A program made the position numbers and the translations under genes. From contig OY253680.1 in assembly GCA_958009085.1 (NCBI GenBank), positions 62,001-126,000 on the forward strand: a stretch of DNA of 64,000 nt, given 5' to 3'. Origin of the DNA: Protoeuglena noctilucae. Its lineage: Eukaryota. Positions within the stretch are counted from its first letter, which is position 1; each line of letters starts with the position of its first letter. The notes beneath the pieces were generated by a model. It did no database searches. It was not told the DNA's origin and saw nothing but the letters and a program-made list of their open reading frames with translations. Below are positions 1 through 64,000 of this stretch, piece after piece.

Positions 1-2968
1 CCCGCCGCATTCCCGCCATCGCCACCGCTGCCGCACGCGACGACGCCGGCCATGGCCCACGCCCCGCCTCCCCGCCCAAAGCCAGCGGGGCACCAGCTGC
101 AGAATCACTTGATCTAAAACCAGGGCTGGGTCAGGTCACGCGAGCGGGCGTTGCAAACGCAGCTCGGGACGGCACAGCGGGGGCGCGGGCGGTGGGTGGT
201 GAGGAGGAGCGGGAGGGCGGTGTAGGGGGCGGTGGATGGGGGGCCGGGGCGAGGGTACGGGCGCGGCCAGGGTCGCCCACCAGGCTGCCGCGTGTGTCTG
301 AGGGTGCGGACGGGGCAGGGAGTGCGAGTGGGGTTGGGCACGGGGAGGTGGGGGCGGGGGCTGGGGTGTCTGTGGAAGGGGTTGAGGGTAGGGGTGGCTC
401 TGGGCAGCGCGGGGGTGTGGGCGGAGTGGCGGGTGCAAGAGAGAGGAGCGGGGTGGTGGGGGATGGGTCTGGGTTGGAGGCACGGGGGCGAGCCCCAGAG
501 GGCCGCCCGCCTGCACCAGCCTGGGACGAGAATGGGTTCGAATCCTGGGACAGGAATGAGTTCGAGTCCTTCCGGGACCACACCACGGCGGTGCTGACGG
601 CCATGCAGCGGCAGCTGGGGCAGCTGCTGGCGGCAAAGGGGGCGGGTGTTACAAGCGGGGTGGGTGACAGGGGCGGGGCGGGTGGGACGGGGAGGGCGAC
701 AGGGACAGATGGCGATGCGCATTGGTCGAGGCGGGTGGTGGCGGGGCCTGGGGGTGGGCTGGAGGAGGATCGGCGCCCTGCGTTGGCGAATGCGGGGGCG
801 CACCCTGGCGGGGCGCGGTTCGTGAGGCGGGGAGTGGAGGCGGATGCGGGGGTGAGGGGCGCGTGGCAGGGTATGTGTGGGGCTGTGGTTGGTGTGGTTG
901 TGGCAGAGGCAGCTGTGGTTGTGGGGGGCTGTTGTGGCTATCTTGCAATAAGCGTATCCTGCGCCCAGGTATCGCAGGAGGGTCCTCCCATCACGGCCTT
1001 CACTCCCTACGAGCGTCGGGTGCAGGCGGAGGGGTCGGGGCACAACATGGAGTCGACCCTGGTGAGTGAATGAGGAGAGATTGAGTGAGTGAGTGAATGA
1101 ATGAGTGAGTGAGTGAGTAAGGAATAGACCCTGGTGAGTGAATGAGTGGGTGATTGATGAGTCCAAACAGTCGTGAGTGCAAGGGGTAATCAGGTGAGAA
1201 CGCAAGTCACGAGGAGTCAACTTTAGTGAGTGAGGAGTGGTGAAGGAGTCGTTGTGTTGCACCATCTCACTTCGTTGCACACTCCTCACTGCAATGCACG
1301 CACCTCGCCTTGCACAGTCTCAAGTCGTCGCACGCCCTCGCCGCCTCGCAGAGAGCGTCCCTGGCGCCGCTGGCATCCGCATCCACTCCCCTGGGGACCT
1401 TTGAAGAGGTCTTTGGGCGGCCGGCGCGGTACGTCCCGCCACCGCGCCCCGCTTGGAGGGCGGGCGACGAGGGGAAGGAGGAGGAGGGGACGGCGGCAGC
1501 GGTGCGGCAGGGGCGCAGCAAGGTGCGTCTGAGGGTGTGTTGGGCAGCGCTGCTGACGGTGGCAGTGCACACCGCTCTGCCAGCGCTGTGCGTGTGCCAG
1601 CGATACAGCGCTCGACCTCTTTCACTCTTGTCACGCTCGTCCCTCGCGACAGCACTCGGCCCCCCCTCCCCATCCCCAAAGCCCATCCCGTGCATCACAG
1701 CAGCGACGCTCACCCTCTCACCCTCCCGCCCCCCTCTTCCCCCCCAGGCCCACCCCAGCAGTCGCAGTCACGGCAACGTGGGTGCCGAGGTGGACGAGGA
1801 GGCTGGCCTGCCCTCGTATGCCTCCATGCGACGTGCCACAGGGTACCGGGCCACGGGCCCCGACGTGGGCGTGCGCATCACGCACCGCGCTTACATCGGA
1901 GAGGGCGGTGGTGGTGGTGATGATGATGCGGGGCAGGGCGGTGCTATGCAGGGCGGTGAGGGAGGCAGCGGTCGCGTGCTGGACCCGGCGATGGCGGAGA
2001 TGGCGCCCCACGCGAGGCTGGCGTTCCGGGTGAGGGGGGGGGTGGGGGGGGGGGGTTGAAAGTGGCGTTCCGGGTGAGGGTGGGGGGGGTGGTGATGAGG
2101 GGCGAGTGACGGGGGACGAGCCATTGGTGGAGCTGGCAGCTTGAAGGGGTTTGCACCCCGTTGATACTTCACAGCCTCCCAAGTCTTCACAGCCTTCTAC
2201 AGCCAATGCCCACCACCCCCAACCGCCCCTTACTGCCCTCAGCCGGACGACATGGGCGTGCGCCTGTCGACGCCGCCCGTGCCCTCGACTCGCTTCATTC
2301 GCAAGGAGGTGGGGGGCCCCACCGAGGTGGCACTGCCGCCATACAAGGTGGACCAGCTGCGGAGCGAGGTGGACGCCATGATTGCCGAGTACAAGAACTC
2401 ACTTAAGTGAGGCAGATGGGTGGTGCGATGGTGTTGGTGTCAGTGGGGGTGCGTGGGGTGTGTAAGGGGTATATGTGGGTGCGGGAGGGGTGCAATGGTG
2501 CGTGCAGGTGCGGGTATGTTCCACATGTCAAGGGTTTGCAAAAGTTGTCTTCTAGCAAGCTCACCATGTTGCGATGGCGAATGCGAGCGCCCACCGCCCT
2601 TCCCCCAGGTCGTTGTCCAACCCCATGGCCAACGCGGACGTCCACATCACGACACTCTCGCGGAGGTGAGATGAGAGGAGCGGGTACCGCGTTTAGAGTG
2701 CCAGTGACGGTGCCAACGGCACCTGCCTTGTGTGCAGGATGCACGCCACTGGGCGCACTTCTAAGTGCGACTCAGTGTGCTGCGCTTTGTCTTCGTGCTT
2801 TATTGTAAGAGACGCATGGAGACTCGACTCGCTGCTCTCTGCAGGCACGTGGACTCAATCAGTGACCGGCCCTGGCGCCAGTCGCCGGGCGGTGGGGTGC
2901 TGGCCCCGGTCAACGTGCGCCCGGTCGACAGCATGGCCCTGACCGCGCACATGGACGGGCGCGGCTGA
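1..2968 (+). CDS. Unknown multi-exon low-complexity protein, 5' end outside the window
   Basis: The frame is open from the window edge. GT-AG splicing joins exons ..850, 969-1061, 1352-1522, 1748-2029, 2243-2406 and 2845-2968 in frame (..PDDMGVRL..MIAEYKNSLK|HVDS..DGRG*). No family recognised. Confidence 0.6.
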
Positions 2969-3250
2969 CTTGGGCCGAGCCGGGCCTCACGATAAGCAAA
3001 AGTTAGCTTGTGGATGGCCGCAGATGACGTGGATCGTCGCCAGGCTTTGGCTACCTAGAAGGCCCTGGCAATCTGTTGCTTCGGCGTGATCTGTCTGCTT
3101 TGCAGTGTTTGAAAGTAGAACTACATGCCTCAGCGCTGGCATATCAAAGCACGCCGACAGGTCCGTCGATAGAGAGAGGAAAGTGAACACAAGTTGACTG
3201 GGGAACGCATGAACCTTGCACAGGTTCGCGTGCTTGAGCAATGCTGTCCA

Positions 3251-4451
3251 TCAGACCCTGGGTCGCTTGCGGCCCCGCTCCTGCGCCCCTACGCCCTCCT
3301 GCACGCACAGAGGAACGTCGCTTGCGTTCTCTCAACCGCTGAGAGGCCACAAACACAGCAACCCACGCTGCCAGCACGGCACCCTCGTGCATCGCTGACG
3401 GCACCGCAGGGCTCCCTATCCACACCGCCAGTGCGTGCATTGCAGGTCGCATGCAGCCATGTCCTCGCAGCCAAAGACCCCGAGCCTGCGTGCTTATCTC
3501 GCGTGCACGAAAATAAACCCTCTGATAGACGCTCACCTTTGGCTTCAGTGCCCACCGCTCGTGCAAGTGAGACACGACCCGGCCCAGGCCCACCAGCACC
3601 CGCTCCTCGTTCGTCATGCCCATCACCGCTGCGAGAGGGACAGGAACGGCGTCGGAGTTGCGTGGCATTCAGTTTGCAGGCGACAGCACCGGGCGCGCAC
3701 AGCACGATGCATGCGAGAGGAGCCACGGGGCCTGCCTCACGGCACGTTACCTGTGTGACGGTCGCAGCGCGGCAGGCAGACCCACGACATGCACCCAAGA
3801 TCTCAAGTCATTTTAGCATGCCCATCGACGCACGGTCCGGTCTCGCACATCCCAAGACCACTCACCCGGCGAGGACGTGTCCGTTTGCACCCAGGCGTGA
3901 CGCACCACCACGTCCCTGTGAGCAAACCGTGCACCTCGCGTGGCCGGCGCTGCGCAACGCAAGCCCCGCGGCTACCCAGAGCCCCCCCACAACTCGCCTG
4001 TACCGCGCCGCGAAGGTCTGGAGCGACAGGGGCCCTAGGCCGTGGTCCTCCCCAGGCAAGGAGTTGACACGGTGGGCCAGCTCGTACCAGTGCGCGCAGC
4101 AGGTCCGCAAGTCGAAGCTGCTCGGACCCGCCTCGATCTCCTTCCGCACCGCCGCGCGGAAAGCTGCAGGGAGCAACGGCGTGACCATCCCGCGCTGCAC
4201 GAGGGGCGGCACCATCCAGAAGGGCACCTCGACGACCGATTCCGCCGGAAGCTGCAGAGAATGGTGCGGGAGGATTGTTCGCATTATACCAGCTCGTCCA
4301 TTGCCGCGTTCGCCGCTGCGCGTGCCCTCACGTCCTCGGTGTCCGCGTTGGGATCAAGCGCCTTGCCCAGCCCCGTCGCGGCCGTGTTGAAGCGGACGGG
4401 CACCGCGTGCGAGTCGGCGAACGCCACCTCGATGTTCCAGTAGTCGGACAT
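3251..4451 (-). CDS. PSF3: GINS complex subunit 3 (Psf3)
   Basis: Translates as MSDYWNIEVAFAD..GLGKALDP|LPAESVVEVPFWM..FDLR..WYEL..QTFAARYR..MTNEERVL, with a last exon ending RKRPRV*. One internal junction is unresolved. Confidence 0.85.
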
Positions 4452-5003
4452 GGCGGTGCGACGGCCGCGCAACGCCCCGGCTCGCGCGCGAGGTTCAAAC
4501 AAACGGCAGCGACAGCTGCGGTCTCCGGGAAAGGACCGGGCGACGTCCCGAGCGTCAGCGAACCTCCTCGGTCAAGCGCGATGCAACAGATGCAGGACCG
4601 ACGGACGGCCGCGTCTCCGTGGCTCCCTCCCCTGAGCTGGGAACGAATCAGCGGCTGTCTTGACCTGGCTCCTGCTGGACTCTGCTGCACGTCGTGGCGC
4701 CTAGCTGCAGGACTGAGACGCCGGAATGGTGCTGCGGAAGTCTTGTCGGGTCGTGGCGCCTGCATGAGGGCAAGCCTGCGTCAGAGAAACCGGGTCCAGC
4801 TGGATGACACTGGCCAGCATGTCACATCTCACTGGATGTGACAGCGTGGCAGATGTGCTGCTGCATGTGTATGCCGCTGCGCAATTGCGATGCTTGCCTT
4901 CAACCGCTAGCCCCCGAGCCTACGCCCAATTGCACTAGGCCCTCGCTGCGCTGCGCCATGCATGGTGGCCTCAACCCAAGGAATCCCTCAGGCAAAGAAC
5001 AGC

Positions 5004-7171
5004 TCATGCCAGCACGGGGAGGTTCTCGTGCTCGCGGCGGCGGTCGTGGCGGTCCTGCTCGTCCTGCTGGCGGCGGCGGTCGTCGTCGCGGTCGTCCTCG
5101 CGCTCGCTGCGGGAGTCCCGGCGGCGGCGCTCGTCCTCGCGGTCGTCGTCACGGCGGCGGCGGTCGTGGCGGTCGTCCTCGCGGTCGTCGTCGCGCTCGT
5201 TGCGGGCCTCGCGGCGGCGGCGGTTGTCGCGCTCCTCCTCGCGGTCCTCGTCCCAGCGGCGGTCCCTGTGCGGAAGCAAGACCACCAAGACCCTCAACAG
5301 GGACCACTCCAACGGCATCCACAGGAAACGGCGCCGATATTGACCCGCAAACAAAGCACTCCGGTGCGGCAAGTGCGCCCCTGCGCTTGGCCCAGCATGC
5401 CAGTGAGCTGCACGTGCCCCCACCAGGCACAAGCACTCACCGGCGGTCCTCGCGATCGTCGTCGCGCTCGTTGCGGGCGTCCCGGCGGCGGCGGTTGTCG
5501 CGGTCGTCCTCCCGGTCGTCGTCGCGGCGGCGGCGGTTGTCGCGCTCATCGTCGCGGTCCTCGCGCTCGTTGCGGGCCTCGCGGCGGCGGCGCTCGTCGT
5601 GCTCGTCGTCGCGGTCGTCGTTGCGGCGGCGGCGGTTGTCCCGCTCGTCGTCGCGCTCGTCGTCCCGGCGGCGGTCCCTGCAGAGGAGCACGGACACACA
5701 GCATGTTGCCCAGCATGTGCCCAGCTAACGGCACGTGTATCATTACACAGCACAAGCGTGGCGCACATGCGCTGGCACCTTCCCCAGAGCACTTAACAGC
5801 AAACATAGCACCCTGGTCCCTCACCGGCGGTCGTCGCGGTCCTCGTCGCGCTCGTTGCGGGCCTCCCGGCGGCGGCGCTCGTCATGCTCCTCGTCGCGCT
5901 CGTCGTTGCGGCGGCGGCGGTCCTCGCGGTCGTCCTCCCTGTCGTCGTTGCGGCGGCGGCGGTTGTCACGCTCGTCGTCGCGGTCCTCCCGCTCGTTGCG
6001 GGCATCGTTCCGGCGGCGGTCCCTGGGTGCCAGCAAGACCAGCAGTCGCTCTTGAGAATGACCCTGACAAGCGGCGCATGTGTTATGCCGCGACGGACAG
6101 GCACATATGTCATGGGCATAGCTCAGCACTACACTCAGCGCGCCACTGCAAGCACTCGGCACAGCGGCTGCTCACCGGCGGTCCTCGCGGTCGTCCTCCC
6201 GGTCGTCGTTGCGGCGGCGGCGGTTGTCGCGCTCGTCCTCCGGCTCGTTGCGGGCGTCCCGGCGGCGGCGGTCGTCGCGGTCGTCCTCACGGTCCTCGTT
6301 GCGGCGGCGGTCCCTGTGCACGCTCAAGGGCGGAGGCTGTCTGCAACAGCCTGATATCACCACACACGACGTCGCAGCTCCCAGAGGACCGACAGCGAAA
6401 CCAGCCACGATGCCCAGTCTGCTCTGCCGCGCACACCACCTGTCTCCACAGACTCATGCAACCTGCGCCTGCGCATATTCACTCACCGGCGGTCCTCGCG
6501 GTCGTCGTTGCGGTCGTCACGCAGGTTCCGGGCGTCCCGGCGGCGGCGCTCGTCCTCCCTGTCGTCGTCACGGCGGCGGCGGCTGTCGCGCTCATCCTCG
6601 CGGTCGTCGTCGCGCAGGTTACGGGCGTCCCGGCGGCGGCGGTCCTCGCGGTCGTCCTCCGGCTCGTTGCGGGCGTCCCGGCGGCGGCGGTCGTCGCGGT
6701 CGTCCTCGCGGTCATCGTTGCGGCGGCGGCGGTTGTCGCGCTCATCGTCGCGTTCGTCGTCCCGGTAGTTGCGGGCCTCGCGGCGGCGGTTGTCGCGCTC
6801 GTCCTCGCGGTCCTCGTCCCACCGGCGGTCCCTGCGTTCAGATGCAGCACGTCACGTCACAGGGTCTGCTGCCAGTAGCCTTGCCACGTCGTCACAACAC
6901 AGGATCCATAAACACTGCCACCACTGACAGCCTGGCATCCTCGGAAGCAGCGCATGGCTCACCGGCGCTCGTCGCGGTCGTCGCAGAGGGCGCGCTCCAG
7001 GCGCTCCACGGAGTGGAAGGCGCTGTTGAGCTGGTCGATGGCGCTCCTCGCCAGGGACACGTTGTGGCGCGCGTCGCGGTGGGCCTGGACGGGGGCAAGG
7101 GTGCGGCGGCCCCCGCGGACGGCGGGCACGCCGGCCCGGGCGGCCAGGACGTTGGCGGTGGCGGTGAGCAT
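5004..7171 (-). CDS. Arg/Asp/Glu-rich repeat protein (~462 aa) with a transit-peptide-like N-terminus
   Basis: Exons are 7171-6963, 6831-6487, 6313-6176, 6022-5825, 5677-5441 and 5265-5004. All introns are phase 2, with CGCCG|GTGAG donors and CAG|GGACCGC acceptors. The N-terminus is MLTATANVLAARAGVPAVRGGRRTLAPVQA. Confidence 0.8.
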
Positions 7172-7844
7172 CTCCTTTGACCTGCGGGCGGGCGACCGTA
7201 TCCGAGAGATCCAGACCACAAGCAAGTCAAATATAGTCGAATGAGCCGCATCCGGGGCCAGGAAAGCGCGGATCGGCCCCGCGAGGCGGTCCCCGAGATT
7301 GTTACTCGCACGATAACAAAGTCGTGGCCGCGCCCAATCCGGGCCGCATTCGCCACGGCGCGCAGCGATCGCGCCTATAACGACGAATTAGAAGCGCTGT
7401 GCGGAGGGCGATTGTCGAAACATGGCGTGATAGGCCGCGGCGGTTTGGGTCGAGTCACATGGGCGGCGGCCCGACCCGCGCGGCGCCGGATCCGCAAACG
7501 AGCGCCACACCCGGCAAAAACATCGCCGAATGTAGTTCCGGGTGGGCGAGATCGGGCAAAGGCGCAGCCATCGGGCTGCGCGGAGCCCGATGAAGGGCCA
7601 TCCCGGAAAAGGCTGCGCAGCGCGCGATGCGCGCCCGATGCGAGGATCCGAACGCGGCAGCAGCTCACCTTTATTGCTGGGAGGCGTCTCCGAGTCGAAA
7701 AATAGGCAGGGAAGGGGCGCCCCGCGGCCTATTTGAGGCCTGGCTGGAGCTGGGGAAGGCCCTAGGGGATGACCCGGGCATATCCTGTCCGCGTCAGCAC
7801 GGGCGTCGCGACCTCCCAGCCCGTGATGCGGGCCCTCCGCGCCG

Positions 7845-9956
7845 TCACTCGTCCCCGGCGCTCGCCATGCTCTCCCGCAGGTCGTAGCTGATGAAGGCGT
7901 TCATGTCGCTCAGCATGCCCACCACCACAGCACCCCTCTGCGAGGGCGCAGCGGGGGAGATCGATCCATGCGCGGCTCGAATCGCGCGCTCCAGCCCGGC
8001 ACCCGCTCCCCCCCCCGCTGACGTGGCAGGCTAACATGGAGTCAGGGTTGCCCTGACTCGGGGCCGCTGTCACAGGAACGCAGCTGAGGCCTGCGCGCAA
8101 GCGCCTGACGAGCCAAGCGGCGGCCCTGTTTGATGGAAAGCCTCCCACCCGCCCTCAAACATCCACCTCTCACCTTGGACGCCACCACGTCCTGCAGCGT
8201 GATGCGCAGTGGGTCCCTGGGCTTGACCATGTCGAATATCTCGTCCTTGACGTCCTCGACGCGGTAATCGGCGTCCGGATTGGCCTCCCGGATCGTCTCG
8301 CAGACGGACTTGAACAGCTGGTAGACGTCCGCTTGCGTGAGGTACCCCTTGCAGCCCAGGTCCAGCACGGGCCAGAAGTAGGCGAGGGCCCGCGGCGTCA
8401 TGCGGCCCTCCCACGCGATGAGGAAGGTCAGGAAATCCCGGAACGTCATGTAGGCCCCCCGGCGGCGCCCGGTGGCGTGCTCCTGGAACAGCCGCGACGC
8501 GAACAGCGGCGACAGGCGGCACACGGGCAGCCGGGCGAACTCCTCCCGTGACAGCAGGCCGTCCCTGTCCACGTCGAGGTCGTCAAACATGGAATAGAGC
8601 CACCGGGACTTCTGCACGCTGAACCAGTTCTCCACCAGCCGCCGCATGCTGGCCTCGTCGGCGCCTCCCAGCTCCCGCAGCAGGTGGAGCTCGGAGGTGA
8701 CGGGGGAGACGAGGAGGTCGCGGATGGGGAGGCGGCCGTTGCGGGCGTGGTAGAAGGCGAACTTGAGCACGCTCATGTCGAGCCACGTGGGGACGAAGGA
8801 GCTGAGGTCTTCTGCCACGGGGGCGTCTGTGGGGGCAGAGAGGGTGGTGGGCGGTGATGTGCCAGAAAGGGGAGGCGTGGGAGCTACAGAAGTTGCGACT
8901 GGGGCATCGGGGAAGAGAGCTGGCTGTGAAAGTGTCTGCATGGAGCACAGGGGCCAGTTGGCAGCCCCGCCCGTGCGCCACCCACCCGGGCCGGCCCGGC
9001 TGCCGAAGAGCGGCGCAAGGGGACGCATCAGCAGCATGGCATCTTCCAAATAGGCACTCAGCTCGTCCAGGGTCAGCTTCCCGTCTCCGTCGGCGTCTGC
9101 GAGCAATGCATGGTTCTCGTGGCACCCAAGCGCACACCGCTCTGACCGTGGCAGGAACGTTGCGGCAGGCCTGGCGGGGCCCGCATCACGCAAGGGCAGC
9201 GGCAGCGGCGCGCGTCACCGTATTTCGCGAGATCGAGCCTCAGCCGCGCCGTGAAGCACTGGCGCATGAGGAGCTCGAAGAGGGAGAGGGCCGAGATGCG
9301 GCCGCGGTCGTCCTTGGCCAGCCGCAAGAAGGTGGACGCGCGCAGGAAGCCGTGGACCCTGCGCCGCGCTCGGGCACCGAATGTCTCCTGGAAACGGTCG
9401 GTGACGCGACAGAAGCCCTCGTAGCTGAGCATCTCCTGGTCCGCCCCGGCGTCCGAAGACGCCTCTTTGAGCCAGAACCAAATCGATTCGAGCTCCTCCT
9501 GACTCAGGACCGCGTCCGCGTGGTCTTCCAGCCACATGGCGCGGACGGCCGCCTCGCAGCGCGCGCGGAGGCTCCCGGGGCGCGGGCGGGGGCGGAAGAA
9601 CGTTGGCAGCGAGGCGCCCGCGTTGCTAGAAGGGCCGGCCTCCGCGCGCCGCAGCGTCGCCAGCTCCGTCATTCCGCTGATGTCGCTCTCATCGGTCTCG
9701 CTTCCTTCCGCCGCGTCCGCGGAGGGCCCCTGGGAGCAGCGACGCCGCTGTAACAACGAGCGCCGGAGCGACGCGCTGGGCGGTGGCCGCGTCGGCCACA
9801 CGACAGCAATGCGTGAACGGTCGACTGCCGATGCGGGCAGCAGCGGAGCGCGAATGACAGGGCGCGCGCGAGGGCTCGCACCGGTTCTCGCTGCGACTCC
9901 TCGGCGTCGGCAGCGCGAGCCAGGAGGGCTGCCGCGAGGTCCCGGTGACGCGGCAT
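7845..9956 (-). CDS. PPP2R3C: PP2A B'' regulatory subunit (TON2/FASS/PPP2R3C type)
   Basis: Motifs WLEDHADAVLSQEEL, EF-hands DADGDGKLT and DVDRDGLLS, ENWFS, YFWPVLD, EDVKDEIFDMVKP, and a C-terminal GMLSDMNAFISYDLRE. The start codon is inferred from in-frame splicing. Confidence 0.88.
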
Positions 9957-11053
9957 GATTCGGCGCGCCAAGCCAGGGGACGGTAGCTACGAATCGCGGT
10001 GCAAGGGTGGAGGCGTGGTCGTCCCAGCGCTTCGAAGTGTGCGCGCCCCAACTGGGCCGGCAAGTGAGGGAAAGGCCCACCGGATGCAATGGCGGCGTGC
10101 TTTACGTGTCCTTGTCGCAACTAGAGAGGAAAGCCGCCATTATCGCGTCGGCGCACCTCGCGATTCCGACGCGAAGCTTGCGCCGACTCGCCAGATCACC
10201 TTGGCACGCCGCCTTGCCCAAACGAGATGCCCTTCTCCTCACGAGTACCTGGACCTCGAAGACGTAAGTGGGGCTTGCAAGCAACTGTGAATAGTTGAGC
10301 TGAGAAGCAAAAACTGGTCAAGCTTGGTGGAAATGGATCAGAACACGGCCCTGTCGCTAGCCAAGACAGTGTGGGACTACATGGATGCCCAGGCCGCATC
10401 AGTGGAGGCCGGAGACGACCAGGGCGGGGTGAGCAGGAGCTGGGATTTGCATATAGCCGCAGCAACGATACAAGGTTCTCGTCGCGAAAAGATTTAACGA
10501 TGGAAAGAACGATGACCGTCGTGGCAACGCCTCTGAGTGCAGGGAAGCGGAGCTGCAGCGGAGGGACCGAACGATGGGGAGCCTTCGAAGGCGGAGGGGG
10601 CCAAGGGGAAGAAAAAGCGGGCAAGGAAGCCCCTCACAGCCCAGGTGATGCGGGGGAGTGGGAACGGATGCCATGAAGGCCAGCCGCACGGCGCCTGCGG
10701 ACTCGTGCGCTGGGACCGCGCTGCCCTCATCGCTCGCGTCTTCGCGGGCCGCAGAAAGATGCCGTGCCCTTGATGACCTCGCTTTTGGAATCCTTCGTCG
10801 ATCAGGCCATGCAGCGCGCCATAGCCCGCGCGCGGGCGGAGGGGGAGGGGCAAGTCCTGGGCGCGCACGTCGAGCAGATCCTCCCGCAGCTCATCCTCGA
10901 TTTCTTTTGACAGGTTCGAGTTTCCAACGTCGTTGATTCCTCGATTCGATTAATTCGCTTCCTCGGTTCCGTCTCCTAGAGCTCGCGCAAAGCGCCTGCG
11001 CGCCTGCGCAATTGCCGCGCTCTCTGCAGCCCCAGCCCTAGCCATCCCTAGCC

Positions 11054-14000
11054 CTAGCCGTCCTGCATCGGCGCCTCCGTCGCGGGCCCGTTCTCGTCCG
11101 GCGGGCCCGCGGGCGCGCCGTTCTCCTCAGCGCTGTCCCTCGCAGACCGGTCCCCCGCCCCGTGCCTCTCGTGGCCTTGAAGCGCCGCGGCTTCGAAATC
11201 CACCGGGACGTCCCCCGCCGCCTCCGCGGCGTCCATCCGCGCTCGCGCCTCCCAGTCCGACACGTCCAGGCTCGCGCCCAGCGGCACCGAGGGCGCTGCG
11301 CCGCCCGTCACCGCCATCGCCGCTTGCAGCCCCTCCTGCGCAGACCCGGCCCACCTGGGCGATCCCGGTGCCGTGTCATCCGCCGCGGTGGATCGCAGAG
11401 TGCCCGCGGCCGACTGCGGGGCGGGAGGAGGCTTGCACGTCAAAGCGGCTCGACAGGAGCACCGTGCACCGTGGAGTGTGGGGCTGCGAGCGAGTGCGTG
11501 ATGCATAACTAGCATGGTCACCTGCCCCCCCGCCTGGCGTCTCATGCGGAACCAGGCGTCCTTGAGCCCCTGCAGCTCCGCCACCATGCGCTCAATCTCG
11601 TACTTGTGCTCGAGCGTCTGCGCCTGGTAATGCTTCAGGTCCTCCTCCATTCGGTTCAGCTGACCGCTCTTCTCCTTATAAGACTTGCGGTAGATGCCGA
11701 GCTGCTCCACCACCTGAGAGGGGAGCGGGGAGAGCGGGGGTGTGGGTGCGGGTGGGGGTTACGGTGACGGGCAGGTGGGAGATGGGGTGGGCATAGAGAG
11801 CAGGCAGCTCTGCGGGTGTCTGACCAGCCCATACGCCCGTCACCTCCGGCCCCGGCTGCCGTGCCAGGATGTTCTTCAGATCAGTTACAAACTCCAACTA
11901 CAGCTTCCGCATCTCCACCCCCCTTCGCCCCTCACCTCCGGCCCCGGCTGCCGTGCCAGGATGTTCTTCAGTTCCAGGTACAGCTTCTCCTTCTCCTGGA
12001 TCATCAGGTCCTTCTCCAGCACCTCCTCTGTCTTTGAAATAAGTCGCCTCTGCAGCACCTGGATGTGCTGGATGTGCTCGAAGGTCTCGGGATCGGAGCC
12101 CTCGAGCTTGCGCCAGCTGCGGGGGGGGAAGGGGGGAGGGGGGTTGAGGGAAAGGGGAGTGAGGGAAGGGGGAATAATGAGTGATGAGGTCTGGGGTGGT
12201 ATCGTGGATGGAGGCTTTGCCTTGCACAGCAGCCGTTGACTGCTGGCGCGAACAATACCACCATCACGCAGCGACGCAACTACTGCTGTCTCCCCATGCA
12301 TGTGCCACTCACCGGTGCACGTTCATGGGCACCATAAGCTCTTCTTGCAGCGCCTTGACCTTGGCCTGTTCCCGCAACAGGCGACGGCGCAGCTGGTGGG
12401 TCTCGTGGCGAAGGCCGCCCACGTCTGGGGAGACATAAGAAGGGGGGGGGGGGGTCAAAAGACTGATTGGTATCACTAAATCATGACCCCAGTGGATGCT
12501 ATGCGTCTCAAAAATTTCACTCAGCTGCCACGCACGCCCTGACCCCACCCGACACCCTCACACACTACACCCTCACCCTCACCCCACCCCCACCCACACC
12601 TCCATAACCAACCACTCACCCGACACGGACGTCTGCAGCGCCTCCAGCTCTGCCTTGAGCACCTCCAGCCTCCTCCTCAGCGCCGTGATCTCCGAAACGC
12701 GGTCCCGGAACTGCGCCTGCCCCGCCGCCAGCATGCTCTGCTGCACCTTGATGCGCTCGTAGACCTGGGGTAAGGGCGGGTGAGGAAAATTGAATGTTGA
12801 TGTAAACAGATAAGAAACTTTATAGAACGCTCTCCTGCAATGGCAAGCATAGGACAGGGGTAACACATTGCCCACCCTCACCTTGGCCAGCTCCTGGTTT
12901 CGCTTGATGAGCTGCGCCCCCAGGATGTCCCTCTCGTTCACCACGATGTCGTACTCCTTCTTCTGCCTCGCCAGCTCCTGGTCGGCCTCATTGATGATGC
13001 GATTGAGCTTCTCCAACTCCTTGCGCTGGTTGGCCACCACCTGCGAGCGAGTAATAATGCTAAAGAAGGGTGACGGTCAAATGTTGGCCATGCGGGTGAG
13101 GCTGTGCAACTCCTCACGGTGAACTGTGCTGACACGAACCACTTTCAATCAATCGAGCAATATGCGAGTACTACCTGTAAACTATCGTCCTCGCCATCAC
13201 CCACCACCCCCTCACCTCGTCGGCCTCGATCACTTGCTGATGCACCTGACCTACACCACAGTCACCCTCTCACCCCATCTCTCCACCCCACCACCCCTCT
13301 CCCCTCACCTCGTCGGCCTCGGTGACTTGCTGCTGCACTTTGCCGAGGTTGTCGCTGATCTGCTCCGTGGCCTTCCCGATGTTCTCCTTCTTCAGCTGAT
13401 ACACCACCATCTCCATGTACTTCTGCTTAATCACGTCCTTCAGCTGCGTGATGGTGTGCGTCTGCGGGCACATGAGAGGTGGGGCGTGAGATACCGTGCT
13501 GTGATGACGTCTATGTCAAGGGATAGCAGCCATAGCAGCACAGCACTGGGTGACCCATGCCAAGCCTTGACTAATGACACACCATGCAACGAATGCCATT
13601 TGCAGCCAATCACTCCTCACCATCATCTTGAAGCGCCGCTTCATCTCCTGGATCTCGTCCTGCGTGCCAGAAACACAGCAAGCAACTGTGCATTTTTTCA
13701 GCAGGCCACCCACACACACTTTCTACCTTCGCATCCCACATACCCACACCCGCACCCCCACCTCCACCCACACCTCCACCCGCACCCACACCCGCACCCA
13801 CACCGCCCTCACCTGCGCCTCCACCAGGTTCTTGCTGTAGAGATTCCTGTCGCTGCGCACCGACTCGTAGAGATTCTGCTGCTGTTTCAAACGCGACTCC
13901 ACCTCCAATATGCGCCGCTGCAGGTCCACGATTGCCACCTCCCGTACCCGCACCTCCTCCAGCGCGCGGACGTGCTTCAGGCTCGCCGCCTCGGACTCTG

Positions 14001-17000
14001 CAGAGCACGAAAAGAGGGAGAAGTTGCATATTATTGTAATTGTACTCACAATAGCCTTGTATTTAATCCCATCCCACCCCGTCGACTCCCATCGCATCCC
14101 AGATTCTCCACCTCATAATCAACCATCTAGCCGTCATCAACAAATCACCAAAACCCCTCTCATCCATATCTCACTCTTGGTCAGCATGTCCCTCTCCATC
14201 TCCAGGTCGTGCATGATGCGCAATAATCAACTAACTAGTAATAAACTGAGTATCCCTCTCATCCATATCTCACCCCTCGTCAGTCTGTCCCTCTCCATCT
14301 CCAGGTCGTGCATGATGCGCATCTGCCGCTGCCCCTCGACCTGGTACCCCGCAATCTCGTGAGTCAGGTTGACCTTGTTGTTCTCCACCACCTTGATCAA
14401 ATCCGCGATCTTCACCGTCTGGGCGTCCTTGCTCGTCCTGTGGTGCGAAGGGAAAGACAAGAGGGTCGGTGTGTGTGCAGAAGAACGTGCTGGTCATCGC
14501 TCGTTGTGTCGTGATCGCGAACACATCGATGGCAGTGTGAGGGCTGAGTGCTTAGTCGTTTACAGCTCGTGGCATGGCACGTCTCACCTCAGCTTGTTCA
14601 GCACGTCCCTCTCCCTCACATATCCGTCCTGCCGCTTCTTCAGCAACTCCACCTCCTTCACCACCAACTCATTGTCCCTCTCCAGCGCAGCAACCTCCGC
14701 CTGCATGGTGGGAAACGCGACACTTGCGCAAAGCGCGACGACGCATAGTATACGCATAGTGCTATGGTTGACGCGAGCGCAACGGGTGTGTGAGAGGTGC
14801 GAGTGTGCAAGTGGTTGCATCGCTTGCCCCACATCCCTCAACTCCATCTCCTGCAACTGCGCCTCGTTTCTCCCCTTACCCTCATCCCCATGGGACCCAC
14901 GTCCCATGTCCCCGCAACCCTCATCCACCCCTCTCACCTGCAGCTGCGCCTTGTCCTTCTCCATACCCTCTTCCACACCCTCATCTCTCCCTCATCTCTC
15001 ACCTGCAGCTGCGCCTTGTCCTTCTCCATACCCTCTTCCACACCCTCATCTCTCCCTCATCTCTCACCTGCAGCTGCGCCTTGTCCTTCTCCAAATCCAC
15101 CTTGCGCCTCTGCATCCGCGCCGTCATCTGCAGCGTCGTCTCCCGTATCTTCTGCGTCTTGCCGATCTCCTCTCTCACGCGGGCCCCCTCCTCCTCGAAC
15201 TGACGAATCAACACCTCGCGCTTGGCTGGGGGCAGGGGGGTCACACAAGGGCAATCTCGTCTCGATATCGTCACCAAACCACGCGCAATTCGCGTTGCAT
15301 TAACTTGTCCACACATCATGTCACCCCCCTCACCGTTCTCCGCCACGTACTGCGTGTTGCGGTGCGTCTGCTCGTGCAGCTCCTCCGTCAGCCGCCCCGC
15401 CTCGGCGTTCCTCTCGTTCACCTCCTTGCGCAGCTTGTCCACCGTAGACGTCGCCTCGCGCACCTTCACCTCCGCCGCTGCGAGATGGGGGGTGCCAGTC
15501 TTGATGCTGAGGGTCGCCTTACCGCAGGCGAGGTGTGCGCTTGGCTCGCTCACCCTGACCTGCAGCATCCACCATAGCGGCCCCGTCAGCCACTTCACAA
15601 CCACACGCGCCCCCTTACAGGCGCCCCACCTCAGACACCCCCTCACCTCGCCCATTCTCCCCCACAATCTGACAGCCACACGCGTCCCCTCACCTCGCAC
15701 TTTCTCCCCCATGGCCTCATTCTCGAGCTGCTGCTCCACCAGGTGCGCCTGCATCTGCTCCAACTGCCCACGCAAGTCCACCACCTCCCGCTGCGGGGGG
15801 GAGCGACGAGCGAGAAGGTGGATGCGAGACGCAGGTGTAGAGGTTGGATGCGGGGCAGAAGGGTTATAGTGCCCAGGTGTGGTGGGTGGCTGTCAAACAC
15901 AGCCATGGCGAATAGGCATTGCAGGTGGCTGTGACAGGGATGCCCATGCAACCAGGCCCGTCCTAACCCCGCATGCATCCACTGTCTAGTCTCGCCCCGT
16001 CCCACCTCGAGCCTCGTGCGCCGCTCCTCCTCCCGCCGCCCCTCGTTGACCTTGTCCTTGCGCCGCTGCTCAATGTTGTTCTTGTCCTGCGAACCGTCAT
16101 CGATAATGGATCGTTGCAACGCAGGTAGACACATGCATTCTCGGAATGTTATCCTCGGCCGCCCGGCGTCAAACCCACACCGCACCGCACAGCACCGCGC
16201 AAAGGCACGTTAGCGCCGGTTTCCCTCGAACCCACCCAGACCGCCCCTCACCAGGACGAGCTCCTGTCTCTCGCGCTCGATGCGGGTGATTTTGGCCTGG
16301 ATCTCGGTTTCCTCCGCCCTCAGCCGCTGGATGCTGTCCAGCGTGGCCTCTTGCTCGCCTGCAATAACGTCGCGCTGCGAAACCAGGTCCCGCAGCTCCG
16401 CCTCCTCCTCCAGAACGATGCCCTCGCCCGTCTCGACCTGCCGCGTCAGCGCAGCGACCTCGGAACGCAGCGCGCGGATGCTCCGGCGCAGCTCCAGCTC
16501 CCTGCAGAGTGGGTGTCACGGGCGGCGCAGTAGCACTGCAGCGCTCGGCGGCGAGTCCGGCAGCGCGTGGAATGCCGCACGCACCTCCGTCGCGACGTCT
16601 CCGCGTCCTCCCAGGCCTTCTGGACCTCCTTCCGCAGAGATCGAATGACCGCCTCCTCATCGTCGTTCTTCATCACCACGTTGGCCGCCACGCGCTCCTT
16701 CTGCGCCACCAGCTCCGCCTCAATCTCCAGACCTGCGAAAGTGGTTCCGGCGCCGCGTGGAGCCGGGAAGCGCCCCGTGCAGCGGAGGGGTCCATGCCAG
16801 GCCATCGCAGGCGCGGCCCTCACGCTTGTTCTGCAGGTCCTCCTCGGCGTCGTGCTGCTCCCGGACCGCCGTCAGCGCTGCCCGGAATATCTCCGTGGCC
16901 ACGTCCGAATTGTCGAGCTCCTTAAGCTCCTCCAGCACCTGCAGAGCAAGCGGGGAGGGCGCGCGGCACTCGGCATCGCGTGCAGCGCGTCTCCCGGCCC

Positions 17001-17306
17001 AAAAGCCATCCCTGCTGCGTCTTTGTGATGGCATGAACACGAGACGCTATGCGAAAGCCACGGAGTCGCAATAAGCTTGCGCGTAGCTGAAAGTTTTTAC
17101 GACAGGTGTGGCAGGAGCACGGGCCGACGGCCTTGGGGGGCTCCCGCGGGCTCCCATTCGCAAATAAAATTCATACAAGCGCGGCGCGGCGGACATGCGT
17201 CGCGAGCGCGCCTCACCTTCCAGCATTTGTCCTCCATCAAGCGTGCCTGCGTGATTTGGTCCTCGAAGGCCGCGGCAGCATCCGCCGCATCCCCCGCGTC
17301 AATCAT
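11054..17306 (-). CDS. CFAP58: Cilia- and flagella-associated coiled-coil protein CFAP58 (CCDC147/FAP58/FAP189 family)
   Basis: Many coiled-coil exons carry the motifs QQNLYESVRSDRNLYSKNL, ERDILGAQLIKRNQEL, PMNVHRWRKLEGSDP and EKEKLYLELKNILARQPGPE. Confidence 0.9.
11840..11971. repeat. 40-bp exact duplication of a CFAP58 exon end plus its donor site inside the intron
   Basis: tcacctccggccccggctgccgtgccaggatgttcttcag occurs at 11840-11879 and 11932-11971. Confidence 0.95.
14155..14321. repeat. ~68-bp near-exact duplication of a CFAP58 exon/intron junction
   Basis: 14155-14222 matches 14254-14321 with a few mismatches. Confidence 0.92.
14932..15092. repeat. 65-bp-period tandem repeat spanning a CFAP58 donor site (3 copies of the junction)
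   Basis: cacctgcagctgcgccttgtccttctcca begins at 14935, 15000 and 15065. Confidence 0.95.
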
Positions 17307-17706
17307 GTTCTCGCCGTTCCCATCTCCGTGCAAGGGCAGGGACTCTGCGCGCGTTCGGGCTCAAGCGCCCACAGAGCACATGTGGCTCCACAAAGGAGGC
17401 TGGTTAACGATCGGGAGCCTTTCGGTTGCGGGCCCAGAGAGCCGAAACAAGACAGCGCAGGAACACACGACGTCTTTCGGCCAGCCAAGGCTCGGGAGAG
17501 GGCGAAACACGGGCCCCTGGCAGGGTGTCTGGCGCGGCGCTGCCAGATAGACGCGACTGAGCCTGCAGCGGATCAGCACGGTGCGTGGGCGGAGTGGCGG
17601 AGGGCCCGGGGCGACAGTCGCGCCCACGTCAGCGCCGGCGAGGTCGCACCGCAGGGGTGCAAGGCCCCCGAGCCCCGCGTGCAGTTGAAGATGCGCGTGG
17701 CGGAGT

Positions 17707-19216
17707 GTGGGGGGTTTCGTGCCGCCGTGGCGGCGGGGTTCGAGGAGGCATTCTGACGCCCAGGAGCGCGGCGCCAGCAGCAGCCTCACTCCGTGGGGCC
17801 AGCTGCACCGCGACGTGTCTGGGGCGCTGGAGGCGGCCGGCGCGGCCGACATTGAGCTGCCGGCCGTCACCGACAAGCGCAGCGGGGAGGTGCTGGAGGC
17901 GGTGGCGCGCGTGGAGGGTTACGTCGTCGACGACGCCGAGCTGATGAGGCTGGCGGAGAGCAGCGGGGGGGACGTCCGCGCGGCACTGATGTCGCTGCAG
18001 GTGGCGCTAACAGGTGTCAGGCCGCTGCCGGCCGAGCCGCCCGCCAAACGCCGGAGGCAGGGCGGTGGCAAGTCCAAGGCGGCAAAGGGCGCGAAGCGGG
18101 CGAGGTCGGTGCGTCTCGCGCTGGCGGACGGCGGCGACGCATTGCACGTCGCAGCCGCGCTCGCCCGGGACCCGCGGATGGGGTCCTTCCACGCCGTCGG
18201 GCGCATCCTGTACAACAAGCGCGCCGACGCCGACGACACCGCCCGGACAGCCGTGAGCATCAGCGACACGGACAGCGACGTGGAGATCGTCCGCCCCGCG
18301 TCCCGGGACTTCCTGTCGGCGGTGCGCGCGATGGCGCGGGCCACGAGGGTCGTGGTGGCGCCGGGGCTGGCGCGCCGGCCGATGGAGCGGGACCCGGACG
18401 CAGTGGTGGGGCGGAGTGGCCTGGGGGCCGAGGCGCTGGCGGGGTTTCTACTGGAGAACTACCACGAGCATTTCCGCGAAGACTGTTTCGAGGAGATGGC
18501 TGGGGCCGCGGAGAGCCTGTCGGGTGAGGCTGGGGGCGGGGTTACCCTAGTAGGAGTCCTACCCAGACTGGTGCTGCTTTGTCAGGAGCCACGCAGACGT
18601 GGGGGTTCCATGGCGCAGCCACCCTCGGCGTGTCATTCTTGCCGCTTCCCAACGGACAGGAGAGCTGGTTTCGCGGCGTGAGGGTCGACGTGCTTGATCA
18701 TTGGGCACTTTTTCTCCGGCCCACGCAGATGCCATGGCGATGGTCTATCACCCCAGCGCGCTGGTGCTGCGGGAGGTGGTGTGGGAGGACGGCGATGGCT
18801 CCTCAGGGGGCCTGCCCATCATGGACGCAATGGCAGCGTCGGTCGCGGCCCGGGGATACATGTTCCACAACCTCACGAGGCCCGCGAACTCCTTTCGGCC
18901 GACCCGGGGCGCGGCGCTGTGGAGCGTGTCACGCGCGGAGGCGCACAACAGGGAGGAGCTGGCGCGGGTGCGGGCGGCGGCTGCGACATCAGCGGGGGGC
19001 TTCCTCTACGGCAGCCTCTCGCGCTTCGCTGCCGAGTACCTGCCCTTCACGCGGTTTGGTGCCCTGCGGCCGGCACGGTGGGCGAGCGTATCGCGGGGGG
19101 AGATGCGCGTGGCGGAGTGTGGGGGGCCGCGTGCCGCTGTGGCAGCGGGGCCCGAGGAGCCGCAGGAGGAGCTGGGCAATGGGGACGAGGAGGTGGAGGA
19201 GATTGAGGAGAGCTGA
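17707..19216 (+). pseudogene. RAD17: RAD17-like checkpoint clamp loader, C-terminal portion only
   Basis: Motifs GDVRAALMSLQ, RDPRMGSFHAVGRILYNKR, FLLENYHEHF, an acidic EEIEES* end and one intron (18524-18728). No Walker A/B region or in-frame ATG was found between here and the CFAP58 start. Confidence 0.65.
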
Positions 19217-21489
19217 GTTGCAGCATGCACCGGGGAGGCCAGGACGGTCGCAGTGGCGGCGCTGTTGGCATAGTGGGGGCCAGTTGCTGATGTAGATGAG
19301 AGCTTGAAGGAGTCTGCTTTGGATTGGAGTCACCGGCCCCCCAGGGGCAGAAGAGGCGGAAGGGTGGCGAGGGGTGGGCCGGCGTGCTGTCGGCAGGGAG
19401 TTCGAGGCCGCGGCACGCGATTGTCGGCCTGCAGCGATCTGCGCGGCGCGTGGGCGCGGTGCCGGAGGGCCCGGGGCGCTGGCCAGGCCCACGCCGGCGC
19501 GGCCGCACGGCTGCGGCGCGCAGGGCGGTGGCGGCGGTGGTGCTCCATCCCGAGGCGCGCCGGGCCCGGCCCCCCCCCCCAAGACTCAAGGCGTAATGGT
19601 TCAGCCCGAACACGTCTGACACCGGCAGGGTCAGAGCGTGGGTCAACCGCGGCACGAGGGTGCGCACACCCTTCGTGAACACTGAGCGCGGCTTCGGGGT
19701 CATCATAACCAGCCAAGAGCGCCGGGCACAGGGGGGCGAACTCCCCCACTGGCCCCTTGGGAACCACACTCCCAGAGTGCGTGGGGGCTTTGCAAAGCGT
19801 CCCGGGGGCGGCAGCGTCGTTAGGCCACCTGAACGCGTGCGGTGAAGGCAGCGGCAGCCCCAAGGGACTGGGGGGACCGGATCTCGGGGACCTGGGTCCC
19901 CCGCTCTGTCCCACAAGAGGGCGCCAAAGCCGTACCAACACTCCGAACATGACGTGAAACCCTCGGCCACCGCCCCCGACTCTGCTAGGCCCCCGCCCAC
20001 CGGCGCCCGCCCGAGGTTTCCTTGCGGGCACCCCGAGACGAGCACCGACGGGCAGCCGGCTGTCCCGCGGAGCCGAACCCGGGCTTTAGGACCCTGGAGG
20101 GCCGGCGACCTTGAACTCCTGCACGTCCAGGCGATACCGCAATGTGAAGTACTCGCCACGTCCCGCGCATGCGCGAGCAGGCTACCCACACCATCACAGG
20201 AGTGCCATCTAGCAGACCCGGTGGGGCGCACCTTGCCGTGGCAGCCTATCACGCCCCCCGCCAGCAGAAGCTGCACAGCTGCGCCATGACAGAGCGATGC
20301 ATGCATAGGGCGCCATGGGATACGCTGGCGAGCCCTCACCTGTTGCGGCCTCACCTGGGACTTACCTGCGCGGCGGCTGACACTGCCCCTGGGACGCCCT
20401 CCCACGCGGACCTGCCATGCGGACCCTCACGGCAGATCACGCGGCAGCCGGGAAGCCTCCCCACTCGAACCTGCCGCCTTCTGCGTGGGCGGGGACGAGC
20501 CGGTCCCGATGGATGGATGTGCACTCCAATAGCTGAGGGTGCTGAGGTCCATCAGGATCCTCGCCGCACGAGCTAGGCCCGCGCGACAGGGGCGCCTTCC
20601 CCCGGGGCTGCCGCACCCCGGGGGTTCCATTATCGCAGTGCATATGGCACTTGGCCCGCCCCCGCTAGGTCCCCCCACCCGAAGGCTATGGGGCCGCCGC
20701 CCCGGGCTCCAGCGCCCCTAGCCCCTTCGCCGAACCGCCGCCCCTGCCGGGACGAGCAACCGCAGGATGCCACGCGAGCGGGCCCCTGGGAACAAATACA
20801 ACAACGAAGCAACGAAGCAGAGACAAGCCCCCATGCCGCGGCGCAGAGCACTTTCGCCCCATGCTTTCAGCGGACCCCACCCTGGTCCCACCGGCGCGGT
20901 CCCCGCGTCCCGCCGGTCGCTCTGCGTCCCCGTCACGAAAGCCTGCCGTCCCTCTGCACGCACACAGCGCGCAGCGCCCCGAAATCCCCCCTAGACTCGG
21001 GGGCGCGGCTTGTCCCGACCAGCAGAACTCGAGCGCGTCGTGCTGCCGCCTGGCGCCTGCCAGGGGATATGCGACCGCATCAGCCGTCGCGAATGCACGC
21101 AAAACACCCAACCACACCCCCTCGCCAACTCGCCAGCCTCCGCCTCGCCCAAACCACCGCCGAACCACCGCACTGCGCGCCACCGCGCCTTTTGTGAACC
21201 GGCTCTTCGTCACCGGCCATAAAGGCGCGGTGTCCAGAGGGCGCCACGAGGAGGCGGCCGGCGGATCGCGCCATCGCGCGTCCGAGTCCCCCCCCGAGCC
21301 GGTCCCCCCGCGCGCCGGGCCCGGGTGACTCCTCGCCGCTGCGGGAGCGTCGCGGGCGCGCGTGCGGGGGGCCTGGGTACCACGGGGGCGGTGGCGCGGT
21401 GGTGGAGGATGTGTTTGGCGCATTGCCGGATCTTATATCATAATGTCGGCCCTGCTATGTCACTGACACCGCGCGGTCATACCGCGACA

Positions 21490-21560
21490 GCTCCGGTGGT
21501 CTAGGGGTAGAATACTCGCTTGCCATGCGAGAGACCCGGGTTCGATTCCCGGCCGAAGCA
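21490..21560 (+). tRNA. trnG-GCC: tRNA-Gly (GCC)
   Basis: The sequence folds as a cloverleaf with anticodon arm CTCGC-TTGCCAT-GCGAG and T arm CCGGG-TTCGATT-CCCGG. There is one C4:A69 acceptor-stem mismatch. TTTT lies at 21595-21598 and a TATA-like tract near 21433. Confidence 0.93.
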
Positions 21561-21658
21561 ATAGTCTCTCCCCGCTCACGCGGGCGGCCTCAGCTTTTGC
21601 ACTGCGCCCGGGGGGAAAAAGGATCGCACCCCAGACTCGATCGGCAAAAGATGTGCCG

Positions 21659-21778
21659 GCAAGCGGACACTGGAGGTTCCAGAGTGGTCCCCCACCTCCG
21701 TACTGATCCAGCCCAACCGAGCTTGACTTCTGGGTTCTGATGGGACCAGGTACTTTCTCGGTGGTTTGATCCGCTCAC
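21659..21778 (-). rRNA. 5S: 5S rRNA (single dispersed copy)
   Basis: 120 nt with helix I GTGAGCGGA/TCCGCTTGC and the conserved blocks CCCATCAGAAC, GAAGTCAAGC, AGTAC and GGGACCAC..GGAA. A TATATA lies about 25 nt upstream and T4/T5 terminators lie downstream (21646-21649, 21616-21620). Confidence 0.93.
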
Positions 21779-23187
21779 GTCAACCAGAGTGCGGATCTCA
21801 ATATATAGACCAGACGTTTTGCAACAGGCCCCCGCGCAGGCAAACATCGCGCGTGGCCCCAGTGCACCCACCAAACTGCACAACCTCGAACAACCATCCC
21901 CGCTGAGAGTTTGCGCGCCGGCGGCCTCCCCGGCGAGCTGCCAGTGCTGCCGCCAGAGCGTGCGTGTCCGCTGGCGTCCAGCTGAAGGCCCCGGACCCCC
22001 GACAACCCCGGCAAAATTCTGTCGGCCCGGTAACGCGCGCCCTGGCGGGGTGGGGGCTTGCGTTGGCGCTCTCGCAGGCCCAGCATCCCCCGTCGTCGTT
22101 GTTAGCGCACCACATCGCCCGGGCTGCGCGTCGTGATTCGACGTCCGCGGCCTGGCGGCGCGACCTACTCCAACATCCGTTCGATCCGCAGCTCCCTGCA
22201 TCGGAAGCGGGCGGGCATCGCCGTCCCGGCGGAGGTTCCGGGCAGAGACGCAGCTGAGCTTGACGAGGCCTCCGCGAGCTGCGCGAGCTTCTGGATCCTC
22301 AGCCCTCACGCGGGAGTTAGAGCTCTCTTCTTCAAGAACGGCTCCGCGGAGAATCCTGCGGTCGCGACGCCCAGGGAGCACGCTACTCACACCCCTGTCT
22401 CGCCGCCTCTTTGCTCGTCGATCTTGACCTTCCGCTGAGTCTGATTGGCATCTGCGCCCCGGCTTCTGCCTCTGTCGGCGGCATGCAGCGCTTGGCGGCG
22501 GCGATGCGCCGCTTCCTCCCAGCTCGGTGCATGCACGCCACTACTTCGCGCTCAGATTTGCGGTCGTTGAGCTGCATGTGGGCCACTGCCGCGTCCCTGT
22601 TGCCTCCTTTTCCTGCAGGACTCCATCCACACAGGACGTATCCTGGCCGTTCAAACCCGCTCCCTCCCCGCCGCCCACCGCAGGGAAGAGACCCGTGCCG
22701 TCGCGCAGGCCCAGGCCCCGTTGCGGGCCTTGCAGGCACGCCTGGACGAGAGCCCGACGGGGCAGCAACGCTAACGCGATTGGCTGCAAGGCTCCACTGC
22801 GCTTGCCGCTGCCCGACAACGTGCCTTGCAGAAAAAGACCATGCGCTTCTGGGCCTTGGAAGCAGTCGCGGGCACGTCAGCGGGGTTCCTGGCGGAGGAC
22901 GCCTCCAGGGCCGTTGCCGCGCCCCTGCTGCCCGCGGCTCTCGAGAGGACGGCCCTGGCCACGCAGTACCTTGACATCAGGTGACGTGGGGTGCGCCATG
23001 ACACTGCTGCCCGGGACTCCTAGCCGCAACTCCACATGCCGTTTGACGTCTGCCGCATGCGTTGGCCTTAACATGTGCAGTAACTGTGGTGACAGTGCGA
23101 GCGAGGGACAACAGCCGCTGGGACCCTAGCCGAGTCGAGGGATTGACGACGACAGGTGGCATGGTATTGAACTTCAGACCCCTCTGT

Positions 23188-26100
23188 CTAGTCCACCGTC
23201 ACCACCACACACTCCTTGGCGACAAAGGCAGCATTTATCACGACAAGCATCCCCTCTAGTTCCTCTGCCAGCGGACTTTTTCTGCCCCTGTCGCCTTCCG
23301 CCACCCCCAGCTCACACAGCGCGCCAAGGGAGAGCCTGAGGGACACGACCGTCTGGGCCGCCAGCTTGCACGGCAAACAAAGGACGTCATCCCTCGTGAA
23401 TGCCATTGAAGAAAACTCTATCTCGGCCGACATTTTGCACACCAGGGCTGGGGGCGTCGCGTGCATGTCCCAGGCATACAGAGTGTTCTCCATGCCGTAA
23501 GCCAGAACGCTGCCGGTCGAGCTCACAGCCATGAACTGCGGAGCGCGGTCAATGGGAGCAGGGACGGCAGCGAAGCCCGCACCTCCGACTTGGAAGGTCC
23601 AGAGGTGGTGCTCTTGCTGTGAAAGGTCAAACTCGTCTCTGTCGTCTCTGCTTCTAGCTGCGACCGCCATCCATCCGCCATCGTAAGACAGTGCTGCGCA
23701 CACGCCCATCATAGCCCTTCCTTTGGGATCGGTGCGAGGCAGCGTCTGCCTGACCTCCCAAGTGGCCGTATCCATTTGCACCAAACTATCGCTGCTGTTC
23801 TGCCACACCCAAGCCTGCTCCCCATCTGGACTCAGGGCGAGGACCGTGCCATCGCTACCTACATCGTCGCCCCACACGACTCTCGCTTCCTCTTCCGAAG
23901 ACGGGACCCAGGCGTACAGAGTGCGCATGATTAGCATGAGGACCTTGTCCCCCCTGGCAAATACGACAGGACGTCTACCCCACCATACCAACTCAAAAGA
24001 CCCCGGCACCTTGGCGCTAGCAACCATCTCCCCTGTCGCCATGTCCCATATCTGCGCCATCCCAGCGTCTGTGACAAGCACGACCCGTGCCTCGTCTGGC
24101 ACTGCAGCCGCAGCTATGATGCCACCAGTCACATGCATCTGCATCTGGCACGCGCGCTGGCCCGTCGGGGCATCCACAACAACCGCTGTGCTCGTAGTGC
24201 CCGAATCACCCTCCCTACTGGAACTCAGCACCAGCAAATGCCCGGTTCCACCGGGCGACAAAAAGACCTCATCGCTCACTACAGCGGCGGCAGCTTTCTC
24301 CCCAACCACGACAGGCTCAACGGACAGCTGGCCAAAAGTAGGCAATGCATCCTATACCAACGTCGTCCCAACAGTTGTGCTGCAAGCAATCTTGCTCCAG
24401 GCAGGGTCCATACATATAGCACCCGGGGCTCCGTTTGCCCGAAACACAGTGCGTACCCCACCCGAAGATGTGTCATGCAAACGCAGCTCGAAACGCTCGT
24501 CGCCCACCATGCTTGCTATGAGCAACAAGGTCCCTTCTGGACTGAAACACACTGGGGTGTCCCTGTCTTCAAGGGGAATTCTTGCCCGCTCTTGCAGCGT
24601 CTCTGCATCATACACAACCGCGCCCTTGGCTGTCCTGGTGGCCACCAGCGAACCAGTGCCGCTGACCCAGGAGCGCACGCCATCTATGGTCCCACGATGC
24701 TCACCCGCCTTCGTGTCCCAGACCAGCACACTCCCGATGGTGGGCACTGCTGCCGTCAACACGGTGCCCGCGACACTGGCTGCGATGCCCAGGTTCGGTC
24801 CAAGCAGCTTATTGTCGTCGTCGTCGTCGTCATCAGGAAAAGCAAGCTCAAGAGACCCCTCCAATTCTGCCCGCAGTTGCCCCGATTGCACGTCGAAAAC
24901 CTGTGCCGAGCTGCCCCGGTGCTTTACAGCCACCCACGTGCCATCTCCGCCCATCATCCCCAGCTGCACGACCAAGGGCGTTCCCACATTGGGTGCACCG
25001 AGTGCACCAGGGACCGCCAGCTCCTGCCACACTCCGGGCACACTCCATTGACAGTACCCTTGCAAAGTGACGGCCCCCACAGCCTTCCCTCCATCCACGA
25101 ACCCGGCATCGTGCACGAAGTCAACATCTTCTTTGAGGGTCTGGCAAACTCCAGAGGCACAGTCAACGATGTGGAGCTCATGTCGAGTCCACATCATCAG
25201 CATAGCCCCGTCGGGACTGAACTGCATCCCTTTCGCCTGGTTGCCGACTGAAGGCACCTCCGTGACCACGGTCAAAGTGCCCGTGATGGTGTCAAAGAGA
25301 CCGACGGTCTCCCTATCCACGACCGCCAGCATGTCGCCCTTGGGCGACAAAGCCGTGACACTCACAAATCCAGTCAGCAGTACTTGCGCCTCCGGGAAGT
25401 CATCCATGGCCCCCACGCGCACCCTGTCGCCCCTCAGCCCCTGACGCACGCAAGCATCCCCAGCAGCGTGCATCCATGTGCCCTTTGGCGCCAACCCCGC
25501 CGCATGGACAGCAAGGCTGGGGTTGTTGACGAGGGCAGCGGAGAAACACCTGGGAGTGACACACAGCATGGAGAGGGTGACGTGAGCTTCATGCGCAGAT
25601 TGCGCCGTGGACGAGCATGTCACCCATCCCCACCGCCGCTAACCTCAGCCACGCCCTCGTCTCCTGCGCCAAGGCGGCCTTGGGATGTGACGCCGTCGTC
25701 AACGCCTGCACCGCCCTCGCCACGTCCCTGACCAGCCGCTGCATCTCCCCCGCCTCCGCACACGCCCGCACGTACCCCAGGCTCGTGCACACCATCGCAA
25801 CCACGTCCAGCTCTCCAGCCTCCTCCGCGTGGTGCAGCGTGTACACGCTGGGATACGCCCCAAGCGTCTCCACCAATGTCCCGCTCCTCCCTCCCACCCC
25901 CGCCGCCTCCACCTTGCGCCCCCACACTGCGGCATGCACCGCGTGGCCCACTCGCACGTCCACGTGCCACCCTGACCCCTTGTCCTCCGCCAGCCAGTCC
26001 ACCACAGACCTGCAAAGCGCGCAAAAGAATGCGTCAGGCCCACTCCTCTGCTCTGCTCTACACGTCACCAGCTGCCGCGCCTCTAGCAACGCACGCTCAC

Positions 26101-29100
26101 TTGTGGAAGGGCCGCACGCGCCCGTCTGCACCCACAGGGAACAGGCTGCCCATGGCCCCCAGCACGCGCCCAGCAACGCCCGCGTCCTCCTCGCCGTGCT
26201 GGACCAGCTCCTGCAGCTCCGACAAGCTCAGCGGCTCCACTGCCGCCACCAGCGCCGGCAGCACCCGCGCCCGCACCACCTGCACGTCCCGCTCCGACAG
26301 CGCCCTGAACTGCCTGTCGAAGTACTCCTTGTACAGCGCCCGGTGCCCCTCCGGGAGATCCCCCACCGCCATGTTGGCCACCCCGCCCTCCACCTTTGCC
26401 CCCACCTCCCGCTGCACCATGCCCACCAGCGCCGCCACGTACGCGAACACCCCCGCGCTCTTCCCCTCCAGCGCCTCCACCACCGCGCCCCTCTCCTCCT
26501 CGCTCAGTCCCTCGCTCCTCAGGCTCCCCCGGATGTACGCCCGGATGTCCTCGCGGTTGCGCTCCTCGCTCGGCTCCAGCGTGAAGGGCTGGAACCGCGC
26601 CACCTGCCGCACGATGTAGTCCTCCGGCCGCGACGTCACCAGCACCCGCACCCACCCTGGCAGCTCCCCCACGCACCCCGACAGCACCTGCAGCACCCCG
26701 TTGCTGCGTGCGTCCGTCCCCGCCTCGTCCACTGCGTCGATCACCAGCACCACTGGCGCCTTTTCCCAAGCAACGCCCTTCAGCGGCCCCACCACCAGGC
26801 TGCGGGGGGGGCAGGGTTGACGTCGATGGGGGTGTTCAAGCACACTTGGATGACTGGTCCCCACACGTGCCATCCAGTGCGCATCCAACTTACCTCCGGA
26901 ACCAGTCCATGGCCGTGCCGTTCAGGTCCAGCCCCCGCAGCCCCTCCTCCACCGCCGCCGCTGCCTCGGGCACTGCCTCCGCCACCTGGTACGCCAGCGA
27001 CTGCACCATCACCCTCGCGTCCGTCCTCGACTCGTCCCCTGCCCGGCAGAAGTGCCCCCCCAGCAGCCGCCCGGCCTTGTGCAGCTCCAGCGCCACGTGC
27101 GCGGTGAACGCCGTCTTGCCCATGCCTGCGATGGAGCAAGGGGGGCGTAGCATCAGATTTGACTTGTCATCCAGTGTCATAACACATGATGCAGCCCTTC
27201 GCTCGCCTGGAAGGGACAGCAGCAGGAAGACATTGCCGGAGCGGTCCGCCTTGCCCCCCGGAGTCGCCTTGCCATCCACCCACGCCATGACCTCCTCGGC
27301 CAGCCACCCGCGCGTCCCCACCTGCGAAACAAACTTGACCCGACGATCAGGTCAACGCAAACACCCCGACGTCGGCCCTTCCCACACGTTTGCGGCCATG
27401 CACTCTCGCTCACCATGAAGCCCGCCTCGCGCAAGTCGACATCGTGCAGGAAGTCGTGGTGCTTCAGCAGCTTGGCAAGCTCCTCCAGCGACCCTCCCGC
27501 TGCCTCAGCCTTCTCCTCCCCTCTCTCCGTGGCTTGCGTCACGGCTGCCGCCAGGTTCCTGGCGCTCGCGCGCTTGCCCGCCCCGCCCTGTGCCCCGCTC
27601 CTGCCCTTGCCCGCGGTGTTCACGTGCACGTACCACAGCACGTCCCGGAACCGCACGCTGCCCCACTCCAGCTTGCCCCTGCGCTTGGCACCCTGCGCCA
27701 GCTGGTACAGGTTCTGCGCCTGCAGCCTGTCCGTCGGCGCCAGCATCCGGTGCAGGTCCGTCTGCACGAACTCGGCCAGCTCAGGCGGCGAGAGCGTCTC
27801 CTGGTACCACCGCGCGGCCTCCTCCAGGATCGGCAGCTCGTCGTTCAGAAGCGCTATCTCAAACACGCCCCACTCCATCTCCGCCGCCACGTGCGCGAAC
27901 CCCTCGTCCTCGTCCACCCACAGCCGCCGCAGCTCCCCCGGCAGCTTCTTCACCTCCTGCGGCTCCGCATCCAGCACCTGCCCGATCTTGCGCTCCAGCG
28001 CCTGCAAGCCCCTGTCCATGCGCTCCCCCAGCGCCGCCACCTGCTCCCCCACGTTCTGCACCAGCCCCGCCAGCACTTGCTCTCCCGGCGCCAGCAGCCC
28101 AAACACCGTGTCCACCCTGTCCCGGTCGGCCAGCACCGCCCGCAGCTGCCCTGGCGACGCGTCCTCCAGCCGCGTTGCACCGACCTCCTGGGCCAGCCTA
28201 TCCGCCAGAGTCCTGCTCGAGAGCAGGTTGCCGCCCTCCACCGCCGCCCGGATCTCTTGCACCCCGTGTAAAGCCTGGACCTGCATGGCCGCCGTCAGGA
28301 CCCCCACCTGCGCCAGCACCTTGCTCGCCAGCTCCTGCAGCCCGTCCATGTCGCCCCGCGCCTGCAGGAACCGCCCCAGCCACGTCCGGTCCTCCACCTG
28401 CTGCACCAGGCCCGCAGCCTCCTCCATCAGCCCTGCACGCAGCAGCGAGACGGGGGATCGGCGAGTCATACTGCACAGTCCCTTCATTCGCACGAATCCA
28501 TCTGATTCCGCCGCTCTCTCCGCACCCCTGAGCTCCTCCAGCGCCCTCGTGTGCTTGCTCAGCACCTTGTGCGCGCCCACCACCACCTCCATCACCCCCG
28601 CCACCACGCGCTTGAAGTCCTCCACTGCTGCCCTCACCGACACCGCCTGCGGAGCGACGGCAGGGGCGCTCGTTTCTCGTTTGCACCGCCAGTCGGCTCA
28701 CGGCACGTGCTTCGAGCAGCCACCATCGCCCTTACCTCGGCGATGCCGGCCATGACCCTTGACGCCACCTCCGCCAAGGGCCCCACCATGGGCGCCCTCG
28801 CCAGCACCTCCATCGCCTGCATGCCGCCCCTGGCCAGGATCCGCAGCACCTCCCCCGTCACGCTGTTCTTCTGCGGCGTGGCGCATTGCAAGCACGATTG
28901 CTCACAAGCTCGCGGGGCGAAGCGCAGTCGCGCATGCGGCTGCAGCGGTCACCTGCAGCAGGGTCACGATCGCAGGGGACAGCGGCGCCACTGTGTCCCA
29001 CATCTTCTGCGGAAGCGAAGATAAACTGACTGGCGTCGAATGTGCTCACGCGGCCTTTGCCAGGTAAAACCAGCCACGCCTGCACCAACCTGCAGTTCGG

Positions 29101-29157
29101 CCACGCGGCCTTGCCAGCCCTCTTGCGCGGCCACAGCGCGTTCCGCAAGAGACTCAT
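23188..29157 (-). CDS. NLR-like STAND protein: helical N-terminal domain + NACHT NTPase + WD40-like repeats, with an in-frame TAG at 24352-24354
   Basis: Motifs VGTRGWLAEEV, Walker A SLPG|MGKT, GGHFC..DARVMVQSLAYQ, Walker B VVLVIDAVDEA, RVLVTSRPE and winged-helix PFHKSVVDWL. Beta-propeller repeats follow (LSPKGD, FSPDGA, VWDTK, IWDMATGE, LSPDGE). Confidence 0.85.
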
Positions 29158-29747
29158 GGTCTCCAGACACCGCGGAGCCCTGCGCGGACAAAGAAGACGA
29201 AGAAGCAGGGCGGTTGGAGGTCGCTTCACACATGTGATGTAATTAGCTGAGGCATGGACACAGGGGTCGCCCTACTTGATGTCAGAAGCCTCTGACCTGC
29301 TTATCGTTTACGACTTTATCCGGTGCAGCTCCTCCGGACGCGTTTCCGCCCCGCGCTCGCTCTCCGGGCCTGCTTTCCTCGCTCGCATCTCCCGCCGCTG
29401 GCTTGCTCGCCCCGCAGCCCATCGGGCCTATCGCTTTGTGTTGCCTGCGGCAGATGATATCGCTTGCTTATTTTGAGCTCGCTTATGCCGAGGGAGCCCC
29501 GATAGACAAAGAATAACTTACCTTTAGACCCCAAGCTCTGCTTGACCTGCACAGTGGCGGGGACACCGTTGCAAAGGCTTGGGCGTTGAAGAGCGTCCTA
29601 GGAGCGTGGCGCGCAGGCGTCCCAGTCCGTGCCGCGCCCTTGTGCACGAACGAGCCACAGCAAATGTTTGGCCCATAGCTGCAGTGACCTGTGCGGGACG
29701 GCAACAAATTCACAATCATCGGGAAAACCGCGAGTCTGGCGTCAGTA

Positions 29748-29829
29748 GGATCATCCCCGTGATACCCAGGAATCGTGGGGATCATCCCGCTGATCCCGGG
29801 GTATCAGAGGGATCATCCCAGTGATCCCA
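29748..29829. repeat. Three ~31-bp tandem units beginning GGATCATCCC (candidate transposon subterminal repeats)
   Basis: GGATCATCCC occurs at 29748, 29779 and 29810, each followed by NN-TGAT(A)CCC. Confidence 0.8.
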
Positions 29830-31138
29830 CTGACGACACAGACTGTAATGTAAACCCTCATTGAGCCCAGTGATTCCAGCCGCGCGCCCGATCTCCCTGG
29901 GGAGGCCGTTTTACGCGGCGCGGTTACGGCCACGGCGCACCCGGGATGCGAGAGGCCGCTGGGAGCAGTTTCGCGGCATTTCGTCGTGGTCGGGGATCGC
30001 GGGGAGCGGGGCCCACTCGGGAGCGCAGCGGCGCCGGAAGCGTTAGCCGAGGCTATCCCGCCGCCTATCTTCCTTCTCGGCCGCGATCAGACCTATCTTG
30101 ATCGCGATCGGACGCATCTTTTGGGCACGCGCGCTCCGGGGCCCGCGCGGCCCGGGGGGCTCCGTTCGGCCCGTAATCGCTCCCTAGCGTAGCTATTGGT
30201 ATTTCAATCCCTACGCCGAGGTTACATGACCATCCGTGACGCTCTAGGCAACGCACTCATGCACGCACATGCAGCCGGACTCGGGCGGCCGCAGGCGCGA
30301 CGGGAGCGCGCAGCGACCACCGCCAGAGGCACCGACCGCTTGTCCCGGACGCTGCCGCTCCATCGGGGAGCGGCGCTCCGGCACTCGGGCCAGGCACTCG
30401 GGAGATGGTGGCGTGCGCGACTCCGCCGTGCCGACGGCCGCCCCAGGAGTCGATGACCACCGCTGCGGGGCGCCGCGGACGCCAGACGACAGACAAGGGG
30501 CATGGGTCGGCGGACGAGCCATGGCGGGCCCGGCCAGCACCCGACCAGCGCCGGAACTTGGGACGAGGTGGCACGTGCGCCTGCGTGCTTGTTAGGCGAA
30601 GTTAGAGTCAGTCTCGGGGTGAGAGAGTGCAGGCACGGTGCCAGGTACAGTCAGCAAGTACAGAGATACCACGCTGGCGGACCAGCCCTTCGTCCCTCCC
30701 AGCCAACCAACCCCCCCTTGCACACCTGACCGTGTCGCAGACCCCACCGGTAGCGCAGCAGACCAACCGCGCACCTCGGGGACAGCGACAATGTCCGACC
30801 TGATCTAGTCATGCGTATGCTGCATCTCACCTCACGGGAGCTGGCCCCTCCCCTCCCCAGCCACGTCAGCACACCTCGCAGATGGCTCAGCAGCAGGCTG
30901 CACTCTCACCCTAGAGAGGGACGATGATCCAGCGCTGTTCGCACCAGCAGCGCCGAGCCTCGCCTGTGCGCGGTGCTGTCGCTGCAGCCCTGCAATCCAC
31001 CCCCGCTTGCCTGGAGGACTGACGACCCCTGAGCCTGCCTGACCCACAGAGCGCGCGCTGGACTTTCCTCACCTCCGCTTCCACGCCCTCACCATGCCCG
31101 CCTTGAACCCTGCATCGCAACCTGCGCTGCAGCTCACC

Positions 31139-34100
31139 ATGCTCGAATGCGACGCGTGTGGAACGCAATTCGATACCCCGGCCAAGCTCGCCCGGCATCA
31201 GCAAAGATGCCCTGCGCTGTGGGGCTGGAGATATGGCGAGGAGAGCCGCCAGGAAGCACCCCGCCCCGCCGCCCCACACGAACACTATGTCTCTCCGTCT
31301 CTGCGAGGCTCGGACGGGCTGGCACGCGACAGCGCCAGCGCGGGACCAGACCAAGAACTGCGGGAGGAAGACGGGACGGCGGACGTTGCTGCGGGCAGTG
31401 ATGGCGAGAGCGAAGATGTAGGACTCGCGTGGCTCCACTACGCCGACACGGACGTGGACATGGACGTGGACATTGACTCGGAGAGGGGTGAACCGCCCGA
31501 GAGCGCCGGAGCGCATGATGCGCCCCAAGAGGACGCTCCTGGAGTCTCCTACCTTCCTGCGCCCGGGGAGTACGAACCGCTGAAGCTGCCGGAGGACCTG
31601 GAGGCATGGCGGGCCAGGAGCAGGGACAGTGACGATGAGTACCTGAGCCAACTTGAAGCAGGGGCGCAGTTCATGGCATCGCTGACGGCAGCGCATTTCG
31701 ATTGCTTCGTGAAGCTGCGCCCCGACATCCGCGACGACCTTCTCGACCTCGGGCGCTCCCACCGCACGTTCCACACCTCACTCAACAGCATCCATGGCCA
31801 GTACGAGGTGCGTCACGCCGCGGTGCCGCTTGTGTCGAGGGCCTCGGACGCGGCCGAGGGGGCTGACGCCAACCAGTGCACGCACGGCCTGCAGGTTTTG
31901 CAAGAGGAGGGCAGCACAACCATCATCTACCAAACGATAACGGTGCTGAGGGACATGCTGGTGCACGCGGAGCAGATCAAGCCCAAGACGCTCGTTAAGT
32001 TGATGCGAGACTTCAGCGAGGCACGGGAACGGTCACGCCAGGCGCGGGCGAGACCACATGAGACGCATCCCAGCATCCACGAGAAGCTCACCTTCTCCCG
32101 GGCGAAGGGGTATAGCGACATAGCCGAGGCTGTCGCTGGCAAAGTCCGCCCCGAGCTGCACGCCCGGCTGCTCCTCGTGCCCGTCGCGTACAGCATCGAC
32201 GGGGTGGAGATGACCAAGGGCGCATCGACGACGCCCATCCACATGCACCTCCTGTCGCCTTGCAAAGCCGTGAGGACAGGGACGCCGCGAACCGTGGCCA
32301 CCGTCGAGTCCATGAAGGCGAGAGGAGGATTGCCGGCGTTGCAGCCCACACGTCCACCACCACGCCGCGTGTATGAGTTGTCGCTCGAGGCCCCCGCAGG
32401 TGTCCGGGATCACTCCGGGGTCACAGGCAGACCTGAACAACAGAGAGGCCATCCAGCGGCGGCTGGCTGCCGTGGACCGGCAGCTGATTGGCGTGGCGAG
32501 GTCCGGTGGGGTGTGGATGACCCTCCCCGACGTCGGGAGAGTCATCGTCTTTCCCGTCTTGGCGGCGCAGCTGAACGACATGATGGCCAACTCGTCCACG
32601 CTGGCCGTCAGGTCGTGCCCGCTGTGCCTCCAGGATGACTGCCGCACGCCTCGCACCGTCGCGCTGCATCGCCTCCAGGTGCAGCACATCCTGCGCTTGA
32701 GGAGGGACGTGGGGACGGCCAGGGCCAACGAACAAGCCAGGGAGAGCAAAATTCATCCTGTGGTTCCTGCCCTGTCGTACTGGGACGAGTTCGGGTCGGA
32801 CTTGTATCAGGGCCAAGCACCTGACCCCATGCACACCGTGGAACTGGGAATGTTGGGCAAGACTGTTCCCTTCTGCATACTGACCGTCCTCTACAACAAC
32901 GCGGCAGCGGGAGAGTCTGCGACAAAGGCAAACGCCCTCTTGGCTGCGTTCGCATCGATCATTGCGGATGCCAAGGTGAGCTGCAGGTCAGGCAATGGCG
33001 TGCGTTGCCTGCAGTGGCGCCGCAGCTGCTCGGTATTCACCTGGCATGTCCATCGTCGTGTGGGTGGAGCGCAGGCCCCGGCATGGATCCACGCCCGTCC
33101 GTGGGGCGAGACCTTCCAGATCGTGCTGAGCCTCGTGGACCCGTTTGGGAAGATAAAGGCGTACGAGGCGAGGTTCTTGATCCAAGCTCTGCCTTTCGCC
33201 CTCGTCGAGCTCTTCTCTCGAGGCGAGGCCGACAGTCAGCGCTGCGAGGGCATCGGGAGGAGTTGCGGGTATCGCGATGCGGGCCGGGGAACCCCGGGAG
33301 TGTTTCCCCACCACCACATCCCTTGCAGAGCCTACGGGCAGCAAAGACGTGCACGACGAGAGGGTTGGGCTCGTGGCCGTAGCCCTGGCATGCCTTCAGC
33401 TCTATGCCGAATGGTCCCTGGAGAGCGCCACCATCGCAGGGGCGCAGGCGGCGGACGCGCAGCTGAATAAGGTCCTCCACGTGAGGCCTTCTCCAACACC
33501 AGCCCCATCGTTCGCTGCCCCTTACTCACTCTGGAAGCCTTGTCGCTGCCGTGTCGCCGCAGGTCGTGCTCAAGACGCTGCTGCGTGGCCACGAAATCGT
33601 CCGCACGGAGAAGCCCCTCTTCAGCAAGATCGAGAACAGCCAGAAGTGCCACGCGCTTTCGCATTTCCCTGCAGTGGTGGCGAGGAACGGCTCCATCATG
33701 TTGGGCAGCATGAACGACGCCGAGCGCATGCACAAGCCCATTGCCAACGCGCGCACGAACGGCAAGGGCGACGTGCAGGTACAGGCAAGAAGCGCCGCCC
33801 AGCGTAGGCGACGCGGGGAAGCCCACGCAGGACGCGTTTCTTGCGACTCACACGTCTCGATGCGGTCGCACGGCGCTCGACCCGCGTGCCATGCTGAGCC
33901 GCGCTGGACTGACCCCCGAGCCCTGTCGCAGGCGAGCACCAGCGTCATCTCTCAGAGGGCGGCCTCCGTCATCAAGAGCCGGGCGAGGGCGGAGCAGCCG
34001 GTCCCGTCCCAGCCCGAGGACCAAGTGAAGGGCGTGAAGACCGTCCTGAAGAAGAACGACCTGTGCAGCGAGGGACGCGCGGAAGACTTCGTTTCTAAGG

Positions 34101-34597
34101 CGGACCTCCTGAACGCCCTCAAGGGCGCGGGGCTTCCCTGCCACGTCTTGGGCGAGGTCGCGCTGACCTCCACGGTCGAGATCGGGACGGCCAGCGGGGA
34201 CCGGGCCAGGATCGTCGCCACCGACGAGACCCTGTCCTTCGTCGAGTACCTCCCGGACAGGGGCACGCTGCAGACGGGCAGGGTCGTGTGCGGGGTTGAG
34301 GCGAAGACCAGCTCCGGTGCCGGGACCTTCCTCTGCGCCCTGGTGGCCCCGGTGCACAGGGCCCCATGCGACCTGAGGTACCTGTCCAACCAGTGCTTGT
34401 CGTTCTACACCAACCTGGGAGCGCTGCAGCCTCCCCAGCTGTCGCTCCTGGAGCCTGCGGAGGGCGAGGCTCTGAAGTGCGTGCCCCTCCGCAACCTTCG
34501 GCGGCAGCTTCACGCCGTGAAAGTTGCTGGGAAGCTTTTTCACTGCGGCCACGTGCAGCAGGTCTGGGAGCACCACGCCAGCGGCGGCGAGGAGTAG
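31139..34597 (+). CDS. Plavaka-like DDE transposase, multi-exon, with an N-terminal zinc finger
   Basis: Motifs CDACGTQF..LARHQQRC, VPVAYSIDG (D1), GVWMTLPDVGRVIVFPVLAAQLND..CPLC (D2), PDPMHTVELGMLG and KCHALSHF..GS..AERMHK (E). About six introns splice in frame. Confidence 0.75.
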
Positions 34598-34840
34598 GTG
34601 ACCCCAGGAGCTCCCCGATGCTCGCGGTGCCAGGTCCCCGACGCCGGCGATGTCATCTGTATCGAGATAATTCTCCGAAGCCAGCCCCGCGCCCCCATCC
34701 GCAGCGCCATGACGGCGGGGACGGCTCACCTCCCATGCAGCAGCCACCTCCGTGCGGCGTAGCCGGCAAAGGCGCCGCAGCTAGCGAGATTTAGGTCACC
34801 TCAATCCATAGGCCAAGCGCTGCGTGCCCGATCGCGGCCG

Positions 34841-35040
34841 NNNNNNNNNNNNNNNNNNNNNNNNNNNNNNNNNNNNNNNNNNNNNNNNNNNNNNNNNNNN
34901 NNNNNNNNNNNNNNNNNNNNNNNNNNNNNNNNNNNNNNNNNNNNNNNNNNNNNNNNNNNNNNNNNNNNNNNNNNNNNNNNNNNNNNNNNNNNNNNNNNNN
35001 NNNNNNNNNNNNNNNNNNNNNNNNNNNNNNNNNNNNNNNN
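34841..35040. other. Assembly gap (200 N)
   Basis: A run of N hides the HRD1 3' end and possibly the transposon right end. Confidence 1.
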
Positions 35041-36286
35041 TGCACGTGGAAGCAGTGCCTGCAGGGAAGTTTCTTGGCCCCCGCGCCCGGCTGCATCTCC
35101 TCGCGGCAGATGATGCACACGTGGTCGCATCGCAGAAGGTCGTCGCCCGTCGCTTCCTCGAAAGCAGAGTCCATGCTCGCCATGAGCCGGCGGAAGCGCA
35201 TGTACTGCACGAGGCGCTTGCGGAAGGTGGCGAAGGCGTGGTAGAGGTCGTGCATGAGGTGGATGGGCCAGACGTGGTGCGCCATGACGAGGAGGAAGAA
35301 GCTCGCGTAGAGGAGCAGCACGAGGCCCTCCGTCACCAGCTCCAAGTGCATCACCCAGACGCTCTTGCCCTCCCAGCGCCCCTGCATCGCGGCGTTGGCC
35401 GCGCTGAAGAGGAACTTGAGGGTGGTGGCGAGGACTTGGACGCCCAGGATGGCAAACTCGAACGCGAACAGCAGGAGCACGCTGCGGGGCCGCGCGAGGG
35501 CGCGGGCTAGGGAGAAGTGCAGGAGGTGGTAGTCCGCGGCGCCCAGGAAGGCGAGGAAGGTGGCGATGCGGAAGTACTGCGCCCGCGTGACCACAGGCTG
35601 CGTGTCGAGGAAGTGCACCCGCGATTGCACGATCCAGTGCATGATCTTGAAGAACAAGAGCCCGCCGAAGAGCGCGATCGACAGAGGACTGCGGGGGCGG
35701 GCGCGAGGGAGTCGGCGGGCGCGAGGGAGCGGGCAAGCGCGCGATGCGAGCGTAAATGCGCACCCGAAGTCCTCCGCGAAGGTCGTCATGGCCAGGCACG
35801 TCTCGATCATGGCCCTCGGGACATTCTCCGCGATGTTGGCCGCCTCCGAGTCGTTCAGTCGGCCGAAGAAGACCTTGATGAGGAGCGAGAAGAGCATGAC
35901 CATGTACGAGACAACGAGGTTGCCGAGAATCACGATGGACACCTTGGACGTGGCGAGGTAGACCATCGCAGGGTAGAAGTGCTCCCTTCTGCGACGTAGC
36001 GGGACGAGGCGCGCCTCGGGGCCTGGCCAGTGCCAACGCACGCGGGACTAGCTCCGCGCCGTTCCCCGACAGCGAGAGGCACACAGCGCGAGGCATGGAT
36101 GACGGAACGTCAAAATTGTGCGAGTCGTGACAGGGGCGCGAGGTGAAAGCGGCGGTGGAGGGCTCCACGCAAGCGCGAGCTCGTGACTCACGTGGAGAAG
36201 GCGTAGTAGACGGTGACGGCCGCCACGGACGTCGAGAGGCACACGTACGGCATGAAGTGCCGTAAGTCACCCCGAAGCAGCGACAT
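35041..36286 (-). CDS. HRD1: ERAD E3 ligase HRD1/synoviolin (3' end in gap)
   Basis: Motifs REHFYPAMVYL, FFGRL..E, ETCLAMTTF, LLFFKIMHW, LLFAFEFAIL, WEGKS and a RING-H2 CIICREEM..AKKLPCRHCFH. Confidence 0.93.
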
Positions 36287-36601
36287 CGTGCCCCAGCGCG
36301 TCCTCTCCAGCGAGCGAAGGGCTCTGAAGGACGATGCCTGCTCCCAGGCTAGGTCTGACGCTGCCGAGCCTCCATGCCGCCGTCTGCTCAGCAACTGAAT
36401 GGGCAGGCGTCCTCTGGGCAGCTTTCGGGGCACAACTGTTCAGGCGGGGAGAGGCCCTTCTGGCGCAGCGCAAGCAGAGGACGCTCAGCGCGGGATCTGC
36501 GTGTGTCCATATTGTGAAAAAGTGGATGCGGGCAGCTGGAGTCCGTTGCCCGCGCCGCTGTATCGCTGCGCTGTCCATCGTGAGCTAGAAGCGCGGGGAC
36601 C

Positions 36602-39512
36602 ATGTCTTCCGCGGCAGATGCTAATGAGCAGGTGGAGGCTCTGAAGGCCGAGGTGGAGCGGCTGCAGGTGCGCGTCTCTGGGCCGGCCTGGCGATGTGCT
36701 GCAACCCGCCCAACACTTCGCGACGGGCCACCGCCTGCGCCGCGTCGTTTTGCGAGACGCGAGCTGCGCATGCGGCCGGCAGCGATGTACGAGGGATCGG
36801 TGCTTCCAACGGATCTGCGGATGGAGATCCGCTTGCGGCGGGGCCTGGGCAGAGGATCGAGCGGGCCCTAGCAATCCCCTGCCAACCGGTGCGGGCTGGG
36901 CAGGACGAATACCAGACATTCAGTTGTCAACCAATCGTTTCCCCGCTCCGCGTGCCCGCCAGCCCGTTCTGGGCCTCCCACTTGCCGTCCCACCATGGCG
37001 CGCAAGCCGCCAGACGGGCCTACGCCCCCGCGCCTCGCTGAGGGTTTTGGCGACTCGCAGTGGCTCCGATATCTCCTTGACATCAATCTGCTCACCCGGT
37101 CTTTGCCGAAACGCCACCCGCGGCCTCCACAAGCCGCACTGACCACCGCTGCGCTGTGCTACGCCCCGCAGGTGGAGCTGCGGGCGCGGGAGGTGGCGGC
37201 GGACCCCGTGTTCCCCTACTCGCGGACGTACGGCCGCACGGACGTGTCGACGATCCTGCAGGCGCCGGACGAGGGCCTGTCGCTGGTCGGGCGGGTGCTC
37301 CGCGTAGGCGGCTGGGTCCGCACGGGGCGTGAGGCGGGCGCCGGGGCCTTCGCGTTCGTCGAGGTGAACGACGGATCGTGCTTCGAGTCGATCCAGGCCA
37401 TGGTGCCCAAGGAGGTGGCGGAGGCCTTCTCGGCCGAGGGCCTCAAGACGCTGACCAACACGGGCGCGTGCGTGCTGCTGGAGGGAGAGCTCGCACGCAC
37501 GCCCGAGGGCACCAAGCAGCTCGTGGAGCTCAAGGTGTCCCTGGTGTGCCACGTGGGGCCCTGTGACGGTGCCACGTACCCCATCGCCAAAAAGAAGCAG
37601 AGCTTCGAGTATCTGCGTGAGAAGATCCACTTGCGGCCCAGGTGAAGGGGGAGGGGTGTGAGTAGTACTAGTGCGATGTGAGGTGCATGGATAGCCATGC
37701 TAAGGGTGTCAGCTGCCATGTCAGAGCTGCAATGTGAAAAGAGAGAGACCAGACCCTTTCAACCCCCTTTGGCTCGCCCTCCCTGCAGGACCAACACGAT
37801 TGGCGCGGTGGCGCGCATCCGCAACGCCCTGGCCTACGCCACGCACATGTTCTTCCAGCGCCACGGTTTCAAGTACGTGCACACGCCCATCGTCACGTGC
37901 TCCGACTGCGAGGGCGCGGGGGAGCTCTTCCAGGTAAAAAGGGCGGCTTACGTGTGATGCTTGTGTGTGCGTTTGCGTGTCACGGCAGCTGACAGTGGCA
38001 GCTGATGGGTCTTGGCGCAGTTCACAGTGCGCTCAAGTCGCTCCATCCCTCCACACTGACCCTACGTAGTGCACAATGCTGTCTCCACCCCCCCTGCAGG
38101 TGACGACGCTGCTTCAGAACGCAGAGCGTCTGTCCAAGGAGCCGAGGCCCACGGAGGCGGAGATCGCGGCGGCGGAGGCGGGCGTGCGGGCGCAGGAGGA
38201 GCGGTGCGCAGAGGCGAGTTGGCAAGGGGTGGGGTGGATGGGATGCCAGTGGCAGGGTGGATGGGATGCGGGTGGAAGGGTGGAAGGGGGGACCTCTCTT
38301 GAGCCCCGTTACACCGACACGCTTAGCTGCCATCAACATCACCCCACGTCCTATCACACCGACATCCCCCGTACCGCCACGCTCCGCCGCCCTTGTCGTC
38401 ACCCATGTCCCCCCGCTAAACGCCCGCAGCTCCGCGACAAGGCTGCGGCGGGGGACAAAGACGCGAAGAAGAAGACCAAGGGTGCGGACGCAGAGCTGGT
38501 GACTCTGAAGAACGGACTGGAGTCTTTGCGCAAGGCGTCGCGTGTCGTGGGGGGCCTTCCCCACACTGAGGCCGGGGGCATCGACTACGCAGACGACTTC
38601 TTCGGGAAGCAGGCGTTCCTCACGGTGTCGGGCCAGCTGGAGGTGAGAGACGCGCGGCGATCGGCGATGGTCTGGGGAATGTGTGGTGACGTCCTGGGTT
38701 GGCGCCGGATGCCTGCTGCCAGTCCTTTTGTTCGTACGTCCCATGCGGTGCCTGGGATCGTTTCTGGCCATCTGACATCCCCTGACGTCATGTCGTGTTT
38801 CCTTGTATCCCCTCGCATCCACCTCGCATCCACTACCGCAGGGCGAGACGTACGCGTGCGCGCTGTCCAAGATCTACACCTTCGGCCCCACCTTCCGCGC
38901 CGAGTACTCCTTCACGTCCCGGCACCTCGCGGAGTTCTGGATGATCGAGCCCGAGATGGCCTTCTGCGACCTCGAGGACGACATGCGGTGCGCCGAGGAC
39001 TACGTCCGATCGTGCTGCCTGTACGTGCTGCGGACGTGCCGGTCGGACCTGGAGTTCGTGCAGAAGATGGTGGACCCCACGTGCATCGAGAGGCTCGAGC
39101 ACGTGGCCTCTTCCTCGTTCCAGCGGTGCTCGTACACGGAGGCGATTGAGATCCTCGAGAAGGCGGTGCGCGAGGGCAAGAAGTTCGAGTACGAGGTCAA
39201 GTGGGGCATCGACCTGCAGTCGGAACACGAACGGTACATCACGGAGGTGAGGGGGCGTGGGGTGGGGTGTGGTGGTGAGACGAGGATGGGTGCCGGGCAG
39301 TGTGGAGCGTTACATGGGTGGAACAGGGGTGCGTGCCGTGCTGTTTGCAAGAAGGGCACGAGAGATTGCCACATGTCGTTTGACCCTTAGGCCCGTTATG
39401 CGACGAGCGGGGACCTTACGCTTGAGGGCCACTCGATGCCGTGCCACTCCGGCCAGCTCCGTCGGCGCCGCTCTCGTCCGCAGGAGGTGTTCAAGCGCCC
39501 CACGATCGTGTA

Positions 39513-39551
<39 letters not shown>

Positions 39552-39840
39552 GAACGACGACGGCAAGACGGTGGCGGCCATGGACGTGCTCGTGCCCAAG
39601 GTCGGCGAGCTCATTGGGGGCTCTCAGCGAGAGGACCGACTGGACGTGCTCGAGCAGCGCATCACGGAGGCCGGTATGGACCTGGCGCCCTACCAGAACT
39701 ACCTGGACCTGAGGCGCTTCGGCACCGTGCCGCACGCCGGGTTCGGCCTCGGCTTCGAGCGCCTCATCATGTTTGCCACGGGATTCGAGAACATCCGGGA
39801 GGTCATCCCCTACCCCCGCTGGCCCCAGCACGCCACCTAG
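36602..39840 (+). CDS. NARS1: Asparaginyl-tRNA synthetase (with a helical insertion)
   Basis: Motifs [92 protein letters not shown] and IPYPRW. Confidence 0.96.
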
Positions 39841-40107
39841 CCGGGCCCAGTGACCCGTGACATGGCGTGGCGTGGCGACATCGCATGGCGTGTTGGGTGG
39901 AGTGGTCGCGTGGTGACGGAGGGGTAGCAGCCCAGCGATTCGCTCAGAGGGCCGCGTGGGCGACGTGGGTTTGTCAAGCCGCGCCGAAGGTTGAAACGAG
40001 TGAAGTGCGGCAAGTCCAATTGCTTCATGTCACGCGGCCCTCTCATGCAGATGCGACAGCTCCCATCACGCAAGGCGCCATCGGTCACGCCACACATGCA
40101 AACAGTC

Positions 40108-41365
40108 TCATGCAGCAACAGTGACCCCCATGACACTGTCAATGAACTCGTTCAGTTGTCGCTTGAACTCCCCTGTGCCTGTCGGTACCATGTGACCCCC
40201 GGGATGCCTCAGCACCTGCGTTGTCAATCGCAAAGACGGGCAAGCGTGAGCGCTAGCGTCGGGTGGCTCAAGCACATGCATGCAGGTGGCTGCCCCACTC
40301 AGTCCTTGCCTGGACAAACTCGGGATCGAAGGCCGCCGCTAGGCTCTCGGATTTTGCAACGGGAACCAACGCATCGTCCTCGCCCGTCACAATCAGCACC
40401 TTCGTCCCCGTTGGCCGCCTCTCCTGCACCACCTGCACGGCCGAGACGGGTATGATAGCAATCAATGGATGCTCAAAAGCTGGCTCACCCACAGAGGCAC
40501 CACCGCCTGACTCGCAAGTGGCGCATGACGAGGCAAGGACGCAAGGGGAGGACACGTGTGTCACTCTGGCATCAACCGAGAGTCCCAGCTCGCAAGCCGA
40601 CTCCGCGCATGTCTGCACAGCGGCTGACGCGGTGCTGCGCTCACCTGCGCCCACCGTGGGTCGTTTGCTAGAAACGGCCCCACCAGCACAGCGAACCGTT
40701 GGACGTGGACCTCGCCCAGTCCGAGCCCAGTCACCATCGCCTCCGTCTCTGCGGACCCCGATGTCGATGGCCGGGTGGCGGCGAGCAGGATGGCCGCTGC
40801 CGAGGCTCCTTGGGAAAAGGCGAAGATCCCGTCGGGGCGGCGGGCGTTCAGCTCGCGGGCTACCAGGAGCATCGAGTCGCCCATCCTGCAGGAGCGACCG
40901 TGGTATATATGCATGCAAAAAGTGTCTTGGTACACAGACTGTCACTGATGCAAAGGATGGAAGCCATAGGATGCACACTCAGGCACAAACACTTGAGTCT
41001 CGCATGATATCAGTGCATCTGAGGTCACCGTCACACGGCTGCACGCTGCCGTCACCCGTCATACACCCGCGCTTTGCTAGGGCGCTCGACCCCGGCCTCC
41101 CACGTCCACCAGGACCTGCCCCCTGTAGCCGTACCCCCTGCTTCCCGAGCCAGGTCCGGCGAGTCCTCCTCCGTCGCGTCGCCTCCGGTCTTGGCTGCTC
41201 CGCCCAGCGCCTCGACCGTTGCCTCGAACGGCGCGTCGAGGAAGCACCATCGCCCACGCGAGACTTCAGCGCTTTGCGCACCGAACCAATGCGGCTGCGG
41301 AAGAGCTCGGCGTTTTGCAGGTATCCGTGCAATCCGAGAATCAGCGCTTTGTCCTTGGAGGACAT
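40108..41365 (-). CDS. FSH1/OVCA2-family serine hydrolase (apparent 1-nt frameshift near 41250)
   Basis: Motifs ILGLHGYLQNAELFR, FLDAPF, RSWW, GIFAFSQGA (nucleophile), VTGEDDALV and HPGGHMVP. Confidence 0.85.
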
Positions 41366-41874
41366 TCCATCCACGCGCGTCGCCGCGGCGGGCGCAGGCC
41401 GGAGTCGTCGCGGGGCTGGGTGGATCGGGGGGACGGAAGTGCCAGCCGAGGCCCCTGTGGTCGTCACAGTCGGCACGGGCATGTTCACGGTACGCGGCGC
41501 GATGCTATGTCTGAGGAACGGTTCGCTCCTTCGCACAGAATTGACCGGTGTCGCTGTGCTCGTCAGAATGTGCGGCAAACCCGAGTTCTCCGGACGATGA
41601 GCACCGCAGCGAGGCTCGACTGTGCCATTTACGACGAGCCTACCCTATGCGTGGCCCATCTGCGCCCTCAAGCAAAGGGCCTGCGTGCTGCCTCCCAGTG
41701 AGCGGACCTCTTCCAGCGACCAGTGCATTCCCTCAAGAGCTCTTCCCTTGACTCGTGGTTCCTCGGACGCAGCCGGGTAGCGACGTTTGGCGCGCCCCTT
41801 TGCACGCGCATCGAGGGCAGGCACATCCGGGCTTGTCATAGCCTCAGGAGGCCCTTCAAGGCTGCTTGGTGGAG

Positions 41875-42698
41875 ATGGGGGACTCTTCCTCGTGAGTGGC
41901 TGGCGAGCGGGGCTTGGGAATGCTTCCGCGGGATGCAGCGCGGTTGCATGCACACACATGTATGGCGTCGAGCGAGGGGCCGGCGGTGGCCGGAGGCGCC
42001 CGCTGCACGAGGCTCTCACCTACCGTTTCGCGACTTCGGGTCATGCTCTGCCCCCGACCTCGCGCCCCCGCGCTTCGGCCGCAGGGACCGGCCGAACGCG
42101 GTCGCGGAGAATGCCATCTGGCGCGAGTTCATCCGAAAGGAGGGCCTGCACCAGTCCCTGAACAAAGAGTTCTCCATCCCACATCCGGAGAAGATGCAGG
42201 GGATCGCGGAAAAGCCCACGCGGTGAGCTCGCGGCCCCAACAGCAGCTATCTCGCATGCTCTCGCCAGCTCCGCCGCTCTCAAAGGTTGCACATGCTCCG
42301 AGACTGCAGGGTCGACCCGCGCCTGGCTGTGGACCTCGCTGCGACTCAGGCAGCAGCATCGCAGCTCAACAGCCTCAGCCAGCTGAAGGACAGGACGCTC
42401 GCGCCGACCCAGAAGCACAAGGCGCCGATGACGACAAACCAGGAGTACGGCTGGGTGTCGAAGGCGAGCGCGGACGGCGTGTCCTTTGCCTGGTGGGATC
42501 CTCCGCAGTCGAAGCTCATCAGCCGAGCCTGTCCTGTGCCATTATCTGGGCTCCCCTCTCCATCTCCAGGTTCTGCTGGAGCCCAACCAGATGTTCAACC
42601 ACACCAAGTACCAGTGCGACGTCACCAACTACGCCGACGCGTACTACGAGATGACGGGCCGAAGCCCCTACGCCAGCCAGGTCAAGACGGGCAACTAG
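41875..42698 (+). CDS. CFAP144: FAM183/CFAP144-family ciliary protein
   Basis: Spliced product MGDSS|SDRPNAVAENAIWREFIRKE..KP|..PTQKHKAPMTTNQEYGW..|..CDVTNYADAY; four exons. Confidence 0.72.
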
Positions 42699-42944
42699 CC
42701 GCTCTCCTGCTATGCCTGATGCTACGTGATCCTGTCCCTGTCGCAATCTCCCCACCGCGGCTTTTTCTCTGTGAAAATCGCCTTCACCAGCGCCAGGAAC
42801 GTCGGGCAACGCATGCAAAGCCCTCTTAACGCCAGCAATCGCAAAGTTGTGCTCGCAAGTACCGCTTGTGGAGCAGCGGGAGGGGCCGCGCGGTCCCGGT
42901 TCGGGCGAGACGCGCCCATCGGCACTCCGGGGCCGATTTCAAAA

Positions 42945-45900
42945 ATGTCGGCGCGCAAGCTCGTCAGCGAGGCCATTCAGACCGTGACAGAGTGCTCTGG
43001 CACGGCGCTGCTTGCGGACGGCGGCCTGGACGCGCTGGCGCTGCACAGGCTCGGCGACGCAGCTGCGACCCTCACGCGAGCAGCAGGCGCGGAAGCCCTG
43101 GACGGGACGCGCCGCCAGTTGCATGTGTCACTTACTAGTGTTCCACGCGTGCCGTAAGCGCACTGGACAGCGGCTCTGTCTGCTCCGCAGAGCTCAGCGC
43201 GAGGGACCAGAGCCTGCTCCTGGACCGGGCGATCGAGCTGCACGACGTCGCGAGCGTCCCCGGCGCGACGGAAGGCGATGCGTTGCGCAGCGCGGCCGAG
43301 GCGGGCCTGGTGGCCTCGCGCCTGGCAGCCTGCGTCGTGCCCGCACGACAGGAGGACCCGCTGCAGTGCGCGAGAGCCAAGGTCGAGATTTCCATGAACG
43401 CCGCAGCACTGTGCAGACGTTGCGATCAGGACGGCAAGGCGAGGTCGCGGCTAGGCCCGCGATGCCCGTGCGGACGGAGTGGCTCACCACCCTCATCCTC
43501 GCATTGCACCTCGGCTGCAGGCGTTGGAGGCAATGCGCTTGGCGGGGAAGGCTGCTTTAGAGGCCGTCGTGGCGCTGGACAAGACCCCGTGGGACGTGGA
43601 TGGGTCCAAGGCAGTGGCAACCCAGGCGAGCGGGCATGAGCACCGTCTCTCAACGCACAATGCAGGGCCTCCCAGGGCGCCACTGGGTCATGCGGAAGCA
43701 TCCAGTGATGCATATACGACAAGTGTCTTCTTGACAACACACAGGTGTGCGATGCGATGACGACGTGGGTCGAGCAAGCGTGTCGGTCGGGGCCGGGTGG
43801 CCTCTGTGAGCCGATGGAGGCCACGGTGGCCATATTGAGGGCGGCAGCGGATCCGTGGCTGGGCATTACAATCGGCACTCAGGTGAGGAAACGTCTCATG
43901 TGTTTCTGGGTAGGGTTAGGTGGCTGCAGACCCTCTGCTTGGGCATCAATGCAAGGGGCACTGACAACCTAGGGCGTTTGAGTGGGTCTCGTGTGTCGCG
44001 TGCTCAGGTGTCCCGGGCCGGTCTGACGTCGCTGGGCGCGGCCGAGGTAACCGAAGGCGCTGCAGCGCTGTCGGCAGCGCTGGGGAAGGTGGCAGAGGTG
44101 GCAGACCTGGCGTGCTCCCTCAAGTGTGCGGGGAAGGCCAGCGCTGGCAAGGACCTGTATCACGAGGTGAACATGGTTGCAGCGTGCATTATGCAGTGTG
44201 GCACAAACCGCAGATGTGCTGGGCGATGCACCATGCTGCATCACAGCTGGGGCTCTGGCGGTGACCCTGCCGCTTCAGCCCAGCCAAGGGTGCATGTTCA
44301 TCACACGATGAGCCTCTTTTGCAGGTTTTGATCAAGAGCACGGTCCTGTACCTCGAGAAGGGCTTTGTGGACGAGGCAGGGTCGTGCCTGAGGCAGCTCG
44401 AGTCGGCGCCTGAGGACGTCAGGGGCGGCCACGACGTCCTCATCCTCAAATACCAGGTGTGGTATTGTGGATAGATGGCCTGGTGCTATCCTTGATACTC
44501 TGATCTCTGTCTCTGTCCCACATCGCATCGCGTGCACATCACCGGCATGCTGGTCAGCAGTGCACATGCGTCGGTCACTTCGTGTGCCCAGCAAGACCAG
44601 GTCCATTGCTCGCTTGCGGCCGCAGCTTGCGGTGGCGAGGAGGGCGATCGCAGAGGCGGTGGGGCTGCTGGATGACTTGACGGGCGCACCGGGGTTCGAG
44701 GACAGGCACCTCATGATGGCTGTGGAGGAGCTCCTGGGGAACCTCGACGATGTGCCGGACGGGCTGTTGTCGGATATCATCGCGAAGGCCATGCGCAGGG
44801 CGCAGGTCAGCGGCTGGGGTGTTGCAGACGACCGGGGCCTGCTTGCCACTGAGGTGGGCTTGTGGCTCATGTGTGAGGAGGCTGACATTGGTGAAAACTG
44901 ACCCACCCTCGCCCCTTGTGCAGAACCGTGCCGCGTGCGCCGTGCAGCTGTCCGAGCTTTTGCTGTCCGGGTCTCTGACGCAAAGGGCCGAAGACGCGGC
45001 CCTGGGCCTCCTGAGGTGCGGCACAGAGCACATAGCACAAAGCTTGTTGCCCAGCACGCGGCATGCAGCGGGCATTTTTATGTAGCTTGCACCTGCCCTG
45101 CCTGCTGCTGGCGTGCCCCGCAGTGACCCCCAGGTCCTGGCATCTCTAGCGCGGGACGGTCCCAACGTCGCATTACGCGAGCGAACCTTCGAGGTCCTCT
45201 GGGCCCGTGGCGCCAAGCTTTTCCGCGACGGTGCCTAATTACGAGCACGCCGTATCTTCAGTGGTGCCAAGGCCTTCGCAGGTGAGGCAGCGCATGGTGT
45301 TGGGATCACAACATCGGGGCTATGCTTGTACCTGGAAATGGTCGTCAGTTGCTTAGACTATGTTGAATGCAATCCATGATAGCCTCATCTGAGTCAAATG
45401 CGGGTCTAGGAATGGACGTAGCCCTGGTTGCACCTTGGACTTGATGGTCTCTGAGCCACTCCGCAGATGGGCAGGGGGACGTCGGGCGGGCCTCCCGTCT
45501 CCTGGCGCTGTGCTGCCTGCGCGGTGGCCAGCCGGACCAGGCAATGGCGTACGTGCGTGACGGAGAGGGAGGTGCTGGGGCGTGCCTGGTCGTCCTCATG
45601 TGCAGGTTGGCTGTGAAGGACTGGGCCGCTGCGGGGAGGCGGTCGAGCGGATGGCCGCGAGCGACGACGTGACAGGTGGGTCGCAGGCAGGGTGGCATTA
45701 AGGTGTGACATGCTGCGACTGTACATGCATCCACTGCTGTCCCGGCACACTCGATCCTGACGCCATGTCCCGTCACACAGGCATTGGACAACAGCCCAAC
45801 TGACTAACCGACCCATCTGCTGTCACTGCCCCCACATGTTTCATTTGACTCGCAGATGACTTGCTGGCCTGCGCCCTGCAAGAGGCGGACAAGGCGGGCG

Positions 45901-48900
45901 ATGCGGGGCTGGTGTGCCTCGTGGCCACGGCACACATGCGGCATGCTTTGGGCCAAGCAGACCCCGACCCACGCCGGTTGTTCTGGTCCTGGCGGCTCTT
46001 CTGCAAGGCTGTGGAGGCGAAGCATGGCGCAGACCGGGGCGCTCGGGCACAGGACGTCAATGCAATGCTGCGGTGCGTGTGTGGGTGCGCGTGTGGGTGT
46101 GGGTGTGGGTGTGGGTGTGTCTCAGCAGGGCTCAGTGCGTAAATGGAGGGTCATATGCTGAGGTGTCCCTGAGCTCACGCAGGGTCTTTGCCGACAGAGC
46201 CGCGTCGCCACAGCAGTCGGCTGACAAGGCGGGGAGCCAGGGATGGGACGACCTGTGGAAGGCCATGGCGATCGCTGCGTGGGACCTGGGAGTGGAGGAA
46301 CTGAGGCGAGTTGTGGCATGGGATGAGATACCAAGCTTAGCGGTGACCATGCATGGGTAATGAGTCTCACCATGGGGCATGCCCAGTGACCCTGCCACTG
46401 CTGCCACTGCTACATGTTGCCCTATTCGCAGCGCGCATGAGGACGCAGCCAGTGTCCGGCGTGGCACCGTTTCCCTGGCACGCGCTGCGGGGTTCGCGAG
46501 GCGCGTGGTTCGCCCCGACCGCATTGCACGGCAAGTGCGCTTGGACGCCCTCGTGGGGGCGGCCACGGCTGCCCTGTGGCTGCACCTTGACAGGTGAGAC
46601 CTGAGGCATGCATAGGTGCAAATAGGGTAAGATGGGTGCTCCCTGTTGGGTCACATGGACCCCTGCTTCAGCCGACCAGCCATGACGTGACGACTGGATG
46701 AGGTGCATGGGCGCGACCCATGCATGTGTCTCTTGCCTGCAGCCCCGACGACAGCCACCTGGACGTGTCGGCACAGAGCCTGGAAGTGAGGACGCTCTCT
46801 TGTGCAGTGGCGATAGAGAGACGCATGGCTGCTGTAAACGCCCGCCCCGTCATGGCTGCTATGGATGGACACACAGGCACGGTTGCAATCAACCCACCCT
46901 TACCCTTCTTGCGTCCTTCCAGGAGGCCCGCGAGGTCTTGCAGACGCTGGGAGACGAGCCATGGGACATCGCCGACCTGCAGGCGGGCAAGCAGCGGGCT
47001 GCGGTGCTCGAGGTGAGCCCCGTTTGCGCATGGCACAAAGCACGTTTGCGGGTTCAACGCCCTATGCAAGTTCTTATGGCAAGTTCTCATGACATGTGCC
47101 ATCCCTGCAGGTGCTGCTGGCCTGCAGTCGGCGTCGGGTGGACCGGCCGCATTTGGATAAGGCGGTTGCTGAGGTCCTATCGCTGGGCGACGTGGACCCC
47201 AGGGCCCTGGTGTTTCTGGCACGCTACCTGGGGGGCAGGGGCGCGGGGGACGACGCCGACGGGGACGCCATGCGGCTGCTGAGGGAGGCGATCAGGTGCG
47301 ACGAGCGACAGCACGTGGCTTGTCTTGGTACATGTGGTACATGACGGCAGTATCGTGGGATTCAATCAATGTGCTTCTCGTTTCCCTGTTCAGACGCAAG
47401 GCATCCGGGGACGCCAAGGACTCTGCCCGCACCCGCGCCCTCTGCGTGATGGCGGCTTTGGCAGTGCGTTCTGGCAGGGACGCCCCGCCAGTGTTCGCGG
47501 AGGTCGCCAGGGCCGTGCAGGCCAGCCAGGTCAGACTCGAACCGATTGCGCTACCGATGACTGTGACGGTGGCATCCAGTAACAGGCTGTGAAATGTTGT
47601 GGCACCTCTGCACCCCGTGGTGCGTGCTGGGGCAGCGTGTGGCGTGCCATGTGCTTTGTGACACTTGCCAGGCTGAGTGAACGAACGACCACAGTAAATG
47701 CCTCTCTTACAGGCCAACTTCCCTACAAGGGAGGCGGACTTCATCGTGGCCAAATGCTACAACCTGGGATGCTACATGGCCCAGACGGGGTGAGGCATCA
47801 TGACGCCATCACAGTGCAGTGTGTGTTTCGTGATTTCAATCCAACGCGCATCCCATGCTGCATAAACTATCGCCGTAGCCATCCTCTCTGCTGACCAATG
47901 CTCAGCCGTCTGACCCCGACACGTTCCCCTGCTCGCCACCTCTGCAGCAACCTGCAAGTGGCCACCAGCCTGCTCCAGGAAGCGCAGGGCCTGTGCCATG
48001 CGGGCTCAGACCCAGCCAAGGCCCAAGGCAAGTGGCGGTGCTTGCCACGAGCTAGGACGCTTGTGGCTGTTTGGGCTAACCCACTTGATATAAGCACTGC
48101 AACGATCACCCGAGTGCCTTAACAACTCACCCGCAACTGTGTCATCATGGCTCATCTCGCTTGCAGGCATGATCCAGCACGCGTTGGCTTGCATCGCCAG
48201 GAGCGCCGGTGGGGGTGACCAGGGCCCTGGGAATGACGAGGACCCGCCCCAGCGACACGACATCGATGGGCCTGCCAAGCAAACCGACGTCATTCACACC
48301 TCTGCCAGTCACCATGACGTCAACACCCCTGCCAAGCCAGACGACGTCGACATGTCATCGTCTCCCGACCCACCCAAGGGGGACACCACAGCCTCCATCG
48401 CAGCCCCGCCTCCTGCCCTCCAGTCCTCAGCGCCCCTGCCTGCACCTGCAGCTGCTGTCCCTGTATCCGGCCCCGCCACCGCACCGCTACTCCCCACCGC
48501 GTCACCCGCCCCCGCCAGCCCCTCGCCAGGCCCCGCCCCTAAGCTTCCTGCCACTGCGAGCGCTCTGCGTGACAGTGGGGCATCCGCTGTAACGCCATCC
48601 GCCCTTGGTGACCAAGGACGTATGGCGGGGCCGGCGCATGACCAGGCGCCTTCGGTGGGTGCAGATGAGGAGGCAGTAGATGGGTTTGAGAGCTGCGGTG
48701 ACGCTCATGAGCAAGCAGAGGAGGGTGGCAGTCAGAGCAGCGAGATGGGCAGCGAGGGTGTGCATGAGGGTAGCGATGGTGTAAGGACGGGCAGCGGGGT
48801 CAGTGAGGGTGTGGACGAGGGTGTCAGGGCAGCAGTGGGTCAGAGGGCGAGCGCGGGGGTCAGCTCTTTGCGATCCAGCCCGAGTGCGCGTGCGTACCAG

Positions 48901-49080
48901 GGCAGCGGGGGAGTGGGGATATCCGGCGACGAGCTGCGCTCGGATGGGGGAGCGTTGCGTTTAGATGGGGAGGCAGAGACACCTGAGGTGGCGGGGAGGC
49001 GTGGGGGCGCGAGGGGAGGTGCACCGGCTGACTCTGTGGATCGGCTGGACTTGGATGCATCGATGGATGTGTCGGGGTGA
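42945..49080 (+). pseudogene. ZIP4: ZIP4/SPO22/TEX11-like TPR meiotic protein with an in-frame TAA and a frameshift
   Basis: TPR-like exons LWARGAKLFRDGA*, RASRLLALCCL..DQAMAY, DDLLACALQEA and AAWDLG resemble ZIP4 motifs. TAA at 45236-45238; one G missing at 45633-45636. It could be intact if these are assembly errors. Confidence 0.6.
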
Positions 49081-49428
49081 ACGCAGTGGGGGTGTCGCAT
49101 GCGCTGTTGGCTGTCACCTAGCGGGCGCTGTTGGGTGCCTGTAGTCACTCGTTAGGGTAACTCGCCACGCGCGATGTCCGCATGTGAGACAGCGAGACAA
49201 CGCTGCCGCGTGAATGATGCCCGTTCAAATGGGACGGGGCTTTAGACATGACAGGCATGAGAAAGGGTCACGCAACAGTCACATGGGGGGCTGCGGCACG
49301 CCGGCGCACCTCACTAGCACCTCACTAGCGCTGCAACTTCAGAGGGAACAGAAGAGCAAGCTGTCGAGTGGTAATCGTTGGACTTGTCAAAGAGTTGTAC
49401 TCGTCGAGAGTAGTTGCACTTGTTGTCG

Positions 49429-50565
49429 TCAGGAAGCCAGGCTGCTAAAGAAGCCCGGCCGTCGCTCCCCGTTGGGCCGAGTGACGCTGCCTGGCCGAGT
49501 GCTCATGGTGCTCATGTCCTCCTCGTGTGAGCTGTTCCGCCGGCTGCTCGCGCGGCTCTGCGGCGCCAGGCTGCGGGAGGAAAGGGGCAACAAACGTGGT
49601 GTGCACATCGCATGGTTACTATCCATCCCTCATCACATGCGCGCCGTGCTCGCTGTCAAGCCCTCTGCGCGTGACGACCGGCACTCGCCTCTGGAACGCC
49701 TTGCCCGTCTCCGCGAATATTTTGGAGAAGAACTTGCGCGTGGCGTTGCTGGTGGCCTTGAGCCCACTGGCCCCGCGGGCGAGGCGATTCACCCAACCGG
49801 GCGGAGGGTCCACTCTGCGGGGGCGGAGCGGGCTTGAGATCGGTCCCGAACGCGAAAAGACGTCGACGGCGACCGGAGGCGCGGCCCGGGGCGCCGCTCA
49901 CCCCAGCTCCTTGGCGAACGCCTCGCAGAACGAGTTGCAGTTGTGCTCCTGCGGGCGGGGACGGCGTGCAACGCTCCAGGACGAAGTTAGGTAGGCACGA
50001 GGACACAGGCCAGCTCTTGGGTCGCGCGGACGGAGCGCGAGAATCCCCGAGGGACTCACCAATAAGTCATACTCGGCTCCTGGCCACTCTTGCTTCAAGC
50101 GCGCAATCTGCGGCGGTCGTGGGACGGTCAGAAGGCTCGCGGCCAGCGGCTCGGCGTCTGCGCGTCGGCGCCCGGCGCGGGCGCGAGCTCACCAGGGCGT
50201 CGACTTGGCGCTGGCTCAGCGACGTGACGCCGAGCAGCACGGACTCCCGGTACGTGTACATCTGGTTTGCCTTGGGGTCACAACAGTAAACGCCCGTGCC
50301 GGAGTGGGCGAACCCGAACGACCACTCCTTGCCGAAGACCTCCTGCAAGGGTCGCGGGCACCGCGGCGGGTCCCGTCACCCCCGCGACGCACGCCCTCGC
50401 GCATTGCATCGATCGAGTCCAATGCAAATCGCTCACCACGCCTCCGTGGAAAACGCCCCCTATCCCGAGCATATTCCGCCCGATGCTGTTCACCGTCGCC
50501 ACGTAGGGCACCGCATCGTCCCCCGCCCCCGAGACGTCGTAGACGTGCAGTTGCACCACGCTCAT
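49429..50565 (-). CDS. DeSI/PPPDE peptidase (desumoylating/deubiquitinating isopeptidase family)
   Basis: Motifs VQLHVYD, GGVFHGGV|EVFGKEWSFG, YRES..LG, EYDLL|EHNCNSFC and PGWVNRLA. Confidence 0.92.
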
Positions 50566-51281
50566 CGCCAACCTATCGGGGCTGGCCGCTCCCAGACCCC
50601 GTGCGGCCACGCGAGGGTGCGCAGCTCGCGCGCCAAACTCCAACCGCGGCCCGCGGAATTTCGCCGCGTCCGAGCCCAGCGAGGCCAGCGCTTCGCCGGA
50701 CGAGTCGCGAGCAAAGCGGTTTGGAGGCGCAGGGAGGCCCGTGCGCGCGCGACTCCACGCGGGGGGAAGCGACACGCCTCCACGAGGCCAGCCCGGGGCA
50801 ACAAGCGGAATTAAGGGTCGCAACTCTCCGGTTCTAGCCCCTCTCGCGGGCTGGTTGCGCGGGAAGGAGCTTCGTCAGACCAGTCAGACCGGTCAGACTA
50901 GGGTTTCAGCCAGGACGAGCCAATTAGCAGCTGGTGGCTGTAAGGGTCATGGCTGTGACACACCATGGCATGTTCTGCCCGCCTCTTCCCGTCCATCTCC
51001 TGTTTTCGACTCCAGCTCTTCAAAAGGCACAACCCGCTCATGAAAGCAACACCAGCCGTCTTGAACATGCCATTCTCTGCCGCACACATGTTGTACAGGG
51101 GGCTTACCCCAGCCCGTGCCACCCCCGCCTCCACCGTCCATGCCCAGCGCCTGCGGGTGCTGGGCCAGCTGCGGCTGCCACTCACACACTTGTGCGCAGG
51201 GCCAGCGTGATCTCCACAGCTGCGCCGGCGCTGGGCTGCCGCTCACCGCGTGACGCACAGCCGCCGCCGTCCCCAGCCAGG

Positions 51282-52896
51282 TCAGGCGGCCTGGCCGTGG
51301 CTGAACTCGGCCCGCAGCTCCTCCACTCTGCGCATCACCAGCCCCGGCTCCCCGCCCGTGTTGACCAGATCCGCGCCGAGTTCGGCCAGCAGCAGCACGG
51401 CCTCAAACAATCCGCGGCGGGACGTTGCGACTGTGTAAATGGGCGTGTGCCCCTCACTGTCCCGCGCCTCCAGGTCCGCCCCGGCGTCCACCAACAGGTC
51501 CACGCATGCCGAGTGTCTGACCCAGTGCAGGGGCGTCCTGAGCTCCCCGTCGACTGCGTTGGGGTCCGCCCCCGCCGCCAGCAGCAGCCGCGCCACCCAC
51601 ACAGCAGCGAGGGTTTGAGAGCGGTTAAACGCGTGATGGAGGGGCGTCATACCAGATCGGTCCTTGCAGTTGACGTCCGCACCCAACTCGAGCAGGGCGC
51701 GGACGGCGTCCACGCGACCGTCACAGGAAGCCTGGAGCAGCGGAGAGTCTCTGACACCGTCGCCCTGGACGCTCACCCCCCGCGCCGCCAGGCACCGCAC
51801 GACATCCCCGTTCGCCACCTCGTGCATCGCAGTGTGCCCGTAGCGGCTACTGCGATCCACGTCCGCCCCCGCCTCCAACAACACCTCCATCAAGGCCACA
51901 TCGCCACGACTTGCAGCGTACAGAAGAGGCGTAAAACGGCTAGAAAGAGCTGAACAGTTGACGTCCGCACCCGCCTCCACCAACCGCCTCACGATGCCCG
52001 GCGTCGCATGTCCATAGCACGCTGTCGCCAACGTCTGGTCCTGGCCGTCAGCGCCGACCTTTGCCGACGCCCCCGCCTCCAGCAGCGCCTCCACCACCGC
52101 CTCGTGGCCCGCACTGGCCGCATGCACTACCGCCGTCTCCCAGCCCAAATCGCCACCAGGCGCATCAATCTCCGCCCCCGCTGCCAGGCACGCCTTGACG
52201 GCCTCCAAGCACCCCCGCGCCGCGCAGTACATCAGCGGCCATGCCCTGTGCAGCCGCCGGTTGACGTCCGCCCCCATCGCCACCGCTGCCCCCACCGCCC
52301 GCGCCACCTCCTCGTCCCCCAGCGCGTACGCCCACTCTATCTTGCCATCCGCCCCCCACCCCACCGGCAGCCTCGCCTGCACCGTCAACATCAGCGGGGA
52401 GCGGTCCACGTAATGGAAGGCCCACGATATGGCGTTGATATCCGGCCCCTCCGCCACCAGAAGGGCCAGCCACCACTGTGCCAGGCTCGCCAGGTGGTGC
52501 ACGTGGGACCCATCAAACGCCCACACCACCAGGGGACCGAAGTCGATATCAGCATCAAGCGCGCGATGGCCGAAGCGCATGCGGATGTCGCCCCGCCTGT
52601 CCTCCACTGTCGCCCAGATGCCCCACGCCCCCCACACCTCGTCCACCTCGTCGCGCATCTCCCGCGACACCTTCCGCGCCGCCGCCGCGTCGCTCAGGGG
52701 CACCAGCCGCAGAATCTCGCGATGCATCTCCTCGGGCAAGTCACTCCAGCCTGCGAGGGCAAGCAGATACGCTTTAGGTTGAAACGAGGCGGTTGCTGCC
52801 CACGCAAACCAAACGCCCTCCTATGCGCGCCTCACCCACGCGCGGACCGATACTCTTGGCCCCGGATGACCGCTTGACCTTACGCCCGCCAGCCAT
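51282..52896 (-). CDS. F-box + ankyrin-repeat protein
   Basis: A short first exon MAGGRKVK..V is spliced to GWSDLPEEMHREILRLVP..ARKVSREMR (F-box), followed by about 8 ankyrin repeats (TPLLYAA, TPLHHA, GADVN, TPLHW). Confidence 0.88.
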
Positions 52897-53402
52897 CGTG
52901 CGACGACCTGCGCAAATGAACCCCGTGCGCCGTCCACGCTGCCCTTCATCGTTAATCGCTTCGCAACCGCAGGCGCCTGCCGCATAGCCGCATCCCCACT
53001 CACGCGTTGCACAAGGAGGGTGGCGGTGGCCTCGCACGCTCTTGCGTGCTCGTGTTTGCGGCTGTGCAACCAGTGGCTCGCTCTCCGATTGCACGCTCGC
53101 GGTCCTCGGCTCACAGTCGCATTCGCTAGGCAGTTAGCGCGAAGTGCCCAGCGCCGGCTTCGAGCCCCACAGGGAGAGATTGGCAGGCGCGGGGGAGACC
53201 CCGGCTTACGGGCCACAACGGGATGTCGCTGGCGCCTGCGCCGATGTCCGCACGGGTCGGCCCGCAAGACGGCCATAGTGCACGGATGTCGCTTGCTTTG
53301 CGTTGCCGGAGCCGTTTCTCTTCCACGGCTCATGAGAAAACCAATCTAGGACTTGCTTGTGCGCTGAAAGTCTCGCGGATAGGACCGGAGGGGTGGGGAG
53401 AT

Positions 53403-56400
53403 ATGGACGGAAGGAAGAAGCTCCCAAGTGCGTGCGCGACGCGACGCTGCGCCGGGATGGCGCCCGCTCGCGGCCTGTCTCGCGCTGTAGCTCGCTCCCG
53501 CGCCCGCGCCTCCCCCGCGCGCCAGCGACGGCGACGCGAGAAATCGCGGCATAGGCGTGACACCCTGCGTCTGGGACGTGACGACGATGCCGCACATTTC
53601 CCCATTTCCAGGGCGGGGCGACTTGCTGGTGGCGCGAGCCCAGCAGGAAGGGAGGGAGACCGCCCTCCGCCGAGCCAAGCTCCTTGAGTCCATGAGTTGA
53701 GTTCGGCCGCCGCGGACGGATGTATGGACGGCGCTCGCGCGGTATCACCCCGCGGCGGGCGCAGCCATCGCCAGCGAGACTTAAACTGAGCGCCGACCCT
53801 GCACCCCGCAGCGACGACCAAGCCCGGGCCGCCCGCCGTCTTGAAGACGCTCGACATGCAAAAGTCGCAGTTCTTGATGCATCGCGACCAGCAACCGCGG
53901 GCCCCTGTGGACCGAGCGCGGCAGGAGGCCCCTGGAGCGCCGCCCGTGGGTCCGGCCATCCCACGCTCGCACCCGCAGAGCCTTCCCGGCACGGACAGCG
54001 CCCCTCGCACGTCGCCCTCCGTTGCTCGAACCCTGTACCGTGCGCAAACCCCTCCGGCCAAGGTCACTCCGGTTAAGCGGCCTTCCCCAACCAGCCCCAT
54101 CCCCAGGTGCGTTGCTCCGCCGCCCGGTCACCGCGGCGCCCTCTTACCTCCTCAGCGCCGTCAATTACGAATGAATTTGTGCTCCGCAGACACTCCGCCG
54201 CCCTCGCCGTCTCCGCGGGGCTCCTCGCGTCGCCCTCCCCCGGCCACCCTAGGGCACCAGGTCCGCTGCGCTGCGGGGACGCGCGCACGAGGATGCTTGC
54301 GTTTGCACTTTGCCAAAATAATCATCTAAATTCGATTCCTCGCCTCCTTACTCCGCAGCCATGAGCCAGCGCCCCACGTTCGCCCAGGCCGCGCCCACGC
54401 ATGCCGACGCGCCGCGCACTCCGCCGCGCAAGCAAGCCCGCCTCTCCTCCATGCGCCTCACGTCCCATAAGGACACAGCAGGCGAGTCCAGTTCCGCAAT
54501 TTGCCAAACGCCCGTCCTGCACAACCATCCATGACCATGCGTGCTGCACGGCAACAACGCAAAGGCTCTCAGCCGAGCCATCCCACCCCTCCCGCGCCCG
54601 CAGCTCCAGCGTCGTCGCCATGGACGCCGCCGGCCGCGAAACCTCCCCCCCTTGCACCTCTCTTCGGCATAGCCTCACTGCAAGCCACCGCCCCCGCACC
54701 GGCTCCCTCCCGCCTGCCCGCACCCTCCCGGCTCTTCACCCCCGCCCCCGCACCCGCACCCGCCCCGGCGCCCCCGTTCGTGATTCGGCGCCCCGCCGGC
54801 GCCGGCATGGTCAACCTGGGCAATACGTGCTACATGAACGCGGTCCTCCAGGCGCTCACGACTCTGTCGCCCTTCGCGGCGGACCTCGCGCACCCGGACG
54901 TCGCGGCGGGGCCGCACGCGCCGGGCAGCGCGGTGCAGGCGCTGCTGGAGCTCTCGAGGAGCAGGGAGGGCGCGGCGGCGACCGCGTCTGGCACGGGGTT
55001 GTCGGACACAGCGGTCTCTGGCGCGGGGCTGACGTCAGCCATCTCGCCTCTGAGCGTGAAGGCCTCCGTTGAGCGCCACTTCGCCCGGTTCGCGGGGTCT
55101 CTGCAGCAGGACGCCCATGAGTTTCTGGTGTCCCTGGTGAGAGCCAGAATGGGGTGGCGGGGTGGCATGAGACGGGCTAGTTATGGCAAGCGTAAGCGAG
55201 GAGTGTAGAGGGCCGGGGTGGAAATGGGATAGCAGGAGTGCAGTAGTGCATCCCACCCCCTCCTGTCGACACGATCTTGCCCCCGCTCCCCACCATCACA
55301 CCGCAGATGGACGTGGTGCAGCAGTGCATAGCACCACCCCACGATTGCTTGTCGACACCCTCCCACCCATTCCCGCTCCCCACCATCACCCCCCTCAGAT
55401 GGACGTAGTGCAGCAGGAGTGCCTGGCCCGCGACGCCCGCCGCCTCTCCCTCCCCTCCCCCGCCGTCCCCGTGGACGCGGCCTCGTGCCCCGTCTCCCGC
55501 TCCTACAGCATGTGCGTGGAGCACGTCATGTCGTGCGACCGGTGCGGGCAGACGTCCAGCAACTCCGAGACCACCACGGAGATCAGGCGAGAGATGCTTG
55601 TGGGGATGAGTGCGAGTATGAGTGTGAATATGAGTGCAAGTCATGCATGGACCTTGCGCATAAAGCTATGTAGAGACCACCACGGAGATCAGGCGAGAGA
55701 TGGGGTGAGGTGATGAGTGCGAGCCATGCATGGACCCTGTGAAGGGATTCATCCACACTGTTGCTGGTGTCACTGCTTAACTCACCCCAAACCCACTCAC
55801 CCAACACCTCACCCCTTACCCCTCAACCCTCACCCACACCCCATCCCCCACCTCCCCAGCCTAGAGGTCCCCGTCCCCGACCCCTCCGCCCCCTCTCCCC
55901 TCCTCCTCTCCGACCTCCTCGCGGCCTCCATGCAACCCGAATCTGTTTTGAAAAACTGCGATGCTTGCGGGGCCAAGTCGGCGCCCCACACGGTGCGGCA
56001 CGTGGTGACGAGGCTGCCGAGGGTGCTGGTGCTGCACTTCAAGAGATTCTGTGCGGAGGAAGTGGGGGGTGAGTCATGGAGTGGGACTTTTAGATCTATC
56101 GCTAGCGTAGTAGCAGTGCAAAGCATGTTTGTTGTCGCTTGCCACTCTGGCCCATCCCACTCGCCACTCGTCACCCCCACTGCCACCCTCCCAGCCACCC
56201 GTCCAGCCACCCCCACTGCCACCCTCATCCCCACCCCCACTCCCATCCCCACTGCCACCCCCACTGCCACCCCCACTGCCACCACACCCTCACCACATCC
56301 CCACCCTCGCTGCCACCCCCAGGAATCCACCTCCTCCGCAAGGTGGCCACCCCCGTGGTGGTGCAAGGCCGCCTGTCTTTGGCCAGCGTCACTGCGGACG

Positions 56401-57609
56401 TGGCGGGCAGCCACCGGCGGCCCAGGGCCCCATTGGGACCGAGGAGGGAGGCCACCGGCCCTGCGTGCGACGGCGCGGCGACCACGGTGAGAATCGAACG
56501 CTTGATGTCCATCTGTTTGTAAGTTGATGTTCAATAGCTAGCTAGCGACGGTGAGGGTCGATTGCCGGGTGTCGGTATGTGTGCCAGTCACCCATCAGCG
56601 TTGGCGAGGATCAAACGCTGGCTGCCGGCAGTAGTTTCCTGGCACTCGCTTCCTGGCGTAAGAAACCCCTCACTTCCCTCTTCCCCCTTTAACCCAGGGG
56701 AAGGAGAACCGAGACGGGTGGGCATCGTCGGCCACTCCCCACGCCCGCCCCCCCTCGCCCGTCGATGTTTTGCGGCCAAAGAACTTATGGGCGACGCCGG
56801 GGGGTGCCGAGAGGGACCGGGGGGGCTGCGGGGGCGCGCAGGGGGGCAACGGTGGAGGGGTGGAGGTGGAGGGGGGTGCGGGGTTGGGTGGGGTGGGTGG
56901 GAGCAGGGCTGGGAGGGACGGCGGGGGTGCGGAATGCGCGGATGGGCTGGGGTCCGGGGGTGGCGGGGCAAACGGGGATGGGGCGCTGAGGCTGGGGCCT
57001 GAGGGGGAGACGGGAGCAGGGTTGGCGATGGGTCATCAAGCAGACAACGAGTGTCAGTCACTGTCACAGCCCCAGTCGCAATCTCAGTCGCAATCGTCGT
57101 GCGTCGTGATGTGGGGGGATGCGCACGCCGAAGGGACCACGCCGCCTTCCCCAAGGGACCACCTTCATTGTGATGGCAGTGGCAGTGGGGCAAAGAGCGA
57201 CAATGACGGCGCCGCACACGACAGCACAGCGACCCGACCTGGTGCCGTTGCGGACTCCAAATCCCCCTGCCGGTACTTCCTGAGCGAAAGCGCCGCAATG
57301 GGCCCAGCGGGGGCTCCGGGAGCGACCTCACCGTCACCCACCCCCTCCCCCTCCCCCCGCACCTCTCGCCCCGCCAGCCCCGCTTTGCCAGAAACGCCCC
57401 CGCTGGAGTACCTCTGCAAGGCGGTGGTGCACCATTTGGGCGATTCGCTGGCGGCGGGGCACTTCGTGGCTGACGTCAGGGAGAGTGCAGGGGGGCTGTG
57501 GTCGAGATATGACGACTCGAGGGTCGCACCCATATCCACTCAGGAGGTCATTGCACCCAGCCACACGTGCTTCCTGGCCTTCTTCGTCAACCAGTCGTGC
57601 GCGTTCTGA
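53403..57609 (+). CDS. Ubiquitin-specific protease (peptidase C19); 5' end uncertain
   Basis: Cys box GMVNLGNTCYMNAVLQAL, QQDAHEFL, CDRC/CDAC zinc ligands, LPRVLVLHFKRF and His box HLGDSLAAGHFVAD..WSRYDDSRV. Confidence 0.9.
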
Positions 57610-57960
57610 TATCATTATCTGATATCTGTGTGCCGGGGTGGGCCGGGATGGGATGGGACCCAGATATGGTGTTGTGGCAGTGGTGGGGGCCGGGGGGTTA
57701 ACAGAGATTGGCAGTGTGTCGTGTTGCTTGGCAATGGGCTTGTCTGAGAGGCGCTTTGCAACGCGTGAGTGGTTCTTCTTGTCCCGAGCGAGCGCCAGCC
57801 AGGCGCTGCGTTGGTTGCGCAAACCGCGTTGGTTGAATCCCGCTATTGACAGCGGCACAGCATTAGTGGGCAAGCATTATGACTGTGGGATCCATAACCG
57901 CGCGCAGCGCTACCCCTGCTGCTAACCCAGCTCACAAACAACCCTCCTCATCATCATCCA

Positions 57961-60950
57961 TCACCCACTGCCTTTGCTAGCCAAGTGTTGCTGTACGGCT
58001 CGCATCGCACGCTCCCGCAGACCCCCCAGCCCCGCCATCCCCTCCAAACGCAAAACGAGAGGGGGCGACCTAGGCTGTGCACTGCTATCCCCCGCCCCAC
58101 CACCCTGCGCAACCGCACTGCCCCTGCCAGCCCCGCCTGTCCTACCGGCCCCACCACCCCCGCCCTTGCTGGCATTACCAACGCCACCCCCGCCATCATC
58201 GGCGCTCCCACCACTCCCGCCACCACCAACGTTACCCCCGCCACTCCCACCACCTGCCCACGACGGCAATGCGCGTTTCCTTGACTTGCCAGGCGCATTG
58301 TCAGCTGTCCCCTCTCTTGCCCCCCTGTCACCCCGACCCTCTCCCCTCACCCCCGTACCCGCACCCCCACCGTCGCTTTTCTCACCCCTACCGATCACCC
58401 CCGCACCCCCACTTTCCCTCAACCCCTCACCCCTCCCACCCCCACCCTTGCTACTCCCCTCGCCCTCCCCACCACCCCTCCCCGCCCTCCCGCTCCCATC
58501 CTCTCTGCTCCCCTCGCCAACCCCATTCTGAGATGACCCACGCAGCCTCGCCACACACACCCCTGCCTCCCTTGCTCCCTTGTCCCTCCTGCCACCCCTC
58601 CCACCACCGTCCCCACCGCCCCTCTCACTGCCCACCTCACCACCCCTGTCGCTGCCTCCGTCACTGCTCCTCTCACTGCCCCTCTGGCCACTTCCCTCAC
58701 CACCACGGACACCTCCCCTCTCGTCACTTCCCTCACCAGCTCCCTCACCACCTCCGTCACCCGCACCACCATTCCGCCCCACCTCTCCCCCCATCCCTCG
58801 CGTCGATGCCGGAGCCCTCACCGCAGCGGTAATGACCGCCGACGGGGCACTGCAAGCACGCACAACGATACAACATTCAAGCCAAACAATACAGCTGCGC
58901 ACAATATGTGGCGATGGAGACTAGCACTGTGCCACCACCACCCTCACCTGGGCGCTGCCCTCGCCACGTACACCGCTGCACTGTCATACACAATCACTCA
59001 ACCACTCAACCATACGCTACCACCACCACTACTCTCACCTGGGTGCTGCCCTCGCCACATACACCGCCGCCCGGTCGTAAGCCACCGCGCTCCCCGCCTG
59101 CCCCGCAAACGCGCACGCCTCATGCCACAGCCGCGCCGTCTGCCTCCCGAAGAAGGGCTCCAGGGAATCGAACGCATAACGCGGAATCGACACTTGCAAG
59201 ACCATGCAATTGGGCAAGTCGTTGTTATCGTTGTTGTCGTGGGGTGCTTGGGGGGCGGGCGTGGGCTCTCGGGTCACTCGGGGTGCCTGGGGACGGAGAG
59301 ACTGGCAGTGTTGCATTGTATTGTAATACATGGGGTGTAAGAGACATGGATCGTGACACGCATGGATGTGGTGAGTAAAAGAGGTCGAGACAGGCAGTGT
59401 GTCGTGCACCAACCCCTCTCGCCTAGTACTATCAACGCACTCAGTCAAAGACACAATCACCTGCCAGCTCCTCTCCAGGAGTCCCATCAACAAATCCTCC
59501 AACAGCTGAACGTCCTCACAGCCCAGCAGAGCGCAGAGCTCCCTGTGAACGAAACCCCGCACCCCGCCACCCAGCACCCTGGTCGCACCGCCACCCGCAC
59601 CCCCACCCGCACCCCCACCCCCACCGCCCTCCCCCACCGCCACCCGCACATGCGTCACACTTGCCGCCTCCCGTGCCGGACACGCCCACAAGTCCGCCTC
59701 ATACACCAGCCGCCGGAACGCCCCACTGCTCCGCCCCGCCTGCCCAGCCATATTTGAATCCACCGGGCCTGACACAGGGAACACCCCCACCGTTGGCCAA
59801 GGCTCCACTACCACCGAGGGAGCCCCCGCGACCGCCCCGTACCCCGCCTCGCCACTCCCGCCGCGATCTCTAAGCATACTAGCACCCCTGCCTGCACCGT
59901 GCGCCACCCCCGCTCTGCGGTGGGTATCGCTTTCTTGGGCCATCCACAACACACGGCGGAAGTAAGGCCGGGGCTCCCTCGCTCGCCCGGGCTCGCTGTC
60001 TTGGCCCCCGGCACTCCCCCTGTCAGTCCCTGTGAAGTCTCCCCAATGACGCCTTGTGTTGTCCCAACCACGCTCCCCACGCTGATGGCTAGCATCATGT
60101 TGACCATCCCATCGACCGTCCCATCGACCGTCCCATCGACTGTCGTATCGACTATCGTATCGACCGTCGGATGGGTGATCATGATATCGATCGTCATATC
60201 GATGCTCCCACCGGTCTCCGTGCCAGCTCCGCCGTGGCCGCCGCCGCCTCGCGTCTTCTGCCAATGCCACGTCGTCATCGCCCGAAGTGGGGGGGGTGAC
60301 GGGGACGGGCTCCTCGGTAAAGTCACTCTCGGATCTGAGGGGGGGGGTGGGAGTAGGGTGGAAGAGTGGGGTGCGTGAGCGGTGCGAGTAAGCGGGATGC
60401 TGGTTCGTGCTGCTTTGTCGCTGCACACAGCACCTGACGTTCGTGACCAAAGAGAGGACCCGTTGCCTGCACAGGGGGCAGGTGTGCTTGGAGGCCAGCC
60501 ACGTCCTCAGGCAGGGGGCGTGGTACCAATGCAGACACGGGAGAGTGCACGCCGTGTCCCCGGCATCGCCCTCGTCTCGCAGGCAAATCGGGCACACGAA
60601 CGCCGCCACGCACGGACGATGTGACTCGTTTCGCGCATCGCAACCTTCCCCCGCGCCCTCGGCGGGCGCGGAACCCTTCGCAGGCGCCCTTTCCACGAGG
60701 ACGACATCCTCCGACGCGGCACTGCGAGGGCGCGGGACGTCACACGTGCATGCGGATACTACAAGGAAGCACTGGAAAGCACGATGGGCGCCGGCGAGCC
60801 ACGCGGCGCGCAGAAAACGCGATGCCAAGACACGGTCGCAACGTTGCTCCGTCTGCACGCTGCGCTGACCTGTTGATTGACAGCAGGATCGTGCTTTGTA
60901 AGAAGCATAGAAATTACCTGTCGGACCCTTCCGATGAGCTCGTCTCCCAC
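57961..60950 (-). CDS. TOPORS-like RING E3 ligase (both ends uncertain)
   Basis: RING CPICL..LPCLHWYHAPCLRTW..CPLCR followed by NVR|SESDF, RRLVY, FVHREL..L and LEPFFGRQTARLWHEACAF. A Gly-rich 3' exon is tentative. Confidence 0.72.
60104..60170. repeat. 12-bp coding tandem repeat (R-Y/W-D-G/S)
   Basis: (cc/gt)atcgac(c/t)(g/a)tc repeated about 5 times, encoding DGRYDSRYDSRWDGRWDGRWDG on the minus strand. Confidence 0.85.
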
Positions 60951-61300
60951 GCGTGGCGCTGGCTCGCGTGCGCCCCCCTCGTCATCGCCTTCCCGCGATC
61001 GCGGCCTTCGCGGCCTCAGCCTGTGGCCTCTCGCTCTTCACCATCTCCGCAGTAGCCAAGTTCTTCGATCGTTTTCAAAGCCGAAGAATGCATCTGGCAA
61101 TCAGGGCACTTGCGCCAAGCGCAGGGCGTGCGAGATGCGCCGCTGCAGAGCAGGCGTGCGCTTGCTTCCCGCAGCGCAATCATCATCCAGAACGTGACCA
61201 CGCAAGCAACAAAGGTGCGCAGAATGCCCGTCCACGTCCCCGCCCGGCTGCGCTATGTTCTCTGACGTGCTGCGCCTCTCCAAGCACTCGCTGCGCCCCG

Positions 61301-64000
61301 CTACGCGGCCTTGGGCTTCTTCGCCCCTTTCTTCGGCTCGTCCTCGAGGTCCTCCGTGTCGTAGATCCGCTTCGGCTGCGTCTTGGAGTACGCGCTCATC
61401 AGACGGTCCACCACCTCGTCCTTGGCCCCGTCATGCCGCAGCAGCTGCTCCCTCGCGTCCTCCAAAACATTCTTCGTGAGCTCCCCCGACTTCGCGACCA
61501 TGTCCCGCACGAACAGCGCGTGGTGCGTCGAGCCCATGCGGCCGGGGCCCTTGACGTCGCCCAGACCCTGCAGTGGCCGAGGAGGGCGTCGTTGTTAACG
61601 GGTGGTGGTGTTATGAAGCATAGTGTTATGGCAGCGCGGGTACAGCCATAGCACGTCATGAGGCGCAGCATGAAGGAGAGGACAGCCACGCTGCACGGGC
61701 GCTGCACAGTCTCCTTCACAAGAGCCATGTACCCCTCTCTCTCCCCCCGCCTGGCTCGTCACCTCATCTCCTCTACCACCGCTCTCTCATCATCCCCTCA
61801 CCTGGCTGGGCCTGGTCTTCTCCTTATATCACCATGCACCCCTCTCATTATTCCCTCGCCTGGCTTGTCATCCCATCTCCGCTACCAATGCTCTCTCATA
61901 TTACTCCCTCACCTGGCTCGGCCTGGTCTTTTCCTTGGGATGCACGAAGTTCCTGTCAAAGGGCTTCCGCGCTTTCTTCCAGGGGAGGTCCTCGCGGATG
62001 GCGGCCTGCGTGGGATTCGAACATTCGCAGATTTGAATGGGAATGGGTTGTAGATGGGAATGATGGCAAGTAATGTGAACGAAATGTGGGAGGGGTGAGA
62101 GGGCGAGGGAGCTTGGATGGGTGAGAGTAGAGTAAAGAGAGCTTACAGAGTGGCTGGGCAATAGGTGATGGCGCACAGCGTGGTTGAGCAAGAGAGAGTA
62201 GTCAGCAACTCAAATGCAGCTTGGCTGTCTTCCACAATGTCTCACCTGTGGCAGGTACACCCTCTGCGGCATCCAGTCCAGGGGGTCAGCGGCGCGGGCC
62301 TGGGGGAGACGAGAGAGGGAGGCAAGCATTTCATATTAAGCAATTACATATGCTGATACTAGCACATGTCAGGTCATGCGATGCCACACACCGCCCTTGC
62401 ATCACCAGCGACCACAGACACCCACACCCCCACCCCCACACCCACACTGCTACCCACCCCCACCCCAACACCCCCACCCACACCCACCCCCTCACCTTGA
62501 CTGCCATGGCCAGCAGCGCCCCCTTGCTGCTCATGCGTGGGTTGTACAGCACCGTCAACACCCCCTCCTTGCGCCCCCCGTGACCCACGAGGATTTGATC
62601 AATCTTGTCGTGCCACTCCAGGCCCACCACGCTCCCGGACAGGCCCAGCATGCGTTCCACCTCTCCCGTCTGCGGAACGGTGGGAGTGACTTTGATAGAG
62701 AACGTAGTACTAGCATTGCAGTATCCAGTACTAGCATGGGGTGACGTCCTAGCGTGCAGTGACACACCACCAAGGTAGTCATGAACACCAGCTGCCCGTT
62801 GTCCCCATCCCTCCCATCTCTCAGCATAACCATCACACCACTCTCACCTCCGCATTCAAAAACACCAGCTGCCCGTTGTCCCCGTCCCGTGCCGCGCTCG
62901 TCCCCGTCGCCACCACTCTGTCCCCCGGCCCCAGCCTCACTGCCGTGTTCTCATGGGTATTTAAAAGACCCTCACGCACCCACACCGCCTTCTTCAGATT
63001 GCGCTGGTCCCTGCGAGCGTGGCAGTGTAGAGACGGGGGTTATAGAAGGGTCCTATAGGAAGGGTCACCCTTCTTCTCATTGTCGTGCTGGCGGTGCAAT
63101 AGGCGCCAGCCAGTATGCTCGCCATTGCTGCTCAGCGCTACCACTGCTCTGCACCTTCGCTACACCCCCAATCCCACCCCCACCCGCACCCCCCACCCCT
63201 CACCACCGCTATGCACGCACACCCCACAAGCACACCCCACATAACCCACCCCATCCTCACCCCATCCTCACCACCGTTACATCCCCCCCCCCATAAGCAC
63301 ACCCCTCCTCACCACCTCGCCACCGTCCCGTCCGTGCTCCTCGACACGAACCCCAGACCATCTCTGAAGAACTGCACCGAAGACACCGACTCCCCGTCCG
63401 CATGGGCAGACCGGAAGAGGTGCTTGGGTCTAGTCGCGTAGTTCCACTCCTGCCGGCCCTTGCCGAGGATGTCGGCGTTGGCGACTAACACCGTGCCCAC
63501 GGCCGCGCTGTAGCCGAACTTGCCGCGGACGTCGTAGAGGTGCACGGAGCCGTCCTTGAGGCCCGCGGCGATCTGTTGGGGGGGGGTGGGGGTGTGGTGG
63601 GGTGGTGGGGGGGGGGTGGGAGGTGGTGGGGTGGGTTGAACGGCGATGTGTGAGGGGTCTGGGTGGGGGTGAATGCATACGTGGATATACGCTCATCCCA
63701 CCCCACCGCCCCCACACCCATGTCCCCCCCCGTCCACCCCTCACCTGTGCCCCGTCGTTGCTGTATGCGCAAGTGGACACATGCACCCGCGTTCCCGGCC
63801 GCACGGGCTGTGGCTTGATGACGGTCGTCTGCTTGATCTCCCAGAGGTCCCAGGCACGCACGGTGCCGTCCTCGCTCGACGTGATGGCTGCGGGAATAGG
63901 GGGGGTGCATGCCGAAAAGGAATGTTGATAAGGAATGTACAAGTGAAGGTGGTGGATGATGGGTCACACTCTCTTATCCCGCTTATCCATCAATGCCGCC
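61301..64000 (-). CDS. WDR70: WD repeat protein WDR70/GAD-1, 3' portion
   Basis: Motifs TSSEDGTVRAWDL, TCAYSNDG, VSRSTDGT, LEWHDKIDQI..VLYNP..S.KGA, EDAREQLLRH and AYSKTQP. Confidence 0.88.

Follow-up and report, generated by a model that had tools for sequence, protein, structure and literature searches.

A periodic arginine- and acid-rich repeat protein with a predicted plastid leader and oligomeric helix, encoded by a chlorophyte gene of duplicated exons

What a protein made largely of arginine and acidic residues would do in a green alga, and in which compartment, is the question raised by a gene on the minus strand of the window (the whole 64,000-nt stretch of DNA analysed here). The host genome comprises 26.3 Mb in 27 contigs and holds two RbcS loci and many LHC matches; its RbcS is nearest to the green-algal entries 8q04, 9hvm, 1ir2 and 1gk8, the first and last of which we take to be Chlorella and Chlamydomonas RbcS entries, respectively. 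The host was therefore classed as a compact chlorophyte. The gene is single-copy (pattern and protein searches of its own genome return itself), the other pattern matches in the genome being two isolated ones and one in locus L080.

Gene structure, transcript and reading frame

The charge-repeat gene is real, and was read from the window sequence as six coding exons joined in one frame of 462 aa (Table 1). The four internal exons and the terminal exon carry identical junctions, as first described: the decamers CAG/GGACCGC and CGCCG/GTGAG (slash, splice boundary) number five each on the window's minus strand, always within this gene, against a chance expectation of 0.008 each per 2.2 kb of strand, and the plus strand has one extra copy of the acceptor decamer, at 25008. 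The five coding introns are all in phase 2, with lengths of 131–175 nt and GC contents of 0.58–0.63. They have diverged in sequence, again as first described, and among the 10 pairs compared a trace of likeness was seen in just introns 3 and 5 (global z 3.5) and introns 4 and 5 (local p 0.03). The exons share exact stretches of 23–56 nt. The pattern is that of tandem duplication of one phase-2 exon-intron unit followed by intron drift, which accounts for the symmetry of the exons and does not require regulated skipping.

Table 1. Features of the charge-repeat gene in window coordinates.
Feature	Position	Strand	Basis
Non-coding 5' exon	7669..7752	-	X3 contig joint to ATG exon; donor AAAG/GTGAG; 7752 is the contig stop in X3, not a mapped transcript 5' end
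5'UTR intron, 487 nt, GT..AG	7182..7668	-	Joint skipping 487 nt in one X3 contig
ATG exon, 209 nt	7171-6963	-	Sequence
Predicted plastid transit peptide, residues 1-30, ends V-Q-A	7082..7171	-	Leader features
Predicted amphipathic heptad helix, residues 31-69, ends in tail of repeat unit	6963..7081	-	AF2 and four-copy model
Intron 1, 131 nt, phase 2	6832..6962	-	Spliced in X1
Repeat exon (coding exon 2), 345 nt, 46 R + 51 D/E	6487..6831	-	Sequence; model without structure
Intron 2, 173 nt, phase 2	6314..6486	-	Sequence; RNA contigs stop at borders with exon-type overhangs
Repeat exon (coding exon 3), 138 nt	6176..6313	-	Sequence; exon-shaped contig in X3
Intron 3, 153 nt, phase 2	6023..6175	-	Sequence; exon-type overhangs only
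Repeat exon (coding exon 4), 198 nt	5825..6022	-	Sequence and RNA contigs
Intron 4, 147 nt, phase 2	5678..5824	-	Spliced in X1 and X3
Repeat exon (coding exon 5), 237 nt	5441..5677	-	Sequence and RNA contigs
Intron 5, 175 nt, phase 2	5266..5440	-	Spliced in X1 and X3
Terminal coding exon, 262 nt: repeats, short non-polar C-terminus LPVLA, stop	5004..5265	-	Sequence
3'UTR	4842..5003	-	Contigs end at 4893-4894 (X1/X3) and 4842 (X2); true end not mapped

RNA evidence was taken at contig level from 4 of 12 listed runs (X1–X4), all marine metatranscriptomes of a single study. Contigs join coding intron 1 (X1), coding introns 4 and 5 (X1 and X3) and the UTR intron (X3), and the spliced minus-strand transcript expected earlier was thus observed; the three joined coding introns, of five, have CT..AC ends as read on the plus strand. 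Introns 2 and 3 gave only exon-type overhangs and no full joint, because their junctions share about 30 nt. The ATG exon, formerly counted as exon 1, is preceded by the UTR intron, and the spliced leader carries an in-frame stop ahead of the ATG. Should the transcript begin as far upstream as the ATG at 7781 (minus), that ATG would open a uORF of 36 codons (7781–7669 and 7181–7171) with its stop immediately ahead of the main ATG. No more than about 90 nt separate the 5' exon from the stop of the upstream gene (about 7845). Within the 3'UTR, TGCAA occurs at 4934 and TGTAA is absent. Loose ends of X1 and X3 contigs that read as other R/D repeats were set aside as probably derived from other organisms, and runs X9–X12 (same species label, guessed to be RNA) contained next to none of the gene's words and were not counted as evidence.

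The proposal that protein length is tuned by in-frame exon skipping was examined by way of skip joints, of which 10 are possible; nine create 6–16 new 31-mers, and skipping of the 138-nt exon creates none and is invisible to 31-mers. Among contigs of the four runs 0 of the 9 detectable joints were present, a count limited by the loss of rare forms from contigs. Each retained intron would stop the frame immediately (70, 185, 231, 297 and 376 aa). Contigs of X2 and X4 read through introns; these may be DNA, hence no claim of intron retention is made. In an X4 contig with intron sequence, exon 5 jumps back into exon 3 (window 5524/6300) to give a hybrid of the first 154 nt of exon 5 and the last 125 nt of exon 3 (279 nt, in frame); this single contig may represent an unequal crossing-over (repeat-number) allele or a chimera.

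The reading frame was assessed from exon-to-exon DNA alignments, in which all but 3 of the 1685 aligned nt (1682) keep register and 131 of 210 mismatches fall at codon position 3. The 175 codon differences include 45 synonymous, 65 D/E and 22 D/N changes (synonymous plus D/E, 110/175), these pairwise counts being non-independent events, and the Arg codons used are CGC, CGG, CGT and AGG. The R/D/E frame is under protein-level selection, with Arg and acidic positions kept. Two other readings, an Ala/Thr frame of the spliced message (open for 369 codons from an internal Met) and an antisense strand reading as Arg/Ser runs, were rejected because the joints are CT..AC on the plus strand and the third-position variation fits the R/D/E frame.

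The upstream neighbour (about 7845–10100, minus) is an EF-hand gene (Pfam EF-hand families) whose product presumably resembles a PP2A B''-type regulatory subunit, and the downstream neighbour (about 3500–4451, minus) is weakly GINS Psf3-like (PF22466, E 0.092), with an X1 contig extending from it to 4704; no functional link between either and the charge-repeat gene is visible. An Rfam scan of window positions 3000–10000 gave no match. Elsewhere in the window are a perfect 65-nt repeat of 2.5 copies (14931–15093), which on the minus strand seems to duplicate the end of an exon together with the GTGAG donor and is either a recent duplication or an assembly artefact, a tRNA-Gly(GCC) gene (21490–21560, +) and a 200-N assembly gap (34841–35040).

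Predicted leader, helix and charged arm

Residues 1–30 contain no acidic residue, as had been noted for this N-terminus ending PVQA; the first basic residue is at position 12, five residues are Pro or Gly, and V-Q-A occupies positions 28–30. A V-x-A end is a feature of chlorophyte plastid-targeted leaders, and is also present in the genome's own plastid peptides. The leader was compared with N-termini of the same genome, hand-picked from candidate ATGs of ATP synthase, RbcS and LHC loci (some cut by introns); Rieske loci were excluded for their ambiguous starts. With no basic residue among its first ten and a hydrophobic moment of 0.27, it stands closer to the nine plastid N-termini (0–1 basic, moments 0.30–0.58) than to the two mitochondrial ones (2 basic, RR start at 3–5, moments 0.50 and 0.80). 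The N-terminus is transit-peptide-like, as first proposed, and the comparison, on a small sample of 9 versus 2, appears to favour the plastid. The acid-free leader, uncharged start, central Arg and V-x-A end are those of chlorophyte plastid-targeted proteins. Algal transit peptides are described as having an Arg-positive centre and as often needing unstructured sequence beyond the cut (PMC9133816); the helix straight after the predicted cut is a mild caution for plastid import. That the same protein is mitochondrial or dual-targeted was judged very unlikely: its Arg-only, acid-free leader with an M-L start recalls the genome's OSCP presequence, but no basic residue precedes position 12 and the moment falls well below both mitochondrial values.

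A predicted helix of 39 residues, absent from the earlier account, is likewise encoded in the ATG exon. Residues 31–69 were modelled by AF2 as a confident helix (pLDDT 92–98), with V38, A41, I45, L48, F52, V55 and L62 at a/d positions and small or hydrophobic residues at g positions. A four-copy complex model scored 0.74 versus 0.02 for the best of 3 controls; the four-copy runs had contact agreement of at least 91% and pLDDT no lower than 81, with an antiparallel arrangement of the contacts (48-48, 41-55, 38-59). Calibration was done on two copies, where the present model has four: 21 of 30 microbial pairs attained the mark applied to this score and none of 23 single chains did so; for eukaryotes, 17 of 29 pairs attained it, as did just 1 of 7 lacking an older solved relative and none of 30 single chains. 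The passed test supports predicted self-association of the helix and does not fix the chain number; the score may mirror resemblance to coiled coils of solved structure, by which any amphipathic heptad helix may pass.

The arm (residues 65–453, 389 aa) is 41% Arg and 46% Asp/Glu with no Lys (f+ 0.41, f- 0.46, FCR 0.86, NCPR -0.046) and has 5 hydrophobic residues; the whole protein contains 168 Arg, 184 acids and 0 Lys at a net charge of -16, the mature protein has a pI of 5.3, and there are only 4 aromatics. Coding exon 2, modelled from the single sequence of this one exon, gave no structure or helix (mean pLDDT 40), in keeping with the disordered tail foreseen in the preliminary description. 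Two unit types, with cores RRRxARN and RRRxDDRE, alternate along the arm, and the autocorrelation of charge has maxima at lags of 14 and 16, a repeat of ~15 residues; the repeat peptide quoted earlier begins with N in exon 5, not D. The R and D/E blocks on which that account rested are present but short: runs of at least three number 23 for R and 32 for acids (15.6 and 19.9 in shuffles), with maximum lengths of 4 and 3. Kappa of the arm (own implementation) is 0.079 versus 0.096 ± 0.016 in 60 shuffles, and the standard deviation of net charge in 15-residue windows is 1.49 versus 3.51 ± 0.39, with 0 of 1000 shuffles as low. The arm is thus periodic, each ~15-residue repeat neutralising itself, and not block-segregated.

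This bears on the earlier argument that the protein is blocky and so forms a condensate. Electrostatic demixing is placed, in the cited portion of PMC7503639, at its best for kappa 0.1–0.3 and is lost at 0.053 as cited there; the arm lies below that range and not above its own shuffles, so the argument finds no support in that form, low kappa counting against blockiness as the reason for condensation. The predicted oligomer helix is a better argument for assembly, in favour of which the all-Arg chemistry also counts. The fully charged chain closes with the non-polar LPVLA (window 5004–5030, minus). This tail is reminiscent of the C-terminal degrons that Tsp/Clp-type proteases recognise.

Relatives and known families

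The homologue search with exon 1 advised in the preliminary description returned no relative. The ATG-exon peptide had no homologue among longer proteins (417 candidates) and matched only itself among near-length proteins (5 candidates), and phmmer against 1.84 billion representatives gave two hits, the protein itself and a 24-residue match in the repeat-like ORF P0003, which was rejected as a homologue. No homologue of exon 2 was found among 7999 scored, nor of the protein in the metagenome and viral scans; none of the 7 matches that the repeat pattern had in metagenomes stood among R/D/E repeats, and the ESM Atlas gave no usable hit, generic helix matches only. Orphan status is provisional, as low complexity blunts such searches and databases are poor in spliced algal proteins. 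Pfam searches of all six coding exons gave no family at E<=0.1 (one hit, DUF3185, at E 1.4) and no LEA or dehydrin signature.

For comparison with nuclear proteins an internal control was available in L080:844-1821 (G000:C17), an RD/RS-rich domain followed by the start of an RRM, which we take to be RBM39-like. The two share about 40% Arg (0.41 in the charge-repeat protein, 0.42 in L080), many acids, almost no Lys, disorder and ~24% N. Their dipeptide grammar differs, with shares in the charge-repeat protein and L080, respectively, of 0.18 and 0.01 for RR, 0.01 and 0.13 for RS plus SR, and 0.22 and 0.02 for acid-acid; Arg-rich domains of mixed charge (R-MCDs) are built of alternating RD/RE/RS dipeptides, the present arm of Arg3-4 patches with a 14–16 residue period. 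It also differs from L080 in being net negative rather than positive, in having no RRM, and in its plastid-type leader and own predicted oligomer helix. The match to a nuclear SR/RED family that would have contradicted the first reading is accordingly absent, on both the Pfam result and the RS plus SR share. A nuclear or cytosolic place (in speckles or the nucleolus) for this Arg-rich mixed-charge protein, with a leader that is not a working transit peptide, was considered quite unlikely: the Arg share is that of L080 and the 23 runs of at least three Arg could serve as nuclear signals, but it has no RRM or other Pfam family, its grammar and net charge are not those of L080, and it has a sharp acid-free leader of 30 residues that ends V-Q-A.

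Pyrenoid linkers (EPYC1, CsLinker) are likewise lineage-restricted, disordered plastid repeat proteins, and a role as a Rubisco linker would suit a repetitive, disordered, apparently plastid-targeted protein in a chlorophyte with green-algal-like RbcS. Such linkers need repeated structured elements 20–120 residues apart (PMC11570498). Here there are no repeated hydrophobic helices: one helix is predicted, the repeat model has none, and the repeats are ~15 residues long and 86% charged with the 5 hydrophobic residues in 389 noted above, which makes this role most improbable. On the features tested, the protein belongs neither with the nuclear SR/RD proteins nor with cyanophycin, the linkers of pyrenoids or the LEA/dehydrin families. 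In its working the protein would be most like the R-MCDs, by analogy with those treated in part of 10.1101/2023.08.21.554177. Searches of the open-access literature (supplements apart) brought up no account of an Arg-rich repeat protein of mixed charge that is targeted to plastids, or of an algal store that resembles cyanophycin and is made on ribosomes; subscription papers or algal proteome tables could carry an annotation.

Possible roles in the plastid

The reading tentatively preferred, and held as a possibility, is a plastid-imported, star-shaped polyampholyte scaffold that forms a dense stromal phase with polyanion clients. Residues 1–30 would carry the protein into the chloroplast and be cut off after V-Q-A, and residues 31–69 would hold several chains together, in the model as an antiparallel tetramer. 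From each of these chains would extend a disordered arm of ~390 residues in which one Arg3-4 patch per ~15-residue unit is balanced by adjacent acids, so that the product would be a star-shaped, multivalent, near-neutral polyampholyte. The Arg patches would have as their binding partners the carboxylates on other arms and the phosphates in RNA, DNA or polyphosphate of the plastid; the resulting stromal phase would be dense and sensitive to salt and pH, and the role of the scaffold structural. Its mode would be the principle of nuclear Arg-rich mixed-charge domains moved to the plastid, with valence set by repeat number and changing mainly via unequal recombination between exons rather than regulated skipping. 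Arg-rich mixed-charge domains contribute to speckle condensation, as outlined in 10.1101/2023.08.21.554177, and chloroplast condensates exist, the cpSG scaffold being listed as unknown in PMC13170208. Against the scaffold stand a kappa below the most favourable demixing range, the net acidic mature protein, which is a poor fit for nucleic-acid binding, and the presence of only four aromatics.

The scaffold shares its self-assembly step with a second reading, that of a cyanophycin analogue. Cyanophycin is a non-ribosomal poly-Asp with Arg side chains in isopeptide linkage, made by CphA1; ribosomal synthesis and import are costly for a nitrogen store. A ribosome-made analogue, an inert Arg/carboxylate plastid granule laid down under N excess and proteolysed in shortage, seems somewhat unlikely, and so, in the same measure, does its fuller form, a gene-encoded re-invention of cyanophycin that is plastid-imported, self-bundling, sized by cassette number and degraded from its non-polar C-terminus. 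The mature protein is 24.1% N (C:N 2.2) and carries 2.26 N per residue versus 1.33 in other exons (2670 residues); those exons have 125 Lys and 138 Arg where this protein has 0 and 168, and 35 of its 53 uncharged residues bear side-chain N versus 14% in the other exons. Cyanophycin is given as ~23% N and as made insoluble at neutral pH by the opposite charges it carries, the soluble form being Lys-rich (PMC13548846, in part), and as 80–400 dipeptides long (PMC9262961, in part), a range that takes in the 168 Arg and 184 acids. The likeness thus extends to an Arg:acid ratio near 1:1, about 170 pairs per chain, 23–24% N, zwitterionic character and the absence of Lys; every repeat is self-neutral, and cyanophycin synthetase is absent from the genome, where the best score is 33 bits against a cut-off of 850. 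The chain is, unlike cyanophycin, a gene-encoded linear alpha-peptide with Glu and Asn and no isopeptide bonds. The RD/RS domain of L080 is equally N-rich (24.6% N, 42% Arg, 1% Lys), and composition therefore cannot tell a nitrogen store from an R-MCD. The absence of Lys may come from the founding repeat, a bulk store would call for less than a gene in single copy whose motifs and period are fixed, and the algal nitrogen stores described in the cited part of 10.1101/2025.11.02.686124 are guanine crystals and free Arg.

A stress-protective role, also raised at the outset, would make the protein a soluble, heat-stable stromal shield of Hero or LEA type whose well-mixed charged arms prevent client aggregation under salt, heat or drying. 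Like Hero proteins, LEA proteins and dehydrins it is very highly charged, disordered and of low complexity; from the combination of low kappa and very high charge, chains are predicted to be expanded and to attract one another weakly, and highly charged Hero proteins antagonise condensation (PMC10052238). The Hero mechanism there rests on repulsion, whereas this chain is near neutral; it is moreover Arg-only and of strict period, has no LEA/dehydrin Pfam match, and carries a predicted oligomer hub that shielding would not need. The shield was accordingly regarded as rather doubtful.

The scaffold and the nitrogen store are both cheap to test with recombinant protein. If the protein is a scaffold, the nuclear R-MCD principle would have been carried into the chloroplast, and the gene would provide a natural test of whether Arg chemistry and a tetramer hub suffice for condensation of a chain that is self-neutral and low in kappa. 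In the case of a nitrogen store, a single-gene N-rich polymer would constitute a new N-storage route in marine picoplankton.

Follow-up and report, generated by a model that had tools for sequence, protein, structure and literature searches.

The minus-strand gene described here probably encodes an 'all-in-one' receptor of the STAND/NLR type, in which an MLKL-homologous helical bundle is followed by a linker, a NACHT-clan NTPase, a WD40 region and, possibly, a second propeller. It lies within a 64,000-nucleotide stretch of DNA (the window, to which all positions refer). Matches to MLKL_N, NPHP3_N and WD40, arranged in this order along the exons, bore out the effector-NACHT-propeller architecture proposed in the first-pass annotation.

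Gene structure and transcription

The gene comprised at least nine coding exons between positions 29003 and 24355 of the minus strand. The in-frame spliced model contained nine exons (3930 nt, 1310 residues up to the first stop), from which eight coding introns of 81-94 nt each were inferred. Four of the eight, including a GC-AG intron within the P-loop, were joined directly in RNA contigs from the marine metatranscriptome, and the gene was transcribed and spliced in the sea in three metatranscriptome runs.

The transcript started upstream of 29297. An X10 RNA contig fitted the DNA as far as 29183 and then continued with 30 letters located at 29301-29330, which corresponds to a 117-nt GT-AG intron in the 5'UTR (29180-29296); the cut was set at GT..AG because four letters (GCAG) fit on either side. 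This intron lies beyond the gene end originally placed at 29157. The ATG at 29157 was in frame with the main ORF only if a candidate 79-nt intron (29085-29007) is used, and the ATG at 29003-29001 is the safer choice. From this somewhat uncertain start, exon 1 (28953-29003) spans 17 codons, and a variant of it was joined to exon 2 in the loose ends (at 28874) of X10 and X11 RNA contigs, the evidence for intron 1.

Exon 2 (28736-28870) encoded the helices with which the N-terminal domain begins (..APMVGPLAEVASRVMAGIAE), and exon 3 (28526-28646) continued with AVSVRAAVEDFKRVV..LEELR. The peptides quoted in the first-pass annotation were all found on the minus strand. Its junction GIAE|AVSV coincided with a GT-AG intron at 28735-28647, the joined peptide being unbroken in the ORFs of three relatives (P0012, P0025 and P0026), and the gap it left between LEELR and MEEAAG proved to be intron 3, an in-frame intron of 93 nt (28525-28433). 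An X10 RNA contig ended at its edge (28433), an X9 contig kept it, and the relative P0019 had the peptide joined without it.

The end of the bundle and a family-specific linker were encoded by exon 4 (27414-28432). Exon 5 (27207-27321), which carried the NTPase from its start through the first half of the P-loop, had RNA joints on both sides (X10 record 12), across introns of 92 nt (27413-27322) and 81 nt (27206-27126, the GC-AG intron). The latter joint led into exon 6 (26894-27125), which completes the P-loop (SLPG|MGKT) and encodes the N-terminal part of the NACHT module. Exon 7 (26101-26799) encoded Walker B (VVLVIDAVDEAG), the LVTSRPE motif and the helical and winged-helix parts up to RPFHK, and exon 8 (25644-26009) SVVDWL.. 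and the helical domain that follows the NTPase. RNA contigs of both X10 and X11 spanned the intron between these two (26100-26010, 91 nt) as a joint; the next (25643-25550, 94 nt) was joined in X11, and a loose X10 end at 25551 carried the end of exon 8. Exon 9 (24355-25549) encoded a WD40-type β-propeller region of 397 residues.

The N-terminal domain

The N-terminal domain (approximately residues 18-160, exons 2-4, 28261-28870) appears to be homologous to MLKL_N, a relationship supported by both Pfam and family profiles. With Pfam MLKL_N, the window ORF gave E 0.12 (12.3 bits). The same family was matched by seven of the 11 relatives, always in one register (~29-130 of the profile), with E-values of 3.8e-6, 1.2e-4, 1.6e-3, 5.7e-3, 0.015, 0.026 and 0.17. 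The four relatives that gave no match either lacked the helix 3-4 core (P0004, P0010, P0012) or started inside it (P0002). Searches of 177,635 PDB sequences with two family profiles pointed to the same protein. Profile A1 (9 rows) gave nine matches at E ≤ 10, the top seven all being MLKL (best 1.3e-4, bias 0.0), and profile A4 (12 rows) gave six, all MLKL (best 1.7e-4, chain residues 15-124); below E 0.2 the matches were exclusively MLKL chains. The conserved core of the domain, RTWLGRFL..A..D.DG, contains the shared pattern R-[ST]-x-[ILV]-x-R-[FL]-L-x-A-x-x-D, which aligned with NRSNICRFLTASQD of human MLKL. In the ESM Atlas, MLKL_N occurred in six of the 30 nearest clusters, the top ones being fungal, which we take as a lead only.

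It is very unlikely, in our view, that this likeness arose by chance from an alanine- and leucine-rich helical bundle, with the N-terminus being an unrelated domain. Such a reading would fit the single-sequence scores, all of which fell below the Pfam cut-off of 27 (window ORF and 11 relatives, best 26.9 bits), the profile E-values of only ~1e-4, and the structure searches, in which no MLKL chain was among the matches listed by Foldseek (best E 0.15) or VIA-align (best Z 12.1). What these tools retrieved were unspecific bundles of four helices, FAT, vinculin tail and talin among them. The bundle was modelled with low confidence in both AF2 predictions, the first averaging pLDDT 58.5 and the second lying at 44-57 in blocks of 10 residues, too uncertain to say more than "four-helix bundle". 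Against chance stand the fixed register of the MLKL_N matches, which holds down to ~31% mutual identity among the relatives, the alignment of the shared core with the human protein, and the fact that two differently built profiles retrieved MLKL chains alone at E < 0.01 from a set containing many helical bundles.

The domain had been called MLKL/HeLo-type, by pattern recognition. The MLKL part of that call is upheld by the profile methods, whereas the HeLo-type part is not: HeLo, Helo_like_N, SesA, Goodbye and RPW8 gave zero Pfam matches at E ≤ 1 across the ORFs of the window and the 11 relatives. As a point against the receptor reading, a hydrophobic segment of transmembrane strength was absent from residues 1-200, where the highest 19-residue Kyte-Doolittle mean was 1.14.

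The linker between bundle and NTPase

The bundle and the NTPase were separated by a family-specific linker of about 270 residues (residues 161-442), for which we found no Pfam match in the window ORFs or the relatives and no PDB sequence match. It contained a conserved sub-domain (residues 259-374, 27618-27965; EPQEVKKLP..LW.DED..W..LAP..). In the AF2 model of the relative P0009, residues 229-351 had pLDDT 73-95. The best VIA match of this sub-domain was the EF-hand portion of the TKB domain in Cbl (6xar_A 176-265; Z 9.1, rmsd 2.4, 88 residues aligned), with loops that differ from the canonical EF-hand. As a lead only, the predicted fold is possibly EF-hand-like.

The NTPase and its family

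The full NACHT module reported in the first-pass annotation was present, with Walker B, LVTSRPE and RPFHKSVVDWL, and NPHP3_N exceeded its Pfam cut-off on one exon alone (exon 6: 6.3e-9, 36.7 bits vs 24.8). Exon 7 matched NPHP3_N (4.4e-5) and NACHT (1.3e-3) and was 54% identical to P0009, whose NTPase matched the full NPHP3_N profile with 63.1 bits. The atypical Walker A motif SLPGMGKT, in which S replaces the first G (a feature that counts against the receptor reading), is genuine: it was built by splicing of the RNA-confirmed GC-AG intron and was kept in P0009 and P0006/P0019.

The family was very rare, with 12 representatives among 1.84 billion matching the exon 4 region. Relatives with 85, 62, 55 and 42% identity were located on other contigs, and one (P0014) was a mosaic. 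The DNA run covered the N-terminal and NACHT parts in pieces, as loose-ended contigs of 195-332 nt, and their depths summed to as much as three times the depth of the one 4.4-kb contig across the propeller part. Diverged copies, a mosaic and fragmented contigs are behaviour typical of NLR families.

The NTPase also suggests a different reading, namely a STAND scaffold like NPHP3, TANC or NWD1 that serves outside immunity (e.g. ciliary or signalling) and whose helical N-terminus acts only as a protein-binding module. NPHP3, TANC1/2 and NWD1, the animal STAND proteins after which NPHP3_N and HTH_TANC1 are named, share with our protein the best-matching Pfam NTPase family, and P0009 gave a weak HTH_TANC1 match (E 0.36). 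A scaffold would also be consistent with the flagellar genes of the organism, including CFAP58 in the window, with the lack of a transmembrane-like segment, and with the protein-binding bundles (FAT, vinculin) returned by the structural searches. Some of these animal proteins have TPR sensors; to our knowledge, none has an MLKL-type N-terminus. We regard this reading as unlikely, though not negligibly so. NPHP3_N was likewise the best family in 19/19 of the nearest metagenomic relatives scanned, six of which carried a TIR (five) or HEPN (one) N-terminus, and the profile searches singled out MLKL among solved proteins. Moreover, the family consists of diverged copies and a mosaic, not one conserved orthologue, and its near-absence from 1.84 billion representatives is unlike a conserved housekeeping gene.

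The propeller region and the in-frame TAG

The 'long propeller region' of the first-pass annotation is real but interrupted. Exon 9 matched the WD40 chain of PkwA (5yzv_A) with E 2.1e-10 in two stretches, together with weak Pfam matches to propeller families, and ended at an in-frame TAG (24352-24354). Past it, a 387-residue ORF continued in the same frame (23188-24351, ending in TAG 23190-23188) and encoded a second propeller-like block, which matched a surface-layer protein (1l0q_A, E 7.2e-7) and 1jju_B (8.3e-3). The TAG was crossed unchanged and unspliced by RNA contigs X10 record 9 (23139-25408) and X11 record 16 (24136-24792) with 0 other letters, and by DNA contig X1 record 1 (23100-26122), also with 0 other letters and no joint. 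RNA contigs ended 30-50 nt past the stop of the 387-residue ORF.

Given the in-frame TAG, this copy may be truncated or decaying, the stop being a recent nonsense mutation, with a drifting propeller and perhaps the loss of a working receptor. The occurrence of the TAG in both RNA and DNA contigs and the coding-like ORF behind it, with an equal codon-position GC pattern before and after the stop, are compatible with such decay, as is the drop in GC3, which was 0.88-0.93 in the exons of the N-terminal domain and NACHT but 0.57-0.75 across the whole propeller part. Nevertheless, this drop is not a consequence of the stop, since it begins at the start of exon 9, well before the TAG. The gene was also transcribed and correctly spliced in three metatranscriptome runs, the 1310-residue product already has the full effector-NTPase-WD40 layout, and the TAG falls between two propeller-sized blocks. 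We therefore consider decay quite unlikely. In the receptor that we favour, the second propeller would possibly belong to the product, provided that the TAG undergoes read-through or arose by recent mutation.

Comparison with known receptors and proposed mechanism

Among known receptors, the MLKL-like/HeLo-like 'all-in-one' NLRs of fungi come closest. The parts of PMC9815663 available describe basidiomycete BaMLKL-NACHT proteins and HeLo-like proteins with NACHT or NB-ARC and WD40, TPR or ANK, which, like our protein, lead from a four-helix-bundle effector through a NACHT-clan NTPase to a repeat sensor. According to the same parts, BaMLKL N-termini also score near or below the Pfam thresholds for MLKL-type profiles and show an additional helix ahead of the bundle as well as a short one lying between helices 3 and 4, features suggested here by a low-confidence AF2 secondary structure. 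The ESM Atlas clusters nearest to the gene are fungal as well. What the data showed of the organism were run labels that were coded or read 'marine metagenome', a GC content of 59-71%, short introns and the flagellar CFAP58 gene nearby. In contrast to the fungal proteins, the gene belongs to another lineage at kingdom level, that of a flagellate, GC-rich marine eukaryote which the first-pass annotation presumed to be a green alga; HeLo, Helo_like_N and Goodbye matches are absent at the threshold given above; the conserved, possibly EF-hand-like linker separates bundle and NTPase; and the P-loop reads SLPGMGKT.

In MLKL, which also has a brace and a pseudokinase, activation comes through phosphorylation by RIPK3. 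Our N-terminal bundle appears homologous to that of vertebrate MLKL (PDB 6zvo, 2msv, 4btf, among others) at the profile level, including the RFL..A..D core, but its partners in the chain are a NACHT NTPase and propellers, and Pfam detected no kinase domain. A further comparison is offered by plant MLKLs and by those plant NLRs, helpers and sensors, that have an RPW8 or CC bundle (PMC10952240; 10.1101/681015, both as far as available). The plant NLRs likewise join a four-helix bundle to a STAND NTPase and a sensor made of repeats, and their output in the available part of PMC10952240 is cell death, but they use NB-ARC and LRR instead of NPHP3_N-type NACHT and WD40, and no RPW8 match was found here in the set scanned.

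From the working of MLKL, fungal HeLo-like NLRs and plant CC/RPW8 NLRs we infer how such a receptor might act. A ligand or disturbance sensed by the propeller would release the NTPase, which would then oligomerise; the clustered N-terminal bundles could attack the membrane, and the cell would be killed or arrested. The putative cell-death function may serve immunity, for example by aborting infections with the large DNA viruses that attack marine picoplankton.

Among (presumed) green algae, the NACHT-WD40 proteins of Chlamydomonas reinhardtii share the NACHT NTPase and C-terminal WD40 with our protein; compared by description alone, they differ in that an N-terminal effector is not described in the available text of PMC4773052, where the word 'N-terminal' occurs 0 times. 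PADLOC models gave no match in any of the 5 pieces.

Gene model and splicing

The window is eukaryotic and GC-rich (59-71% per 2 kb). The NLR-like gene under study lies on its minus strand, where the peptides quoted in the first-pass annotation were found in several reading frames and assembled into an in-frame model of 1310 aa. The model, built from the DNA, has nine coding exons: exon 1 at 29003-28953, exon 2 at 28870-28736, exon 3 at 28646-28526, exon 4 at 28432-27414, exon 5 at 27321-27207, exon 6 at 27125-26894, exon 7 at 26799-26101, exon 8 at 26009-25644, and exon 9 at 25549-24358, followed by a TAG at 24354-24352. Intron length is 81-94 nt throughout; of the eight, seven have GT-AG borders and one has GC-AG.

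The stretch is present in public marine metagenome and marine metatranscriptome runs. We aligned to the window the contigs of three RNA runs (X9, X10 and X11) and one DNA run (X1). RNA contigs joined the exons across intron 8 (25643-25550, minus strand; X11), intron 7 (26100-26010, minus strand; X10 and X11), the GC-AG intron 5 (27206-27126, minus strand; X10) and intron 4 (27413-27322, minus strand; X10). The edge of intron 3 coincided with the end of one X10 contig, and X10 and X11 contigs have loose ends at 28874 in which exon 2 follows directly on a slight variant of exon 1. Joints for introns 2 and 6 were absent among the RNA contig matches listed. The peptide joined across intron 2 is an unbroken ORF in three relatives of the gene product (P0012, P0025 and P0026), as is the peptide joined across introns 4, 5 and 6 in a fourth relative, P0009. 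Unspliced contigs over introns 1-3 occurred in run X9; we took these as pre-mRNA or as DNA in the library, and they do not speak against the introns. The presence of the RNA contigs in marine metatranscriptomes means that the gene is transcribed in natural communities.

Upstream of the coding region, RNA contigs showed a 117-nt 5'UTR intron (29180-29296, minus strand). The first-pass annotation was confirmed in its main lines and needed corrections, one of which concerns this end of the gene. It had been placed at 29157; the ATG at that position shares the frame of the main ORF only if a putative 79-nt intron (29085-29007) is spliced out. This ATG is either the start of a uORF or the true start, reached through that intron.

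An MLKL-type N-terminal domain

MLKL proper consists of a four-helix bundle, a brace and a pseudokinase; its MLKL_N region comprises the bundle, in which a short additional helix separates helices 3 and 4, and then the brace. Against the Pfam family MLKL_N (PF22215, curated cut-off 27 bits), the window ORF scored 12.3 bits (E 0.12), below the cut-off. The family was matched in 7 of the 11 relatives scanned, always in one register. None of the 11 reached 27 bits, the best being P0006 with 26.9 bits (E 3.8e-6). Among the negative relatives, P0004, P0010 and P0012 lack the core of helices 3-4, and P0002 begins within it. We also searched all PDB sequences with two profiles of the N-terminal region. 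With the nine-row profile, the top seven of nine matches were MLKL (best E 1.3e-4); with the twelve-row profile, all six matches were MLKL (best E 1.7e-4), over chain residues 15-124. On the strength of the Pfam matches in the relatives and of these profile searches, we accept the N-terminal domain as homologous to MLKL_N at the profile level. The homology is weaker than Pfam's annotation level for any single sequence.

The first-pass annotation had proposed an MLKL/HeLo-type or RPW8 bundle from the pattern of the sequence. The MLKL part of that call is supported by the sequence profiles, and the HeLo and RPW8 parts are not: no match to HeLo, HeLo-like, Goodbye or RPW8 (PF14479, PF17111, PF17107, PF17109 and PF05659) was found at E ≤ 1 in seven window pieces and 11 relatives, in searches where very weak matches may have been lost to the HMMER filters. 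None of the seven ORF pieces matched a kinase family, and a NACHT NTPase follows the bundle in place of the (pseudo)kinase domain; the product is therefore not an MLKL orthologue.

The AlphaFold2 models of the bundle were all-helical with the expected helix order, at a mean pLDDT of 58.5 in the first model and 44-57 in the bundle part of the second. These low-confidence models rest on 9-12 sequences. Foldseek gave no match in the PDB at E ≤ 0.001 for either model, and for the bundle both Foldseek and VIA-align returned generic four-helix bundles; no MLKL chain appeared in either list, an absence that does not exclude MLKL. A phmmer search of PDB sequences with P0009 gave no match at E ≤ 1. The look-alikes in the ESM Atlas were fungal clusters, 6 of 30 with MLKL_N, which we treat as a lead only. 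Structure prediction adds nothing on the bundle beyond the sequence evidence.

NTPase, propeller and linker

The NTPase was recognized by Pfam NPHP3_N, which belongs to the NACHT clan and has a cut-off of 24.8 bits. Exon 6 scored 36.7 bits, above the cut-off, and exon 7 scored 24.2 bits, just under it. In the intron-poor relative P0009, the match rose to 63.1 bits and covered profile positions 1-164 of 164. Pfam NACHT itself (PF05729, cut-off 26.7 bits) stayed below its cut-off, with 11.8 and 19.0 bits in the window ORFs and 22.2 bits in P0009. The Walker A motif, SLPGMGKT, is built across the GC-AG intron and carries a serine where the consensus GxxxxGK[ST] begins with glycine. As SLPGMGKT is kept in P0009 and in P0006/P0019, the serine of the P-loop is a family trait and not an error. 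The P-loop is followed by VVLVIDAVDEAG, LVTSRPE and RPFHKSVVDWL. We take SLPGMGKT to be Walker A, VVLVIDAVDEAG to be Walker B (consensus hhhhD..DE), and the other two to be later NTPase motifs; catalysis is predicted only.

The WD40-like exon 9 matched the WD40 chain of PkwA (E 2.1e-10). Together with the NPHP3_N match on exon 6, this bears out the layout of effector, NACHT and WD40 proposed at first pass, and the product has the tripartite organization of NLRs, with an N-terminal effector, an NTPase and C-terminal repeats.

Between the bundle and the NTPase lies a linker of about 270 residues, which had no match in Pfam and no sequence match in the PDB. One sub-domain of it (27618-27965, minus strand, aa 259-374; residues 229-351 of the P0009 model) was modelled with a pLDDT of 73-95. 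In the structural comparison it was closest to the EF-hand region within the Cbl TKB domain (Z 9.1, rmsd 2.4, 88 residues), with a Z score close to those of the unrelated rows beneath it. Its loops depart from the canonical calcium-binding form. An EF-hand-like fold of the modelled sub-domain is a lead and no more.

The in-frame TAG and the second propeller block

The TAG at 24352-24354 was crossed, unspliced and without a single differing letter, by X10 record 9 (23139-25408), X11 record 16 (24136-24792) and the DNA contig X1 record 1. The unspliced RNA contigs come from two runs, and the stop is therefore part of the mature mRNA. We had also considered a short in-frame intron of 30, 42, 60 or 90 nt that would remove the TAG, and rejected it on the unspliced contigs of the same two runs. 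A further idea was that TAG serves as a sense codon; the other in-frame stop noticed, in an aminoacyl-tRNA synthetase (aaRS) gene, is probably intronic.

Beyond the TAG, a coding-like ORF of 387 aa continues in the same frame (23188-24351, minus strand) and matches propeller proteins (1l0q, E 7.2e-7), so that the TAG stands between two propeller-sized blocks. The codon-position GC pattern does not change across it, and RNA contigs end 30-50 nt beyond the second stop. The TAG may be a recent nonsense allele, it may be read through, or it may be the true end of the coding region with a 1.2-kb 3'UTR; the gene copy in the window may be truncated. Whichever of these holds, all three parts of the layout are already present in the stretch of the product before the TAG. 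The two blocks showed no significant similarity to each other (best E 0.069); neither is a recent copy of the other. Third-position GC (GC3) lies at 0.88-0.93 for the exons of the N-terminal and NACHT parts (25644-28870) and at 0.57-0.75 across the entire propeller part (23188-25549), before as well as after the TAG.

Relatives and copies

A HMMER search of 1.84 billion representatives with exons 3-4 (411 aa, including the in-frame intron) matched only 12 proteins in the N-terminal region, all of them metagenome-derived fragments. Relatives at 85, 62, 55 and 42% identity were found on other long contigs. A housekeeping orthologue of NPHP3, NWD1 or TANC would be expected as one conserved copy per genome; what bears on this indirectly is the small number of matches to the N-terminal part and the existence of several diverged copies. 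In the window, tblastn with the gene model returned only the gene itself and no second NLR. Word-index protein searches covered some protein lengths and scored the 8000 candidates with the most shared words, which makes their negative results weak evidence at best; there, exon 4 found no protein in the longer class, and residues 160-1050 of P0009 found only P0009 and P0028. The nine-row profile found only P0011 and P0012 at near lengths.

Several observations concern the make-up of the copies. P0014 (477 aa) is a mosaic when compared with window 27414-28646: it agrees fully with the window ORF over residues 1 to ~240 and, past residue ~280, with another relative, P0001. It is the result of either recombination or a chimeric assembly. 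In the DNA run, the propeller part formed one 4.4-kb contig with a depth of 30.6, and the NACHT and N-terminal parts were split among short, loose-ended contigs whose depths add up to as much as 91.5. The broken contigs and the higher depth, which is not a copy number, fit modules shared among copies.

P0009 (1119 aa) carries about 160 extra residues ahead of the bundle, with no Pfam match, and starts with MGCGAS, which we take to resemble a myristoylation/palmitoylation signal. The last ~190 residues of a P0009-type protein recur in P0028 (657 aa) at 99% identity, attached there to a protein kinase domain, either as a genuine kinase fusion or through a chimeric assembly.

A scan of JGI metagenomes with the NACHT alignment confirmed 206 loci, and the 80 kept were distant relatives (22-40% identity), with no close family member among them. 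ORFs were extracted from 22 of the 80, mostly higher-ranked, and 19 were scanned after two near-duplicates (L009 of L007, L012 of L011) and one locus with an ORF of 119 aa (L010) had been left out. All 19 were NPHP3_N-type; TIR occurred in five, HEPN in one, WD40 in two and TPR in four.

Comparison with known systems and proposed function

Four-helix-bundle executioners fused to STAND NTPases are known from fungi and plants, and MLKL itself is known from animals. The gene is filed with this known kind, NLRs with an MLKL/HeLo-type four-helix-bundle effector, in a new lineage. Three of its features are unusual: the linker domain, a stop that separates the propeller blocks, and a codon bias that falls within the gene. 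The literature describes well the fungal NLRs whose N-terminus is of MLKL-like, HeLo-like or Goodbye type (PMC9815663) and reviews the N-terminal bundles of plant NLRs together with algal NLR-like proteins of TIR or CC/RPW8-like type (PMC10952240); a Chlamydomonas report mentions NACHT-WD40 proteins and describes no N-terminal domain for them (PMC4773052). Our search of the full-text literature (main texts, few subscription journals) turned up no description of an alga or marine phytoplankter in which a NACHT protein carries an MLKL-type domain. PADLOC matched none of five pieces.

The likeness to fungal HET-E/NWD receptors suggested at first pass is one of layout alone. HET-E/NWD proteins combine an N-terminal HET or other fungal-type domain with highly similar tandem WD40 repeats, whereas the product of the gene has no HET match and its two propeller blocks lack significant similarity.

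The mechanism that we infer as probable is modelled on MLKL, on the HeLo-like NLRs of fungi and on the CC/RPW8 NLRs of plants; a cell-death function, a role in immunity and an algal origin of the gene are likewise inferences. The propeller would sense a ligand or a disturbance, the NTPase would then oligomerize, and the clustered N-terminal bundles would damage a membrane. We must also note what counts against this mechanism: no segment of transmembrane strength was found, confidence in the bundle model is low, Walker A departs from the usual motif, and the window copy is possibly truncated. A far more specific scenario strikes us as improbable. It would make the gene part of a sense-and-kill NLR family confined to marine picophytoplankton. 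There, an MLKL-type pore domain would be held by an EF-hand-like linker module of a new kind, the family would serve in abortive-infection defence against giant algal viruses, and read-through of the TAG would yield one- or two-propeller receptors from one mRNA.

If the proposed function holds, the cell-death logic of MLKL and STAND proteins would extend to abundant unicellular plankton, and the family would be a concrete candidate for regulated cell death and virus resistance at sea. It would also add a data point on whether fusions of bundle and NTPase have an ancient or a repeated origin. Being short, the isolated N-terminal domain is easy to test.

Neighbouring genes in the window

Elsewhere in the window we found an EF-hand protein (8045-9214), the flagellar protein CFAP58 (12582-13076), an F-box/ankyrin protein (51285-52820) and a WD40 fragment (63312-63692). 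A class II aaRS is encoded on the plus strand by two ORFs in the same frame (38776-39387 and 39391-39837). A single stop separates them and falls in sequence left unaligned to the profile; this stop is probably within an intron.
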